From: Alphaproteobacteria bacterium
GTDB lineage: Bacteria > Pseudomonadota > Alphaproteobacteria > Rs-D84
Length of the DNA stretch: 45,438 nt
Direction: 5' to 3'
Assembly: GCA_024402815.1 (NCBI GenBank)
Contig: JAKSTB010000001.1
Coordinates: 1-45,438 of the forward strand
In this document: positions 1-45,438 of the stretch, piece by piece
How positions within the stretch are numbered: the stretch's first letter is position 1
Layout of the letters: each line of letters begins with the position of its first letter
Notes under the pieces: model-generated
The model's input: the letters and a program-made list of their open reading frames with translations, nothing else
What the model was told of the DNA's origin: nothing
Databases searched by the model: none
Translations under genes and position numbers: made by a program

Positions 1-1238
1 CGTTCAATAGACAACACAGATGTTAAATAATCAACATCACTGATTTGCTTTTTATTATTGTCATCACCATATTCGTTTGCCCAATCGACAACATTTTTAA
101 TCAAAACATCCACAGGTAACGTGGCAATATATTCTTTGGACCACCATTCCAATTTTTTCATATCAAACAAAGATCCAGATGCAGGTATTTTCTTTGGACG
201 CAATTCATAATCCCAGAAAGATTTAACCTGACCTTTTAATTTGGCCTCTTCATAACCCGGTGCCAAAATATTACCCAAATATTCAATCACAGCACCCGTT
301 GGCCACCCCTGTTCCAAGAAAAACGCAACATTATTTTCAGGGTCTTTACGTTTTGACATCTTTCTTTGTTTGCCGGTTTCTTCATCAATTTTATCCAATG
401 TCGCGGTATGAATATAATTTGGTAATTGCCATCCCATCATACGAAACATTTGAATATGCAATGCAACAGTTCCAAAATATTCTTCACCACGAACTACGTG
501 GGTAATGCGCATAAAATGATCATCAACCAAATGCGCGAAATGGTATGTCGGCAATCTGTCCGTAGATTTAATTAAAACTATGTCTTCATTATTTTCAGGC
601 ACAGATATAGACCCACGAACAAAATCTTTGAAATAAATTCTGTTTTCAGGATTACCCATAGAATACAGACGAATCGTTGGGGTTTCACCATTATCCAAAT
701 GTTTGATAATATCTTCTTCGCTTATATCTCTGTCACGTGCAAATTCACCATAAATCCCTGTCGCCATACCCGCAGCACTTTGCTTTTCACGAATAGAATC
801 CATTTCTTCTTGACTTAAAAAGCAAGGATATGCCAAACCGCGTTCCAATAAATACGCAACAACAGAATGGTAAATATCTTTTCTTTGTGATTGATAGTAC
901 GGACCATAATCGGACAAACCATTATCATTTCTTATTCCAAACTTTGCCAAAGAATTTATAACGATATCGACAGCTTCTTTGATTTCGCGTTTTGTATCTG
1001 TATCTTCTATGCGTAACAAAAACACACCATTTGATTGGTTTGCCAATTTATAATCAATCAATGCACTGTATAAATTTCCCAAATGCATATAACCCGTTGG
1101 ACTTGGGGCAAATCTGGTTACCAATGTCCCATCTGGTAATTGGCGTGGTGGAAATTTACTTTCCAATTCATCCAAAGTATATTTTGGTGCCCCACCCAAT
1201 ACACGTGCTATTAAATCTTTTGATAATCCATTACGCAT
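1..1238 (-). CDS. gltX: glutamate--tRNA ligase (3' end runs off the window edge)
   Basis: Absent from the ORF track because it has no stop inside the window. My reverse-strand translation from the ATG at 1238 gives MRNGLSKDLIARVLGGAPKYTLDELESKFPPRQLPDGTLVTRFAPSPTGYMHLGNLYSALIDYKLANQSNGVFLLRIEDTDTKRE... This carries the class I HIGH signature (PSPTGYMHLGN) and the LRIEDTD motif typical of GluRS. Confidence 0.9.
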   Translation of the reverse strand, partial: MRNGLSKDLIARVLGGAPKYTLDELESKFPPRQLPDGTLVTRFAPSPTGYMHLGNLYSALIDYKLANQSNGVFLLRIEDTDTKREIKEAVDIVINSLAKFGIRNDNGLSDYGPYYQSQRKDIYHSVVAYLLERGLAYPCFLSQEEMDSIREKQSAAGMATGIYGEFARDRDISEEDIIKHLDNGETPTIRLYSMGNPENRIYFKDFVRGSISVPENNEDIVLIKSTDRLPTYHFAHLVDDHFMRITHVVRGEEYFGTVALHIQMFRMMGWQLPNYIHTATLDKIDEETGKQRKMSKRKDPENNVAFFLEQGWPTGAVIEYLGNILAPGYEEAKLKGQVKSFWDYELRPKKIPASGSLFDMKKLEWWSKEYIATLPVDVLIKNVVDWANEYGDDNNKKQISDVDYLTSVLSIE

Positions 1239-1286
1239 TTTTATTTCACCCTTGTTTTTATAATGAACTGATTTTATACTAATTAT

Positions 1287-1961
1287 ATGGAAAAACAAGA
1301 ATTAAAACATTTTGAACAAAATGAATTGCGAACCTTTGGTCGCAGACACGGGAAAAAATTATCCATGCGTAAAACGTGGCTGATGGATAATTTATTACCA
1401 AAATTAGCACCAAAAGCTGACGAATACGGCAAAAATCCAATGATTTTAGAGATTGGATTTGGTAACGGCGAACACCTGCGAGAATTGGCAATAAACAATT
1501 CAAATTCCATAGTAATCGGGGCAGAACCCTTTGCAAATGGGGTCGCAGCATTATTATCCGCCATTACAACCGAATCGGATAATACCTTGATACCCGAATA
1601 CAAAAACATTCGTATTTTTCCAGACGATGTGCGTTTATTATTAAAAAACGATGGTTTTAAAAATGTAAAATTTGCACAAATCTGGGTATTACACCCTGAT
1701 CCTTGGCCAAAGGCAAAACACGAAAAAAGACGTTTGTTGAATCATGACTTTTTGAATTTATTGTCATCTAAATTATACAGGGATGGGAAAATCATAATTG
1801 GGACAGATCATTGGGAATATTATGATTGGATTGTTGAACAATTAAAACAGACAAATTTACAAATAAAATCTACATCTTTGGATATCATAAAAACCAGATA
1901 CCAAATAAAAAACAAGGCCGGCACAACAGAACCTAAATATTTGATTTTAGACAATATTTAA
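1287..1961 (+). CDS. trmB: tRNA (guanine-N7)-methyltransferase
   Basis: 224 aa. Has the SAM-binding EIGFGNGEHL motif and the HPDPWPKAKHEKRR motif characteristic of TrmB. Confidence 0.9.
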   Translation: MEKQELKHFEQNELRTFGRRHGKKLSMRKTWLMDNLLPKLAPKADEYGKNPMILEIGFGNGEHLRELAINNSNSIVIGAEPFANGVAALLSAITTESDNTLIPEYKNIRIFPDDVRLLLKNDGFKNVKFAQIWVLHPDPWPKAKHEKRRLLNHDFLNLLSSKLYRDGKIIIGTDHWEYYDWIVEQLKQTNLQIKSTSLDIIKTRYQIKNKAGTTEPKYLILDNI

Positions 1962-2650
1962 GATTCTATAAAAACATGTATTTTGTCGACCAATTCTGGC
2001 TTTTCTGTCTCTGCTAATCTTATAACCTGGTCTATGTGATAAAAATCATTTTTCAAAATTAAATGCAAATCGCCGATAAAATCCCAATTTTTCAACATAG
2101 TAAAAATTCGGCCTATGAATTTAGAATTTTTACCTGAATTATCTTCGCTGGAATAAATACCAAAGGCGGTGGCCCTGATTTCGCGCAATTTTTTAAATAT
2201 CAAATTCCAATCAGATATTTCTATTTTATCTATATCCATAATTATGCTTAATTCATGCCAAAAGAACAATCCGTCCCTTATCACAGACATAGTATTTATA
2301 AATTTTTCAAAATTATTCATGTCCAAAAATATTTGAACCCCGTGTGCGCCCTGCTTTTGAACATCTGATATATTCTTGGATATTTCGGAAAAAGCATTTT
2401 CAAAAGATTGCCCGATTGTTGAAAAATTATACCGCGTCAATATTTTTACATCTGTCTTTTCAAGGCACGCCCACAAAAAAGAAACCGTTTCAGGTGGCAC
2501 AGAAACCACAGGTATTTTCTTTTCCAAAATCAAATTTGCAATTCCCGCCATATCAGTCGTATCTTGGACAGCATTACACCACAGGGCAATTCTTTGATCG
2601 TTTTCAAAAAAAATTTCATTTGGTTCAATCATTTGATTCCAGTTTATCAT
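1958..2650 (-). CDS. hypothetical protein (no confident family)
   Basis: Long ORF. The track start at 2695 is a GTG that overlaps the divergent gene; I prefer the ATG at 2650 (MINWNQMIEPNE...). Its stop overlaps the trmB stop (TTAA at 1958-1961). It resembles the alternating beta/alpha pattern of DeoC-type aldolases only weakly (PVVSVPPETVSFLWACLEKTDVKILTRYNF), and no catalytic Lys is recognisable. Confidence 0.55.
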   Translation of the reverse strand: MINWNQMIEPNEIFFENDQRIALWCNAVQDTTDMAGIANLILEKKIPVVSVPPETVSFLWACLEKTDVKILTRYNFSTIGQSFENAFSEISKNISDVQKQGAHGVQIFLDMNNFEKFINTMSVIRDGLFFWHELSIIMDIDKIEISDWNLIFKKLREIRATAFGIYSSEDNSGKNSKFIGRIFTMLKNWDFIGDLHLILKNDFYHIDQVIRLAETEKPELVDKIHVFIES

Positions 2651-2674
2651 AAAATATGATACAATTAAACCGAA

Positions 2675-3607
2675 ATGAGAAAATTTTTTGAACACCTTTT
2701 GTTATCTATATTGTTGATCATGTCCGTTGTGTTGGGAATGACCTTTTGGTTGAACACAAAATTTGGGTTTAACCTGCTGTCTGCAAAGCACTGGCAAGAA
2801 TTGGCTTCGCTTCAGGCCGCCCACACACCGATTGATAAAACTTTCTATATATCTTTGGGTGTTGGCGTATTTATATTGATATTCGGGTTGTATTTAATAT
2901 TCCGCCCACGTTTCAGAAAATTACCAAAACCTGTGATTTCTCAACAACCAATTCCACAACAACCCGTAGTTGTACAAAAACAACCCGAACCCAAACAGGT
3001 TCAACAAACCCAACCTGTGCAAAACACGCAACCTGAACCTCAACCCCAGGAACAAGATGTACCTGTGTCTGCCCTGATGAACAGACCACCAAAATTAAAT
3101 CTGCCAAAAAACATGGAGGCTTTGGCCCAAAATAATTATATGAAACAACAAAATTCTGTATCAGACAATAATGTTTCCCAACAAAATACAACTATATACG
3201 ACCAAGAATTACGCGATATATTTGAACAAAACAGTTATGTGGTTAAACCTAATTTGACGATCTCAGGATTAAAAACGAATTTATTTGCGATTGGTAATCA
3301 CGAAGTTTTGTGGATGGGTGCGGTTGATTGTGATATGAATAAACTGAAAGCCTCAATCGGTAAATTAAGGGATTTGTTTGAAGAAACACTGGAAGATATT
3401 CCAATCAATATATTTGCATTCATATTGGATACAAAGAACGTCTATACCCCCAGCGATGACATAATGGTATTCCATTCAATTGAAGAAATATCTGAATTTA
3501 TCTCTAATAACCCGGCTGATAACATAGACGAAGACGAAAAAGAAAATTTTGATGCATATTCAGATTATATTGATAATATAATATCTATGGCACCGCATCT
3601 TATGTAG
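2675..3607 (+). CDS. hypothetical membrane protein with P/Q-rich linker
   Basis: 310 aa. Two N-terminal hydrophobic helices (LLLSILLIMSVVLGMTFWL, FYISLGVGVFILIFGLYLIF), then a low-complexity tract (QQPIPQQPVVVQKQPEPKQVQQTQPVQNTQPEPQPQEQ), a roughly 170-aa globular C-terminal part and an acidic tail (DNIDEDEKENFDAYSDYID). Confidence 0.6.
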   Translation: MRKFFEHLLLSILLIMSVVLGMTFWLNTKFGFNLLSAKHWQELASLQAAHTPIDKTFYISLGVGVFILIFGLYLIFRPRFRKLPKPVISQQPIPQQPVVVQKQPEPKQVQQTQPVQNTQPEPQPQEQDVPVSALMNRPPKLNLPKNMEALAQNNYMKQQNSVSDNNVSQQNTTIYDQELRDIFEQNSYVVKPNLTISGLKTNLFAIGNHEVLWMGAVDCDMNKLKASIGKLRDLFEETLEDIPINIFAFILDTKNVYTPSDDIMVFHSIEEISEFISNNPADNIDEDEKENFDAYSDYIDNIISMAPHLM

Positions 3608-3636
3608 TAATGTAACGTAACAAAGGGATAACACAA

Positions 3637-4143
3637 ATGCAATTCAACCAAGATTCTGCAATGGCGAGATTAAGTTCTCTTGGTATGGATGATATGCCTG
3701 TTATGGAATACACACCCAAACGTTCTTGTGTGGACAAAGATTGGTTTAAAACCTATTCCATGTTGCGTCATGAATTTATGTCATCATTAACAGATTCTTT
3801 TGAAGAAATCGCTTTTATGAATTTATCCCAAGATGAATTTATGAATTTAATTATGGGCAAACAAATGCCAGAAAACACATCTATCAGATTCAGGATTCCT
3901 TTAACCTTGGGTGGCGAATTAAGCGTTGATAATATGTTTATGTGTTTGACTTTTCCACACAGTCAAAACTTGGACAGATTTATAATAGAACAAAGTGATG
4001 CAACAAAACTGTTTTTACCAAACCCAGAAAAAAAGATTTATGTAACAACTCATTTGGCTGGTGGTGGTGATGGCGGTAACGCTACATCCGACAGATTAAG
4101 TGTTTCCGCTATGAATTTTGCTGGTGGCAGAGGAAACGAATAA
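3637..4143 (+). CDS. hypothetical protein with possible degenerate HNH-like core
   Basis: 168 aa, with AAGGGA upstream of the ATG. The segment IRFRIPLTLGGELSVDNMFMCLTFPH resembles the HNH pattern HH-x-x-P-x-x-x-GG-x5-N-x3-C-x4-H, but F-R replaces the His-His dyad. The C-terminus is Gly-rich (GGGDGGNATSDRLSVSAMNFAGGRGNE). Confidence 0.5.
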   Translation: MQFNQDSAMARLSSLGMDDMPVMEYTPKRSCVDKDWFKTYSMLRHEFMSSLTDSFEEIAFMNLSQDEFMNLIMGKQMPENTSIRFRIPLTLGGELSVDNMFMCLTFPHSQNLDRFIIEQSDATKLFLPNPEKKIYVTTHLAGGGDGGNATSDRLSVSAMNFAGGRGNE

Positions 4144-4144
4144 C

Positions 4145-4579
4145 ATGACGAAACAAGAATTTTTATCTTTTATGAAATCACGTGGTGCAACATTTACACC
4201 ACCTGCAACGCAGACCGAAATTACTTTGGCATCGGCAAATTTACAGGGCATACGCGCTGCAATGTTGCCTACGTTTTTGGTTGATTTATATAATTCTTGT
4301 TCTGGAATTATATTGGGATCTGCATATATTTTTGGACCAAAACAAATTGAACGTGATATAAAATATCATGTTCCATCTATATTGGATATAAACAAAGATG
4401 TATCTGGAAATAAAAATTTATTCGGCAAAACCGTATTCGGCCGTAATGATTTATTTTGGTTTGCAGTTGATGCATTGGGTAATTGCGTTATGTTGGATAA
4501 TTTAACTTTGTCCGTGATGCGCAAATATGATGATCCATATCGCGCAATGATAGATTGTTTGGTCGTTGGGAAAATTTAA
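4145..4579 (+). CDS. SMI1/KNR4 (SUKH)-like protein, putative immunity protein
   Basis: The ATG at 4145 lies 1 nt after the upstream stop; the track start at 4118 would overlap. Two SUKH-1-like segments are present: AAMLPTFLVDLYNSCSGIILGSAYIFG and FGRNDLFWFAVDALGNCVMLD. Size is about 144 aa. Assigned by eye only. Confidence 0.5.
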   Translation: MTKQEFLSFMKSRGATFTPPATQTEITLASANLQGIRAAMLPTFLVDLYNSCSGIILGSAYIFGPKQIERDIKYHVPSILDINKDVSGNKNLFGKTVFGRNDLFWFAVDALGNCVMLDNLTLSVMRKYDDPYRAMIDCLVVGKI

Positions 4580-4582
4580 TTT

Positions 4583-4795
4583 ATGCATAAAATATCTGTA
4601 TCTTTGTCGGGACATCAAACCAGTATTTCACTGGAACAGGAATTTTTTGATTGCCTGCAAAATATTGCAAAGGAACAAAATGTTTCGATTGCATCTATTA
4701 TAAAATCAATTGATGACACCAGATCCCCAGATACTAATCTTTCTTCTGAAATACGGATATGGATATTGAAGCAATTATTGAAAAAGCTAAAATAA
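4583..4795 (+). CDS. ribbon-helix-helix domain protein (RHH_4-like)
   Basis: 70 aa. The pattern SVSLSGHQTSISLEQEFFDCLQNIAKEQNVSIASIIKSIDDTR...NLSSEIRIWIL matches the alphaproteobacterial RHH_4 pattern (GH-TS-sLE..F...L..iA......l..li..iD..R...NLSSaiRvfvL). Confidence 0.75.
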   Translation: MHKISVSLSGHQTSISLEQEFFDCLQNIAKEQNVSIASIIKSIDDTRSPDTNLSSEIRIWILKQLLKKLK

Positions 4796-6749
4796 TCATC
4801 ATCCATAAATTCCGCCCTAATCTTCTATACAGCGCTTCATGCGCACCCCACACAAACCCATCCAAAGAACCATTTTGTCCAACCGGCATCCATGATTCGA
4901 CCTTTCCATCACTGGCGACAAAAGCGCTGATTCCCGAATAATTCGCACGGATAACAGGAACCCCAGATTCAATCGCATAACGTTTCACCATATCCAGATG
5001 CTGAAATACCCCCGGTGTTAAACCAAACCAAGTATCATTTGTAATATTGATAATTGCATTTGGTGTAATACGATTTGGAATCAAAGAATCTGAAAATATA
5101 ATTTCATAACAAATCGCGGGTGCAAAAACAAAATCACCACGTTGTGTATTTATAACTATCAGTTCTGGACCATTGCCCGCCTCTAATTGTCCAGGTGTTG
5201 GAATTATATCACCAAATGGGCGATATTCACCGAACGGAACTAAATGAGATTTGCTGTATAAATTATCAATCACACCAGATTTGTTTGCCACAACCATAGA
5301 GTTATACATTTTGCCATCTGCATAATGATTCACACCCATAACCACATTTGTATTTAATATGTGTGACAATGGGAATTTATCATCTACAACCACATATGGA
5401 TAAGTTGTTTCTGGATAAACAATAATATCAGGTTTGTTTGTTTTGTCGGCGGTTGCCCAAACAAATAAATCGCGAACCTTTTGGTCGGCCTGTTGTTGTG
5501 CCTCTGCCCTTGTCTTTGGCATTTTGTACACGGCAGATTCAGCGGGTTGCACAATTCTAATCAAAGGCAAATTATCCATATTTACATTATCAATTTTTTT
5601 CATATTGTGATATCCATAAACACATCCAACCACGAACAAAGAAACAAACATTAAAAATATAACCCAACAAGATTTGCATTTTTTGTTTTTCAAAATTTCA
5701 ACCAAAGAAGCAACCAACCCAATGATAACAAAAGTCAATCCCAATGCACCCCACATCGCCATAGAATTAGCGACCATTGGAAAATGCATAGTTATATTTG
5801 ATACTGGATTCCATGGAAAACCTGTGAAAATCCATTCCCGTAACCATAAAACAAACATCCAAGTGGCAGTAAACAAAATAGCCCTGGGTGCCGGTTTGCG
5901 CTTTACATATCTAATAACCGCAAAAGGCAGAGACAAAATAATTCCGCAAATCAAACCGATTCCCAATAATCCTGGTATTGTCCAAATTGCAAATTGACGC
6001 GCCAGTTCCGGAACAACATAAATAGAATTCAAAACCCACCAAAACATAAACATCCCATAAAACGCACCGAAAGGAAATGTTATCAACCAAGATTTCATAA
6101 AACTGACATGCTTTGTTTGTTTGATTGTTAAATAATATGCACCGCCCACACCTAACGTAAACAACATCCATAAATAAAATGGTGCGAAACCAAAGGAAGC
6201 AATTCCGCCGAATACAGCATATAACACATATTGCCAAAATCCATTTTCACGTATTTTTATATTTTTTAATTTTGTTATAAATTTACCGGGGCAACAAGAT
6301 TCATCACAGCAAACAATATCTTCATCTGCATAAGGATTCTTATATCCCAATTTTTTTAATATTTTGATTTCTTTAGATTCCATAATCTTGGCTTCTTGAT
6401 CTGTTAAATGATCAAAACCCTGCAAATGTAAAATTCCATGAACAATCATATGCGCAGTATGTTCCGAGACAGATATGTTTTCTGCATCCGCTTCTTTTTT
6501 CACAGTATCTAATGATATAAAAATATCACCCAATAAAACATCATCACCCAATTCAAAAGATAACACATTTGTAGGTTTATCAAAACCGCGATATTCCCTG
6601 TTTAATTTACGAATTGTTTTATCATCAACCAATGTAATTGAAACTTCGGCATCTTTGTGTTCGGCAGAAACCGCCGCATTGGCGATTTTTTCAAAATCTA
6701 TTTTATATTTTTTCCAATTTTTATTTTCGATATTTACATATACTTTCAT
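4734..6749 (-). CDS. fusion protein: endoribonuclease YbeY (N-terminal) + apolipoprotein N-acyltransferase Lnt (C-terminal)
   Basis: One uninterrupted frame. The N-terminal ~150 aa carry the YbeY metal motif HMIVHGILHLQGFDH and end in the typical LGYKNPY. A linker ADEDIVCCDESCCPGKFITKLKNIKIRENG follows. The Lnt part has TM helices and CN-hydrolase triad contexts (VYPETTYP, SKSHLVPFGEY, APAICYEIIF). I chose the start at 6749 (MKVYVNIE...) because the track start at 6860 overlaps the mucR-like gene. Confidence 0.85.
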   Translation of the reverse strand: MKVYVNIENKNWKKYKIDFEKIANAAVSAEHKDAEVSITLVDDKTIRKLNREYRGFDKPTNVLSFELGDDVLLGDIFISLDTVKKEADAENISVSEHTAHMIVHGILHLQGFDHLTDQEAKIMESKEIKILKKLGYKNPYADEDIVCCDESCCPGKFITKLKNIKIRENGFWQYVLYAVFGGIASFGFAPFYLWMLFTLGVGGAYYLTIKQTKHVSFMKSWLITFPFGAFYGMFMFWWVLNSIYVVPELARQFAIWTIPGLLGIGLICGIILSLPFAVIRYVKRKPAPRAILFTATWMFVLWLREWIFTGFPWNPVSNITMHFPMVANSMAMWGALGLTFVIIGLVASLVEILKNKKCKSCWVIFLMFVSLFVVGCVYGYHNMKKIDNVNMDNLPLIRIVQPAESAVYKMPKTRAEAQQQADQKVRDLFVWATADKTNKPDIIVYPETTYPYVVVDDKFPLSHILNTNVVMGVNHYADGKMYNSMVVANKSGVIDNLYSKSHLVPFGEYRPFGDIIPTPGQLEAGNGPELIVINTQRGDFVFAPAICYEIIFSDSLIPNRITPNAIINITNDTWFGLTPGVFQHLDMVKRYAIESGVPVIRANYSGISAFVASDGKVESWMPVGQNGSLDGFVWGAHEALYRRLGRNLWMMIILAFSIIASISISVFQKKD

Positions 6750-6759
6750 AATACGCACC

Positions 6760-7116
6760 CTATTTTTTACCGAACCCATGTTTCTTTGCAATCTTGGAAC
6801 GTTTGTTTGCATATTTTGATGCAACGAAAGGATAATCCAAAGGCAAACCCCATTTTTCACAATATTGTTGCGGGGTTAAATTAAACTTTCTTTTGATATA
6901 CCGCTTTAACATGACGTGCCATGTACCGTCTTCAAAACATTGAATTGCATCATCAGTTACAGAATCTGCGATTTGTTCAGGGGTCAAAGAAATGCCACGC
7001 AATATCTCAGTTGCCTGTTTTACGGCATCTTTCATAGATAATTTTGGGTTTGCACCTATGGCTGCAGCCGCCAAAGTTGCCACCGCCAACGTAAATTCAG
7101 AATCTTTATTTACCAA
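6760..7116 (-). CDS. Ros/MucR family transcriptional regulator (zinc ligands largely substituted)
   Basis: 118 aa. The C-terminal segment LKRYIKRKFNLTPQQYCEKWGLPLDYPFVASKYANKRSKIAKKHGFG matches the Ros/MucR signature (LKRHL...hGLTPeeYR.KWGLP.DYPMVAP.YA..RS.LAK..GLG). TTG start preceded by AAGGA 7 nt upstream. Confidence 0.8.
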   Translation of the reverse strand: MVNKDSEFTLAVATLAAAAIGANPKLSMKDAVKQATEILRGISLTPEQIADSVTDDAIQCFEDGTWHVMLKRYIKRKFNLTPQQYCEKWGLPLDYPFVASKYANKRSKIAKKHGFGKK

Positions 7117-7186
7117 TTGATAATCCTTTGATTATTTAATACAATAATTATATCACAAATAAATATCAAATAAAATAAAAGTAAAA

Positions 7187-8443
7187 ATGACACGTCCACT
7201 GGCAGATTTAATGCGACCTCAAATCATCGATGAAATCGTTGGGCAAACCAATTTATTGGGGGAAAACGGCATTATTCACCGCATGATAGAAAATGGCAAT
7301 TTATCAAATTTGATTTTGTGGGGTCCACCGGGATGCGGAAAAACAACAATCGCACGTGCTTTGGCAAAATCAGTAGATATGGATTTTGTGCCAATGTCCG
7401 CGGTGTTTTCAGGAACCGCCGATATAAAAAAATCTATGGATGCGGCGCGTATGAATCGTGATTTGGGACGTGGCACTTTGTTATTTATTGATGAAATTCA
7501 TCGTTTTAATAAAACACAACAGGATACTCTGTTGCCCTATTTGGAAGATGGCACCGTAACATTTATTGGTGCGACAACTGAAAACCCCAGTTTTAATTTG
7601 AATAACGCTTTGTTATCCAGATGTCATATTGGTGTATTGAAACCGCTGTCTACGGAAGATTTGTTGACATTGATTAAACGTGCAGAAAAATTTTTAAGTA
7701 AAAAATTACCTCTTGATAATGATGCAAAAATTCATTTGGCACAAATGTCAGATGGCGACGCCAGATTTTTGTTAAACACGGTTGAATTTATATCTGGTGC
7801 AAAATTCAAAAAAAATATGACACCTGATGAATTAGATTCGGCAATTCAAAAACGCGCACCTATGTCCGACAAATCTGGGGATGAACATTATAATTTAATT
7901 TCTGCGGTTCATAAATCTTTGCGTTCATCCGATACAGATGCCGCATTATATTGGGTTGCGCGCATGATGACGTCAGGCCAAGATCCGCGATATATACTGC
8001 GCAGATTAACCCGCTTTGCAATGGAAGATGTTGGATTAGCGGATCCCCAAGCAATGCAGATTGCCCTGGCCGCTTGGCAAATTTATGAACGCATGGGTTC
8101 ACCAGAGGGCGACATTGCCCTGACAGAATTGGTAATTTATTTGGCAACTGCGCCAAAAAGCATTTCTGCGTACAAAGCACAAACTGCATCATATGCTTTT
8201 GCAAAACAAACATCTAATTCTGTGCCACCAAAAAATATTTTAAACGCGCCAACCAAGATGATGAAAAATTTGGGATATGGCGATGGTTATGTTTATGACC
8301 CAGAAACAGAATCAGGATGCAGTGGTCAAAATTGTTTCCCAGATGATATGGAACGCAAAAGTTTTTATAAACCAATCGAACGCGGTTTTGAACGCGAAAT
8401 CAAAAAACGTTTTGATTATTGGAATTCTTTCCGTAAAAAATAG
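7187..8443 (+). CDS. rarA: replication-associated recombination protein A (AAA+ ATPase)
   Basis: 418 aa. Starts LADLMRPQIIDEIVGQ, has Walker A GPPGCGKTTIARALA and Walker B LLFIDEIHRFNK, plus the MgsA C-terminal domain (HYNLISAVHKSLRSSDTDAALYW). Confidence 0.93.
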   Translation: MTRPLADLMRPQIIDEIVGQTNLLGENGIIHRMIENGNLSNLILWGPPGCGKTTIARALAKSVDMDFVPMSAVFSGTADIKKSMDAARMNRDLGRGTLLFIDEIHRFNKTQQDTLLPYLEDGTVTFIGATTENPSFNLNNALLSRCHIGVLKPLSTEDLLTLIKRAEKFLSKKLPLDNDAKIHLAQMSDGDARFLLNTVEFISGAKFKKNMTPDELDSAIQKRAPMSDKSGDEHYNLISAVHKSLRSSDTDAALYWVARMMTSGQDPRYILRRLTRFAMEDVGLADPQAMQIALAAWQIYERMGSPEGDIALTELVIYLATAPKSISAYKAQTASYAFAKQTSNSVPPKNILNAPTKMMKNLGYGDGYVYDPETESGCSGQNCFPDDMERKSFYKPIERGFEREIKKRFDYWNSFRKK

Positions 8444-8450
8444 TTTTTAA

Positions 8451-9293
8451 TTAAAATAATATTCTGATATTGAACCCGACCTGTAAATCATGGCTGTCAA
8501 ATTCATAATCTAATTTTCCAATATATTGTGTGTTACCAAATTGACGCAACAGTTTGAAATTAACCCATTCTTGATTTAATAATAAATGTGGATTTGTTGA
8601 TTTGCGAATATCAAAGCCCAATCCCATACGCCATTTATATTGGAATCGTAAATAAGCTTCCGGTATAAAATCTATATAGGATAAACCGCGATTATCATCA
8701 AAAACCCAAGTAGATTTCACAGTACCCGCCAATGTTATTCCGTTATATTGACGACCAAAACGCAAACCGGCAAAATAGGAACTATCTGCATATTCAGGTG
8801 TTCTGATATGAGAACCGCCCCACAGTTTCAACCCGAACAAAGCATCAGCAATTATATGATTTTTGCCATCGCTATGATTCATACGATATGTTCCGCCAAA
8901 TTCAGTTGCAGAAAAACCATTTTCATGATCGAGTGAAAAATCAATTTGGTAATGCATATTGGCATGAAAAACAAAATTGTTATTTATGCCATAACCCCAA
9001 TATTCACCTATGCGTAATTTAGCATCTAAAAATGAAACATAAGTATCGGACAGAAAACTGTTATCACCGACCAAGAACAAAGGATCGGATGTATCATTTG
9101 ATAAACTGTTTTTTGCAACGGGTTGTGCAACATCGGCATCAAAGCTGTCAACAACAGCAACCTGTTGTGGTTGTTGGGTTTGCGGTGCAACGAAAGGTTC
9201 TTCTTCGACAGATGTATCAGACAAAACAACCACTTCTGCCATGGCATTAACAGACACCAACGCGCCAATCAAAAATAACACAAAACGTTTCAT
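8451..9293 (-). CDS. putative outer-membrane beta-barrel protein
   Basis: Signal peptide MKRFVLFLIGALVSVNAMA/E, an acidic Q/P-rich N-terminal tract, alternating amphipathic segments and a C-terminal aromatic residue (...FNIRILF). Confidence 0.6.
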   Translation of the reverse strand: MKRFVLFLIGALVSVNAMAEVVVLSDTSVEEEPFVAPQTQQPQQVAVVDSFDADVAQPVAKNSLSNDTSDPLFLVGDNSFLSDTYVSFLDAKLRIGEYWGYGINNNFVFHANMHYQIDFSLDHENGFSATEFGGTYRMNHSDGKNHIIADALFGLKLWGGSHIRTPEYADSSYFAGLRFGRQYNGITLAGTVKSTWVFDDNRGLSYIDFIPEAYLRFQYKWRMGLGFDIRKSTNPHLLLNQEWVNFKLLRQFGNTQYIGKLDYEFDSHDLQVGFNIRILF

Positions 9294-9322
9294 TACAAAC
9301 CAAACCTATGCTTAATCAAATA

Positions 9323-10630
9323 TTAGAAATACAATATTGCTTGAATACCCAATTTATATTCATTGTAATTTTTGATTTTGTAATCACCAATGGTATATAT
9401 ATTATTAGATGTTATACCACAAGTACTCAAAAGGGCTTGTGTATCTGAACTATATGGGGCAACATCATTGTTATAATATTTTCTGACCTTACCATCTGCG
9501 GAATCATACACAACTGCTGATCCATATAAATTCAATGCGAACATATCACCTGGTTGGTAACCAAATGCACCCTTCAATGTCAATTGATTGTGCCAATCAT
9601 AATTACCGAACAATACTTCGCCGTTCAATGTGAAATATTTATTTAACACACCGAATACCCCAACACCACCTTCGATAAATGTGGCGGAATCAACATCTGT
9701 GTTATAAGACATCATCAACCAATCGCCGGTTTTATCTTGGATGAACGCACCATATGCATTACCAGATGTCAAATCGATATAGGATACACGCCCCAATCCA
9801 TACAATGTTGTTCTGTCAATTTTATATCCAAATTTCAAATCGGCCATAAATGTGTTGGCTGTATCGCGTTGATTTTGATAATATGCCGCCAACATACCGA
9901 TATAATCATTCGTATCAACAAAACGATATTGCAGACCAAAACCAAATGTATTAAAACCGGAATCAGACGTACTGGCATCTGGTTCGCCTGTTGTCCAATC
10001 GGTCAATTTAACCTTAGTGGAATCATATTGTGCCATTGCCAAAATTGCCACGGAATCAGATATACCAAAACTGAAATCTTCTTTTACCAAGAATTGATTT
10101 GTTTTGATTTTGGCACCACCTGAACTGACCCCATATACAAAAGGTGTATCCAAACTATATGTTGCACTACTTGGGTCAATATCCCACACCGTACCGTTCA
10201 ATAAATCAAATTTGAAACTGTTTTGAGCAAATGAAATATCCGTCACAGAACCAAATTTACCCTTTAATGGTTGAAAGAATGGATGTGCCAAGAAATATTT
10301 ACGCATCTGGGATGTTGTTTTTTTCTTGGTATATGTAGATTCTGATTTTTTATAAGATCTGGTTTCTCCACCAGCATAACCAGAATCCCCTTTCATACCA
10401 GATGATTTTTTAACAGTTCTGGTTGTTGTCTTGGTGTTTTTACCAGCATTGGCACGACCTGCGCCTTGGTTATAATAAAAATTATTTGTTATTGTGTTGC
10501 CACGACCATCAGTTTTTGTAACAGTGCTGACGCGTCTGTATGTACTTGTTGTTGTGCCTGTTTCTTCTGCATTTACAGCCCCAGACAAAGCAACCATTAA
10601 ACTAACCAATGCAACCACACATTTTTTCAT
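9323..10630 (-). CDS. putative outer-membrane beta-barrel protein
   Basis: Signal peptide MKKCVVALVSLMVALSGAVNA/EE, a ~90-aa T/K/S/G-rich basic tract, then a beta-strand-like alternating pattern ending ...GIQAILYF. GGAG lies upstream of the ATG. Confidence 0.6.
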   Translation of the reverse strand: MKKCVVALVSLMVALSGAVNAEETGTTTSTYRRVSTVTKTDGRGNTITNNFYYNQGAGRANAGKNTKTTTRTVKKSSGMKGDSGYAGGETRSYKKSESTYTKKKTTSQMRKYFLAHPFFQPLKGKFGSVTDISFAQNSFKFDLLNGTVWDIDPSSATYSLDTPFVYGVSSGGAKIKTNQFLVKEDFSFGISDSVAILAMAQYDSTKVKLTDWTTGEPDASTSDSGFNTFGFGLQYRFVDTNDYIGMLAAYYQNQRDTANTFMADLKFGYKIDRTTLYGLGRVSYIDLTSGNAYGAFIQDKTGDWLMMSYNTDVDSATFIEGGVGVFGVLNKYFTLNGEVLFGNYDWHNQLTLKGAFGYQPGDMFALNLYGSAVVYDSADGKVRKYYNNDVAPYSSDTQALLSTCGITSNNIYTIGDYKIKNYNEYKLGIQAILYF

Positions 10631-10708
10631 ATAAAAACTCCTTTCATTATCAAATTATACATTATATCACAAAAAACACATATATAAAAGTGAAAAATAA
10701 ACCTGAAT

Positions 10709-12925
10709 TTACAAAATACGTCTTTTGCCACTGGGGTCTGGGGTACTTAAAATACCATCCTGTTCCATGTGTTCAATCAAAGTGGCCGCTTTGTTATATC
10801 CAATGCCTAATCTGCGTTGCAGGTAAGAAATTGTCGGTCTTTTATCATTTCTGACTATGTCTATGGCCTGGGAATATAAATCATTTGATTTTGCTTCTTT
10901 GGACATTGGAATACCAGGTATCACTTCCCCAGTATCACCGGTATCATCCGTTACACCGTCGGCATATGTTGGTTCGCCCTGTTCACGCCAGAAATCTGCT
11001 ATGCGTTTTAATTCAGGATCATCAACAAATGCACCGTGTACACGAACCGCAGGACGTCCCGCTTCACTGAACAACATATCACCACATGCCAATAATTGTT
11101 CTGCGCCCGCTTCGCCCAATGTTGTTCTGGAATCTATTGGGGAACGTGCCTGGAAAGAAATACGCGTTGGGAAATTAGATTTAATAACCCCGGTAATAAC
11201 ATCCGCAGATGGACGCTGGGTCGCCATAATCAAATGGATACCTGCCGCACGTGCCTTGGCCGCCAATCTTTGAACACACATTTCAACATCTTTGCGTGCC
11301 ACGGTCATCAAATCTGCAACCTCGTCAATAATGATTGCCAGATATGGCATATCGGACAAATCTATTTCTTTTGTTTCATATTCAAATTCGCCGGTTTCTT
11401 CATCCGTTCCAACAACAACTTGTTCAGTTAACACTTCACCACTTTCGCGCAAACCCGCAACCTTTTCGTTATATTCTTTGATATTACGAACACGCATTTT
11501 TCTTAATTGTTGATATCTGTCTTCCATGTTGCGTACGGCCCATTTCAAAGCGTTCACCGCCTCAGTCGCATCTGTCACCACAGGTGTGATTAAATGTGGG
11601 ATACCTTCCCATACGGCGAAATCTACGGCCTTGGGGTCGATAATCATTAACTTACCCTTGTCAGGTGTGAAATGATAAACAAATGAAGTTATCAAAGATT
11701 GCACAAATACAGATTTACCAGAACCTGTACGACCTGCAATCAACATGTGTGGCATTTTTGCCAAATCATAATACATAGGTTCGCCGCGAATACTGACCCC
11801 CAATGCCAAAGGTATCGCATATTTAGAATTCACAAATGCAGGATTGGACATCAATGTTTGATATCTTATCGCTTTGTGTCCAACATTTTCCATTTCAATA
11901 CCAATATATGATGTTCCTGTAATTGGACTGATACGGATTTTATCTGCCGCCATAGCCAAAGTCATGTCTTCTGCGGTTGTTGTAACCTGGGCCAATTTTG
12001 TTCCAGGTTCTGGTTCAAATTCATATTGTGTAATCACAGGCCCCGGTTTAATACCAACAATTTTTCCATATATTTTGAATTCTTCAAAATGGTCTTGCAG
12101 AGATATTGCCTTTTGCTTCATATCTTGTGTAATAGTTGTATTATTAAACACAGATTTTTCCAACAATTCAGGTGGTGGCAATTCATATTCAATCGATTCG
12201 TCTTCTTCGGCAACTTTCTTTCTTTTGCGTGGTTTACGCTTTGGTTTTTGAACTTCTTCTTCCTCTTCTTCGGTCTCTTCTTCTTCTTCCTCTTCTTCGT
12301 ATTCTTCTTCGTCTTCATACTCTTCTTCTTCCATTGGGGCCATTAAATGGAATGCAGACAACACGGTACGAAGTAAACGATAACTTGTTCGCAATGCCCC
12401 CTGTACATGATACCATTTCACATGCAATAATATTCCCGCCAATATAAAGAATAAAGATATTAAAACAATACCAACAGGTATGCTGGCCATACCCAACAAC
12501 CCACCCAAATCAGCGGCAACTATCGCACCTGCAAAACCACCATATGTTTTTGATATAGAAACCAACCCAAAACCGGCAGTGCCCAAACACAATGCAACAA
12601 AACCGCGCAATAAATTATATTCTGGTGCCCTTTCTTCATTCCAACCAATTAATAAACCGATTCCAAAACGTCCCAAACATAAAAACAAAAATAATGACGG
12701 AACAAATCCAATTACATAACGCAAAAATCCAACAACATTACCAATTATATTTTGATTACCAAAAGATCCATGCGCCCCAAAACCAGACAAATACGGATCA
12801 TTGAACATCAATACAAAAATCAACCACAAAGATACAAAACACAAAACAATTCCAACACCACGTAAACACAATTTACGCAACATCACAGAAATACTTTCTG
12901 GTAAAAAATTTGAATCACTGTCCAT
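10709..12925 (-). CDS. ftsK: DNA translocase FtsK
   Basis: N-terminal TM helices, an acidic/basic linker, a motor domain with Walker A GRTGSGKSV and a C-terminal winged-helix gamma domain (ISYLQRRLGIGYNKAATLIEHMEQDGI). I prefer the ATG at 12925 (MDSDSNF...) to the TTG at 12961. Confidence 0.93.
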   Translation of the reverse strand: MDSDSNFLPESISVMLRKLCLRGVGIVLCFVSLWLIFVLMFNDPYLSGFGAHGSFGNQNIIGNVVGFLRYVIGFVPSLFLFLCLGRFGIGLLIGWNEERAPEYNLLRGFVALCLGTAGFGLVSISKTYGGFAGAIVAADLGGLLGMASIPVGIVLISLFFILAGILLHVKWYHVQGALRTSYRLLRTVLSAFHLMAPMEEEEYEDEEEYEEEEEEEETEEEEEEVQKPKRKPRKRKKVAEEDESIEYELPPPELLEKSVFNNTTITQDMKQKAISLQDHFEEFKIYGKIVGIKPGPVITQYEFEPEPGTKLAQVTTTAEDMTLAMAADKIRISPITGTSYIGIEMENVGHKAIRYQTLMSNPAFVNSKYAIPLALGVSIRGEPMYYDLAKMPHMLIAGRTGSGKSVFVQSLITSFVYHFTPDKGKLMIIDPKAVDFAVWEGIPHLITPVVTDATEAVNALKWAVRNMEDRYQQLRKMRVRNIKEYNEKVAGLRESGEVLTEQVVVGTDEETGEFEYETKEIDLSDMPYLAIIIDEVADLMTVARKDVEMCVQRLAAKARAAGIHLIMATQRPSADVITGVIKSNFPTRISFQARSPIDSRTTLGEAGAEQLLACGDMLFSEAGRPAVRVHGAFVDDPELKRIADFWREQGEPTYADGVTDDTGDTGEVIPGIPMSKEAKSNDLYSQAIDIVRNDKRPTISYLQRRLGIGYNKAATLIEHMEQDGILSTPDPSGKRRIL

Positions 12926-12965
12926 GTCCGCTATTTTATCATAAAAACTGCGAAAGTGCAAAATC

Positions 12966-13649
12966 CTATTTGCGATTTAATTTCTTTAAAACAGATTTTG
13001 TTATATCCGCACAAACCATACCGATAAAAGCACCCAAAATTACATCTGATGGCCAATGCGCACCAACATAAACGCGGGAAATTCCAATGATTATTGCCAA
13101 AGTCCATGTTGCCCATTTAATACGTGGAAATAACATACCCATCATAACCAATCCTGCAAAGCCGATGGCAGAATGGCCGGATGGCATAGAATTAAACACA
13201 GAATCAAACACCCATGGTTCAAAATAAGTATTACCCAATGCATCAAATAATACAGGTCTGGAACGTCCTATGAATAATTTCAATACACCTGTTATTAAAA
13301 ATGCAGACAACACAGAACAAAAAATATAAAAAATATAACTGCTTTTAATTTTCACAAAAGCATATCTGAAATCATATTCGTTTTTGATTGCTTTATATAT
13401 AAAGAAAAATAATACCCCCACCCCAGATGCAATTAACCACATTTTTGTTCCAAATATTTTTCCCAACAACAGAAAAAATGAACATAAAAAACTACCACTG
13501 ATGGTCCACATATTACAATCTGGTCTGTGTATAGCCGTATACAATATTTTATCCAACCCGCACAATCCGGAAATCACACATGCCAATGTAATTAACGCAC
13601 CAATTAAAATCCAATTCCATTTCAAAGAATTATCTTTTCTTATAAACAT
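12966..13649 (-). CDS. PAP2-family phosphatase (PgpB/LpxE-like membrane lipid phosphatase)
   Basis: All three PAP2 motifs are present: KLFIGRSRP, PSGHS, SRVYVGAHWPSD. The protein is polytopic. Confidence 0.85.
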   Translation of the reverse strand: MFIRKDNSLKWNWILIGALITLACVISGLCGLDKILYTAIHRPDCNMWTISGSFLCSFFLLLGKIFGTKMWLIASGVGVLFFFIYKAIKNEYDFRYAFVKIKSSYIFYIFCSVLSAFLITGVLKLFIGRSRPVLFDALGNTYFEPWVFDSVFNSMPSGHSAIGFAGLVMMGMLFPRIKWATWTLAIIIGISRVYVGAHWPSDVILGAFIGMVCADITKSVLKKLNRK

Positions 13650-13650
13650 T

Positions 13651-15159
13651 TTATAAACCCATCAATCTTGAATATATTTTTTTATTAGTTAATATTTCTG
13701 CACTAACCGCACTGGCCACAGCATCTTCATCTGTTCCAGATGTGATAACAGGACATGCTTTGCGCAACGATTTAACATTGGCTTTTTCATCCTTGTTATA
13801 ATCATGTGCATCAAAATCATCATTTATTACATTCAAGAAAAATGCTTCGCGTTCAGATGTATTACGGATATTAGATAAACAAATCAAAGGAAACATTCCG
13901 CGACCATCCAATACATTGCCGGAACCTGTCTTAATAGATTTATTAAACAATTCCAACACCGCACCATTTTTTAATTCTATACGACTGGCGATTCTGGATT
14001 TACCAGCGGTTGGTGTTCCAACCAATAACCCACGTTTGTTTTCATAAAAAGCACTGGCGATTGCTTCCGCTGTACCATGTGTAGAATCAGACATTAACAC
14101 CACCACAGGAACATCTGTTACCGCATCACCACCTGGGACAACTTCTAATTCATCGACCGCTGTTTCAGAAATAATCATCACAGGATTTTGTCCCAAAAAC
14201 AATCCCGCCAATTTTGCGGCAGCCCTTTCATCATTACCACCGCCGGCACGTAAATCCAAAATAATACCATTGATATCTTTATATTTTGCCAATGCTTCAT
14301 TAACAATATTTACAGCGCCATCAGTTATTTCATGAATTATAATTTCCAACAAAGATTCAGATTCATCTTTGCCGGAACGATAAACAATATCTGCATCCGC
14401 CGAAACAATTGTCGCACGACGCAAAGTAACATGTTTATTTCCAAATGGGGTTAACAATTTAACCTTCACAGTGCCAGAATTATATCCTGCCAATACGGCG
14501 GATAAATCTCTGTCCATCATTTCACTGACGCGTTTCCCATTTATTTCAGATATAATATCGCCTTCGTTCATACCAGACATATCCGCAGGTGAATTTTTAA
14601 ATACGCCTGTGATTCTGAAATTACCACGTTCATCGCGACCACCATCAAAACCCAAACTGGTCAACATTTTAGGATCTATGCCTGTTTTCATAAAATCATT
14701 ATGAACATACGTACCGTTTTCATCAATTCCAGACAACAAAGCATTAACAACAACTTGATATAATCTTACGTCTTTTAGAGAGCGCAGATTTTCATCCTGT
14801 TCCCGCATATTCAATATTAACTTGGTTGTTATCTGGCCATATTCTTTCCAATCTTTTGGTTTAGGATATGGGAAATTAGCAATCAATTTATCACCCCAGA
14901 CCAACACAACACGTTCACCAGTTGCTGCAATATGTGCCTTTGGATTTAACTTTTCCAAACTTTCAATTGCAACTTCTATGTTTTTACCGGCCCAATTAAC
15001 ACTGTCTAATTTTTCATAAATATCGGCAAAAACTTCTGAAACTTCATTGACATTTATGTTTTGTTGAACCTTGGGTTCAGATGCAAACAAATCGTCAGCA
15101 TGTCCAGAACAAGTAAAGAACACCAACCATAAACATAAAAAGATTTTTATTATTTGCAT
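13651..15159 (-). CDS. S41 (C-terminal processing peptidase) family homologue with PDZ domain; nucleophile position substituted
   Basis: Signal peptide MQIIKIFLCLWLVFFTCSGHA, a PDZ-like segment FRITGVFKNSPADMSGMNEGDIISEINGKRV, and S41 core segments IILDLRAGGGN and LLVGTPTAGKS. Strong RBS (AAGGAGAGG). Confidence 0.8.
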   Translation of the reverse strand: MQIIKIFLCLWLVFFTCSGHADDLFASEPKVQQNINVNEVSEVFADIYEKLDSVNWAGKNIEVAIESLEKLNPKAHIAATGERVVLVWGDKLIANFPYPKPKDWKEYGQITTKLILNMREQDENLRSLKDVRLYQVVVNALLSGIDENGTYVHNDFMKTGIDPKMLTSLGFDGGRDERGNFRITGVFKNSPADMSGMNEGDIISEINGKRVSEMMDRDLSAVLAGYNSGTVKVKLLTPFGNKHVTLRRATIVSADADIVYRSGKDESESLLEIIIHEITDGAVNIVNEALAKYKDINGIILDLRAGGGNDERAAAKLAGLFLGQNPVMIISETAVDELEVVPGGDAVTDVPVVVLMSDSTHGTAEAIASAFYENKRGLLVGTPTAGKSRIASRIELKNGAVLELFNKSIKTGSGNVLDGRGMFPLICLSNIRNTSEREAFFLNVINDDFDAHDYNKDEKANVKSLRKACPVITSGTDEDAVASAVSAEILTNKKIYSRLMGL

Positions 15160-15199
15160 GGTGTCCTCTCCTTTGTTCCTTTCATTGTTTTATGTAATA

Positions 15200-16063
15200 T
15201 TAATATTCTGTTTCTCTCAAATTAAAGTGATACAAAATAACATTAGATATATAAATACTGGTCAATGTACCAGAGATAATCGAGAAAGTCATTGCGATTG
15301 CAAATTCTTGCAACATTTGTCCACCAAATACATATATACCAACCATAGCCAAAATTGTAGAAACACTGGTTGAAATTGTTCTGTATAACATTTCGTTCAC
15401 AGACAAATCAATCAAATCGTTCATTGGCATTTTGTGATACATTTTAATGTTTTCATCAATTCTGTCATAATTAACCACTTTATCATTAACAGAATATCCA
15501 ACACCCATCAATATAACTGCGATTGCGGTTTGGTTGAATTCCAATTCCATAATAGAAAAGAATCCAAACATCAATATCAAATCTAATACCAAAGATACAA
15601 AAGATCCAACGGCATAACCACCGCGATACCGAATCCAAATATATACAGCCATTAATACAAATGATACCAATATTGCCAACACGCCACCACGTATCAATTC
15701 ACCACCAATTTTTGGTCCTACAACTTGAACCTGGGAATATTCAACACGGTCGCCCAAAATGTTTTTAATTTCTGCAACACGGGTATTTAATTGATCATCA
15801 GTTGCCCCCTTTGGCAAACCAACACGCAACAAAATAGCTTTGTTATCAACGGCCTGTAATTCAGGTTTAAATTTTTCCAAATCATGACGCATCTTATCGA
15901 TTGTATAATCTGCAACCACAGGTGTAATTTCCATAGAAATACCACCAGAGAAATCTATACCGTAATTAAAGCCTTTAAAGATTATAGATAATATAGATAA
16001 TAAAATGCAAATTCCGGAAACCCAGTAAGACAATTTGCGATATCTCATAAAATGCAATTTCAT
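15200..16063 (-). CDS. secF: protein translocase subunit SecF
   Basis: 287 aa. Starts YRKLSYWVSGICILLSILSI..FKGFNYGIDFSGG and has six TM segments. AAGGAG RBS. It follows secD. Confidence 0.92.
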   Translation of the reverse strand: MKLHFMRYRKLSYWVSGICILLSILSIIFKGFNYGIDFSGGISMEITPVVADYTIDKMRHDLEKFKPELQAVDNKAILLRVGLPKGATDDQLNTRVAEIKNILGDRVEYSQVQVVGPKIGGELIRGGVLAILVSFVLMAVYIWIRYRGGYAVGSFVSLVLDLILMFGFFSIMELEFNQTAIAVILMGVGYSVNDKVVNYDRIDENIKMYHKMPMNDLIDLSVNEMLYRTISTSVSTILAMVGIYVFGGQMLQEFAIAMTFSIISGTLTSIYISNVILYHFNLRETEY

Positions 16064-16087
16064 AACTAACTCCTTTTTTGCACTTTC

Positions 16088-17647
16088 TTATTTATTTCTT
16101 ATATAACCAATTTTCTTGCTTTTACCGTTCATATACCAATCGATAATTACTTTGGACAACAACAAACAAGTGAACAATGTTGTCATAACACCGATTGATA
16201 AAGTAACTGCAAAACCACGAATTGGACCTGCACCAAATTGGAACAAGATAAGAGCGCAAATCAAATTGGTTAATTCACCGTCCATCACTGTTTTCGTAGA
16301 ACGATTAAATCCATAATCAACTGCACGCAAAGTTGGTGCACCAGATTTAACTTCGTCCCTGATTCTTTCGAACGGCAAAATATTCGCATCAACCGCCATA
16401 CCCAAAGTTAACACGATACCTGCAATACCTGGCAATGTTAATGTTGCACCAAACAAAGCAGACACCCCGACAATCATCATCAAATTGACAATTAAAACAA
16501 CGTCTGCAATCAAACCAAACAAACCATACATCAATAACATGTATATCAAAATAAATACCACACCGACCACAGCCCCAACCTTACCTGTTGCAATTGTATC
16601 GGCCCCCAAACCCGCACCAACTGTTCTTTCTTCGATAACAATCAATGGCGCTGGCAAAGCACCAGAACGCAACAATACAGCCAAATCTTTTGCACCCTGC
16701 AAAGTGAAACCACCAGAAATTTGACCACGCCCACCTGGAATTGGTTCACGAATTGTTGGGGCGGACAAGACTTTGCCGTCCAACACAATAGCGAAACGTT
16801 CGTTCACGTGTTCTGTGGTTAATTTTGCAAAACGTCTGGCCCCCGAAGAATCAAATTCAGTTGTCACCACAGGCATATTATTTTGATCAAAAGATGCCTC
16901 TGAATTTTTCAAACTGTCGCCAGAAACTTCAACGCGGGAATACACAGGAACAATTTGTGATGGGTTATCCATATATGGCAAAAATTGAGTTCCAGAAGGT
17001 GCATGATTAGATGCTAATTGTTCATTTGTAATATTTTCATTTACCAAATGGAAAGTCATTTTTGCCGTTTGACCAATCAATTCTTTAATATGTTCAGGAT
17101 TATCTACACCTGGTAACTGAACCAAAATGTATTTACCACCCTGGGATTGAATAGATGGTTCTTTTGTTCCCAACGCATCAATACGACGACGAACAATTTC
17201 TATACTGCGTGACATCGCATCACTTATCATTTCATCGCGCGCCTTGGCAGTATAAGAGATAGTCAAAGTTTTACCATTGGATGTGATACCTACATTATTT
17301 CCTAAAACACTTCTTAAACGCCCCTTGGCTTTGGAAATCATGTTGTCTTCACGGATAGTGATATTGATTTCATTTCCCGTGTTACGCAAATCAGAGAAAC
17401 GAATAACACCTTTATCCCTGTCAATCATAGCGCTGCGGACTTCGTCATACAGCTGGGCATTTTTTTCCTTCATCATAACAGGTGTGTCAACCTCTAACAA
17501 CAGTTGAGCCCCACCCTTTAAATCCAATCCCAACGGAATAGGTTTTATCCACGACGGGAAATACTTCGCAGACGACGGGACCAAAGTTGGCACTGCCAAT
17601 AACATACCAAATAAAGCAATACAAATTATGGCTATTTTCTTTAACAT
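16088..17647 (-). CDS. secD: protein translocase subunit SecD
   Basis: 519 aa. Contains GLDLKGGAQLLLEVD, a periplasmic domain and a C-terminal RND-like TM bundle (LPGIAGIVLTLGMAVDANIL). Confidence 0.93.
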   Translation of the reverse strand: MLKKIAIICIALFGMLLAVPTLVPSSAKYFPSWIKPIPLGLDLKGGAQLLLEVDTPVMMKEKNAQLYDEVRSAMIDRDKGVIRFSDLRNTGNEINITIREDNMISKAKGRLRSVLGNNVGITSNGKTLTISYTAKARDEMISDAMSRSIEIVRRRIDALGTKEPSIQSQGGKYILVQLPGVDNPEHIKELIGQTAKMTFHLVNENITNEQLASNHAPSGTQFLPYMDNPSQIVPVYSRVEVSGDSLKNSEASFDQNNMPVVTTEFDSSGARRFAKLTTEHVNERFAIVLDGKVLSAPTIREPIPGGRGQISGGFTLQGAKDLAVLLRSGALPAPLIVIEERTVGAGLGADTIATGKVGAVVGVVFILIYMLLMYGLFGLIADVVLIVNLMMIVGVSALFGATLTLPGIAGIVLTLGMAVDANILPFERIRDEVKSGAPTLRAVDYGFNRSTKTVMDGELTNLICALILFQFGAGPIRGFAVTLSIGVMTTLFTCLLLSKVIIDWYMNGKSKKIGYIRNK

Positions 17648-17664
17648 TTACACCACCCCTGTAA

Positions 17665-17979
17665 TTATTCAACACATGCAACGGCGTTTTTATGTACTTC
17701 AATAACAACGCCTTTGGCAATTTCTACATCTAATGTTTTTTCGTTAATTTTCTTCACAGTTCCATAAATTCCAGCAGCCATAACACGATTGCCAACCTTT
17801 ATAGAATCAAGCATTTTTTGATATTCTGCCATCCGTTTTTTATTTGGACGTAAAATAAAGAAATACAAAATACCAATCAACAACACACAATAAATCAAAG
17901 TCATTGTTGTGCCATCTTGCTGAACAGGTATCACAGTATTTTGAACAACATCTTTTGCGACTTCAGCGGTCTGATTCAT
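17665..17979 (-). CDS. yajC: preprotein translocase subunit YajC
   Basis: The segment ILYFFILRPNKKRMAEYQKMLDSIKVGNRVMAAGIYGTVKKI is typical YajC. The start at 17979 (MNQTAEV) has GGAG upstream; the track start at 18063 would overlap mutL. Confidence 0.88.
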   Translation of the reverse strand: MNQTAEVAKDVVQNTVIPVQQDGTTMTLIYCVLLIGILYFFILRPNKKRMAEYQKMLDSIKVGNRVMAAGIYGTVKKINEKTLDVEIAKGVVIEVHKNAVACVE

Positions 17980-18049
17980 GAATATTCTCCTTTGTTTATA
18001 CACCAACCGTAGTAAAAAAAAGCAATTATGTAAAGCAAAAAACCAGTTT

Positions 18050-19786
18050 TTATATTCGTTCAAACATTGAATCTAATTCAGATATTGGAATGATTTTATA
18101 AACAGGTCGCCCATCGTTACATTCTCCCCCATGTTCTGTCCTTTCTATATCCCGCAACAACGCGTTCATCTGGTCAAAATTCAACTTTTGCCCCGCCCTG
18201 ACAGAATGATGACAGGCGTAATTTGCCAATTTAAGATGCAATTTTTCTTGCAACCGGGATGAATGGCCATAGGCACGAACTTCGTCTGCAATTTCATGCA
18301 AACAAATTGCCCAATTTAAATCCCAATCGGCAGGTTTTTCAAATATCGCAACTGCATCATCACCAAAAGAATCAATTTGCAACCCACATTGTTTTAATTC
18401 ATCAGCTATGGTCAATACAGATGCCACATCCTCACTTTTTAAATTTACAACTATCGGTGTTAACAGGGGTTGTGTTTTAATACTGTGGGTTCTTAATTTT
18501 TCATATGTAATACGTTCATGCGCGGCGTGTTGGTCAATTATGACAAAACCATCTTTGTTTTCAGCCAATATATATTTATTACTTAATTGCCCAATAACCC
18601 GTCCCAAAGGCAAATCAAAATCAGATTCCGTATTTACAATATTTGATTCCACGGGTTTTATATCAACATTTTGCAAATGCGAACTGTTTGGTTGGGCCAC
18701 AAAACTAAATGCTGGTTTATCATTTTGAACACTATGCGTGTTAAAATAAGTTTGAACATTTTGAACGTGCGGAACATTAAAATTCATTTCGCCATCATTT
18801 ACAACAACACTTTGATTTAATGTCGTGGACAACACATCACGCAATGTTTTGATAATGAAAGCGCGCACGTGTTGTGGTTCCAAGAAATGCACCTCTGTCT
18901 TGGCGGGCGAAACATTTACATCAACATGTTTTGACGGTAAATCCAGATACAACGCACACAGCGGAAATTCACGTGCATGCATAACATCCATATATGCTGC
19001 GCGTAATGCAGAAACCAAAACTTTGTCTTTAACCGGACGACCATTTACAAATAAATATTGATCCACAGATGATGCGCGTCGCAAAGTTGGATTTGATATA
19101 TATCCATGCAGATGCATCTGGGCAGAAGATGAATTTTCATCAACCTTTAACATTTGGCCACGAACATCTTCACCCATAACGGCAATGATGCGTTCAATTA
19201 AATTCTGATTTTTTGGAAACCGCCATTTGTTATTTAAAACAAAACCAACATCACAGCGCCCCATTGCCAATCTTTTAACAGTTTCCAGTACAGACAACAT
19301 TTCCGCTTTGTCACTGCGTAAAAATTTCAATCTGGCGGGGGTATTTGCAAATAAATTTTCAACTCTGATTCGTGTCCCTGTTTCCCAATCTGACGGGCGA
19401 ATTTCACCTGACCTGGCATCCAGATGCCACCCATTTGAATCCGCACCATTACATGTATCAATACCCATATCAGAAACAGATGCAATTGATGGTAATGCTT
19501 CACCACGGAAACCCATATAATTTATATTCAATAAATCATCACTTGGTAATTTAGATGTGGCATGTCGCAATATACAATTTGCCAAATCATCTTTGCCCAT
19601 TCCTCCACCATTATCGATAACAGAAATCATAGTGCGACCACCGTCAATAACATCTATGACGATTTCATCTGCACCTGCATCCAACGCATTTTCAACCAAT
19701 TCTTTAACAACACTGGCAGGGTTTTCAACAACTTCCCCAGCAGCAATTTGATTTATTAAAAAATCGGGTAAAACACGTATAGGCAT
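18050..19786 (-). CDS. mutL: DNA mismatch repair protein MutL
   Basis: Has the GHKL ATPase N-terminus MPIRVLPDFLINQIAAGEVVENPASVVKELVENALDAGA, the GFRGEALPSIASVS motif and a C-terminal dimerisation domain. Confidence 0.93.
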   Translation of the reverse strand: MPIRVLPDFLINQIAAGEVVENPASVVKELVENALDAGADEIVIDVIDGGRTMISVIDNGGGMGKDDLANCILRHATSKLPSDDLLNINYMGFRGEALPSIASVSDMGIDTCNGADSNGWHLDARSGEIRPSDWETGTRIRVENLFANTPARLKFLRSDKAEMLSVLETVKRLAMGRCDVGFVLNNKWRFPKNQNLIERIIAVMGEDVRGQMLKVDENSSSAQMHLHGYISNPTLRRASSVDQYLFVNGRPVKDKVLVSALRAAYMDVMHAREFPLCALYLDLPSKHVDVNVSPAKTEVHFLEPQHVRAFIIKTLRDVLSTTLNQSVVVNDGEMNFNVPHVQNVQTYFNTHSVQNDKPAFSFVAQPNSSHLQNVDIKPVESNIVNTESDFDLPLGRVIGQLSNKYILAENKDGFVIIDQHAAHERITYEKLRTHSIKTQPLLTPIVVNLKSEDVASVLTIADELKQCGLQIDSFGDDAVAIFEKPADWDLNWAICLHEIADEVRAYGHSSRLQEKLHLKLANYACHHSVRAGQKLNFDQMNALLRDIERTEHGGECNDGRPVYKIIPISELDSMFERI

Positions 19787-19787
19787 A

Positions 19788-20258
19788 TTATTCCTTGAAT
19801 TTTACATCCAGAATTTCAAGTTCCTTTTCACCACTTGGCAATTTAACCGTACAAGTATCGCCAACACAATGACCTATTAACGCACGCCCAACCGGAGAAG
19901 TACAAGATATAATCATTTTCCCATCAGATTCTACATCTGATAAAATACGGCATTCCATTTTATTACCGTCATCATCTTCGGTTATAACTTTGGCCCCAAA
20001 AACAACCTTGTCCCCGGACAAACTGTCAATATCTATAATCTGGGCGCTTTCAACAATGCTTTCCAACATTTGAATACGTTTGTCGATTTGTCTTTGTTTT
20101 TCTTTGGCCGCACTGTAATCAGCATTTTCAGACAAATCGCCCAAAGAACGTGCCCATTGGACAACTTTTAATATTTCTGGTCTTTGGTTTTCCTTTAAAT
20201 CTTTCAATTCTTTCAACAGATTATCAAATCCTTGACGTGATATTGGTTTCTTTTCCAT
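19788..20258 (-). CDS. greA: transcription elongation factor GreA
   Basis: Coiled-coil N-terminus (GFDNLLKELKDLK...RPEILKVVQWARSLGDLSENADYSAAKEKQ) and C-terminal domain (SPVGRALIGHCVGD). The ATG at 20258 has AAGGA 7 nt upstream. Confidence 0.93.
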   Translation of the reverse strand: MEKKPISRQGFDNLLKELKDLKENQRPEILKVVQWARSLGDLSENADYSAAKEKQRQIDKRIQMLESIVESAQIIDIDSLSGDKVVFGAKVITEDDDGNKMECRILSDVESDGKMIISCTSPVGRALIGHCVGDTCTVKLPSGEKELEILDVKFKE

Positions 20259-20343
20259 AAACAATCCTTAATTTTTATACTAACAATATAACATAAATTT
20301 TAATTTTGCAATTATGATTTCAAACTATTATACTATATATATT

Positions 20344-21411
20344 ATGTACAGATTAAAACCGTCTGTTTTGACAAGATTTTTACTTTATCGTTTCTTTGCC
20401 AGCTTTTTTCTGGTAATGTTAACGGTATGCGGGGTTATATTTGCGGTTACTTTTGTGGAACGCCTGTCGTCGAACCCGGATACCCTGTCAACATTGTTTG
20501 ATGCATGGGTCAGATTATTGGAATATGTTCCCCTGTTTTTGCCTTTGGCTGTGTTTATGGGAACTTTGGTCGCTTTCTATAATTTAACAAAATCATCAGA
20601 ATTGATAATTATAGCGGGTGGTGGGTTATCACCTTATCAAATTGCAAGACCTTTTTTATTTGGCGCATGCATTGTTGGAATATTCACCGCATTGGTTGTT
20701 AACCCTTATTCTGTAAATTTAACAACCCGCAATTTAACGGGCCATCAGTTAAAATTGATAGATGAAGCCATTTGGATACGTGAAACATCTGACAATGGGT
20801 ATTTAACAATTCGTGCAAGCGGATTACATGTTCAAAAAAATAAAAACATAGATTTTAAACACGCAACCATATTTGTCCAAGATACAAATTTCAAATTAAC
20901 GGAACGCATCTCGGCAAATATTGCAACATTATCAGATTCAGGTATAGATACCACGGATGCAACAACTGTAAATTCTGACGGTGTGACAACCAAAGAGGCA
21001 AAACATCTGGAAACAAAATTGACACCTCAAACTGTGTTGGATAGATATTTACAACCCGATCAAATATCTTTCTGGAAATTACCTAAATTTATACACAAAA
21101 TGAACGCGATTGGGGTTGTAACGCGTGAACATCTTGTTCAATTTTGGACACTATTATTTTTACCTTTAACTTTGATGGCACTGGTTATGTTGGGAATTGC
21201 CTTTTCCCAAACAAAACAGCGCAGAAATTACAGTTTCGGTTTAAAATTCAGTTTGGGAATATTGACTTGTTTTGCCCTGTATTTTACGGTTAATTTATTT
21301 AACGCATTGGGAAAAACTGGGGCATTGCCACCAATATTGGCTATTGTTGCACCACAAATTATTATTATTACTGGGGCATGTATGTTCATAACCAGTTATG
21401 ATACAATATAA
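20344..21411 (+). CDS. LPS export ABC transporter permease, LptF/LptG (YjgP/YjgQ) family
   Basis: N-terminus L.R.LLYRFF..F, three TM segments, a periplasmic beta-jellyroll-like insert, then three TM segments. The start is uncertain (ATG at 20314 or 20344). Confidence 0.8.
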   Translation: MYRLKPSVLTRFLLYRFFASFFLVMLTVCGVIFAVTFVERLSSNPDTLSTLFDAWVRLLEYVPLFLPLAVFMGTLVAFYNLTKSSELIIIAGGGLSPYQIARPFLFGACIVGIFTALVVNPYSVNLTTRNLTGHQLKLIDEAIWIRETSDNGYLTIRASGLHVQKNKNIDFKHATIFVQDTNFKLTERISANIATLSDSGIDTTDATTVNSDGVTTKEAKHLETKLTPQTVLDRYLQPDQISFWKLPKFIHKMNAIGVVTREHLVQFWTLLFLPLTLMALVMLGIAFSQTKQRRNYSFGLKFSLGILTCFALYFTVNLFNALGKTGALPPILAIVAPQIIIITGACMFITSYDTI

Positions 21412-21427
21412 AATAAAGGAACAAAAT

Positions 21428-21559
21428 ATGCCTTTATATAAAAAGCAGAAAAATCGTAAAAAATATATAATCTGGGCAATTATACTATTGCGGGTATTTT
21501 TGATGATATTTTCTTTTTCACCAAACCCAGAAATGATGGAAATTGTTTTATACCCATGA
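21428..21559 (+). CDS. small hypothetical membrane protein (43 aa)
   Basis: Below the ORF-track size cut-off. My translation is MPLYKKQKNRKKYIIWAIILLRVFLMIFSFSPNPEMMEIVLYP. AAGGAA lies 7 nt upstream. It has a basic N-terminus and one hydrophobic helix. Its TGA stop overlaps the xerD ATG (ATGA at 21556-21559). Confidence 0.35.
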   Translation: MPLYKKQKNRKKYIIWAIILLRVFLMIFSFSPNPEMMEIVLYP

Positions 21560-22419
21560 ATTACATAGGCGTTTTTTTAGAGGCCCTGTCCGCAGAGAAA
21601 GGACGCAGTCAAAAGACATTAGCTGCGTATGAATCTGATTTAAATGCGGTGCAAAATTCGATTGGCGATCTATTAAATGCATCACCAGAACAAATACAAA
21701 ATTATTTATCAAATTTAAAAGAAAAACCTGCTTCTATTTCCCGCAAGGCCAGTTGTCTGCGTTCATTTTATAAATTTTTAATGTTGGAAAAAATAATAAA
21801 AACAAATCCAACTGCAAATTTGGAATTACCAAAAAGAATGCGCACTTTGCCAAAATATTTATCACCCCACGAAATAGAATTATTAATATCTTCATCTGGC
21901 GATATAAAAACATCTGTGCGTTTGCGTTGCATGCTGGAATTGCTGTATGCGTCGGGTTTACGCGTATCCGAATTGTGTGAATTACCAATGTCTGCGAATC
22001 TGGGCGATAAATTATTGATTCATGGCAAAGGTGCCAAAGAAAGATTAGTTCCCATGCACGAAGGTGCCCAACATGCTTTACATAAATGGTTAGAGGCACG
22101 TGGCGATATAGATTCAAAATATGTATTCCCTTCAAATTCTAATACTGGGCATATAACACGCGACGGATTTTTCAAAATCTTAAAGAAATGTGCTGTATTG
22201 GCTGGCATAGAACCAGAACGTGTATCGCCCCACGTTTTGCGTCATTCTTTTGCATCACATCTGTTGGCAAACGGTGCAAATTTGCGAATCATTCAAACTA
22301 TGTTGGGCCACGAAGATATTTCAACAACACAAATTTACACTCATGTATTGCCTGAAAAATTACGCGATACAGTTGAATCTGCACACCCATTGGCAAATAA
22401 TAAAATCAAGGACATATAA
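21556..22419 (+). CDS. xerD: site-specific tyrosine recombinase XerD (XerC/D family)
   Basis: Contains LLYASGLRVSELCEL and HVLRHSFASHLLANGANLRIIQTMLGHEDISTTQIYTHV (R..HxxR..Y catalytic set). The N-terminus carries the SAM-like core-binding domain (EKGRSQKTLAAYESDL). Confidence 0.85.
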   Translation: MNYIGVFLEALSAEKGRSQKTLAAYESDLNAVQNSIGDLLNASPEQIQNYLSNLKEKPASISRKASCLRSFYKFLMLEKIIKTNPTANLELPKRMRTLPKYLSPHEIELLISSSGDIKTSVRLRCMLELLYASGLRVSELCELPMSANLGDKLLIHGKGAKERLVPMHEGAQHALHKWLEARGDIDSKYVFPSNSNTGHITRDGFFKILKKCAVLAGIEPERVSPHVLRHSFASHLLANGANLRIIQTMLGHEDISTTQIYTHVLPEKLRDTVESAHPLANNKIKDI

Positions 22420-22421
22420 AG

Positions 22422-22922
22422 ATGATAAAAAAATGCGATCATATTGGTTGTACCAAAGCGGGCATTTGCCGTGCCCCTAAAACACGTGATTTAAAAGAAT
22501 ATTGGTGGTTCTGTAAAGAGCATGCTGCCGAATACAATAAAAATTGGAATTATTATGCCAATATGACACCCGATGAAATAGACGCAGAATGGGAACGCGA
22601 AACATTTGGAATTGCCGACAAAGATAAAGAGAAAGCAAATAAAAACGAAGCCGATTATGTAAAATTCTTGAACGATTTTATAAATGGACGTTCTGCATTT
22701 GATAAAATGCCTACCAAGAAAACAGTTGCTTCGGCCATATCATCTGCATTCCAAGTTTTTGATTTGCCAATCACTGCCTCATGGAAGGAAGTTGGCGCAA
22801 AATATCGCACTTTGGCGAAAAAATATCACCCAGATACAGCCAAAAACAAAAGCGCATCTACCACAGAATTTACCAGTATAACAACAGCTTACGAAACTTT
22901 GAAAAAATATTTCAAAAAATAA
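22422..22922 (+). CDS. J-domain protein with N-terminal Cys/His-rich module
   Basis: C-terminal J domain including the HPD motif (SWKEVGAKYRTLAKKYHPDTAKN...AYETLKKY). The N-terminus reads CDHIGCTKAGICRAP...YWWFCKEHAAEYNKNWNYY. Confidence 0.8.
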   Translation: MIKKCDHIGCTKAGICRAPKTRDLKEYWWFCKEHAAEYNKNWNYYANMTPDEIDAEWERETFGIADKDKEKANKNEADYVKFLNDFINGRSAFDKMPTKKTVASAISSAFQVFDLPITASWKEVGAKYRTLAKKYHPDTAKNKSASTTEFTSITTAYETLKKYFKK

Positions 22923-22941
22923 AGCAAACGCCATTTTGTAT

Positions 22942-22969
22942 TTGCAAGACCCTGTTTTTATGCTATGAT
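22942..22969 (+). promoter_or_regulatory. sigma70-like promoter candidate upstream of trxB
   Basis: TTGCAA (22942-22947), a 16-nt spacer, then an extended -10 TGcTATGAT (22961-22969). Confidence 0.4.
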
Positions 22970-22995
22970 TCCGCGGAAGTAATATAGGAAAGAAT

Positions 22996-23892
22996 ATGTT
23001 TGATGTTATTATTTTAGGTTCAGGACCTGCTGGATTGACGGCTGCTATTTATTGCAGTCGTGCTAAGAAAAGTACATTGGTTTTAACCGGTGAAACATTG
23101 GGTGGCCAAACAGGCGAAATCGCTGTGGTTGAAAATTATCCAGGATGGAATGGTTCTGGAATGGGATTGATTCAATTCATGAAAAAACAGGCAGAAAGTT
23201 TTGGTGCAAAATTTGAATTCACATCTGCCACAGACATTAAATTTAATGATGACGAAACCTACACTGTTGTTTGTGATAACGGTAAAACATTTGATACAAA
23301 AACCGTTATTTTGGCAACCGGTGCACGCGCAAGAAGACTCGAAATCGAAGGCGCCAAAGAATTCTTTGGAAAAGGTGTTTCATATTGTGCAACATGTGAT
23401 GGATTTTTCTACTCAGGCCGTGATGTATTGGTAATCGGTGGTGGAAGCGCGGCATTAAATGACGCATTGTATTTATCAGATTTAGCAAAATCTGTAAAAA
23501 TTGTTTATCGTAAATCCGAATTCACACGCGCAGAAGCCGTCCTTCGCGAAAGGGTCGCAGAACGTAAAAACATTGAATGCATATATAATACAGAATTAAA
23601 ATCTATTGCAAAAAACCCAGATTCTGACAGATTAATTGCAACAACTACAACTGGTGATGTAATGGACTGTGATGGTATATTTGTCGCCATTGGACACGAA
23701 GCAAACACAGATTATTTAACCGAATCTGTTAAACGCGACGCCATGGGCAGATTGGCATCAAACGATTTACCAAACGGGATGTTCGTTGCAGGTGATGTAA
23801 AAAGCGATATACAAATGCAGATTGCAACTGCTGTGGGAACAGGATGCAGCGCAGGTATGAACGCAATTAAATATTTGAATTCGAAAGAATAA
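22996..23892 (+). CDS. trxB: thioredoxin-disulfide reductase
   Basis: FAD motif IILGSGPAGLTAAIY, redox-active CATC (VSYCATCDGFF), NAD(P)H motif VIGGGSAALNDALYL, and C-terminal FVAGDV. Confidence 0.93.
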   Translation: MFDVIILGSGPAGLTAAIYCSRAKKSTLVLTGETLGGQTGEIAVVENYPGWNGSGMGLIQFMKKQAESFGAKFEFTSATDIKFNDDETYTVVCDNGKTFDTKTVILATGARARRLEIEGAKEFFGKGVSYCATCDGFFYSGRDVLVIGGGSAALNDALYLSDLAKSVKIVYRKSEFTRAEAVLRERVAERKNIECIYNTELKSIAKNPDSDRLIATTTTGDVMDCDGIFVAIGHEANTDYLTESVKRDAMGRLASNDLPNGMFVAGDVKSDIQMQIATAVGTGCSAGMNAIKYLNSKE

Positions 23893-23907
23893 TTAAAGGA
23901 CAAACAG

Positions 23908-25188
23908 ATGTTGGATTTAAAATTTATTCGTGAAAACCCAGAAATTGTAAAGAACGCATGTCGTGTAAAAAACTTTCCAGATGTTGTTGATGACATATTA
24001 AATCTGGACGTGCGTGTTCGTGAATTGAAAACAATTACACAAACAAAAACTGCTGAAAAGAATAAAATATCAAAGGAAATTCCGACAAGCACGGACAAAG
24101 CACCTTTGATTGCTAAATCCAAAGAAATCAGTGAAGAAATCGCAAATGATATGGCTGAATTGGCCGAAAAAGAAGCGGTATTACTTGATTTATTACATCG
24201 CGTTCCTCAAATTCCAGATGCATCTGCGCCGATTGGGGCAGATGATTCTGCAAACGTTGAAATCCGCCGTATTGGTGAACCACGCAAATTTGATTTTACG
24301 CCACGTCCCCAATGGGATTTGTTGGAAATGAATGGTTGGTGGATACCTGAAAAAATCGCAGGTATTTGTGGAACACGTGTTTATGCTTTGTGTGGTGAAT
24401 TGGCTGAATTGGCTTTGGCTGTACAAACTTTTGTTGTACAAAAATTAATATCCAAAGGATTCACATACATTGAATGTCCATCTATTACAAAACCCCAAAC
24501 TATATTTAATGCAGGTCATTTTATGGGTTCTGATTTATCAGTTATGGATAATGATGTATTTATGTTAACTGGCACAGACAGATGCTTAACAGGTACCGCA
24601 GAAATCATTTTGAATTCTTTGCATGCAGATGAAATTTTAAATGAAAATGATTTACCAATTAAATATGCTGGCTATTCCCCATGTTTCAGAAAAGAAGCGG
24701 GTGCTGCGGGTCGTGATACCCGTGGTATAGTTCGTGTCCATCAATTTAACAAGGTTGAACAATATGTATTTTGCAAACCAGAACAAAGCGATGAAATGCA
24801 TGAACATTTGTTAAATAATTTATGTGAAGTCATGGAAGATTTGGAATTACCATATCGTGTAATTGCAAACTCTACTGGTGATATGGGATTCAATAAAGTC
24901 AAAATGAACGATGTAGAAGCATGGTTCCCATCTGAAAACACATATCGTGAATTGGGTTCTTGTTCTTCAATTGGTCAATTCCAGGCACGCAGAACAAATA
25001 CCCGTTATCGTGAAAATGCCACAGGCGAAGTTAAATTTGTTGCGACATTAAATAATACAGGTATCGCCCTGCCACGTGCATTGGTTCCAATTATTGAAAA
25101 TCATCAAAATCCAGATGGCTCTGTAAATATACCAAAGGCACTGCAACCATACATGGGTGGCAGAACAAAAATTGGTGGCAAACACTAA
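23908..25188 (+). CDS. serS: serine--tRNA ligase
   Basis: Starts MLDLKFIRENPEIV, has an N-terminal coiled coil, and class II motifs (YAGYSPCFRKEAGAAGRDTRGIVRVHQFNKVE; TLNNTGIALPRALVPIIENHQ). Confidence 0.95.
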   Translation: MLDLKFIRENPEIVKNACRVKNFPDVVDDILNLDVRVRELKTITQTKTAEKNKISKEIPTSTDKAPLIAKSKEISEEIANDMAELAEKEAVLLDLLHRVPQIPDASAPIGADDSANVEIRRIGEPRKFDFTPRPQWDLLEMNGWWIPEKIAGICGTRVYALCGELAELALAVQTFVVQKLISKGFTYIECPSITKPQTIFNAGHFMGSDLSVMDNDVFMLTGTDRCLTGTAEIILNSLHADEILNENDLPIKYAGYSPCFRKEAGAAGRDTRGIVRVHQFNKVEQYVFCKPEQSDEMHEHLLNNLCEVMEDLELPYRVIANSTGDMGFNKVKMNDVEAWFPSENTYRELGSCSSIGQFQARRTNTRYRENATGEVKFVATLNNTGIALPRALVPIIENHQNPDGSVNIPKALQPYMGGRTKIGGKH

Positions 25189-25190
25189 TA

Positions 25191-25219
25191 AAAAAATCAC
25201 CCGTTTGGGTGATTTTTTT
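25191..25219. terminator. bidirectional Rho-independent terminator between serS and the orphan ORF
   Basis: The sequence aaaaaaTCACCC-gttt-GGGTGAttttttt forms a 6-bp GC-containing stem flanked by an A-run and a T-run. It lies between convergent genes. Confidence 0.7.
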
Positions 25220-25772
25220 ATCTTGATTCTTTTTTATATAAATCTGCTGCAAATACAGATGTTGGTGCAAAATCTTTAATAGCTGCTATAAAGCTATTTG
25301 CATTCCACAACTGGACCGTTTTATTCAGTTTTGCAATTTCTTCTGCTTCTAAATCACACACTGCAGATTTATTATAGTAAGCCCAAACACCATTAGAATC
25401 ATTAATCCCATAATTTACATGATGCGCTATCGCTTCACTTAATCTAACAATCAAATGTCCATTTGAACGGTCAAAAGGATGATGTAATATTGGACTTAAT
25501 TGATTATACAAAGATTCACCACTTTCTGTACAAGCATATATAACATCTTTACCAGAATATAAATATTTCTTTGGTTCTGCTGCTATTTTCAAAAAGAAAT
25601 CATACGCATGTTTTGACTTTGTATAGTTTTCAATGGTTTCTTTGCGTTCAATTTCAGATTTGAATTTATTTTGTTTAATCTTTTTATATTCTTTATTCAA
25701 AACGGTCGCACACCATTTTGCATAGCCATCTAATAATTTTTTTATTGTTTCATCTATATTTTTTGGTGCCAT
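25218..25772 (-). CDS. hypothetical protein (orphan, no recognisable family)
   Basis: 184-aa ORF with an ATG start and no signal peptide or TM segment. It is a single-gene unit between a bidirectional terminator and the typA promoter region. Confidence 0.6.
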   Translation of the reverse strand: MAPKNIDETIKKLLDGYAKWCATVLNKEYKKIKQNKFKSEIERKETIENYTKSKHAYDFFLKIAAEPKKYLYSGKDVIYACTESGESLYNQLSPILHHPFDRSNGHLIVRLSEAIAHHVNYGINDSNGVWAYYNKSAVCDLEAEEIAKLNKTVQLWNANSFIAAIKDFAPTSVFAADLYKKESR

Positions 25773-25820
25773 TTCTGCCTCTCTTTTTTTGTTACCATTT
25801 ATATATTATAGACAAAACAA

Positions 25821-25848
25821 TTGAAATGTCAATTTTTTTAATTATAAT
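25821..25848 (+). promoter_or_regulatory. sigma70-like promoter candidate upstream of typA
   Basis: TTGAAA (25821-25826), a 16-nt spacer, then TATAAT (25843-25848). A second TTGAAA/TATAAT pair (25852-25877) has only a 14-nt spacer. Confidence 0.35.
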
Positions 25849-25913
25849 TTGTTGAAATTTAAAAAATATAGTATAATCTATTGTTTCATGTAAAAAATCA
25901 AAGAAGATATAAA

Positions 25914-27758
25914 ATGAAAATACGAAACATTGCAATCATAGCACACGTTGACCACGGAAAAACTACCTTGGTCGATAATATGTTAAAACAAGCGGGAACT
26001 TTCCGCGAAAACGAACACGTTGAAGACAGAGTTATGGACAGCGGGGATATTGAACGCGAACGCGGAATTACAATATCTGCAAAACCAACATCTATTCAAT
26101 GGGGCGAATACAAAATCAACATCGTAGACACACCGGGACACGCTGATTTTGGTGGCGAAGTAGAACGTATTTTATCCATGGTCGATGGTGTGGTTTTGTT
26201 GGTGGACAGTGCCGAAGGCCCCCTGCCCCAAACAAAATTTGTGTTGTCCAAGGCATTAAAATTGAACCTGCGTCCTATCGTTTGCATAAATAAAATCGAC
26301 AGAGGCGACGCACGTCCTGACGAAGTTTTAACAGAAACATTTGATTTGTTTGATAAATTGGGCGCAACTGATTCTCAATTGGATTTTCCATATTTGTATG
26401 CTTGTGGTCGTGATGGTTGGGCAATTCGTGATTTGAAAGATATAGATAATCCAAACAAAGATTTAACACCTTTGTTCCAATTGATTGTTGATCATGTCCC
26501 TGCCCCTGATTGCAGTGGTAATCGTTGCCAAATAGATGCACCATTTACAATGTTGGCCACTACATTGGAAGCAGACCCATACGTAGGACGTATTTTAACT
26601 GGTAAAAGTGAATCTGGTACTGTTCGTGTTGGCCAAAGTGTCAAAGCTATCAATATGACTGGCGAATTCATAGAAAATGCAAAAATCACAAAAATCATTG
26701 AACACCAAGGCGTGAACAAAGTTTCCCGTGATTCTGCATCCGCAGGTGATATCGTGGTTATCGCTGGATTTTCCAAGGCAACTGTGGCAGATACATTATG
26801 TGATCCATCGGTTACTGAACCAATTCCTGCTATGCCAATCGACCCACCAACCTTGACCATGACATTCTTTGTGAATACATCACCATTGGCTGGTAAAAGC
26901 GGTAAAAAATTAACATCTCGTATGATTGGCGAAAGATTATTCAGAGAGGCCGAAACCAACATTGCATTAAAGGTTACACAAAGTTCAAATAACGAAGCAT
27001 TCGAAGTATCTGGTCGTGGCGAATTGCAATTGGGCATTTTGATTGAAACTATGCGCCGTGAAGGTTTCGAATTGTCTGTATCACGTCCACGCGTTGTTAT
27101 GAAAACAGATGAAAACGGCGAAAAGTTAGAACCTATCGAAGAAGTTGTTATCGACGTAGACGACGAATTCAGCGGCGTTGTTATTGAAAAAATGACAAAA
27201 CGCAAAGCAACAATTACTGAAATGAAACCATCCGGTATTGGTAAAACACGTATTGTGTTTTCTGCACCTTCCCGTGGTTTGATTGGGTATTTGTCTGAAT
27301 TCAGAACCGACACACGTGGCACAGGTATTATGAACCGCGTATTTGATTCATATGGTCCATATCGTGGTCCAATTGTTCAATATCGCCCTGGCGTTTTGGT
27401 ATCTATGGAAGCAGGCAGCACAACAACATATGCCCTGCACAATCTTGAACCACGTGGTGTATTATTCGTTGGTCCCCAGGTGGAAGTTTATTCTGGTATG
27501 ATTGTTGGTGAACACAGCAAAGAAAACGATATAGAAGTTAACCCAGTTCGTGGAAAACAGTTAACAAATGTTCGTTCTGTGACTGCCGATGAAAAATTAT
27601 TCTTGGCACCTCCACGCAAAATGTCTTTGGAAGAAGCGCTGTCTTATATTCAAGACGATGAATTGGTAGAGGTTACACCTGCGACAATTCGTTTGCGTAA
27701 AAAAGAATTGGACAGTGGTAAACGCAAGAAAGCATATCGCTTTGCAGAAACCGATTAA
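25914..27758 (+). CDS. typA: translational GTPase TypA/BipA
   Basis: Starts MKIRNIAIIAHVDHGKTTLVDNML, with DTPGHADFGGEV and NKIDR G-motifs and EF-G-like domains. I chose the ATG at 25914 over the TTG at 25881. Confidence 0.95.
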   Translation: MKIRNIAIIAHVDHGKTTLVDNMLKQAGTFRENEHVEDRVMDSGDIERERGITISAKPTSIQWGEYKINIVDTPGHADFGGEVERILSMVDGVVLLVDSAEGPLPQTKFVLSKALKLNLRPIVCINKIDRGDARPDEVLTETFDLFDKLGATDSQLDFPYLYACGRDGWAIRDLKDIDNPNKDLTPLFQLIVDHVPAPDCSGNRCQIDAPFTMLATTLEADPYVGRILTGKSESGTVRVGQSVKAINMTGEFIENAKITKIIEHQGVNKVSRDSASAGDIVVIAGFSKATVADTLCDPSVTEPIPAMPIDPPTLTMTFFVNTSPLAGKSGKKLTSRMIGERLFREAETNIALKVTQSSNNEAFEVSGRGELQLGILIETMRREGFELSVSRPRVVMKTDENGEKLEPIEEVVIDVDDEFSGVVIEKMTKRKATITEMKPSGIGKTRIVFSAPSRGLIGYLSEFRTDTRGTGIMNRVFDSYGPYRGPIVQYRPGVLVSMEAGSTTTYALHNLEPRGVLFVGPQVEVYSGMIVGEHSKENDIEVNPVRGKQLTNVRSVTADEKLFLAPPRKMSLEEALSYIQDDELVEVTPATIRLRKKELDSGKRKKAYRFAETD

Positions 27759-27763
27759 AATAA

Positions 27764-27789
27764 CAAACCGCCATTTTGGCGGTTTTGTT
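27764..27789 (+). terminator. Rho-independent terminator downstream of typA
   Basis: The sequence caaACCGCCA-ttt-TGGCGGTtttgtt forms a 7-bp stem followed by a T-rich tail, 6 nt after the typA stop. Confidence 0.65.
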
Positions 27790-27790
27790 A

Positions 27791-27819
27791 TTGCAAAAAA
27801 TACATAACCCCGCTATAAT
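27791..27819 (+). promoter_or_regulatory. sigma70-like promoter candidate for the + strand glycosyltransferase operon
   Basis: TTGCAA (27791-27796), a 17-nt spacer, then TATAAT (27814-27819), 18 nt upstream of the ATG at 27838. AT-rich DNA makes chance matches likely. Confidence 0.45.
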
Positions 27820-27837
27820 TCGGGAAAGGATTATTTT

Positions 27838-28776
27838 ATGGCATTACCAAAAATATCAAAATGGCGTAAATTTTATTCAACTACCCTAACCTTTTGGATT
27901 CCATTAAAGATTTATCGTCGATCATTTCGTATGATATTGCAGTTGGGGGTTCGTAAATATTTTAATATTTTAAAATCAGATCAAACCGCAACCTTTGAAA
28001 ACGAATTGGCCATCGGTGCAATCATGAAAGACGAAGGCCCATACTTAAAAGAATGGCTCGATTTTCATATATTAATCGGTGTTAATAAATTTTATTTATA
28101 CGACAATGATTCAACAGATAATACAACCGAAATATTAAAACCTTATATAGAACGCGGCATTGTTGAATATCATTTTATTCCTGGAAAAAACATGCAGCTC
28201 TCCGCATACACAGAAATTATTCAACAACATTCTAATGATTGTCGATGGCTTTCATTTATTGATTTAGATGAATTTCTTGTTCCTATGCAACATAAAAATA
28301 TTATTGAATATTTGCATACACTACCACAAAATTTTGCTACATTAATCACCAGTTGGGTTTTATACGGTTCATCTAATCATGAACAAAAACCAGATGGATT
28401 AGTTATTGAAAATTATAAATATCGTAAAAAACAACCGCCTGGTGTTAAATCTATTGTAAATCCTCGTTTAATTGTGTCCCCACGCATTCATGTTAGTCAT
28501 GTTGCTGGTTTTATAATAGATGGTAATGGGAAAAAACTTGGAAGAATAAACCAAACCGACAACCCTCCTGCTATAGATAAAATTCGTGTAAATCATTATA
28601 TCACCAAATCAAGGGAAGAATTTGAAAAACGTATTAAACGTGGCGGCGGTTCTCATGGGCCGGATTCTGATTATATCAAGAAAAAACAACAAAGATTCAT
28701 TTGGTATAATACGGATACCATCTATGATGACGTCATGGACAGATTTATAGAAAAACTGAAAAATGAAAAAGTATAA
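27838..28776 (+). CDS. glycosyltransferase, GT92 / Glyco_tranf_2_4-like
   Basis: Contains AIGAIMKDEGPYLKEWLDFHILIGVNKFYLYDNDSTDNTTEILKPYIERGIV and WLSFIDLDEFLVP (DxD). AAAGGA RBS. Confidence 0.75.
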   Translation: MALPKISKWRKFYSTTLTFWIPLKIYRRSFRMILQLGVRKYFNILKSDQTATFENELAIGAIMKDEGPYLKEWLDFHILIGVNKFYLYDNDSTDNTTEILKPYIERGIVEYHFIPGKNMQLSAYTEIIQQHSNDCRWLSFIDLDEFLVPMQHKNIIEYLHTLPQNFATLITSWVLYGSSNHEQKPDGLVIENYKYRKKQPPGVKSIVNPRLIVSPRIHVSHVAGFIIDGNGKKLGRINQTDNPPAIDKIRVNHYITKSREEFEKRIKRGGGSHGPDSDYIKKKQQRFIWYNTDTIYDDVMDRFIEKLKNEKV

Positions 28777-29608
28777 CCGTTTATTTTTATTTGCAGGATA
28801 CAATAAAGACAACATCATCGACGATGCTTTGGTTTACTATGTTTCTGCATTATCAAAATTTGGCGATGTTATTGTTTGTATGGATTCAGATTGCACAAAA
28901 CACGAAACAGATAAATTAAAAACTTATACAATTCATACAATTGCAAAACGTCATGGTGAATATGATTTTGGTTCATATAAACGTTGCTATCAATATGCAC
29001 GCGATAAAAAATTATTGAATAAATATGATTATGTTTATCTGGTTAATGATTCTGTGTTTGGGCCTATGTTTGATATGACAAATACCATAAAAAATATAGA
29101 AGCAAAATCCACAGATGCAGTTGGTATGATTATATCAAAACACAAAACGCATAAATTTATGGAATCATGGTTTGTAAAATTAAATAAGAAAATATTTACA
29201 TCCTCTTGGTTTGATGAATTTATATCAAATGTTAAATCCGAAGAATACAAATATATAATAACTGTAAAATACGAACACGGTTTAACAAATTTGATACAAA
29301 ATTACAATTGTTCATGGGGCGGTTTATATACATATCGTGGTCGTTATACATATAATAATCCACTGGGATTATTTAAACATGGTTGCCCTTTCATTAAAAA
29401 GGCATCATTCATCCGCCATAATGGAGATTGCGGAAAACAAATAAAATATATTTTACAACACGCAGATTTTGGTGCGGCATTATCTACGATTGTTTCTGCA
29501 AATCGTGTATACGGCGAAAATTATATGAATTGGTTGTTAACTGGTAATCCAATAGAAATTTTTATGCGCAAAATAAAATATATAATTCAAAAAACAAAAA
29601 ATGGATAG
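28763..29608 (+). CDS. rhamnan-synthesis-F (RgpF)-like polysaccharide biosynthesis protein
   Basis: Contains GEYDFGSYKRCY, YVYLVNDSVFGP, ESWFVKLNKKIF and YEHGLTNLI, which resemble RgpF-family conserved blocks. It overlaps the upstream gene by 14 nt. Confidence 0.6.
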   Translation: MKKYNRLFLFAGYNKDNIIDDALVYYVSALSKFGDVIVCMDSDCTKHETDKLKTYTIHTIAKRHGEYDFGSYKRCYQYARDKKLLNKYDYVYLVNDSVFGPMFDMTNTIKNIEAKSTDAVGMIISKHKTHKFMESWFVKLNKKIFTSSWFDEFISNVKSEEYKYIITVKYEHGLTNLIQNYNCSWGGLYTYRGRYTYNNPLGLFKHGCPFIKKASFIRHNGDCGKQIKYILQHADFGAALSTIVSANRVYGENYMNWLLTGNPIEIFMRKIKYIIQKTKNG

Positions 29609-29610
29609 AA

Positions 29611-30453
29611 ATGAAAAATAAAAAAATTAAATGCATAGCAGCAATAACAATGGCACGTGATGATGAATTTTTCCTGTCACGTTGGATTGCATATTATGGT
29701 AAAAATCTGGGTACAGAAAATTTATATATTTTATTAGACGGCACAGACCAACAAATACCAGAAAATGCCGGTAATGCACATATCACAAAATTGGAACATA
29801 TCCCAATGTCGCGTGCGGCGGGTGATAAATACAGAATAAATAAATTATCCGCATTGGCGCATGAATTATTAAAAGAATACGATATAGTGATTGGTTGCGA
29901 CAGCGATGAATTTTTAATTGTCGATCCAAAAACAAACAAAAATTTATTTGAATATTTATCTGGCAAAAGAATTCATACAACTTTATCGGGATTGGGTTTG
30001 GATGTCGGTCAACATTTATACAACGAAGCTATCTTGGACCAAGAAGCACCATTTTTGGAACAACGCGAATATGCCCTGTTGTCCACACGTTATACTAAAC
30101 CTGTTGTTATAAACAAACCTGTTAATTGGGGCAGCGGTTTCCACAGTATAAAACATCATAATTTCCACATAGATAAAAATTTATATCTGCTTCATTTTGG
30201 TGCAATCGATATGGATATGTTGGAACAAAAGGCAAAAAAACGTGGTACAGATTGGCTGAACCATTTACGTCGTCGTGGCAATGGAACAATAAATGCTGTT
30301 ACAAAATCGAAAGCACATGGCGAAGCATGGTTACGTATCGCACGATTTTTGCAAACATATTGTCGCCCGATTTATGCGTTGCGTAAACCTGCTATGTTTG
30401 GATTGAAAATTGTTGTAAAAATTCCACAACGTTTTAAGAAATCAGGGATATAA
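29611..30453 (+). CDS. glycosyltransferase, Glyco_tranf_2_4-like
   Basis: Contains AAITMARDDEFFLSRWIAYYGKNLGTENLYILLDGTDQ and VIGCDSDEFLIVDP (DxD-like). It starts 2 nt after the upstream stop. Confidence 0.6.
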   Translation: MKNKKIKCIAAITMARDDEFFLSRWIAYYGKNLGTENLYILLDGTDQQIPENAGNAHITKLEHIPMSRAAGDKYRINKLSALAHELLKEYDIVIGCDSDEFLIVDPKTNKNLFEYLSGKRIHTTLSGLGLDVGQHLYNEAILDQEAPFLEQREYALLSTRYTKPVVINKPVNWGSGFHSIKHHNFHIDKNLYLLHFGAIDMDMLEQKAKKRGTDWLNHLRRRGNGTINAVTKSKAHGEAWLRIARFLQTYCRPIYALRKPAMFGLKIVVKIPQRFKKSGI

Positions 30454-31570
30454 TTTGTTCAACAATTTTATCAGCATCAAAACGATTTAACGATTTTGTT
30501 GCCTTTGTAATCATTTGTTTGATGTCGATTTTTTTATTATAAATATCATCCATACATTTTGCTAATTGTTCAATATTTCCTGGTTCAAATAATAATCCGG
30601 CATCACCGTTTAATAAAATTTCACGTGGACCACATTTACAATCTGATGAAATATTTATTGTTCCAACAATCATAGATTCTATTAATACCAACCCCATACC
30701 TTCACCGTAGCTGGATAAAATATGCGCTATCGCGCCTTTCATTATCCCAAAAGGATTTGATTGCGCCCCAGCAAAAACAAATTGTTTTTTTGCCGGCAAA
30801 TTATTCGCAACCGATTTATAATAATCTGCCCTGTTCCCGTCCCCCACAAAAACCATTTTAATATCAGGTTTATTATTTTTTTGCCAAAACAAATCAAATG
30901 CCCGTATTATTGTTTCAATGTCTTTATCAGGCGTTAAACGCGCCACAGCGCAAAAATAATCGCCATCTATGTTATTACATTTTTCTTTTGATTTTTCTTT
31001 GATTTGTTCAATATCAATCGGATTATAAATACGTAATATTTTATTTTGATAATCGGGATATTTTTTTATAAATTCATTTTTAAAATCATCAGTTAATACA
31101 ACAAAATTATCATAATATTTTAGATATTTAATAAATCCACGTGATTCAAAAACATTCCACGAAGAATGAAACCATGCTATTTTTTTGGCATTATTGATAC
31201 GTTTTAATTCATTATGAAAACCGAAATCATGATAATCTATGAACACATCAATATCTTTCAATTTTTTTGCGACAAACATACGTTTTGTATTACGATAAAT
31301 ATCGCGCATTAAATGAACACTTAACCGCCAAAGAAAAAAGTGAGGCAATTTTGTCCCCAACCAAGAACATGGATACAACACTTCACATTTGATATTTGGG
31401 CGTTGTTTAAAATATTCAACATACACTGGTTCCACTATTTTTACATAGGTTATAACCGATATATCTATGTCCTTGTTTTTCTGCAATTCGTCCAATGTTC
31501 GAATCAACACAGATTCAACACCACCCAATTGCATATCGCGCAAACAAAAAGCCACCTTGATTTTTTTCAT
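30434..31570 (-). CDS. glycosyltransferase family 4 (GT-B fold)
   Basis: N-terminus KVAFCLRDMQLGGVESVLIRT and C-terminal EX7E-type region ILSSYGEGMGLVLIESMIVG. Confidence 0.85.
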   Translation of the reverse strand: MKKIKVAFCLRDMQLGGVESVLIRTLDELQKNKDIDISVITYVKIVEPVYVEYFKQRPNIKCEVLYPCSWLGTKLPHFFLWRLSVHLMRDIYRNTKRMFVAKKLKDIDVFIDYHDFGFHNELKRINNAKKIAWFHSSWNVFESRGFIKYLKYYDNFVVLTDDFKNEFIKKYPDYQNKILRIYNPIDIEQIKEKSKEKCNNIDGDYFCAVARLTPDKDIETIIRAFDLFWQKNNKPDIKMVFVGDGNRADYYKSVANNLPAKKQFVFAGAQSNPFGIMKGAIAHILSSYGEGMGLVLIESMIVGTINISSDCKCGPREILLNGDAGLLFEPGNIEQLAKCMDDIYNKKIDIKQMITKATKSLNRFDADKIVEQIISLIS

Positions 31571-31573
31571 AAA

Positions 31574-32590
31574 TTATTTACCAATAAATTTATAAATTTT
31601 TTCACGTAATTCATACCATTCATTTGGAACATTATTAAACACGCCCATCTCATTCATTTCGATAAATTCATTACGTGCAGTTGTAAATTCTTCATCGCTT
31701 TTCAGGTATTTCAATTTACGAAATGCCCAATTTACAAAATACCACATAAATTGCGATTGCCATTTTTTCATTTGATCTGCATCTGCCTGTTCACAATACA
31801 ATTTATATGCACTTTTTATACCTGTGCATAAACTTTGCATGATACGCAATTGCTTTGCAGATAAAACTATGCCACCAAAATTTGGTATATAATAATACAG
31901 TGGTAATGGCGCAACCGTAACGCGTGGGCGTTTTAACATAATTGCAGACCACCATGGAAAATCTTCAAATAAGATTCCCTTGATAAATGGAGTATCTTGG
32001 ATTAAAGATTTTTTATACAAATTTTTCCACACCTGACAATGTTTAATTAAAAATTTACGATTTGGATTTGTACTGTTGTGGGTCCGTTCGGTTGCCAATT
32101 CAAATACATCATCAACAGTTCTGGTTTTTATTTTATCTATATCGTATCTTTTTTTAATACCACGCGGAACAACATTGTCTGTATCCATATGCAAGAAATG
32201 ACGCACCATTAAACGCGGACGATAAATTCTGTCATATGTGAAAGATGCAATATCTGATTTATTCTTTTCAGCCAATGTGTACGCGATTTCCATAGTTTGT
32301 GGATGAATAAAATCATCACTGTCCAAATACATGATATATTTTCCCTTGGCACATGGGAAACCTGCATTACGCGCATCAGACAATCCGCCGTTTACTTTAT
32401 GAACGACAACAAAACGTTTATCACGTGTGGCATATTCTTCTGCGATAGCACCAGAATTATCTGGACTGCCATCATCAACACAAATTGCCTGCCAATCTTG
32501 GAAAGTTTGGTTTAATACAGAATCTAAACACCGACGTAAATATTTTTCAACATTATACATCGGAATAATTATAGATATTTTTGGTGCCAT
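31574..32590 (-). CDS. glycosyltransferase family 2 (GT-A fold)
   Basis: Contains ISIIIPMYNVEKYLRRCLDSVLNQTFQDWQAICVDDGSPDNSGAI, GGLSDARNAG and YLDSDD. AAGGAA RBS. Confidence 0.9.
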   Translation of the reverse strand: MAPKISIIIPMYNVEKYLRRCLDSVLNQTFQDWQAICVDDGSPDNSGAIAEEYATRDKRFVVVHKVNGGLSDARNAGFPCAKGKYIMYLDSDDFIHPQTMEIAYTLAEKNKSDIASFTYDRIYRPRLMVRHFLHMDTDNVVPRGIKKRYDIDKIKTRTVDDVFELATERTHNSTNPNRKFLIKHCQVWKNLYKKSLIQDTPFIKGILFEDFPWWSAIMLKRPRVTVAPLPLYYYIPNFGGIVLSAKQLRIMQSLCTGIKSAYKLYCEQADADQMKKWQSQFMWYFVNWAFRKLKYLKSDEEFTTARNEFIEMNEMGVFNNVPNEWYELREKIYKFIGK

Positions 32591-32600
32591 TTTGTTTCCT

Positions 32601-33506
32601 TTACATTTTGTTTATCATTTCATCTGCAAAAGTTCCAGGAACTATATTTTTTGCCCATGGGCTGTTGTATGTAGTTTTCTGGAAAAATGCCCCAGAGGTT
32701 ATTTCATCAAAAATCTTTTTATCAAAAGGTTTGTCACCATAAGTCCACCAAATAGCATGGGTTGGATCTTGATCTACATGTGGCATCTGTGCAAAATATT
32801 TTTTCGCCCTTTCATCATTTTCAACCAAAGTCTTGAATAACAATTGGTGCATAAAATAATCAAAGTTATGATTTTCATGAATCCAATAATCTAATATCAT
32901 CGCGCGCCATGCATCCAGCAAATAAGCACCCTTGCGTGCACGAATAAAACAGTTTTGCATATAACTGTATGGTGAACCAACTTTTTGTCCAGCCATATAA
33001 ACAAAGAAATCTTCGTTTACAATCCAATCTGGAATCGCGGATGTCGCAAAGCCAGTAGAATCCAACCAAAAACCACCATGTTCATACAATAATTCCACAC
33101 GACAAATATCTGCAAAATGCGCATGTTTGATTTTGCCTTGTTTGCGTTTTTCAACAATTTCTGGTGGCAAAGTTATGTAATCAAAAATCGTCTTTTCATC
33201 CAACACAATTAATTCTTGTTTGCAGTTTTTACGAATACTGCGGAAACATGCTTTAACAAGGGGTGGCGCTTTATCTTCGCCCTGCAACCAAAGTGTATAT
33301 ATCTTTTCGTTTGCATCATCTTTGATAACTTCGCGTTCTGGAATTGCCGCCGCCGCAGGCAAATATCTTTTAAAATAACGAGGAATAGCAGATGTTAAAA
33401 CCTTGCATCTTTTTGCACGTCTATGTTCACGCGACCACCAAAATGGTACCAAAATATGGCCACGAATTATAATATCTGTCAAAGCCAATATGCGTCTTAA
33501 TCCCAT
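32601..33506 (-). CDS. capsular-polysaccharide-synthesis (Caps_synth)-like glycosyltransferase
   Basis: Contains IYTLWLQGEDKAPPLVKACFRSIRKNCKQELIVLDEKT and HFADICRVELLYEHGGFWLDSTGF, typical of the Caps_synth / Gly_transf_sug type. AAGGAG RBS. Confidence 0.7.
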   Translation of the reverse strand: MGLRRILALTDIIIRGHILVPFWWSREHRRAKRCKVLTSAIPRYFKRYLPAAAAIPEREVIKDDANEKIYTLWLQGEDKAPPLVKACFRSIRKNCKQELIVLDEKTIFDYITLPPEIVEKRKQGKIKHAHFADICRVELLYEHGGFWLDSTGFATSAIPDWIVNEDFFVYMAGQKVGSPYSYMQNCFIRARKGAYLLDAWRAMILDYWIHENHNFDYFMHQLLFKTLVENDERAKKYFAQMPHVDQDPTHAIWWTYGDKPFDKKIFDEITSGAFFQKTTYNSPWAKNIVPGTFADEMINKM

Positions 33507-33537
33507 TTTATTCTCCTTTGGTTATTCAGTAAATTCA

Positions 33538-33557
33538 GGCGACACAAATGTGTCGCC
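33538..33557 (-). terminator. hairpin downstream of recA (probable terminator; weak U-tract on the recA strand)
   Basis: GGCGACAC-aaat-GTGTCGCC is a perfect 8-bp GC-rich stem, 9 nt past the recA stop. The T-run is better on the + strand (caaaattttt) than on the - strand. Confidence 0.5.
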
Positions 33558-33565
33558 CAAAATTT

Positions 33566-34642
33566 TTATTCTTCGGTTTCAATAACTTCGTCTTCTTCAT
33601 CCACAGGACCTGTTGTCATCTCTTCCGCAATACCTTTCGCACGCGACATAATCTTGTCCAATAATTCTTGTTGGACTTCTGGATGATCTTTTAACCATTG
33701 ACGAACATTTGCTTCGCCTTGGCCCATACGTTCATTATTGTATGAATAGAACGAACCTGCCTTTTCAATCAAATTGTATTTTACGCCCATATCCAAAATT
33801 TCACTGATTCTGGAAATACCTTCGCCATACATAATTTTGAAATCAACTGTACGGAAAGGTGGTGCAACTTTGTTTTTAACAATTTTAACACGGGTTTCAT
33901 TTCCAATGACTTCTTCTTTGTCTTTGATAGCACCAGTTCTGCGAATATCAAGACGAACAGATGCATAGAATTTCAATGCATTACCGCCCGATGTTGTTTC
34001 AGGACTGCCGAACATAACACCGATTTTCATACGGATTTGATTGATAAAAATCAACAATGTATTACTGCGTGAAACAGAACCCGCCAATTTTTTCAAAGAT
34101 TGCGACATCAAACGCGCGGTTGTTCCCATATACGTATCACCAATGTTGCCTTCCAATTCTGCCTTTGGAACCAAAGCCGCCACAGAATCAACAACCACAA
34201 CATCCACAGCACCAGATTTAATCAAAGTGTCTGCAATTTCCAATGCCTGTTCACCTGAATCTGGTTGTGAAATAATTAAATTCGCAACATCGCAACCCAA
34301 TTTTTTTGCATAACTTGGATCCAATGCATTTTCAGCATCAATATATGCACATGTGCCACCTTTCTTTTGAGCTTCGGCGACCGCATGCAAAGCCAATGTT
34401 GTTTTGCCAGAACTTTCAGGTCCATAAATTTCAACAATACGACCACGTGGATATCCGCCAATTCCCAAAGCAATATCCAATCCCAAAGACCCAGATGAAA
34501 TGGCCTCTATATTCTGTTGGGAACCATCACCCATTTTCATAATTGCTTCTTTGCCGAATTGTTTTTGAATTTGCGCCAATGCAGATTCCAATGCAGGATT
34601 TCTTGCCACTGTCGTTTCTTTTGCTACTTCCTTTTTTGCCAT
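33566..34642 (-). CDS. recA: recombinase RecA
   Basis: Contains [68 protein letters not shown] and an acidic C-terminus. Confidence 0.97.
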
Positions 34643-34667
34643 AAAAACCCCTTTCGTTTATACCAAA

Positions 34668-34696
34668 ATCATACTAAGAAAAAAGATATAACGCAA
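34668..34696 (-). promoter_or_regulatory. sigma70-like promoter candidate upstream of recA
   Basis: On the minus strand: TTGCGT (34696-34691), a 17-nt spacer, then TATGAT (34673-34668), followed by the AAAGGGG RBS and the ATG at 34642. Confidence 0.4.
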
Positions 34697-34708
34697 GATG
34701 TATTTATC

Positions 34709-35920
34709 TTACTTTTTTGACAACAAAACCATGGTTGACAACACCCCGATAACCGCAGTAATCAGCCATACTGCAGATGTTGTTCCAAACACAGTTATAC
34801 AAACCGTCCCCAACATAGGCGCAATAATATTTGGGAAATTAACACTGGTTCTGAAAATGCCGTAAAACCTGGATTGTTCAGATTTTTTTACACCGTTAAA
34901 GAACAACAAATCATGTGCAGATTCCATAAACGCACCAGATATTTGCCATAACACAAAAATACCCAACAATGCTTTGCCCGTTATGAAAGTTGCAAATAAT
35001 GAAAACGCCGCAAACGATAGAAATCCTATACTTAACCACAATCTAACACCATATTTTTTTATCAATTTCCCAATAAAAGATTCTATCAATATATATGGCA
35101 ATATACCGATAGACAAAATTATACCCAATGTTTCATTTGAAAACCCATTTTCTATAACAATAATTGGGACATATAAATACCGCATAGAACGCAAAGCATA
35201 AAAACCAAAATTAACAATATATGCACGCAACATGCCGGCCTTTCTAAAGAAAGCCAACGCATTTATTTTTAATGCACGTATTGTCTTTTTCATGTTTACA
35301 CGTTTTATAACTTTTTCTTGTTGCACAATTCCAAAATGTTTAAAGAACAATAAACCTGAAAAATAAATCATACCCGCAGCCAAGAAAGGTGTTCTGTAAT
35401 TACCATCAAAATGATTTACTATGGTCATTGCAAAAATTGGTGCAACCAAAGAACCAACATTTGTCCACAGCATATATCGGGCATTTAATTTTTCCATACC
35501 CACACCTTTGGAAAAATCAGATATAAATAAAGGCAACAACATACTTATCAATGTTAACGCAGTCAAAGAAACATAATCTAAAATTATGAAAGTGCTGGGT
35601 TTCACAGAAAAACTCATCATGGAATAACACAACCCCAATGTCAGCATTGATGTATATAATAATCTGCTTTTGGTAATCCAATGCAAAATTTCCGTTGAAA
35701 ACAATCCTATGAAGCAAGCAAACAAAGCGTACACAGCGGCATATATACCAACCGCCGCAGATGCAATATTTTCAGAAAAAAATTTTTGAAAAATTCCAAG
35801 TATCGTCAATGAATATACAGCATTAACAATTCCACTGCCAAAGCCAGTAAACAACCCCAGATTTGCAAAAGAAAATCCGGTTACATTTTTTTTGATGAAA
35901 AGATATTTTTCTCTGCTCAT
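34709..35920 (-). CDS. MFS-type transporter
   Basis: About 12 predicted hydrophobic helices with a basic central loop (KRVNMKKTIRALKINALAFFRKAG). I chose the ATG at 35920 (MSREKY...), which has AGGGAA upstream. Confidence 0.75.
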   Translation of the reverse strand: MSREKYLFIKKNVTGFSFANLGLFTGFGSGIVNAVYSLTILGIFQKFFSENIASAAVGIYAAVYALFACFIGLFSTEILHWITKSRLLYTSMLTLGLCYSMMSFSVKPSTFIILDYVSLTALTLISMLLPLFISDFSKGVGMEKLNARYMLWTNVGSLVAPIFAMTIVNHFDGNYRTPFLAAGMIYFSGLLFFKHFGIVQQEKVIKRVNMKKTIRALKINALAFFRKAGMLRAYIVNFGFYALRSMRYLYVPIIVIENGFSNETLGIILSIGILPYILIESFIGKLIKKYGVRLWLSIGFLSFAAFSLFATFITGKALLGIFVLWQISGAFMESAHDLLFFNGVKKSEQSRFYGIFRTSVNFPNIIAPMLGTVCITVFGTTSAVWLITAVIGVLSTMVLLSKK

Positions 35921-35978
35921 TGTTCCCTGGGGTATAATATAACACAAAAAAACATTTAAAATAAACTAAAATTTATAA

Positions 35979-36455
35979 TTACACATAACGCGAAGTATTT
36001 GCATGTGTCAAAGCAATCGCAATCGCATCACTTTCATCAGGTGTTTTTGGTTTCGCGTCAGGCAATAAAATAGACAACATTTTATATATTTGCTCTTTGT
36101 CTGCATGCCCCATAGAAGTTAGTGCTTTTTTAACTTTATTTGGTTCGTATTCAAACAACGGTATATCTTTGACCGCAACCGCGGTCATCGCAGCGGCACG
36201 CGCTTGCCCCAACAACAAAGTTGTCTTTGCATTTTTATTCACGAAAATAATTTCCATTCCGCATTCATCAGGTTTAAACGCATCACATATTTCACAAACA
36301 TGTTTGAATATATATGCCAACCTGTCCGCCATAGAATTTTTTGTGGGCGCCAAAATAACACCACTGGCTATGTATTTTCTGGATGCCCCAGATATATCTA
36401 TAATCGCCCAACCAGTATGCAACAGTCCAGGATCAATACCTAAAATTCTTTTCAT
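35979..36455 (-). CDS. ruvC: crossover junction endodeoxyribonuclease RuvC
   Basis: Starts MKRILGIDPGLLHTGWAII, with QARAAAMTAVA and PDESDAIAIALTHA (catalytic acidic residues). Confidence 0.93.
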   Translation of the reverse strand: MKRILGIDPGLLHTGWAIIDISGASRKYIASGVILAPTKNSMADRLAYIFKHVCEICDAFKPDECGMEIIFVNKNAKTTLLLGQARAAAMTAVAVKDIPLFEYEPNKVKKALTSMGHADKEQIYKMLSILLPDAKPKTPDESDAIAIALTHANTSRYV

Positions 36456-36457
36456 TT

Positions 36458-36793
36458 TTATTTCCTGATTGTTATTTTTTCAACCGCATCGCGCCCATAA
36501 TAATTATTTATTTTTTCACATATATCATTAACCTGGTACGATAATTCCAACGCAAACGCAGGCGTACTGGGACGTAAAACAATATTGAATTTATTATTGC
36601 GTGTCATTTTCACAGCCACCACTTTGGCCATATTTGCAATTTGATTGCCAACAATAGCACTGAAATTTGCGGACAAATCTGAATCAGACGCCCTTACACC
36701 AAACCTTTGTAATAAATTACCAAAAGATGCCCCCAATGTTTGTGGTCTGGATTTTCTGGTATCTAAATTTACTTTCTTATCTTGGTTTGACAT
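36458..36793 (-). CDS. DUF721 (DciA-like) domain protein
   Basis: 111 aa. The segment FSAIVGNQIANMAKVVAVKM..NKFNIVLRPSTPAFALELSYQVNDICEKINNYYGRDAVEKITIR fits the DUF721 pattern (W..ivG..la.h..p..l..g.L.v.v.s..wa.eL......i...in...G...v..i.f). Confidence 0.7.
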   Translation of the reverse strand: MSNQDKKVNLDTRKSRPQTLGASFGNLLQRFGVRASDSDLSANFSAIVGNQIANMAKVVAVKMTRNNKFNIVLRPSTPAFALELSYQVNDICEKINNYYGRDAVEKITIRK

Positions 36794-37871
36794 AAGTATA
36801 CTCTTTCGGCATCAGTATAAACATTTGTCCCTGACTGTGTTGACCATGCGCAACCTGGTATGCTTCATCGCCAGATCCAAAGAATATATCTGCACGAATC
36901 CATCCCTTGATTGCACCACCTGTATCTTGAGCGACCATCAAACGATTAAATGACCGACCATCAGATAAAGATGTGTTGATGTATACTGGCATTCCCAATG
37001 TATACAGAGAATCATCCATTGCGATACTGCGTATTTTTGATAGCTGGGTTCCCAATTTCCCAATCACGCTGTGTTGTTCTGTTTCATAGAAATAAACATA
37101 ACGTGGATTGTTGTATATAACCTCTTTCGCCAAAGATGGATTTTTCTTCAAATGTGTCCACACAGCATCAGCAGAATATCCACCTTCTGGTTTTATACCT
37201 TTTTCTTTTAATTGTCCACCAATAGATTTAAACGGCATATCATTAACCGCGGCAAAATTCAATTTAACCATACTGCCGTCTTCCAATTTTAACATACCAC
37301 TGCCTTGGATTTGCAGGTTTTGAACATCAACTATATTTGCCCAATATAAAACGCGCCCTATTCTTTTATTTACAATATTGCGTTTTGAAACACCCTTGTA
37401 GTTTGCACCATTGATTGGCACACCCATAATAGGTTCATTGCATTTTGCAGTTTGTTTTCTGCACCCATCTATCACAGGCGAATAATAACCAGTATAAGTT
37501 CCAGTTTTACTGCCGTTTTCATTATAAACCTGATACGGTTGAAAATGCGATTCAAACCAAGCCCTGACCGTTGCTATATCAGCAGAAGCGCTGGGCAACA
37601 TATTGCATTTTTCCCGCATCAATTCTGGGTCGGGTATCACAGAACCTTTGTATTGTAATTTCGCTTTGCATGTATTACGAAAGGCCTGAAGAGCATAACG
37701 CACGTCATCATTACGCCACCCTGGTAAAGCAGAATAAGAAACTGGGCGCATATTAGACGGTATCTTTGAATTATTACCAACATGGGTTGGACTGGACAAA
37801 TCACAGCCCGCAATACCAGCCACCAGGCCGAACAAACATAAAAAACGCGCCAATCTATTTAATATTAACAT
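36777..37871 (-). CDS. mltA: membrane-bound lytic murein transglycosylase A (lipoprotein)
   Basis: Lipobox LVAGIAGC, MltA-specific region (ALQAFRNTC...TGYYSP) and the 3D domain (AQDTGGAIKGWIRADIFFGSGDEA). Confidence 0.85.
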   Translation of the reverse strand: MLILNRLARFLCLFGLVAGIAGCDLSSPTHVGNNSKIPSNMRPVSYSALPGWRNDDVRYALQAFRNTCKAKLQYKGSVIPDPELMREKCNMLPSASADIATVRAWFESHFQPYQVYNENGSKTGTYTGYYSPVIDGCRKQTAKCNEPIMGVPINGANYKGVSKRNIVNKRIGRVLYWANIVDVQNLQIQGSGMLKLEDGSMVKLNFAAVNDMPFKSIGGQLKEKGIKPEGGYSADAVWTHLKKNPSLAKEVIYNNPRYVYFYETEQHSVIGKLGTQLSKIRSIAMDDSLYTLGMPVYINTSLSDGRSFNRLMVAQDTGGAIKGWIRADIFFGSGDEAYQVAHGQHSQGQMFILMPKEYTYVKPR

Positions 37872-37887
37872 TTTTTATCTCCCCCAC

Positions 37888-37916
37888 TTGTAAAACCCAT
37901 TTCTTAATGCTATATT
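37888..37916 (+). promoter_or_regulatory. sigma70-like promoter candidate upstream of secB
   Basis: TTGTAA (37888-37893), a 17-nt spacer, then an extended -10 TGcTATATT (37908-37916). Confidence 0.4.
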
Positions 37917-37951
37917 ATCATAAAACCGAGGATAAAAAAAGGAGCAATCGT

Positions 37952-38404
37952 ATGCCAAAGTTTAATATTATATCTCAATTCTTAAAAGACATCTCTTTTG
38001 AAAGTCCAAATGTCCCAGAATTGTTCTTTAAACAAGAAAACAATCCAGCCAAAGTTGAAATCAATATCGATATCAATATCAAAGGTTCTGAAAACAATCT
38101 GTATATGGTTGATTTGAATACCAAAGTTCACTCAAAAATTGAAAAAGACAATAAAACAATCTTCTTGATTGAATGCACATATTCTGGATTGGTTCAATAT
38201 GAAGAAAAGAACGAAGAAGAACAAAGAAAAACATTCTTTATCGATGTTCCAACATTGTTGTTCCCTGCAGTTCGCGCTTTGGTAACCAGATCAACTGCTG
38301 AATCTGGATTCCCAGCTTTGACATTACAACCTGTTGATTTTGCCGCATTGTATGAACAAAGGGTAAATTCTGCGAAACAGGAACAAAAACCAGAAGCAAA
38401 ATAA
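37952..38404 (+). CDS. secB: protein-export chaperone SecB
   Basis: The ATG at 37952 has AAAGGAG upstream. The protein starts MPKFNIISQFLKDISFESPNVPELFF and contains LFPAVRALVTRSTAESGFPALTLQPVDFAALYEQ. The track's longer ORF (from 37766) overlaps mltA and was rejected. Confidence 0.9.
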   Translation: MPKFNIISQFLKDISFESPNVPELFFKQENNPAKVEINIDINIKGSENNLYMVDLNTKVHSKIEKDNKTIFLIECTYSGLVQYEEKNEEEQRKTFFIDVPTLLFPAVRALVTRSTAESGFPALTLQPVDFAALYEQRVNSAKQEQKPEAK

Positions 38405-38418
38405 TATCTATAAAACAA

Positions 38419-38447
38419 TAAAAAAACCGGCAAATGCCGGTTTTTTT
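38419..38447. terminator. bidirectional Rho-independent terminator between secB and the yebC-family gene
   Basis: The sequence aaaaaaaACCGGC-aaat-GCCGGTttttttt forms a stem flanked by an A-run and a T-run, between convergent genes. Confidence 0.7.
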
Positions 38448-38465
38448 ATAACAAATTTTGATGCT

Positions 38466-39182
38466 TTATGCGGCGGCTGTGAATACCTTTTGCACATCGT
38501 CATTATCATCCAACGCATCAACCAATCTTTCGATTTTTGCGTATGCTTCATCATCTAAATCCATTGGCATATTTGGAACCCATGTGATTTCAGCATTTTC
38601 AGGTTCACCCAATTTATCAGCCAATGTCTTTTGAATATTCATAAAATTATCGGTCTTGGTTGTGATGATGAAACCTTCTTCGGATGTTTCCAGGTTATCG
38701 GCATCAACTTCCATGACCAATTCCATCATTTCATCTTCGGTTTTACCAATGCTGGCAGGATACATAATTTGTCCCACATGTGTGAACATGAAAACAACCG
38801 AACCTTCTTCGCCCATGTTGCCACCATTTTTGGCAAAAATATTACGAATTTCAGGTACTGTTCTGCGTGGATTATCGGTCAAAGCTTCAACAATCACAGG
38901 CACTGCATTTGGGCCATAACCTTCGTAACGAACCGCCACGAAATTATCTGTATTTGCACCAGATGCCTTTTCAATAGCACGTTTAATGTTATCATTAGGC
39001 ATAGAATTTTTACGTGCTTGTAAAATTGCCAAACGCAATCTTGGGTTGTTATCTGGATTTTTATCGCCCAATTTTGCCGCCATAGTTATTTCACGTGCCA
39101 GTTTTGTAAACAAACCACTACGTGCTGCATCAACCAATCCTTTTTTGTGTTGGATGTTATGCCATTTGCTGTGTCCACTCAT
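38466..39182 (-). CDS. YebC/PmpR family DNA-binding transcriptional regulator
   Basis: The N-terminus MSGHSKWHNIQHKKGLVDAARSGLFTKLAREITMAAKLGDKNPDNNPRLRLAI is diagnostic. Confidence 0.93.
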   Translation of the reverse strand: MSGHSKWHNIQHKKGLVDAARSGLFTKLAREITMAAKLGDKNPDNNPRLRLAILQARKNSMPNDNIKRAIEKASGANTDNFVAVRYEGYGPNAVPVIVEALTDNPRRTVPEIRNIFAKNGGNMGEEGSVVFMFTHVGQIMYPASIGKTEDEMMELVMEVDADNLETSEEGFIITTKTDNFMNIQKTLADKLGEPENAEITWVPNMPMDLDDEAYAKIERLVDALDDNDDVQKVFTAAA

Positions 39183-39184
39183 AT

Positions 39185-39213
39185 TTGACCTTTTGATTTT
39201 ATTATATTAAAAT
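39185..39213 (+). promoter_or_regulatory. sigma70-like promoter candidate upstream of ruvA
   Basis: TTGACC (39185-39190), a 17-nt spacer, then TAAAAT (39208-39213). The AAAGGA RBS precedes the ATG at 39233. Confidence 0.35.
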
Positions 39214-39232
39214 TACCAACAAAGGATAACAA

Positions 39233-39802
39233 ATGATTGGAAAATTGCAAGGTGTAATTGATTATATCGGTGACGGATATGTCATTTTAATGGTGAACGG
39301 CGTGGGATATAAAGTATATACCCCTGAAATTTTATCCCCAAAGGCAAATGTAGCCCTGTGGATAGAAACCGTCGTTCGCGAAGATTCTATCCGTTTATTC
39401 GGGTTTTCAAGCATCGCCGGGCAAAACCTGTTTAATCAATTGACTACCGTTTCTGGCGTTGGGCCCAAGGTTGCATTGGCCATTATGTCCACGATAAAGA
39501 CAGATATTTTAATGACCGCCATTGCCACGGGTGATGCAAAAACAATTGCAACAACCCCTGGGGTCGGCAAAAAGGTTGCCGAAAAAATCATAGTTGAATT
39601 GAAAAACAAAATGGGCGGTGGCAATTTTGATTTTGGAAATGAAATGGGTGGTGCTTTGCCTGATTTGTTGTCGGCATTAGAATCTTTGGGTTATCGCCGT
39701 ATGGATATTGTTGATATGGCACAAAAATTGGTTTCACAAAACCCAGATTTAAATGTTTCAAAACTGGTCCCAATGGCATTAAAAGAAATAAGTAATAAAT
39801 AA
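39233..39802 (+). CDS. ruvA: Holliday junction branch migration complex subunit RuvA
   Basis: Starts MIGKLQGVIDYIGDGYVILMVNGVGYKV, has HhH motifs (LTTVSGVGPKVALAIMS; TTPGVGKKVAEKII) and domain III (LESLGYRRMDI). Confidence 0.9.
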   Translation: MIGKLQGVIDYIGDGYVILMVNGVGYKVYTPEILSPKANVALWIETVVREDSIRLFGFSSIAGQNLFNQLTTVSGVGPKVALAIMSTIKTDILMTAIATGDAKTIATTPGVGKKVAEKIIVELKNKMGGGNFDFGNEMGGALPDLLSALESLGYRRMDIVDMAQKLVSQNPDLNVSKLVPMALKEISNK

Positions 39803-40914
39803 TGAATAAATTTGTTCACTATTTTCACAAAGGCATTCAACGTATAAGGAATAATCTATACGAACGAATCAAATCTGTTGATAATTTACGTGGAATGTAC
39901 TCTTTGGATTTTCATGATTTGTCCGCATTGGACTTATCTGCTATGAGTAATTTATTTACAGACCAATACCCCAAAGATAATTCCGTTATCGGTGGCTGGA
40001 CTGAAAATGTAATATGGCCAACACAAGACAAAATGCCACAGAATTTTAACCCAACAGAAATACTTAAAACATCCAAACACCCATTATTTATGGATGAATT
40101 ACACAAAAAAAATATTACTGGTCGAGGTGTAAATGTTGCAATAATTGATACGACACTAAACCGTGATCATCCAGAATATGCACACGCAATAAAATATTAT
40201 TCTGAAAACGACACATTACGTGACACCCCAAACACTCACCCCGTAATGCATGGCAGTTTGGTTTGCAGTGCATTGGCAGGAAAAGAATGTGGCACCGCAC
40301 CAGATGTCAGCATATTTTATTTTGCAGATGGAATGAAAGGCGATTTTAATCAACAACTTATCGCATTAAAAAAAGTACTCGATTTACAAAAAAAATTACC
40401 AGATAAAGACAAAATACGGATTTTATCTTGCAGTTTTGGCATAGAAGCTAATTCTACTGGCACAAAAAATACGCCAGAATGCATTGCAGAAACCCACAAG
40501 GTATTACAAGAATTACATGATAGCGGGATACTTGTTATACAGTGCGATGGTAAAGAGTTCTTTAATTTTAATCCAAAATTTGGACCCCAAAAAACAGATA
40601 CTATCAGTATTCCAACCGACGCTCGAACATTTGCATATTACAAGGGTGGTTACAAATACGGAAATTCAAACGGTGACTCCGCAGCTGCACCATATTTGGC
40701 CGGTGTTATCGCATGTGCATTACAAGGAAACCAAATTTTTTGCACACGTCCAAACTGGATTGATGAAATAAAAGATATTATGAAACGCACCGCAACAGAA
40801 TCTGAAAATGGCGGAAAAATCGTAAATCCATACGGAATCGTAAATGCTGTTTCTGAAATTGCACGCACAATGGAAATACAACTAATAAAACAACAAAGCA
40901 TACAACATGAATAA
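39802..40914 (+). CDS. S8 (subtilisin-like) serine peptidase homologue, no obvious signal peptide
   Basis: Asp context GRGVNVAIIDTTL, His context HGSLVCSALAG, Ser context GDSAAAPYLAGVIAC (compare GTSMAxPhvAG). The start overlaps the ruvA stop (TAATG). The 3' end overlaps the mnmE start by 8 nt. Confidence 0.75.
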   Translation: MNKFVHYFHKGIQRIRNNLYERIKSVDNLRGMYSLDFHDLSALDLSAMSNLFTDQYPKDNSVIGGWTENVIWPTQDKMPQNFNPTEILKTSKHPLFMDELHKKNITGRGVNVAIIDTTLNRDHPEYAHAIKYYSENDTLRDTPNTHPVMHGSLVCSALAGKECGTAPDVSIFYFADGMKGDFNQQLIALKKVLDLQKKLPDKDKIRILSCSFGIEANSTGTKNTPECIAETHKVLQELHDSGILVIQCDGKEFFNFNPKFGPQKTDTISIPTDARTFAYYKGGYKYGNSNGDSAAAPYLAGVIACALQGNQIFCTRPNWIDEIKDIMKRTATESENGGKIVNPYGIVNAVSEIARTMEIQLIKQQSIQHE

Positions 40915-42199
40915 CGATACTATTTTTGCATTATCAAGTGCACCTGGAAAATCTGGTGTTGCAGTTATCAGGGTCAGTGGTAATAATTTATCATCGCTTT
41001 TTGAACACATTGTGAATAAATCTGATATAAAACCGCGCTATGCATATTACACAAATTTTAAAGATGATAATGGCGATTTAATCGATCAATGTATCACTAT
41101 GTTTTTTAATGCGCCCCATTCTTTCACAGGCGAAGATGTCATTGAAATTTATTCACATGGCGCACCCGCGGTTATCGATAAAATATTTGAATTTTTACGC
41201 ACAAAAGGCGCACGAATTGCAACACGTGGTGAATTTTCTAAACGTGCGTTTTATAATAACAAAATGGATTTAACTGGTGTTGATGGTTTAATTGCTTTGT
41301 TAAATGCCCAAACAGATAAACAACGTCAAAGTGCACTGCGTTCATTGACAGGAAATGATTCCAAAACTTATTTCAATTGGCGAAATAAAATGATTGAAAT
41401 ATCTGCATATGCGGCGGCTATACTTGATTATGATGCAGACGATTTACCAAAAGATATTGATAAAAAAATAGTCAAAGAAACAGAACAATTATTAAATGAA
41501 TTGAAAAATGCTGTATCTGGTTTTCGCGCATCACACACATTGCGTAATGGAATAAATATAGTTTTGGCGGGCGAAACAAATGTTGGAAAATCATCACTGT
41601 TTAATAAAATAGTCGGTTCAAATCGCGCAATCGTTTCGGATATCGCCGGCACAACACGTGATGTTGTATCCACCCAAATTGATATAGATGGTTATTTAAT
41701 CAATCTATCCGATACAGCTGGAATCCGCGAATCAAACGATTTAATAGAAAAAATAGGAATTGAGAAAACACATAATGAAATTGAAAATGCTGACATTGTT
41801 TTGTATGTATATAATGATGTTCCAAAACAAATAAATAAAAATGGAATTACGGTTATAAATAAATCTGATTTATTGGAAAACCAATCAAACAAAAATGTTA
41901 TTTATACATCCGCCAAAACAGGCGCCGGTATAACTGAATTATTAAATACAATTAAACAAAAAATTCATGACATTATATCAGGGGCCGAATCTCGCATTGC
42001 TGTTAATGAAAGAACATATGAATATTTATCCACGGCCGTTACAGAATTGGAAAACGCCACAACAAAATACAATGGTAATTATGATGTCTTTTCAGAACAT
42101 GTTCGCGCCGCATCTGATGCAATTGGAAAAATATTAGGTGTTATAACAACGGCAGAAATTGCAGACGCAACATTTTCAAAACTTTGTTTGGGAAAATAA
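40907..42199 (+). CDS. mnmE: tRNA uridine-5-carboxymethylaminomethyl modification GTPase MnmE
   Basis: Starts DTIFALSSAPGKSGVAVIRVSG, has G-domain motifs GETNVGKSSLFN and DTAGIR, and the C-terminal CLGK motif. Confidence 0.95.
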   Translation: MNNDTIFALSSAPGKSGVAVIRVSGNNLSSLFEHIVNKSDIKPRYAYYTNFKDDNGDLIDQCITMFFNAPHSFTGEDVIEIYSHGAPAVIDKIFEFLRTKGARIATRGEFSKRAFYNNKMDLTGVDGLIALLNAQTDKQRQSALRSLTGNDSKTYFNWRNKMIEISAYAAAILDYDADDLPKDIDKKIVKETEQLLNELKNAVSGFRASHTLRNGINIVLAGETNVGKSSLFNKIVGSNRAIVSDIAGTTRDVVSTQIDIDGYLINLSDTAGIRESNDLIEKIGIEKTHNEIENADIVLYVYNDVPKQINKNGITVINKSDLLENQSNKNVIYTSAKTGAGITELLNTIKQKIHDIISGAESRIAVNERTYEYLSTAVTELENATTKYNGNYDVFSEHVRAASDAIGKILGVITTAEIADATFSKLCLGK

Positions 42200-42228
42200 A
42201 AAACCGCCAATACGGCGGTTTTTTTTAT
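42198..42228. terminator. bidirectional Rho-independent terminator between mnmE and ANL paralogue 1
   Basis: The sequence aaaaaaCCGCC-aatac-GGCGGtttttttt lies between convergent genes. The T-run overlaps the stop codon of the minus-strand gene. Confidence 0.7.
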
Positions 42229-43805
42229 TCATGTCTATCTGGATATTTTCCGTCTATCAAATTTTGACGAACCATGTGATGTTTTACCTTTTGTGTACTG
42301 GTCATAGGCAAATCATCTGTTGTCATTGCAAAATGTGTTACCCATTTATATGATGCTACTTTTTTATTTGCATTTGCTACTTCGGATAACAATTTATCCA
42401 TCGTCATCCCCTGTTCTACTTGGAATACACCATATGTTACGGTTTTATCGTTTACTTTGTGTTCAAACACTGCTACGTTCTTCACTCCTTCGATTTCCAT
42501 AAACAATGCTTCCAATTCATCTGGATATACATTTTTACCACTGTCTAAAACTATCACTTGTTTTTTACGACCAGCAAAATGTAATTCACCATTTTTATCC
42601 ATATACATCATATCACCAGTATTAAAGAAACCTTTTTCATCAAATACCAATGCGTTTGCTTCTGGATTATTAAGGTATCCATTAAACACCTGGTGACCAC
42701 GAACCCATAATACACCAACGCCATTTTCATCTTTGTCGCGAATTTCACACTCATTATTAGATGTTGATCCGCCAACTGAATAAGGCATTCTTTTGCTGGT
42801 TGGTTTTGAAATACAGATTGGCCCAACAGTTTCAGTTAAACCATAACCCTGGATAAATGCCAACCCCAAAGATTCATAGAAATTTTCAACCTCTGGTTTA
42901 GTGGCGGCACCACCTGCAATCAACAATCTGACACGACCACCAAAAATCGCCAACAAAGGTTCTTGGACTTTGCGAACAAAGAAATCCAATCCCATATCTT
43001 TCAATGTTTTTTGGTTATTCAAAATGAAAGACGCAACACGCCATTTCTTTTGTGCCTTCATTCCATCAATAATTTTATTGCGGAACAATTCCAAAACACG
43101 TGGCACCACAGGAATAACATGTGGTTGGAATTTTTGAAAATCATCTAAAATGTATTTAGGATTTATCACAGGTTGCAAAACCAATCCGCCACCATATTGA
43201 ATTGTTCCCAAAATACAAACTGCAAATCCAAAGATGTGATACAGTGGCAAAAATCCGTACATGATTTCGCCAGAATGATAATAATCAGACATATCTTCCA
43301 ATGAATTTGCACATTCTGTTAAATTAAAATGTGTCAAAGGCACAACCTTTGGCATTCCAGTTGAACCAGATGTAAATGACATAATCGCAACATCTGTGGA
43401 TTCAGAAGGATAAGGCCTTAAATCATAATCAATTTCACCATCTTTGTGTGTTATATCTAAAAATGTAAATTTATCTGTTTTATAAAAGAACGAAGGTTCA
43501 GCGCAAACAAATTTACATCCTGCAACCTGGGTCATGTTGTCATATTCAAAAGGTGTTAAATTTGTATCCAACATTAACACAGTTGCACCCAAATACCATA
43601 TTGCAAACAAAGTCAAAGGAAATTGAGGCAAATTATGCGATAAAATACCAACAACATCACCATGCTTGATTCCCGCATCACGCAAAGTTGCAGCGCGTGC
43701 ACGAACCTGATCTACGAATTGGGAATACATAATACCTTCACGAACCAAAAACACATTCTCTGGCCATTGATTCACAGCATTTTCTAACTTTTGATACATA
43801 TTCAT
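42225..43805 (-). CDS. AMP-dependent synthetase/ligase (ANL family; long-chain acyl-CoA/ACP synthetase-like), paralogue 1
   Basis: Contains the AMP-binding motif SFTSGSTGMPKVVPLTH, plus GYGLTET, TGDMMYMDKNGELHFAGRKK and YPDELE. The start is at 43805 (MNMYQ) or 43799. Confidence 0.88.
   Translation of the reverse strand: MNMYQKLENAVNQWPENVFLVREGIMYSQFVDQVRARAATLRDAGIKHGDVVGILSHNLPQFPLTLFAIWYLGATVLMLDTNLTPFEYDNMTQVAGCKFVCAEPSFFYKTDKFTFLDITHKDGEIDYDLRPYPSESTDVAIMSFTSGSTGMPKVVPLTHFNLTECANSLEDMSDYYHSGEIMYGFLPLYHIFGFAVCILGTIQYGGGLVLQPVINPKYILDDFQKFQPHVIPVVPRVLELFRNKIIDGMKAQKKWRVASFILNNQKTLKDMGLDFFVRKVQEPLLAIFGGRVRLLIAGGAATKPEVENFYESLGLAFIQGYGLTETVGPICISKPTSKRMPYSVGGSTSNNECEIRDKDENGVGVLWVRGHQVFNGYLNNPEANALVFDEKGFFNTGDMMYMDKNGELHFAGRKKQVIVLDSGKNVYPDELEALFMEIEGVKNVAVFEHKVNDKTVTYGVFQVEQGMTMDKLLSEVANANKKVASYKWVTHFAMTTDDLPMTSTQKVKHHMVRQNLIDGKYPDRHE
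42243..42356. repeat. 114-nt near-identical segment (3' coding end of ANL paralogue 1); partner at 43881-43994
   Basis: Direct comparison of the two stretches shows 2 mismatches in 114 nt (a/t in ggtcatA/Tggc; t/g in aaatgT/Ggtt). Confidence 0.9.
43746..43800. repeat. 55-nt identical segment (5' coding end of ANL paralogue 1); partner at 45384-45438
   Basis: The sequence caaaaacacattctctggccattgattcacagcattttctaacttttgatacata is identical in both copies. Confidence 0.9.
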
Positions 43806-43862
43806 AATGCAATCCTTTTTTCATTTTGGCTGCGCAATTAAATGTACAGCCAACACCTATCT

Positions 43863-45438
43863 TTATTCATGTTTGTTTGTATATTTTCCGTCTATCAAAT
43901 TTTGACGAACCATGTGATGTTTTACCTTTTGTGTACTGGTCATTGGCAAATCATCTGTTGTCATTGCAAAATGGGTTACCCATTTATATGATGCAACCTT
44001 CTTGTTTTGTTCTGCAATCGCAGCAGCCAACTTTTCCATTGTCATACCTTCTTCAACACTGAATACGCCGTATGCAACAGTTTTGTTGTTTACTTCGTGT
44101 TCAAACACAGCGACATTTTTTACACCATCGATTTCAAGAAACAAAGCTTCCAATTCATCAGGATAAACATTTTTACCACTATCCAAAACGATGACTTGTT
44201 TTTTACGACCTGCGAAATGGTATTCGCCGTTTTTATCGATAGAAACCAAATCACCAGTACAGAAGAATCCATCTTTGTCGAAACATTCTTTGTTGGCGTC
44301 ATCATTATTCAAATACCCACCAAATACTTGTTTTCCACGAACCCATAACATACCAATACCATCTTCGCCTGCATTTCTGATTTGACATTCGCTGCCCCCC
44401 AGTGGCGCACCAAACGCATATGCAACACGTTTTTTAACAGGTTTAGAACAACAGATTGGTCCAACCGTTTCGGTCATTCCATAACCTTGAACGAAATTCA
44501 TGCCCAATTGATTATAGAATTTTTCAACTTCCGGCTTAGTCGCCGCACCACCTGCAACCAAACAATGTGCACGGCCACCAAATATAGCACGAATTTGATT
44601 CAAAACTTTATCAACCAATTTACCCAAACCCAAGAAACGCAAAGTTTTTTGGTGATTCATAATGAAAGATACCAATCCCCATTTCTTTTTAGCTTTGACA
44701 CCATCAATAATTTTCTTGCGGAAAATTTCCCACAATTTTGGAACCGCAGGAATAACATGTGGTTTATATTGTGCAAAATCTTGTAATATTGCATTTGGAT
44801 TGATAGTAGATTGCAATAAAATTCCCATACCAAAATGCAATGGGGCCAAGAACCCAACAGCAAATCCAAACACGTGATATAAAGGCAAGAAAGCATACAT
44901 CATTTCGCCTGGGTGCAAGAATATATTCAAACTTTCTAAATCTTCAGAACAAGAAACCAAATTATCATGTGTCAAAGGCACAATTTTTGGAATTCCTGTG
45001 GACCCGGATGTAAATGACAATGTTGCGATATCATCACCTTTTAATGGATAAGCTTTTAATTTTTCATCTGTCTTTTCATCTTTGGTCTGGATATCAAAAA
45101 ATTTAAATTTTACTGCATCATAAAAGAAAGATTTTTCAGCACAAACCAATTTACAATTTGTTAAATCGGTCATATTGTCATATTCTGTTGGTGTTAAATT
45201 TGTATCCAACAACAAAACACGCGCACCCAAATACCATATTGCAAACAAAGTCGAAACAAATTCAGGTAAATTGTGTGATAACAAACCAACTGTATCACCC
45301 GCCTTTACACCTGCTTCACGCAAAGTTGTTGCACGTGCACGGATATAGTTTGGAAATTCTTCAAAAGTTATATTTTCACGAATCAAAAACACATTCTCTG
45401 GCCATTGATTCACAGCATTTTCTAACTTTTGATACATA
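43863..45438 (-). CDS. AMP-dependent synthetase/ligase (ANL family), paralogue 2; 5' end at or just beyond the window edge
   Basis: Contains SFTSGSTGIPKIVPLTH, GYGMTET and TGDLVSIDKNGEYHFAGRKK. The ATG at 45437 corresponds to the second Met of paralogue 1, so the true start could lie outside the window. Confidence 0.88.
   Translation of the reverse strand, partial: MYQKLENAVNQWPENVFLIRENITFEEFPNYIRARATTLREAGVKAGDTVGLLSHNLPEFVSTLFAIWYLGARVLLLDTNLTPTEYDNMTDLTNCKLVCAEKSFFYDAVKFKFFDIQTKDEKTDEKLKAYPLKGDDIATLSFTSGSTGIPKIVPLTHDNLVSCSEDLESLNIFLHPGEMMYAFLPLYHVFGFAVGFLAPLHFGMGILLQSTINPNAILQDFAQYKPHVIPAVPKLWEIFRKKIIDGVKAKKKWGLVSFIMNHQKTLRFLGLGKLVDKVLNQIRAIFGGRAHCLVAGGAATKPEVEKFYNQLGMNFVQGYGMTETVGPICCSKPVKKRVAYAFGAPLGGSECQIRNAGEDGIGMLWVRGKQVFGGYLNNDDANKECFDKDGFFCTGDLVSIDKNGEYHFAGRKKQVIVLDSGKNVYPDELEALFLEIDGVKNVAVFEHEVNNKTVAYGVFSVEEGMTMEKLAAAIAEQNKKVASYKWVTHFAMTTDDLPMTSTQKVKHHMVRQNLIDGKYTNKHE
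43881..43994. repeat. 114-nt near-identical segment (3' coding end of ANL paralogue 2); partner at 42243-42356
   Basis: Same comparison as the partner entry. The flanking sequence diverges abruptly on both sides. Confidence 0.9.
45384..45438. repeat. 55-nt identical segment (5' coding end of ANL paralogue 2); partner at 43746-43800
   Basis: The identity runs to the window edge, so its true extent is unknown. Confidence 0.9.

Follow-up and report, generated by a model that had tools for sequence, protein, structure and literature searches.

The locus between trmB and ybeY-lnt raises the question of whether five uncharacterized genes form an active conflict system, or a core operon assembled from similar parts. 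The window, i.e. the whole stretch of DNA analyzed (45,438 nucleotides), comes from the uncultured order Rs-D84 ('Ca. Enterousia'), which comprises gut bacteria with tiny genomes. The genome sizes in this order range from 0.67 to 1.6 Mb (PMC12306168). We give about an even chance to the reading that the cassette was inherited vertically and is a core operon specific to the Rs-D84 lineage; it would be a domesticated accessory module, possibly partnered with a type IV coupling protein (T4CP, the ATPase that acts as gatekeeper of type IV secretion), and not a mobile conflict island.

Gene organization and conservation

Four genes lie in tandem on the forward strand: orfB (2675-3607, 310 aa), orfC (3637-4143, 168 aa), orfD (4145-4579, 144 aa; part of a longer ORF, 4118-4579), and orfE (4583-4795, 70 aa). 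The ORF list recovered the same coordinates and the same gaps of 29, 1, and 3 nt as the first-pass annotation, and its view of a single tight operon was supported by the related loci, nearly all of which have gaps of -8 to +31 nt. The fifth gene, orfA, is divergent on the reverse strand. The ORF described for it (1958-2695) exists, but the start codons of orfA and orfB are 42 nt apart, and not at most 24 nt as had been proposed. The flanking genes are trmB and ybeY-lnt, as annotated, the latter being a fusion; the last 62 nt of orfE overlap its 3' end on the opposite strand. No integrase or tRNA gene had been noticed nearby, and this held: the window contains no tRNA and no Rfam match, and its sole integrase-family gene encodes a Xer-type recombinase 17 kb from the cassette. 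The window as a whole is housekeeping, and no defence-island context was found in it.

Homologues of orfC are present in 172 species-level genomes. The genes B, C, D, and E occur in identical order in all of the best 80 loci, and nearly all of these 80 related species genomes, which are smaller than about 1 Mb, have the cassette between trmB and ybeY-lnt. The orfA gene was found in 78 of the 84 related loci; orfE was found in all 84, and also in the distant loci L088 and L089. The co-occurrence that the first-pass annotation had proposed to look for thus extends far beyond the source genome. The dN/dS values are 0.13 (orfA), 0.17 (orfB), 0.079 (orfC), and 0.077 (orfD), a range of 0.08-0.17 over the cassette, compared with 0.090 for trmB and 0.122 for ybeY-lnt. 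These similar values indicate that purifying selection on the cassette equals that on its housekeeping flanks. The conserved order of the orthologues in 78-84 of 84 related loci, together with these dN/dS values, is beyond chance, and the five ORFs are real genes. The suspicion that the unit was undescribed was also supported; four of the five proteins have no above-threshold sequence match in Pfam, NCBIfam, PADLOC, or PDB. This five-gene unit is kept by essentially every Rs-D84 member examined.

Encoded proteins and the divergent promoter region

The orfB product is a membrane hairpin protein with a C-terminal domain, all features being given on the forward strand. Two hydrophobic segments, TM1 (~nt 2687-2758, about aa 5-28) and TM2 (nt 2840-2905, about aa 56-77), enclose a conserved loop, FWLNTxFGFNxxSxxHW (nt 2759-2839). 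A P/Q-rich linker (nt 2918-3085, aa 82-137, 48% P+Q) then runs into a conserved RPPxLNLP motif (nt 3083-3106), and an acidic alpha/beta domain (nt 3188-3604) ends the protein, with 11 D/E and one K/R in the last 40 residues. Both segments and composition agree with the earlier description of two membrane spans, a P/Q-rich spacer, and a C-terminal domain with an acidic tail. K/R residues flank both spans, on the N-terminal and the post-TM2 sides; by the positive-inside rule, orfB probably sits in the inner membrane and exposes its C-terminal domain to the cytoplasm. This domain may be weakly NERD-like. Two relatives matched nearly the full NERD profile (PF08378) below the cutoff (E 0.0011 and 0.016), whereas the orfB of the window had no match to it in the Pfam search. 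A weak match of orfB to IcmG/DotF (E 0.006) falls on the low-complexity linker.

The orfC protein is acidic (pI 4.9). It has more than 500 full-length homologues, and matches at E <= 0.001 were confined to 72 clusters among 1.84 billion representatives. The HNH-like core and Gly-rich tail claimed for it fared differently. The conserved tail, GGGDGGNATSDRL...GRGNE (nt 4048-4140, forward strand), is present, and is disordered in the AlphaFold2 model (pLDDT 74.8). The beta-beta-alpha core (nt 3874-3993, forward strand; aa 80-119) is suggestive of an HNH domain by its motif and by fold matches that are not significant: HNH domains top both Foldseek lists, yet with E >= 0.8, and a comparison with colicin E9 by hhalign gave a P of 0.14. 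The core also lacks the catalytic histidines. Long-form relatives retain the pattern H..P...GG.....N....H...H, which in the Rs-D84 proteins has R84/F85, S109, and D113 at the corresponding positions. The nuclease activity may therefore have been lost in Rs-D84 orfC, and the term 'degenerate nuclease' refers to this motif alignment, the HNH assignment being without statistical support.

The orfD protein (pI 8.5) has the SUKH (SMI1/KNR4) fold according to its structural model (pLDDT 92.1), as the first-pass annotation had supposed. The top four PDB matches in Foldseek were all SUKH proteins, 2prv (YobK), 3d5p, 2icg, and 2pag (probability 1.00, TM 0.59-0.71), and sub-threshold sequence matches included the YrhA family (8.9e-7), SMI1_KNR4, and SUKH_6. 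The orfD gene lies directly 3' of orfC in every case, and its homologue is the partner gene in distant loci too. The SUKH fold is a known binder of partner proteins (PMC3113570).

The orfA gene (1958-2632, reverse strand) encodes a soluble, acidic protein of 224 aa with an unassigned fold; Pfam and PDB sequence searches returned no match. Its 78 syntenic orthologues share 28-55% identity, and L088 also carries one. Alignment with 34 orthologues, most of which open with MIE or MID, favours the ATG at 2632 (MIEPNE...) as the likely start, leaving a divergent intergenic region of 42 nt. The in-frame ATG at 2650 falls within a conserved palindrome, which makes starts at 2650 and 2695 unlikely; the former is probably not used.

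The perfect palindrome TATCATA-AAA-TATGATA (2645-2661), located by exact sequence match, is a candidate operator. It overlaps two back-to-back extended -10 boxes in the 42-nt divergent region, both of which would act as promoters: TGaTACAAT (2657-2665, forward strand) for the orfB-orfE operon, conserved in motif and spacing, and its mirror TGaTAAACT (2641-2649, reverse strand) for orfA, conserved within the palindrome. The latter ends 8 nt from the ATG at 2632, and the former ends only 9 nt 5' of the orfB ATG, so that the mRNA would be nearly leaderless; no Shine-Dalgarno motif was found in the sequence ahead of orfB. Of 78 related loci, 66 have the strict palindrome pattern 12-14 nt 5' of the orfB ATG and one more has it at 61 nt; the remaining loci mostly differ by one base. 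No other copy occurs in 1.1 Mb of loci. The palindrome columns are invariant among 19 diverse species, and the palindrome and -10 elements are near-invariant in genomes whose proteins are only ~55% identical.

The orfE protein belongs to the RHH_4 ribbon-helix-helix DNA-binding family, as annotated before (PF13467, E 8.4e-22; score 77 bits, cutoff 25), and is presumed to be the repressor acting at the palindrome. The two occur together in Rs-D84. In L086 and L091-L093, loci without orfE, no palindrome was found 5' of those B' (or C) genes that were checked; however, L088 and L089 have orfE and no palindrome was found there, which counts against the pairing. The orfE protein would bind at 2645-2661 and, as the site overlaps both promoters, would repress the operon as well as orfA. 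The operon is probably autoregulated by orfE.

Coupling-protein linkage and candidate roles

The strongest lead came from outside Rs-D84 and was invisible to the first-pass annotation. In all seven sister-lineage loci (L085, L090-L095), a VirD4/TraG gene lies between an orfB homologue on one side and homologues of orfC and orfD on the other, in the order B'-T4CP-C'-D; six of the loci show the B side of this linkage, since the L085 contig ends before any B gene. These T4CP genes match PF02534, PF10412, and PF12696, and L094 has a TrbL/VirB6 gene ~6 kb from the linked genes. HMMs built from Rs-D84 sequences alone detected the genes flanking the T4CP. The homology of orfB to B' was supported by hhalign (96.5%, membrane part) and by hmmsearch matches; the C-terminal domains match at E 4e-4, and a 24-residue NERD-like segment of B' is missing from most Rs-D84 orfB proteins. 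Outside Rs-D84, no functional neighbour other than the T4CP accompanies the cassette family consistently. No T4CP gene was found in the window, nor at a distance of up to 7 kb from the cassette in any of the 80 Rs-D84 loci, and we infer the link between the Rs-D84 cassette itself and type IV secretion (T4SS).

The earlier reading of a conflict locus survives in part. The parts look like those of conflict systems, to which the weakly NERD-like domain of orfB adds a second nuclease-like fold, and the ancestry looks toxin/immunity-like. Active toxin-immunity or defence behaviour was not supported. It is opposed by the one fixed chromosomal site in essentially every Rs-D84 genome examined, by dN/dS values of orfC and orfD as low as that of trmB, by the replaced HNH histidines and the lack of a significant PADLOC match, and by an acidic orfC with a basic orfD, charges opposite to those of a basic DNase and its acidic immunity protein.

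In the preferred reading of a domesticated accessory module, orfB, orfC, and orfD would be the local versions of a three-protein set that is encoded around the T4CP in sister lineages. The set might have been built from nuclease-toxin and immunity folds (NERD-like, HNH-like, and SUKH), with the nuclease features decayed in Rs-D84, as suggested by the replaced histidines, by the segment missing from the NERD-like domain of most orfB proteins, and by the charges of orfC and orfD. The orfB protein would hold its acidic NERD-like domain on the cytoplasmic side of the inner membrane, and orfD would hold the catalytically degenerate orfC with its disordered tail. Through contacts among them, the three proteins may form a membrane-associated accessory or adaptor complex, with a structural or regulatory role and not a toxic one. 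Where a T4CP is present, the complex would probably work with it.

An interbacterial weapon is an unlikely alternative. The T4SS would then deliver orfC as a nuclease-type effector, against which the cognate SUKH protein orfD would give immunity, with orfB helping at the membrane and orfE regulating; the genes would be fixed in the lineage because the hosts live by antagonism or parasitism. Effector genes adjoin virD4 in Bartonella and Xanthomonas; genes beside virD4 may also encode secreted effectors rather than machine parts, which counts for a weapon and against the preferred reading. The long-form relatives lie directly 3' of virD4 with the H-N-H-H pattern kept, and the conserved orfC tail ending in GR could serve as a secretion signal. 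A SUKH gene behind an HNH-like motif is also the classic toxin-immunity order (PMC3113570). However, orthology is one-to-one at a dN/dS of 0.08, and neither swapped domains nor arrays of immunity genes are seen. The Rs-D84 loci lack a T4CP, orfC there is without the histidines, and the charges of orfC and orfD are reversed. Moreover, the orfC family has a conserved C-terminal domain and a variable N-terminus, the opposite of polymorphic toxins.

A housekeeping module without a type IV secretion link in Rs-D84 (e.g. in envelope biogenesis, cell division, or DNA handling) seems rather improbable. It might derive by recruitment from an older T4CP-linked set and now act independently. Retention of the cassette in genomes of ~0.7-1 Mb, an operon without T4CP, the lost catalytic residues, and the envelope or RNA neighbours (ybeY-lnt here, an M23 peptidase in L088, AsmA/MlaA in L089) are consistent with such a role. 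However, no similarity to any known housekeeping family was found in profile and sequence searches (Pfam, NCBIfam, and PDB), and the T4CP is the sole consistent neighbour elsewhere.

RHH proteins are common antitoxins and autorepressors, and a palindromic operator over the promoter of a tight operon would fit a chromosomally fixed toxin-antitoxin or addiction module, with orfE as antitoxin and repressor and one upstream protein as toxin. This is very unlikely, given four genes instead of two with the RHH gene last, universal and syntenic presence in the whole order instead of a patchy one, no match to known toxin families, and the T4CP-linked versions, in which C and D persist and none of the seven loci has an orfE called beside the D gene. 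An anti-phage system of membrane sensor, nuclease effector, and regulator is hardly credible: its parts list is superficially alike and orfB has a marginal PADLOC match to DruC (E 0.0038, 13.7 bits), but no cassette protein has a significant PADLOC or PHROG match, the window is all housekeeping with no defence island, presence/absence variation is lacking, selection is strongly purifying, and the nuclease motifs are degenerate.

Comparison with known systems

The cassette shares the order of HNH-like motif and SUKH gene with the HNH toxin and SUKH immunity pairs of polymorphic toxin systems, such as YobL-YobK of B. subtilis (YobK structure 2PRV) (Zhang, Iyer and Aravind 2011, PMC3113570). The orfC and orfD genes are apparently translationally coupled as in these pairs, and YobK is one of four SUKH structures onto which the orfD model can be superposed. 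In contrast to these pairs, the cassette has no N-terminal trafficking domain, toxin-domain polymorphism, or immunity arrays; it is strictly vertical and core, with a dN/dS of 0.08, absent catalytic histidines, and reversed charge polarity. Tox-REHH is a strongly diverged HNH DNase that immunity proteins of unrelated families neutralise; by description, and with no relationship claimed, it is a precedent for an HNH active site hidden from fold searches (bioRxiv 10.64898/2026.09.22.753552). Unlike the cassette, Rehh is toxic and histidine-rich, and it occurs as a polymorphic toxin domain in fusion with PAAR/RHS, LXG, and similar carriers (bioRxiv 10.64898/2026.09.22.753552).

As in NERD (PF08378) membrane proteins, orfB combines N-terminal membrane spans with a C-terminal alpha/beta domain, whereas its long P/Q linker and RPPxL motif are specific to the orfB family. 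The orfE protein resembles RHH autorepressors of the Arc/CopG/MetJ class in that an RHH_4 protein has a palindrome overlapping its own operon promoter; it differs in that the gene is last, and the putative site also controls a divergent gene via the mirror-image -10.

Xanthomonas has X-Tfe/X-Tfi effector-immunity pairs near virD4, and Bartonella has Bep effectors 3' of virD4. Similarly, the sister-lineage genes lie directly 3' of virD4, with a conserved C-terminal region and tail and a small partner gene next. However, Pfam detected no XVIPCD or BID domain, and the genes are single-copy, slow-evolving, and orthologous across the order. In Legionella, DotL has the T4CP accessory or adaptor subunits DotM, DotN, IcmS/IcmW, and LvgA. 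Neither in sequence nor in fold do the cassette proteins resemble DotM, DotN, or IcmSW, and the window operon lacks a T4CP. As in such adaptor complexes, a membrane-anchored B' and two small soluble proteins (C' and D) are encoded around the T4CP in the seven sister loci, which is the arrangement expected of subunits in one complex.

Locus organization and conservation

The cassette consists of five genes. On the plus strand, orfB (2675-3607, 310 aa), orfC (3637-4143, 168 aa), orfD (4145-4579, 144 aa), and orfE (4583-4795, 70 aa) are separated by gaps of 29, 1, and 3 nt; the minus-strand orfA (from 1958, with a start at 2632 backed by orthologue alignment) diverges from them. The first-pass annotation had placed these ORFs correctly. 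The spacing of at most 24 nt that it gave between the orfA and orfB starts was too short; with the orfA start at 2632, the divergent intergenic region measures 42 nt. The cassette is flanked by trmB and by a single ORF fusing YbeY to Lnt, and is packed without a spacer at either end. The trmB (+) and orfA (-) genes share 4 nt at their stop codons (1958-1961), and the convergent orfE (+) and ybeY-lnt (-) share 62 nt at their 3' ends (4734-4795). An overlap of 62 or 65 nt was also found in most of the closer loci. The dS of orfE is depressed (0.61 versus about 1.1 in the neighbouring genes), consistent with a dual coding constraint from this overlap.

The ybeY-lnt gene (4734-6860, minus strand; probable start 6746) encodes a YbeY endoribonuclease and an Lnt apolipoprotein N-acyltransferase in one product of about 670-708 aa. 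The fusion is also present in L001-L004 (the Rs-D84 loci whose gene calls were inspected) and in the more distant locus L088. A Ros/MucR-family zinc-finger regulator (6760-7116, minus strand) lies between ybeY-lnt and rarA; in some related loci a TPR protein takes its place (L001), and in others it is missing (L003). Two minus-strand ORFs of 280 aa (8451-9293) and 435 aa (9323-10630) are without a Pfam match. The signal-peptide-like N-terminus, Q/P-rich stretch, and C-terminal Phe of the former suggest a putative outer-membrane beta-barrel protein. The minus-strand gene at 1-1240, which runs past the window edge, represents, by synteny with L001-L004, the 3' portion of gltX (glutamyl-tRNA synthetase). 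The other window genes checked are housekeeping genes, including ftsK, a PAP2 phosphatase, a C-terminal processing peptidase, secDF, mutL, greA, lptF/G, a Xer-type recombinase, trxB, serS, typA, and glycosyltransferases. No tRNA gene or Rfam match was found in the whole 45-kb window.

More than 500 full-length homologues of orfC were identified, almost uniform in length at 168 aa and with one-to-one orthology. Relatives were found in 172 genomes in a scan of one genome per species, and these genomes derive from 'Candidatus Enterousia' or from Alphaproteobacteria of rumen and gut. They belong to the order Rs-D84, whose members have genomes of 0.67-1.6 Mb and lack the TCA cycle and the respiratory chain (PMC12306168). 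Only 72 orfC clusters at E <= 0.001 came out of 1.84 billion representatives that were searched exhaustively by profile, so the family is narrow; the few clusters with a source name come from uncultured Alphaproteobacteria or 'Rickettsiales' MAGs.

Searches with seven window proteins against 84 loci (tblastn) showed that the order trmB, orfA, orfB, orfC, orfD, orfE, ybeY-lnt recurs almost everywhere, and the tight gene spacing is kept across related loci. The identities of orfC (55-77%), orfD (43-71%), and orfE (52-84%) fall in the same range as those of the flanking trmB (55-81%) and ybeY-lnt (46-78%); orfA and orfB diverge more (28-55%). The dN/dS values are 0.079 for orfC, 0.077 for orfD, 0.129 for orfE, 0.167 for orfB, and 0.130 for orfA, compared with 0.090 for trmB and 0.122 for ybeY-lnt; they were calculated by the Nei-Gojobori method from about 40 moderately diverged pairs and are approximate, since dS is near 1. 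The cassette shows nothing resembling a mobile, patchy, or fast-evolving conflict locus. All five genes are kept in genomes shrunk to about 800-900 genes; therefore, the cassette probably does something that its hosts cannot lose.

Features of the five proteins and the putative divergent promoters

For four of the five proteins, the family has neither a curated model nor a solved relative. Profiles of the orfA, orfB, orfC, and orfD families gave chance-level matches only when searched against the complete PDB sequence set. No match was found for orfA, and a Pfam scan of 35 orthologues gave no consistent family. A DeoC-like barrel, an impression from reading the orfA sequence, was unsupported and was dropped.

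OrfB contains two hydrophobic spans, a linker with 48% P+Q, and a tail with 11 acidic residues versus one basic residue, in line with the earlier description of two transmembrane segments, a P/Q-rich spacer, and an acidic tail. The NERD domain (PF08378) was not matched in the window orfB. In relatives, the C-terminal domain gave sub-threshold NERD matches covering about 100 of the 111 profile positions, in the orfB homologue of the sister-lineage locus L092 (E 0.0011; 19.9 bits, cutoff 22.1) and in orfB of L088 (E 0.016). Most Rs-D84 orfB proteins, including that of the window, lack a 24-residue segment present in these relatives. Matches of orfB to IcmG/DotF, TolA, PepSY_TM, and Zot-like proteins were set aside as low-complexity, lying on the P/Q linker or the membrane spans.

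The AlphaFold2 model of orfC (pLDDT 75) has strands at 81-85 and 100-104, a helix at 105-117, and a disordered tail. HNH domains top the Foldseek lists in both PDB and BFVD, at E 0.8-2, which is below significance. Alignment of the family to the colicin E9 DNase by hhalign placed the expected motif at a non-significant P of 0.14. The long-form relatives carry H..P...GG.....N....H...H in the family-wide alignment. In Rs-D84 orfC, the three His positions are occupied by R84/F85, S109, and D113, and the Asn alone is retained (N99, invariant); both the catalytic His at the end of the first strand and the helix His metal ligands are absent from these proteins. The HNH-like core proposed in the first pass is suggestive at most: the motif and the top-ranking folds agree with it, but no match reached significance and the catalytic His is replaced. 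The motif suggests that orfC is an HNH-derived, catalytically degenerate protein. In the wider family, the conserved part is the C-terminal domain. The disordered tail (aa 138-168; window 4048-4140) carries the motif G-GG-x(3-4)-DR-[SL] and a terminal GR, both conserved from Rs-D84 to the most distant relatives linked to a VirD4/TraG type IV coupling protein (T4CP). The tail resembles a short linear motif for binding or recognition.

OrfC is acidic (pI 4.9) and orfD is basic (pI 8.5). OrfD invariably adjoins orfC, also in distant lineages; it is this adjacency alone that speaks for a possible role of orfD in binding and neutralising the orfC product. The orfD model is confident (pLDDT 92.1), and its best four PDB matches in Foldseek are all classical SUKH structures (2prv, 3d5p, 2icg, and 2pag; probability 1.00, TM 0.59-0.76, full-length); therefore, the SUKH/SMI1-like assignment made at first reading is confirmed at the fold level. 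Curated SUKH sequence models gave nothing above cutoff, and the window protein has no Pfam match. The NCBIfam YrhA family scored 28.9 bits (cutoff 55). Among 35 orthologues, six matched SMI1_KNR4 (best E 0.006) and two matched SUKH_6, all sub-threshold. A profile search of a 5.8-billion-protein set gave no bridge to annotated SUKH proteins among the 120 matches listed, which are all 142-154 aa long, 48-98% identical to orfD, and without Pfam domains. OrfE matches RHH_4 (PF13467) at 77.4 bits (cutoff 25; E 8.4e-22; profile positions 3-66 of 67), so the earlier RHH_4 assignment holds.

The orfA/orfB intergenic region contains a perfect 17-bp palindrome, TATCATA-AAA-TATGATA (2645-2661). Of 78 loci, 66 have the strict motif 12-14 nt ahead of the orfB ATG and one more has it 61 nt ahead; in most remaining loci, it is off by a single base. 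It was found nowhere else in 1.1 Mb of related sequence, and is absent upstream of the orfB homologues in the more distant loci L088-L093. The palindrome columns do not vary even between species with a protein identity of only about 55%. Each arm contributes to an extended -10 element, TGaTACAAT on the plus strand (ending 9 nt ahead of the orfB start codon) and TGaTAAACT on the minus strand (ending 8 nt ahead of that of orfA). No Shine-Dalgarno sequence precedes orfB. Since a generic promoter scan of the whole region was at chance level, the argument rests on conservation. We infer back-to-back promoters with near-leaderless mRNAs and a shared operator. The first-pass expectation that each promoter reaches into the opposite gene was roughly right; the overlap is between the two predicted promoters themselves, within the palindrome. 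Such repeats are known targets of RHH proteins, and orfE and the palindrome co-occur in Rs-D84; orfE is therefore the obvious candidate repressor. Together they make up a simple candidate regulatory circuit.

Linkage to type IV coupling proteins in sister lineages

Contigs with distant orfC relatives and, in a separate look-up, contigs with the ATPase found beside them yielded seven T4CP-linked loci, drawn from different 50%-identity clusters (L085 and L090-L095). All seven contain a VirD4/TraG gene (PF02534, PF10412, PF12696), immediately followed by a long orfC homologue and then by an orfD homologue of 143-154 aa. In L090-L095, a membrane protein of 316-412 aa, homologous to orfB, directly precedes the T4CP gene; the L085 contig begins only within the T4CP gene and does not extend to this side. 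HMMs built from Rs-D84 sequences alone recognise the genes flanking the T4CP as orfB, orfC, and orfD homologues. By hhalign, the sister-locus genes were matched by the orfB membrane part (96.5%), the orfB C-terminal domain (E 4e-4), and orfD (about 95%). Two spans, an RPPxL motif in the linker, and the NERD-like domain recur in the orfB homologues. Two other relationships were rejected by hhalign: orfB as a truncated T4CP membrane domain (probability 0.9% against a T4CP alignment), and the 310-aa gene after the orfD homologue in L090 as a further orfB homologue (0.7%).

Tandem paralogues of about 350 aa lie upstream of the T4CP in two loci, four in L094 and two in L093 (3332-5655). The HMMs call both L093 copies and the two T4CP-proximal L094 copies orfB homologues. 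In L094, a TrbL/VirB6 gene comes just upstream of the copies, and these L094 features cover 5359-9824 and 3475-5112. This arrangement recalls, by analogy, the duplicated T4SS components of Rickettsiales.

The intermediate lineages L088 and L089 have orfB-orfC-orfD-orfE without a T4CP; L088 also has orfA and ybeY-lnt, and the L089 set lies between accA/D and AsmA. L086 has orfC-orfD only, beside two giant pilin-like proteins. These proteins (582 and 704 aa; L086 1945-5818, minus strand) are encoded divergently to the stand-alone pair and have type IV pilin-like N-termini (G|YTMMEM, with Glu at +5). From these layouts, the window operon corresponds to the sister-lineage set without the T4CP gene and with the RHH gene added. 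No T4CP was detected by tblastn with the L090 protein in the window or within 7 kb on either side of the cassette in 80 Rs-D84 loci. Comparison of locus-tag prefixes showed no visible overlap between T4CP-bearing and cassette-bearing MAGs among the names returned. The bracketing of a T4CP in sister lineages suggests that the proteins take part in the interactions of these bacteria, probably symbionts or parasites, with other cells.

Functional interpretation and comparison with known systems

With its NERD-like membrane protein, HNH-like protein, SUKH protein, and RHH regulator, the cassette is reminiscent of a conflict system in composition. For this genome, the conflict-locus reading of the first-pass annotation is probably wrong. 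Because the genes evolve like core machinery, the nuclease signatures are eroded in this clade, and the T4CP is the sole recurrent functional neighbour, we favour an accessory or adaptor module that has been domesticated, that was linked to a T4CP at least in its ancestry, and that is under autoregulation by orfE; the chances of this reading are about even. A more specific version is tentative and, as it stands, unlikely: orfB, orfC, and orfD would together form a hitherto unrecognised complex that serves the T4CP as substrate receptor or adaptor in a radiation of uncultured, reduced-genome Alphaproteobacteria. Such a complex would trace back to a nuclease toxin, the cognate SUKH immunity protein, and a membrane nuclease of the NERD type, all since domesticated. 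In Rs-D84, it might form an RHH-controlled, possibly essential operon, with the T4CP encoded elsewhere or without one. If true, these would be T4SS accessory proteins of a new class, and the operon would clearly exemplify the conversion of a conflict module into core machinery.

In the main competing reading, orfC and orfD still act as a T4SS-delivered effector-immunity pair. The pairing of SUKH with HNH proteins is a classical toxin-immunity pattern (PMC3113570), and this rival is likelier for the long, His-bearing forms adjoining virD4 than for the window's version. The pattern sought for polymorphic toxins was a variable C-terminal toxin on a conserved trafficking N-terminus, with patchy or horizontal spread and fast evolution; orfC instead has uniform length, one-to-one orthology, fixed synteny, and a dN/dS of 0.08. 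We consider this rival doubtful here. A housekeeping role independent of any T4SS is a little less probable again.

An addiction module is quite improbable; the cassette includes an RHH gene, but type II toxin-antitoxin systems are two-gene pairs with a known toxin family and a patchy distribution, and here a four-gene operon has its RHH gene last, matches no toxin family, and is universal in the order. Phage defence is hardly credible, as PADLOC and PHROGs scans of the five proteins gave nothing significant (the sole PADLOC match was orfB to DruC, 13.7 bits, E 0.0038), no PADLOC system was matched, and the neighbours are housekeeping genes with no defence-island context.

Nothing relevant was found in the literature on this gene set, RHH_4/PF13467, SUKH with VirD4, or NERD with a coupling protein. 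Each of orfA-D is without a curated family. The earlier description of the cassette as an undescribed module is upheld. The cassette is a clean example of toxin/immunity-type folds under housekeeping-like constraint, and pairs of a nuclease-like protein and a SUKH protein should not be called conflict systems on domain content alone. Compared with known systems, the folds are of already known kinds; the combination, the T4CP linkage, and the domesticated state are new.

Follow-up and report, generated by a model that had tools for sequence, protein, structure and literature searches.

A ybeY::lnt gene fusion in the Rs-D84 family of Alphaproteobacteria, predicted to place the endoribonuclease YbeY at the inner membrane

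In a window of 45,438 nucleotides, the whole stretch of contig JAKSTB010000001.1 that was analysed, we identified a gene in which ybeY and lnt are joined in one reading frame. This vertically inherited fusion very probably gives rise to one bifunctional inner-membrane protein of ~77 kDa; the single product, its membrane location and its two activities are predicted from the sequence. An in-frame union of a complete YbeY with a complete Lnt had been proposed in a preliminary description of the window, and conservation, single copy number, intact catalytic residues and purifying selection all support that reading. The fusion is real and, as had been suspected, undescribed, a full-text literature search having returned no description of a YbeY-Lnt fusion, yet it joins two well-known enzymes.

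The frame runs uninterrupted on the minus strand from the ATG at 6749 to the TAG at 4734-4736 and encodes 671 aa, with YbeY at aa 1-143, a Cys-containing insert of ~17 aa, and Lnt at aa ~161-671. Each of the strings that the preliminary description had read in it (HGILHLQGFDH, LGYKNPY, ADEDIVCCDESCCPGKFITKLKNIKIRENG, YPE, KSHLVPFGE, and ICYE) was found in this frame. The open frame can be extended upstream to a GTG at 6860, but this extension overlaps mucR (6760-7116), and homologues begin at the methionine of MKVYVN; ATG 6749 is therefore taken as the true start. The features of the locus are as follows.

4734..6749, minus strand: ybeY::lnt fusion gene, 671 codons plus a TAG stop.
6321..6749, minus strand: YbeY domain, aa 1-143 (Pfam and NCBIfam profiles, alignment to 1XM5, Foldseek).
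6408..6440, minus strand: metal-binding motif H104-x3-H108-x5-H114 (HGILHLQGFDH), invariant in 115 homologues.
6270..6320, minus strand: linker or insert, aa 144-160 (DIVCCDESCCPGKFITK), with no match in the YbeY or Lnt of E. coli.
6291..6311, minus strand: Cys cluster C147 C148 ... C152 C153 (homologue comparison).
5580..6269, minus strand: Lnt membrane domain, aa 161-390, TM helices 1-7 (Pfam LNT_N, AF2, Foldseek, alignment).
4830..5579, minus strand: periplasmic CN-hydrolase (nitrilase-like) domain of Lnt, aa 391-640 (Pfam, NCBIfam, Foldseek).
5409-5411, 5250-5252 and 5109-5111, minus strand: Lnt catalytic residues E447, K500, and C547, respectively, invariant.
4740..4814, minus strand: C-terminal TM helix 8 of Lnt, aa 646-670 (AF2).
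6760..7116, minus strand: mucR, a ROS/MucR-family regulator gene, upstream of ybeY::lnt.
4583..4795, plus strand: convergent RHH_4 gene, whose 3′ end overlaps that of ybeY::lnt by 62 bp.

The stop codon of mucR lies only 10 nt ahead of the ybeY::lnt start, so the two genes are probably co-transcribed. Among four sampled members of the genus that have mucR, it sits immediately upstream of the fusion in two and ~2 kb away in the other two. The overlap with the RHH_4 gene is kept across the genus. A promoter and terminator scan of 4400-7400 gave counts no higher than those in shuffled sequence.

The YbeY half is complete, as had been proposed. It matches Pfam YbeY (PF02130) over aa 13-134 (3e-36, 124.5 bits against a cut-off of 25) and the NCBIfam equivalog model TIGR00043 with 135.1 bits (cut-off 45), and residues 22-153 of the 155 in E. 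coli YbeY (1XM5) align to its positions 17-143. The three metal-binding histidines, together with R54, the conserved arginine of YRGxDKPTNVLSF that is likewise invariant in the 115 homologues, line up with the E. coli protein. AF2 modelled the domain with a pLDDT of ~80-86, and Foldseek aligned it to 1xm5 with a TMt of 0.79-0.81 and to 1oz9 with 0.83. The stand-alone YbeY proteins of E. coli (1XM5), Aquifex aeolicus (1OZ9), and S. aureus (7Y7O) share the full-length domain and the H3xH5xH site, with a TMt of 0.75-0.83 and 34-39% identity over the Foldseek alignments to the predicted fold. They differ in being soluble, whereas the C-terminus of the fused YbeY continues into a membrane protein that is predicted to tether it to the inner membrane.

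Completeness holds for Lnt as well, with the E, K, and C contexts intact as first described. LNT_N (PF20154) matches aa 181-344 with 58.6 bits, CN_hydrolase (PF00795) matches aa 465-617 with 73.3 bits, and the NCBIfam lnt model TIGR00546 scores 203.2 bits (cut-off 132.9). Across 115 sequences, W313 (in FPW313NP), E447, K500, E508, and C547-Y548-E549 are invariant. AF2 predicts eight long helices in this portion, as in E. coli Lnt, and the model aligns to the E. coli and P. aeruginosa Lnt structures with a TMt of 0.73-0.81. The fused Lnt thus shares with the solved stand-alone enzymes (5N6H, 5XHQ, and 8B0L from E. coli; 5N6M from P. aeruginosa) the eight TM helices, a nitrilase-like domain on the periplasmic side, the E-K-C triad, and the accessory residues W, E, and Y-E; what sets it apart is an identity of only ~20% and a cytoplasmic N-terminal YbeY extension of 160 aa. 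Two other multidomain forms, one with a C-terminal extension (P0173, 816 aa) and one with a tandem Lnt-Lnt ORF (G054), resemble the fusion in that Lnt tolerates domains added at its cytoplasmic termini, but their partner domain is another one and no YbeY is involved. The membrane domain opens with a K/R-rich juxtamembrane segment (median of five K/R in the 20 aa before TM1), from which, by the positive-inside rule, we infer a cytoplasmic N-terminus of Lnt and a cytoplasmic YbeY. This segment and the eight-helix body lend support to the earlier suggestion that the topology would leave YbeY in the cytoplasm.

A profile search of the 884-kb genome found a single YbeY match and a single Lnt match, both within the fusion ORF; a second copy of either gene elsewhere in the genome was looked for and not found. 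Lgt (PF01790, 227.7 bits) and LspA (PF01252, 92.5 bits) are also encoded. In the mechanism that we propose, translation would start at ATG 6749 and the N-terminal YbeY domain would fold in the cytoplasm, while the K/R-rich segment and TM1 of Lnt would act as an N-in signal anchor that keeps YbeY on the cytoplasmic face. The eight-helix Lnt body would put the nitrilase-like domain in the periplasm, where the E447/K500/C547 triad would form an acyl-thioester from phospholipid and N-acylate lipoproteins produced by Lgt and LspA on their diacylglyceryl-cysteine. YbeY, a zinc-dependent endoribonuclease of 16S rRNA 3′-end maturation and ribosome quality control, would be membrane-tethered and present 1:1 with Lnt. 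The full AF2 model (pTM 0.70) has no confident packing between the domains, and the pLDDT of the linker is below 50.

The preliminary description had called for inspection of orthologous loci, and these carry the same fusion in independent assemblies from each of the 18 genera sampled in the Rs-D84 family. The genus of the source strain, Candidatus Enterousia, comprises, like its relatives, gut bacteria with tiny genomes; in virtually all of its members the frame that holds YbeY is open over 584 aa or more, the few shorter ones being at contig ends. In the 17 other genera, 37 of 38 genomes have the fusion and the single exception is cut by a contig end; every apparent unfused exception within the genus and the family (G048, G325; G125, G144, G199, G270) sits at the end of a contig. 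The 120 best-scoring 90%-identity clusters of 880 matches, which stem from ENA, JGI, NCBI, and Logan assemblies, all combine PF02130, PF20154, and PF00795 at 69-99% identity and 100% coverage. In a search of 1.84 billion cluster representatives, which would miss very divergent fusions scoring below 150 bits, about 10 of the best 150 are fused proteins or fragments of them, and where placeable they match Rs-D84 lineages; the rest are ordinary Lnt proteins of ~500 aa.

Comparison of related loci shows the apparent origin of the fusion to be shrinkage of an operon. The E. coli operon is ybeZ(phoH)-ybeY-ybeX(corC)-lnt and the alphaproteobacterial cluster is ybeY-corC-lnt; in both, the two enzymes have the order and strand seen in the fusion. 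Unlike the canonical operon, the fusion locus has no corC between ybeY and lnt and no phoH upstream, ybeY and lnt form one frame with a 17-aa insert, and the upstream neighbour is mucR rather than phoH or miaB. The absence of corC had been remarked on for this locus, and it extends to the whole genome and the whole order: CorC_HlyC above cut-off was found in none of 78 Rs-D84 genomes. It was found in all three outgroup Alphaproteobacteria, where ybeY-corC-lnt is intact, and in outgroups L018 and L019 ybeY, a corC-like gene, and lnt are still consecutive. PhoH is absent from 40 of the 41 genomes of the order that were searched. In sister families of the Rs-D84 family, ybeY and lnt abut or overlap: among unfused genomes, they share a frame and are separated by one stop codon and 12 nt in G049, are 2 nt apart in G052, and overlap by 20-44 nt in G067, G059, and G069. 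On a maximum-likelihood tree of the Lnt domain, the fused state must have originated independently at least twice. By this comparison, corC was lost from the ancestral ybeY-corC-lnt cluster in the genome-reduced order Rs-D84, phoH being lost as well, and ybeY and lnt were left abutting or overlapping; a slight shift of frame, or the disappearance of the stop codon of ybeY, then joined them. There were at least two such events, one basal to the Rs-D84 family together with family f4 and one in a single genus of family f3. The simplest view is that the fusion arose incidentally as the genome was compacted and is tolerated, or brings a slight benefit such as co-expression or confinement of the RNase in space.

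The linker evolves fast (dN/dS ~0.48), and AF2, which does not model metals, treats residues 143-166 as disordered (pLDDT < 50). The junction-spanning peptide reads ...NPYADEDIVCCDESCCPGK. The suggestion, offered as speculation, that a CC-x3-CC linker binds a metal or an Fe-S cluster has been weakened, because the four-Cys pattern is specific to the source strain, other genera lack Cys there, and the pLDDT is low. C147 and C152 are kept in at least 90% of the genus and C153 is common (CCPG), whereas C148, and hence the four-Cys motif, is found in the source strain but not in a 99%-identical homologue, which has two Cys. The Cys count ranges from 0 to 8, with two close homologues having none and other variants showing CxC-x3-CxxC or runs of 7-8 Cys. 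A conserved four-Cys metal site was rejected: the linker does not hold the four ligands at fixed spacing that would mark a zinc knuckle or an Fe-S site. The other fused genera have short linkers without Cys, of only ~3-10 residues in several. The Cys cluster thus appears to be an add-on specific to the genus Enterousia and not needed for the fusion as such, possibly with a metal- or redox-related role. That C147 and C152 hardly vary within the genus suggests some selected function for the linker, one that a mere product of compaction would not account for.

A different view is that the fusion reflects real functional coupling, with YbeY working alongside envelope and lipoprotein biogenesis at the membrane. 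The Cys cluster would then regulate the tethered RNase as a metal-binding or redox-sensing element, for example a zinc knuckle, a thiolate cluster, or a ligand that acts on the YbeY zinc site in the manner of a cysteine switch. The linkage of ybeY and lnt in operons across Proteobacteria (10.1101/2023.03.20.533420) fits such coupling, as do the repeated origin of the fusion, its retention across the whole family, the persistence of C147 and C152 in a fast-evolving linker, and the resemblance of the CxC-x3-CxxC and 7-8 Cys variants to metal-thiolate motifs. We nevertheless regard this as unlikely: no Cys cluster occurs in any other fused genus or in either of the two other fusion lineages, close homologues do with no Cys or only two, fewer than four ligands are conserved in a segment that is modelled as disordered and has a dN/dS of ~0.48, and adjacency or overlap of the genes would by itself yield repeated fusion. 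A more elaborate form of the idea, which we hold to be quite unlikely, treats the fusion as a "Rosetta stone" that marks the function of YbeY as compatible with, or tied to, the inner membrane and lipoprotein biogenesis, while in Enterousia the juxtamembrane C-x4-C(C)PG cluster would sense metal or redox state, gate the zinc site of the tethered RNase accordingly, and in effect stand in, in cis, for the lost cation-homeostasis partner CorC.

The single bifunctional protein is also to be weighed against the release of two proteins, a free YbeY and a standard Lnt, from one gene by linker cleavage or by an internal Lnt start. A disordered linker would be accessible to proteases, and the source strain does have two in-frame candidates: a GTG at V174, inside TM1 (H171-185), and an ATG at M195 (LWM). 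The preliminary description was right that no in-frame ATG separates the end of YbeY from TM1, but the first one, M195, begins the second predicted TM helix (H194-210) rather than lying inside TM1. Neither V174 nor M195 is conserved, and starting at either, within a TM helix, would truncate Lnt. No ATG, GTG, or TTG is conserved between the end of YbeY and TM1 in 12 loci of the genus, and the shortest linkers, those of ~3-10 residues, are too short to hold either a ribosome-binding site or a cleavage module; an internal start as a conserved mechanism was rejected on these grounds. No protease site is known, and we find the release of two proteins very unlikely.

That YbeY is a decaying relic, a mere N-terminal extension of Lnt, might be expected under strong reductive evolution in a lineage missing the usual YbeY partners PhoH/YbeZ and CorC. 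It is, however, the most conserved portion of the protein, with a pairwise identity of 0.81 and a dN/dS of ~0.09 within the genus, and it carries the only YbeY of the genome, with invariant metal ligands and R54 and a score of 135 bits on the equivalog model, so that decay is highly improbable. The dN/dS of the Lnt portion is ~0.17; because both values are far from the ~0.48 of the linker and the catalytic residues are invariant, both domains, which are under strong purifying selection, appear to be functional. An artefact of assembly, binning, or sequencing, in the form of a frameshift or lost stop codon, is conceivable for a source MAG in 66 contigs with 6% contamination. It is effectively refuted, because the same single frame, maintained by selection, recurs at 40-99% identity in genomes and contigs that number in the hundreds and were assembled independently, some of the genomes consisting of one or a few contigs.

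From a practical perspective, public records name these proteins only "apolipoprotein N-acyltransferase", so that genomes with the fusion appear to lack ybeY, an annotation that can now be corrected. The loci also document, step by step, how an operon became a fusion during genome reduction: ybeY-corC-lnt came first, then genes that adjoin or overlap, and lastly a fused gene, a state reached at least twice.

YbeY is nearly universal, its loss causes strong phenotypes in every organism examined, and its exact mode of action is still debated. We know of no accepted explanation for the operon linkage of ybeY to corC and lnt. Membrane-anchored RNases do exist: RNase E, through an amphipathic helix, and RNase Y, through an N-terminal TM helix, place a nuclease at the cytoplasmic face of the membrane, as predicted here for the tethered YbeY. 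In this general comparison, their anchor is a dedicated short segment, whereas that of the fusion is a whole unrelated enzyme, and the nuclease belongs to another family. In ~300 species-level genomes of the Rs-D84 family, the only YbeY is joined to an integral membrane enzyme, sometimes through a linker of just a few residues, which indicates that YbeY may fulfil its essential function while held at the cytoplasmic side of the inner membrane. The fusion thereby limits where models can place late 30S maturation and quality control, and it provides a natural construct for testing the membrane tethering of an RNase.

On sequence evidence, the window carries a genuine ybeY::lnt gene fusion, old and stably passed on, that is predicted to encode a bifunctional, membrane-anchored protein. 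It joins two known enzyme families and is not a new kind of system. The features of the locus are as follows.

4734-6749, minus strand: ybeY::lnt, encoding P0001; single unbroken frame of 671 codons
aa 13-134 of P0001: YbeY domain (Pfam, 3e-36)
aa 181-344 of P0001: LNT_N domain (Pfam)
aa 465-617 of P0001: CN_hydrolase domain (Pfam)
6760-7116: ROS/MucR regulator gene, ending 10 nt upstream of ybeY::lnt
4583-4795, plus strand: convergent RHH_4 gene, encoding a 70-aa protein and closing a four-gene operon
2675-4795, plus strand: the four-gene operon, conserved beside the fusion in all genus loci

P0001 scored above the NCBIfam equivalog cut-offs for both YbeY (TIGR00043, 135 bits versus 45) and Lnt (TIGR00546, 203 bits versus 132.9), and every sequence string cited in the preliminary description was found in it. 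When compared with the sequences of solved structures, residues 22-153 of the 155 of E. coli YbeY aligned with aa 17-143, and the E. coli Lnt alignment began at aa 174-175, from Lnt residue 15-17. Both halves appear complete, and these alignments leave only about aa 144-160 (DIVCCDESCCPGKFITK) as a true insert.

Searched against 5.8 billion proteins, P0001 gave 880 matches. The best 120 of these are 90%-identity clusters of 662-700 aa, with 69-99% identity and 100% query coverage, drawn from ENA, JGI, NCBI and Logan assemblies, and every one carries PF02130, PF20154 and PF00795. The fusion homologues belong to Candidatus Enterousia and to Alphaproteobacteria MAGs of yak, cattle and other guts, and GTDB places the lineage in order Rs-D84, family Rs-D84, whose genomes are all reduced to about 0.7-1.0 Mb (PMC12306168). 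The window's genome (884 kb, 66 contigs) holds one YbeY and one Lnt match, both being the ybeY::lnt ORF. Whole-genome scans of the genus placed YbeY within an open frame of 584 aa or more in essentially every member, apart from a few shorter frames at contig ends. Across the 17 other genera of the family, 37 of 38 genomes likewise had YbeY in a long frame, the single exception being truncated by a contig end. The orthologous loci of related genomes thus bore out the fusion first described, with the same frame across genus and family; an assembly artefact or a private feature of the window strain is ruled out by this matching architecture across independent assemblies and genera. A search was also made of 1.84 billion representatives clustered at 50% identity; its best 150 matches included about ten fused proteins or fragments thereof, the rest being ordinary Lnt of about 500 aa. 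As the fused representatives match Rs-D84 lineages wherever they can be placed, the architecture appears to be confined to this order. No mention of a YbeY-Lnt fusion was found in a full-text literature search, nor in papers on Ca. Enterousia or Rs-D84.

Could one half be a relic, or could the cell still make two proteins? The idea that the YbeY half is a relic is ruled out, as it is the best-conserved part of the fusion. YbeY has a mean pairwise identity of 0.81, Lnt one of 0.71-0.74 and the linker one of 0.49. The corresponding dN/dS estimates (Nei-Gojobori, 12 loci of the genus) are about 0.09, 0.17 and 0.48, to be read qualitatively because synonymous sites are near saturation. Across 115 aligned homologues, the YbeY metal ligands H104/H108/H114 and R54 are invariant, as are E447, K500, C547, W313, E508, Y548 and E549 of Lnt. 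An AlphaFold2 model built from the 115-sequence alignment (mean pLDDT 81.8, pTM 0.70) was confident for both domains, which Foldseek matched to the structures of YbeY from E. coli and Aquifex (TMt 0.79-0.83) and of Lnt from E. coli and P. aeruginosa (TMt 0.73-0.81). Lgt and LspA are encoded elsewhere in the genome, so that Lnt is supplied with substrates.

Separate translation of Lnt finds little room. The first in-frame ATG after YbeY, which the preliminary description placed inside TM1, does exist (M195) but lies at the start of predicted TM helix 2; a GTG at V174 is likewise in frame and is not conserved. The reported lack of an in-frame ATG ahead of TM1 was upheld, and no conserved in-frame ATG, GTG or TTG occurs between the YbeY C-terminus and TM1 across 12 genus loci. 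Several genera have a linker of just a few residues (e.g., ...NPYKKSNTFFIMIICG... and ...KIRREKWRGLMFFALG...), too short to accommodate an internal ribosome-binding site. Lnt would therefore be translated only as the fusion, although the product may be cleaved after translation. As for the topology of the intact fusion, E. coli Lnt has its N-terminus in the cytoplasm. The 20 residues preceding TM1 contain a median of five K/R, and the eight long helices of the model follow the layout of E. coli Lnt, helices 7 and 8 flanking the nitrilase-like domain. These features agree with the topological feasibility proposed earlier and would place the YbeY domain at the cytoplasmic face, on a tether of about 17 residues.

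The CC-x3-CC linker, put forward earlier as a speculative metal or Fe-S site, is literally there, but it is strain-specific, and a fixed four-ligand site is unsupported. A cluster 99% identical to P0001 has two cysteines (VCSDESCYPG) and a 98% identical yak MAG has three (GCSDESCCPG). Over 121 close homologues, the linker is C-x(3-6)-CC-P in 85, CxC/CxxC...CxxC in 10, has 5-8 cysteines in 5, none in 2 and other arrangements of 2-4 cysteines in 19. The cluster is absent from all other fused genera and from both other fusion lineages, and residues 143-166 have a pLDDT below 50 (AF2). It is thus a genus-level add-on, neither defining nor necessary for the fusion. Of the linker cysteines, C147 and C152 alone are conserved at the 90% level, and two near-invariant cysteines inside a fast-evolving linker suggest that they have been selected for some role, plausibly in metal-thiolate or redox chemistry. 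Linker cysteines (window 6291-6311; homologues P0002 and L021) number 2 to 4 among strains 98-99% identical and reach 7-8 elsewhere in the genus, e.g., CDCECDCEYGCCCC, an unusually fast turnover for a motif with two conserved core cysteines.

The fusion was produced by operon compaction within a genome-reduced order. The reported absence of corC holds well beyond the locus: none of 78 Rs-D84 genomes, the window's own among them, has a CorC_HlyC match above cut-off. CorC_HlyC was found in 3/3 outgroup Alphaproteobacteria, where the loci are still ordered ybeY, corC, lnt. PhoH/YbeZ is missing in 40/41 genomes of the order, so YbeY in Rs-D84 works without its usual partner YbeZ; the sole positive genome has 3% contamination. 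The ybeY cluster has thus lost its two accessory genes, corC/ybeX and phoH/ybeZ, throughout the order. The order's remaining families have YbeY as a normal 143-168-aa protein, and lnt directly follows ybeY at all examined unfused loci except that of G053. The two genes share a frame in G049, with one TAA and 12 nt between them, are 2 nt apart in G052 and overlap by 20-44 nt in G067, G059 and G069. Such pairs can be fused by just one stop-codon substitution or a small indel. Fusion is also seen in two more lineages, G051 (family f4) and G073 (family f3), whose linkers are unrelated and Cys-free. Maximum-likelihood analysis of the Lnt domain made G051 the sister of the fused family Rs-D84 (support 97/93) and nested G073 within the unfused f3 genomes (97/85), so that fusion must have occurred at least twice. 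The G073 fusion lies on a 6.5-kb contig (L013, G073:C47) of 60% GC, in an order mostly of 27-38% GC. This contig is probably genuine and not contamination, given the position of G073 inside f3 in the Lnt tree and the 53% GC of the ybeY-lnt locus in G069, another f3 genus. A fusion or duplication of a different kind occurs in G054 (family f2; L017, 2384-5917), where a 1177-aa ORF straight after ybeY comprises two complete tandem Lnt units (two LNT_N and two CN_hydrolase stretches).

The gene order RarA, (MucR), YbeY::Lnt and convergent RHH gene is kept across the genus, and mucR and ybeY::lnt are probably co-transcribed. The linkage of mucR is not universal in the genus, as L022 and L023 have about 2 kb extra between the two genes (compare window 6750-6760) and mucR was not detected beside rarA in L024 and L025. 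At their 3′ ends, ybeY::lnt and the RHH_4 gene share 62 bp, an overlap kept in 6/6 genus loci examined, which may reflect plain compaction or may permit antisense or termination coupling. The other operon products are a 310-aa P/Q-rich membrane protein and proteins of 168 aa and 153 aa, the latter two with no Pfam match.

Among the 120 clusters that lead the 880 matches, the named ones are labeled solely "apolipoprotein N-acyltransferase", an annotation that needs correcting. Mechanistically, ybeY::lnt offers modest novelty unless a regulatory role emerges for the linker or the tethering. From a biological perspective, the fusion offers natural evidence that YbeY can work while tethered to the membrane.
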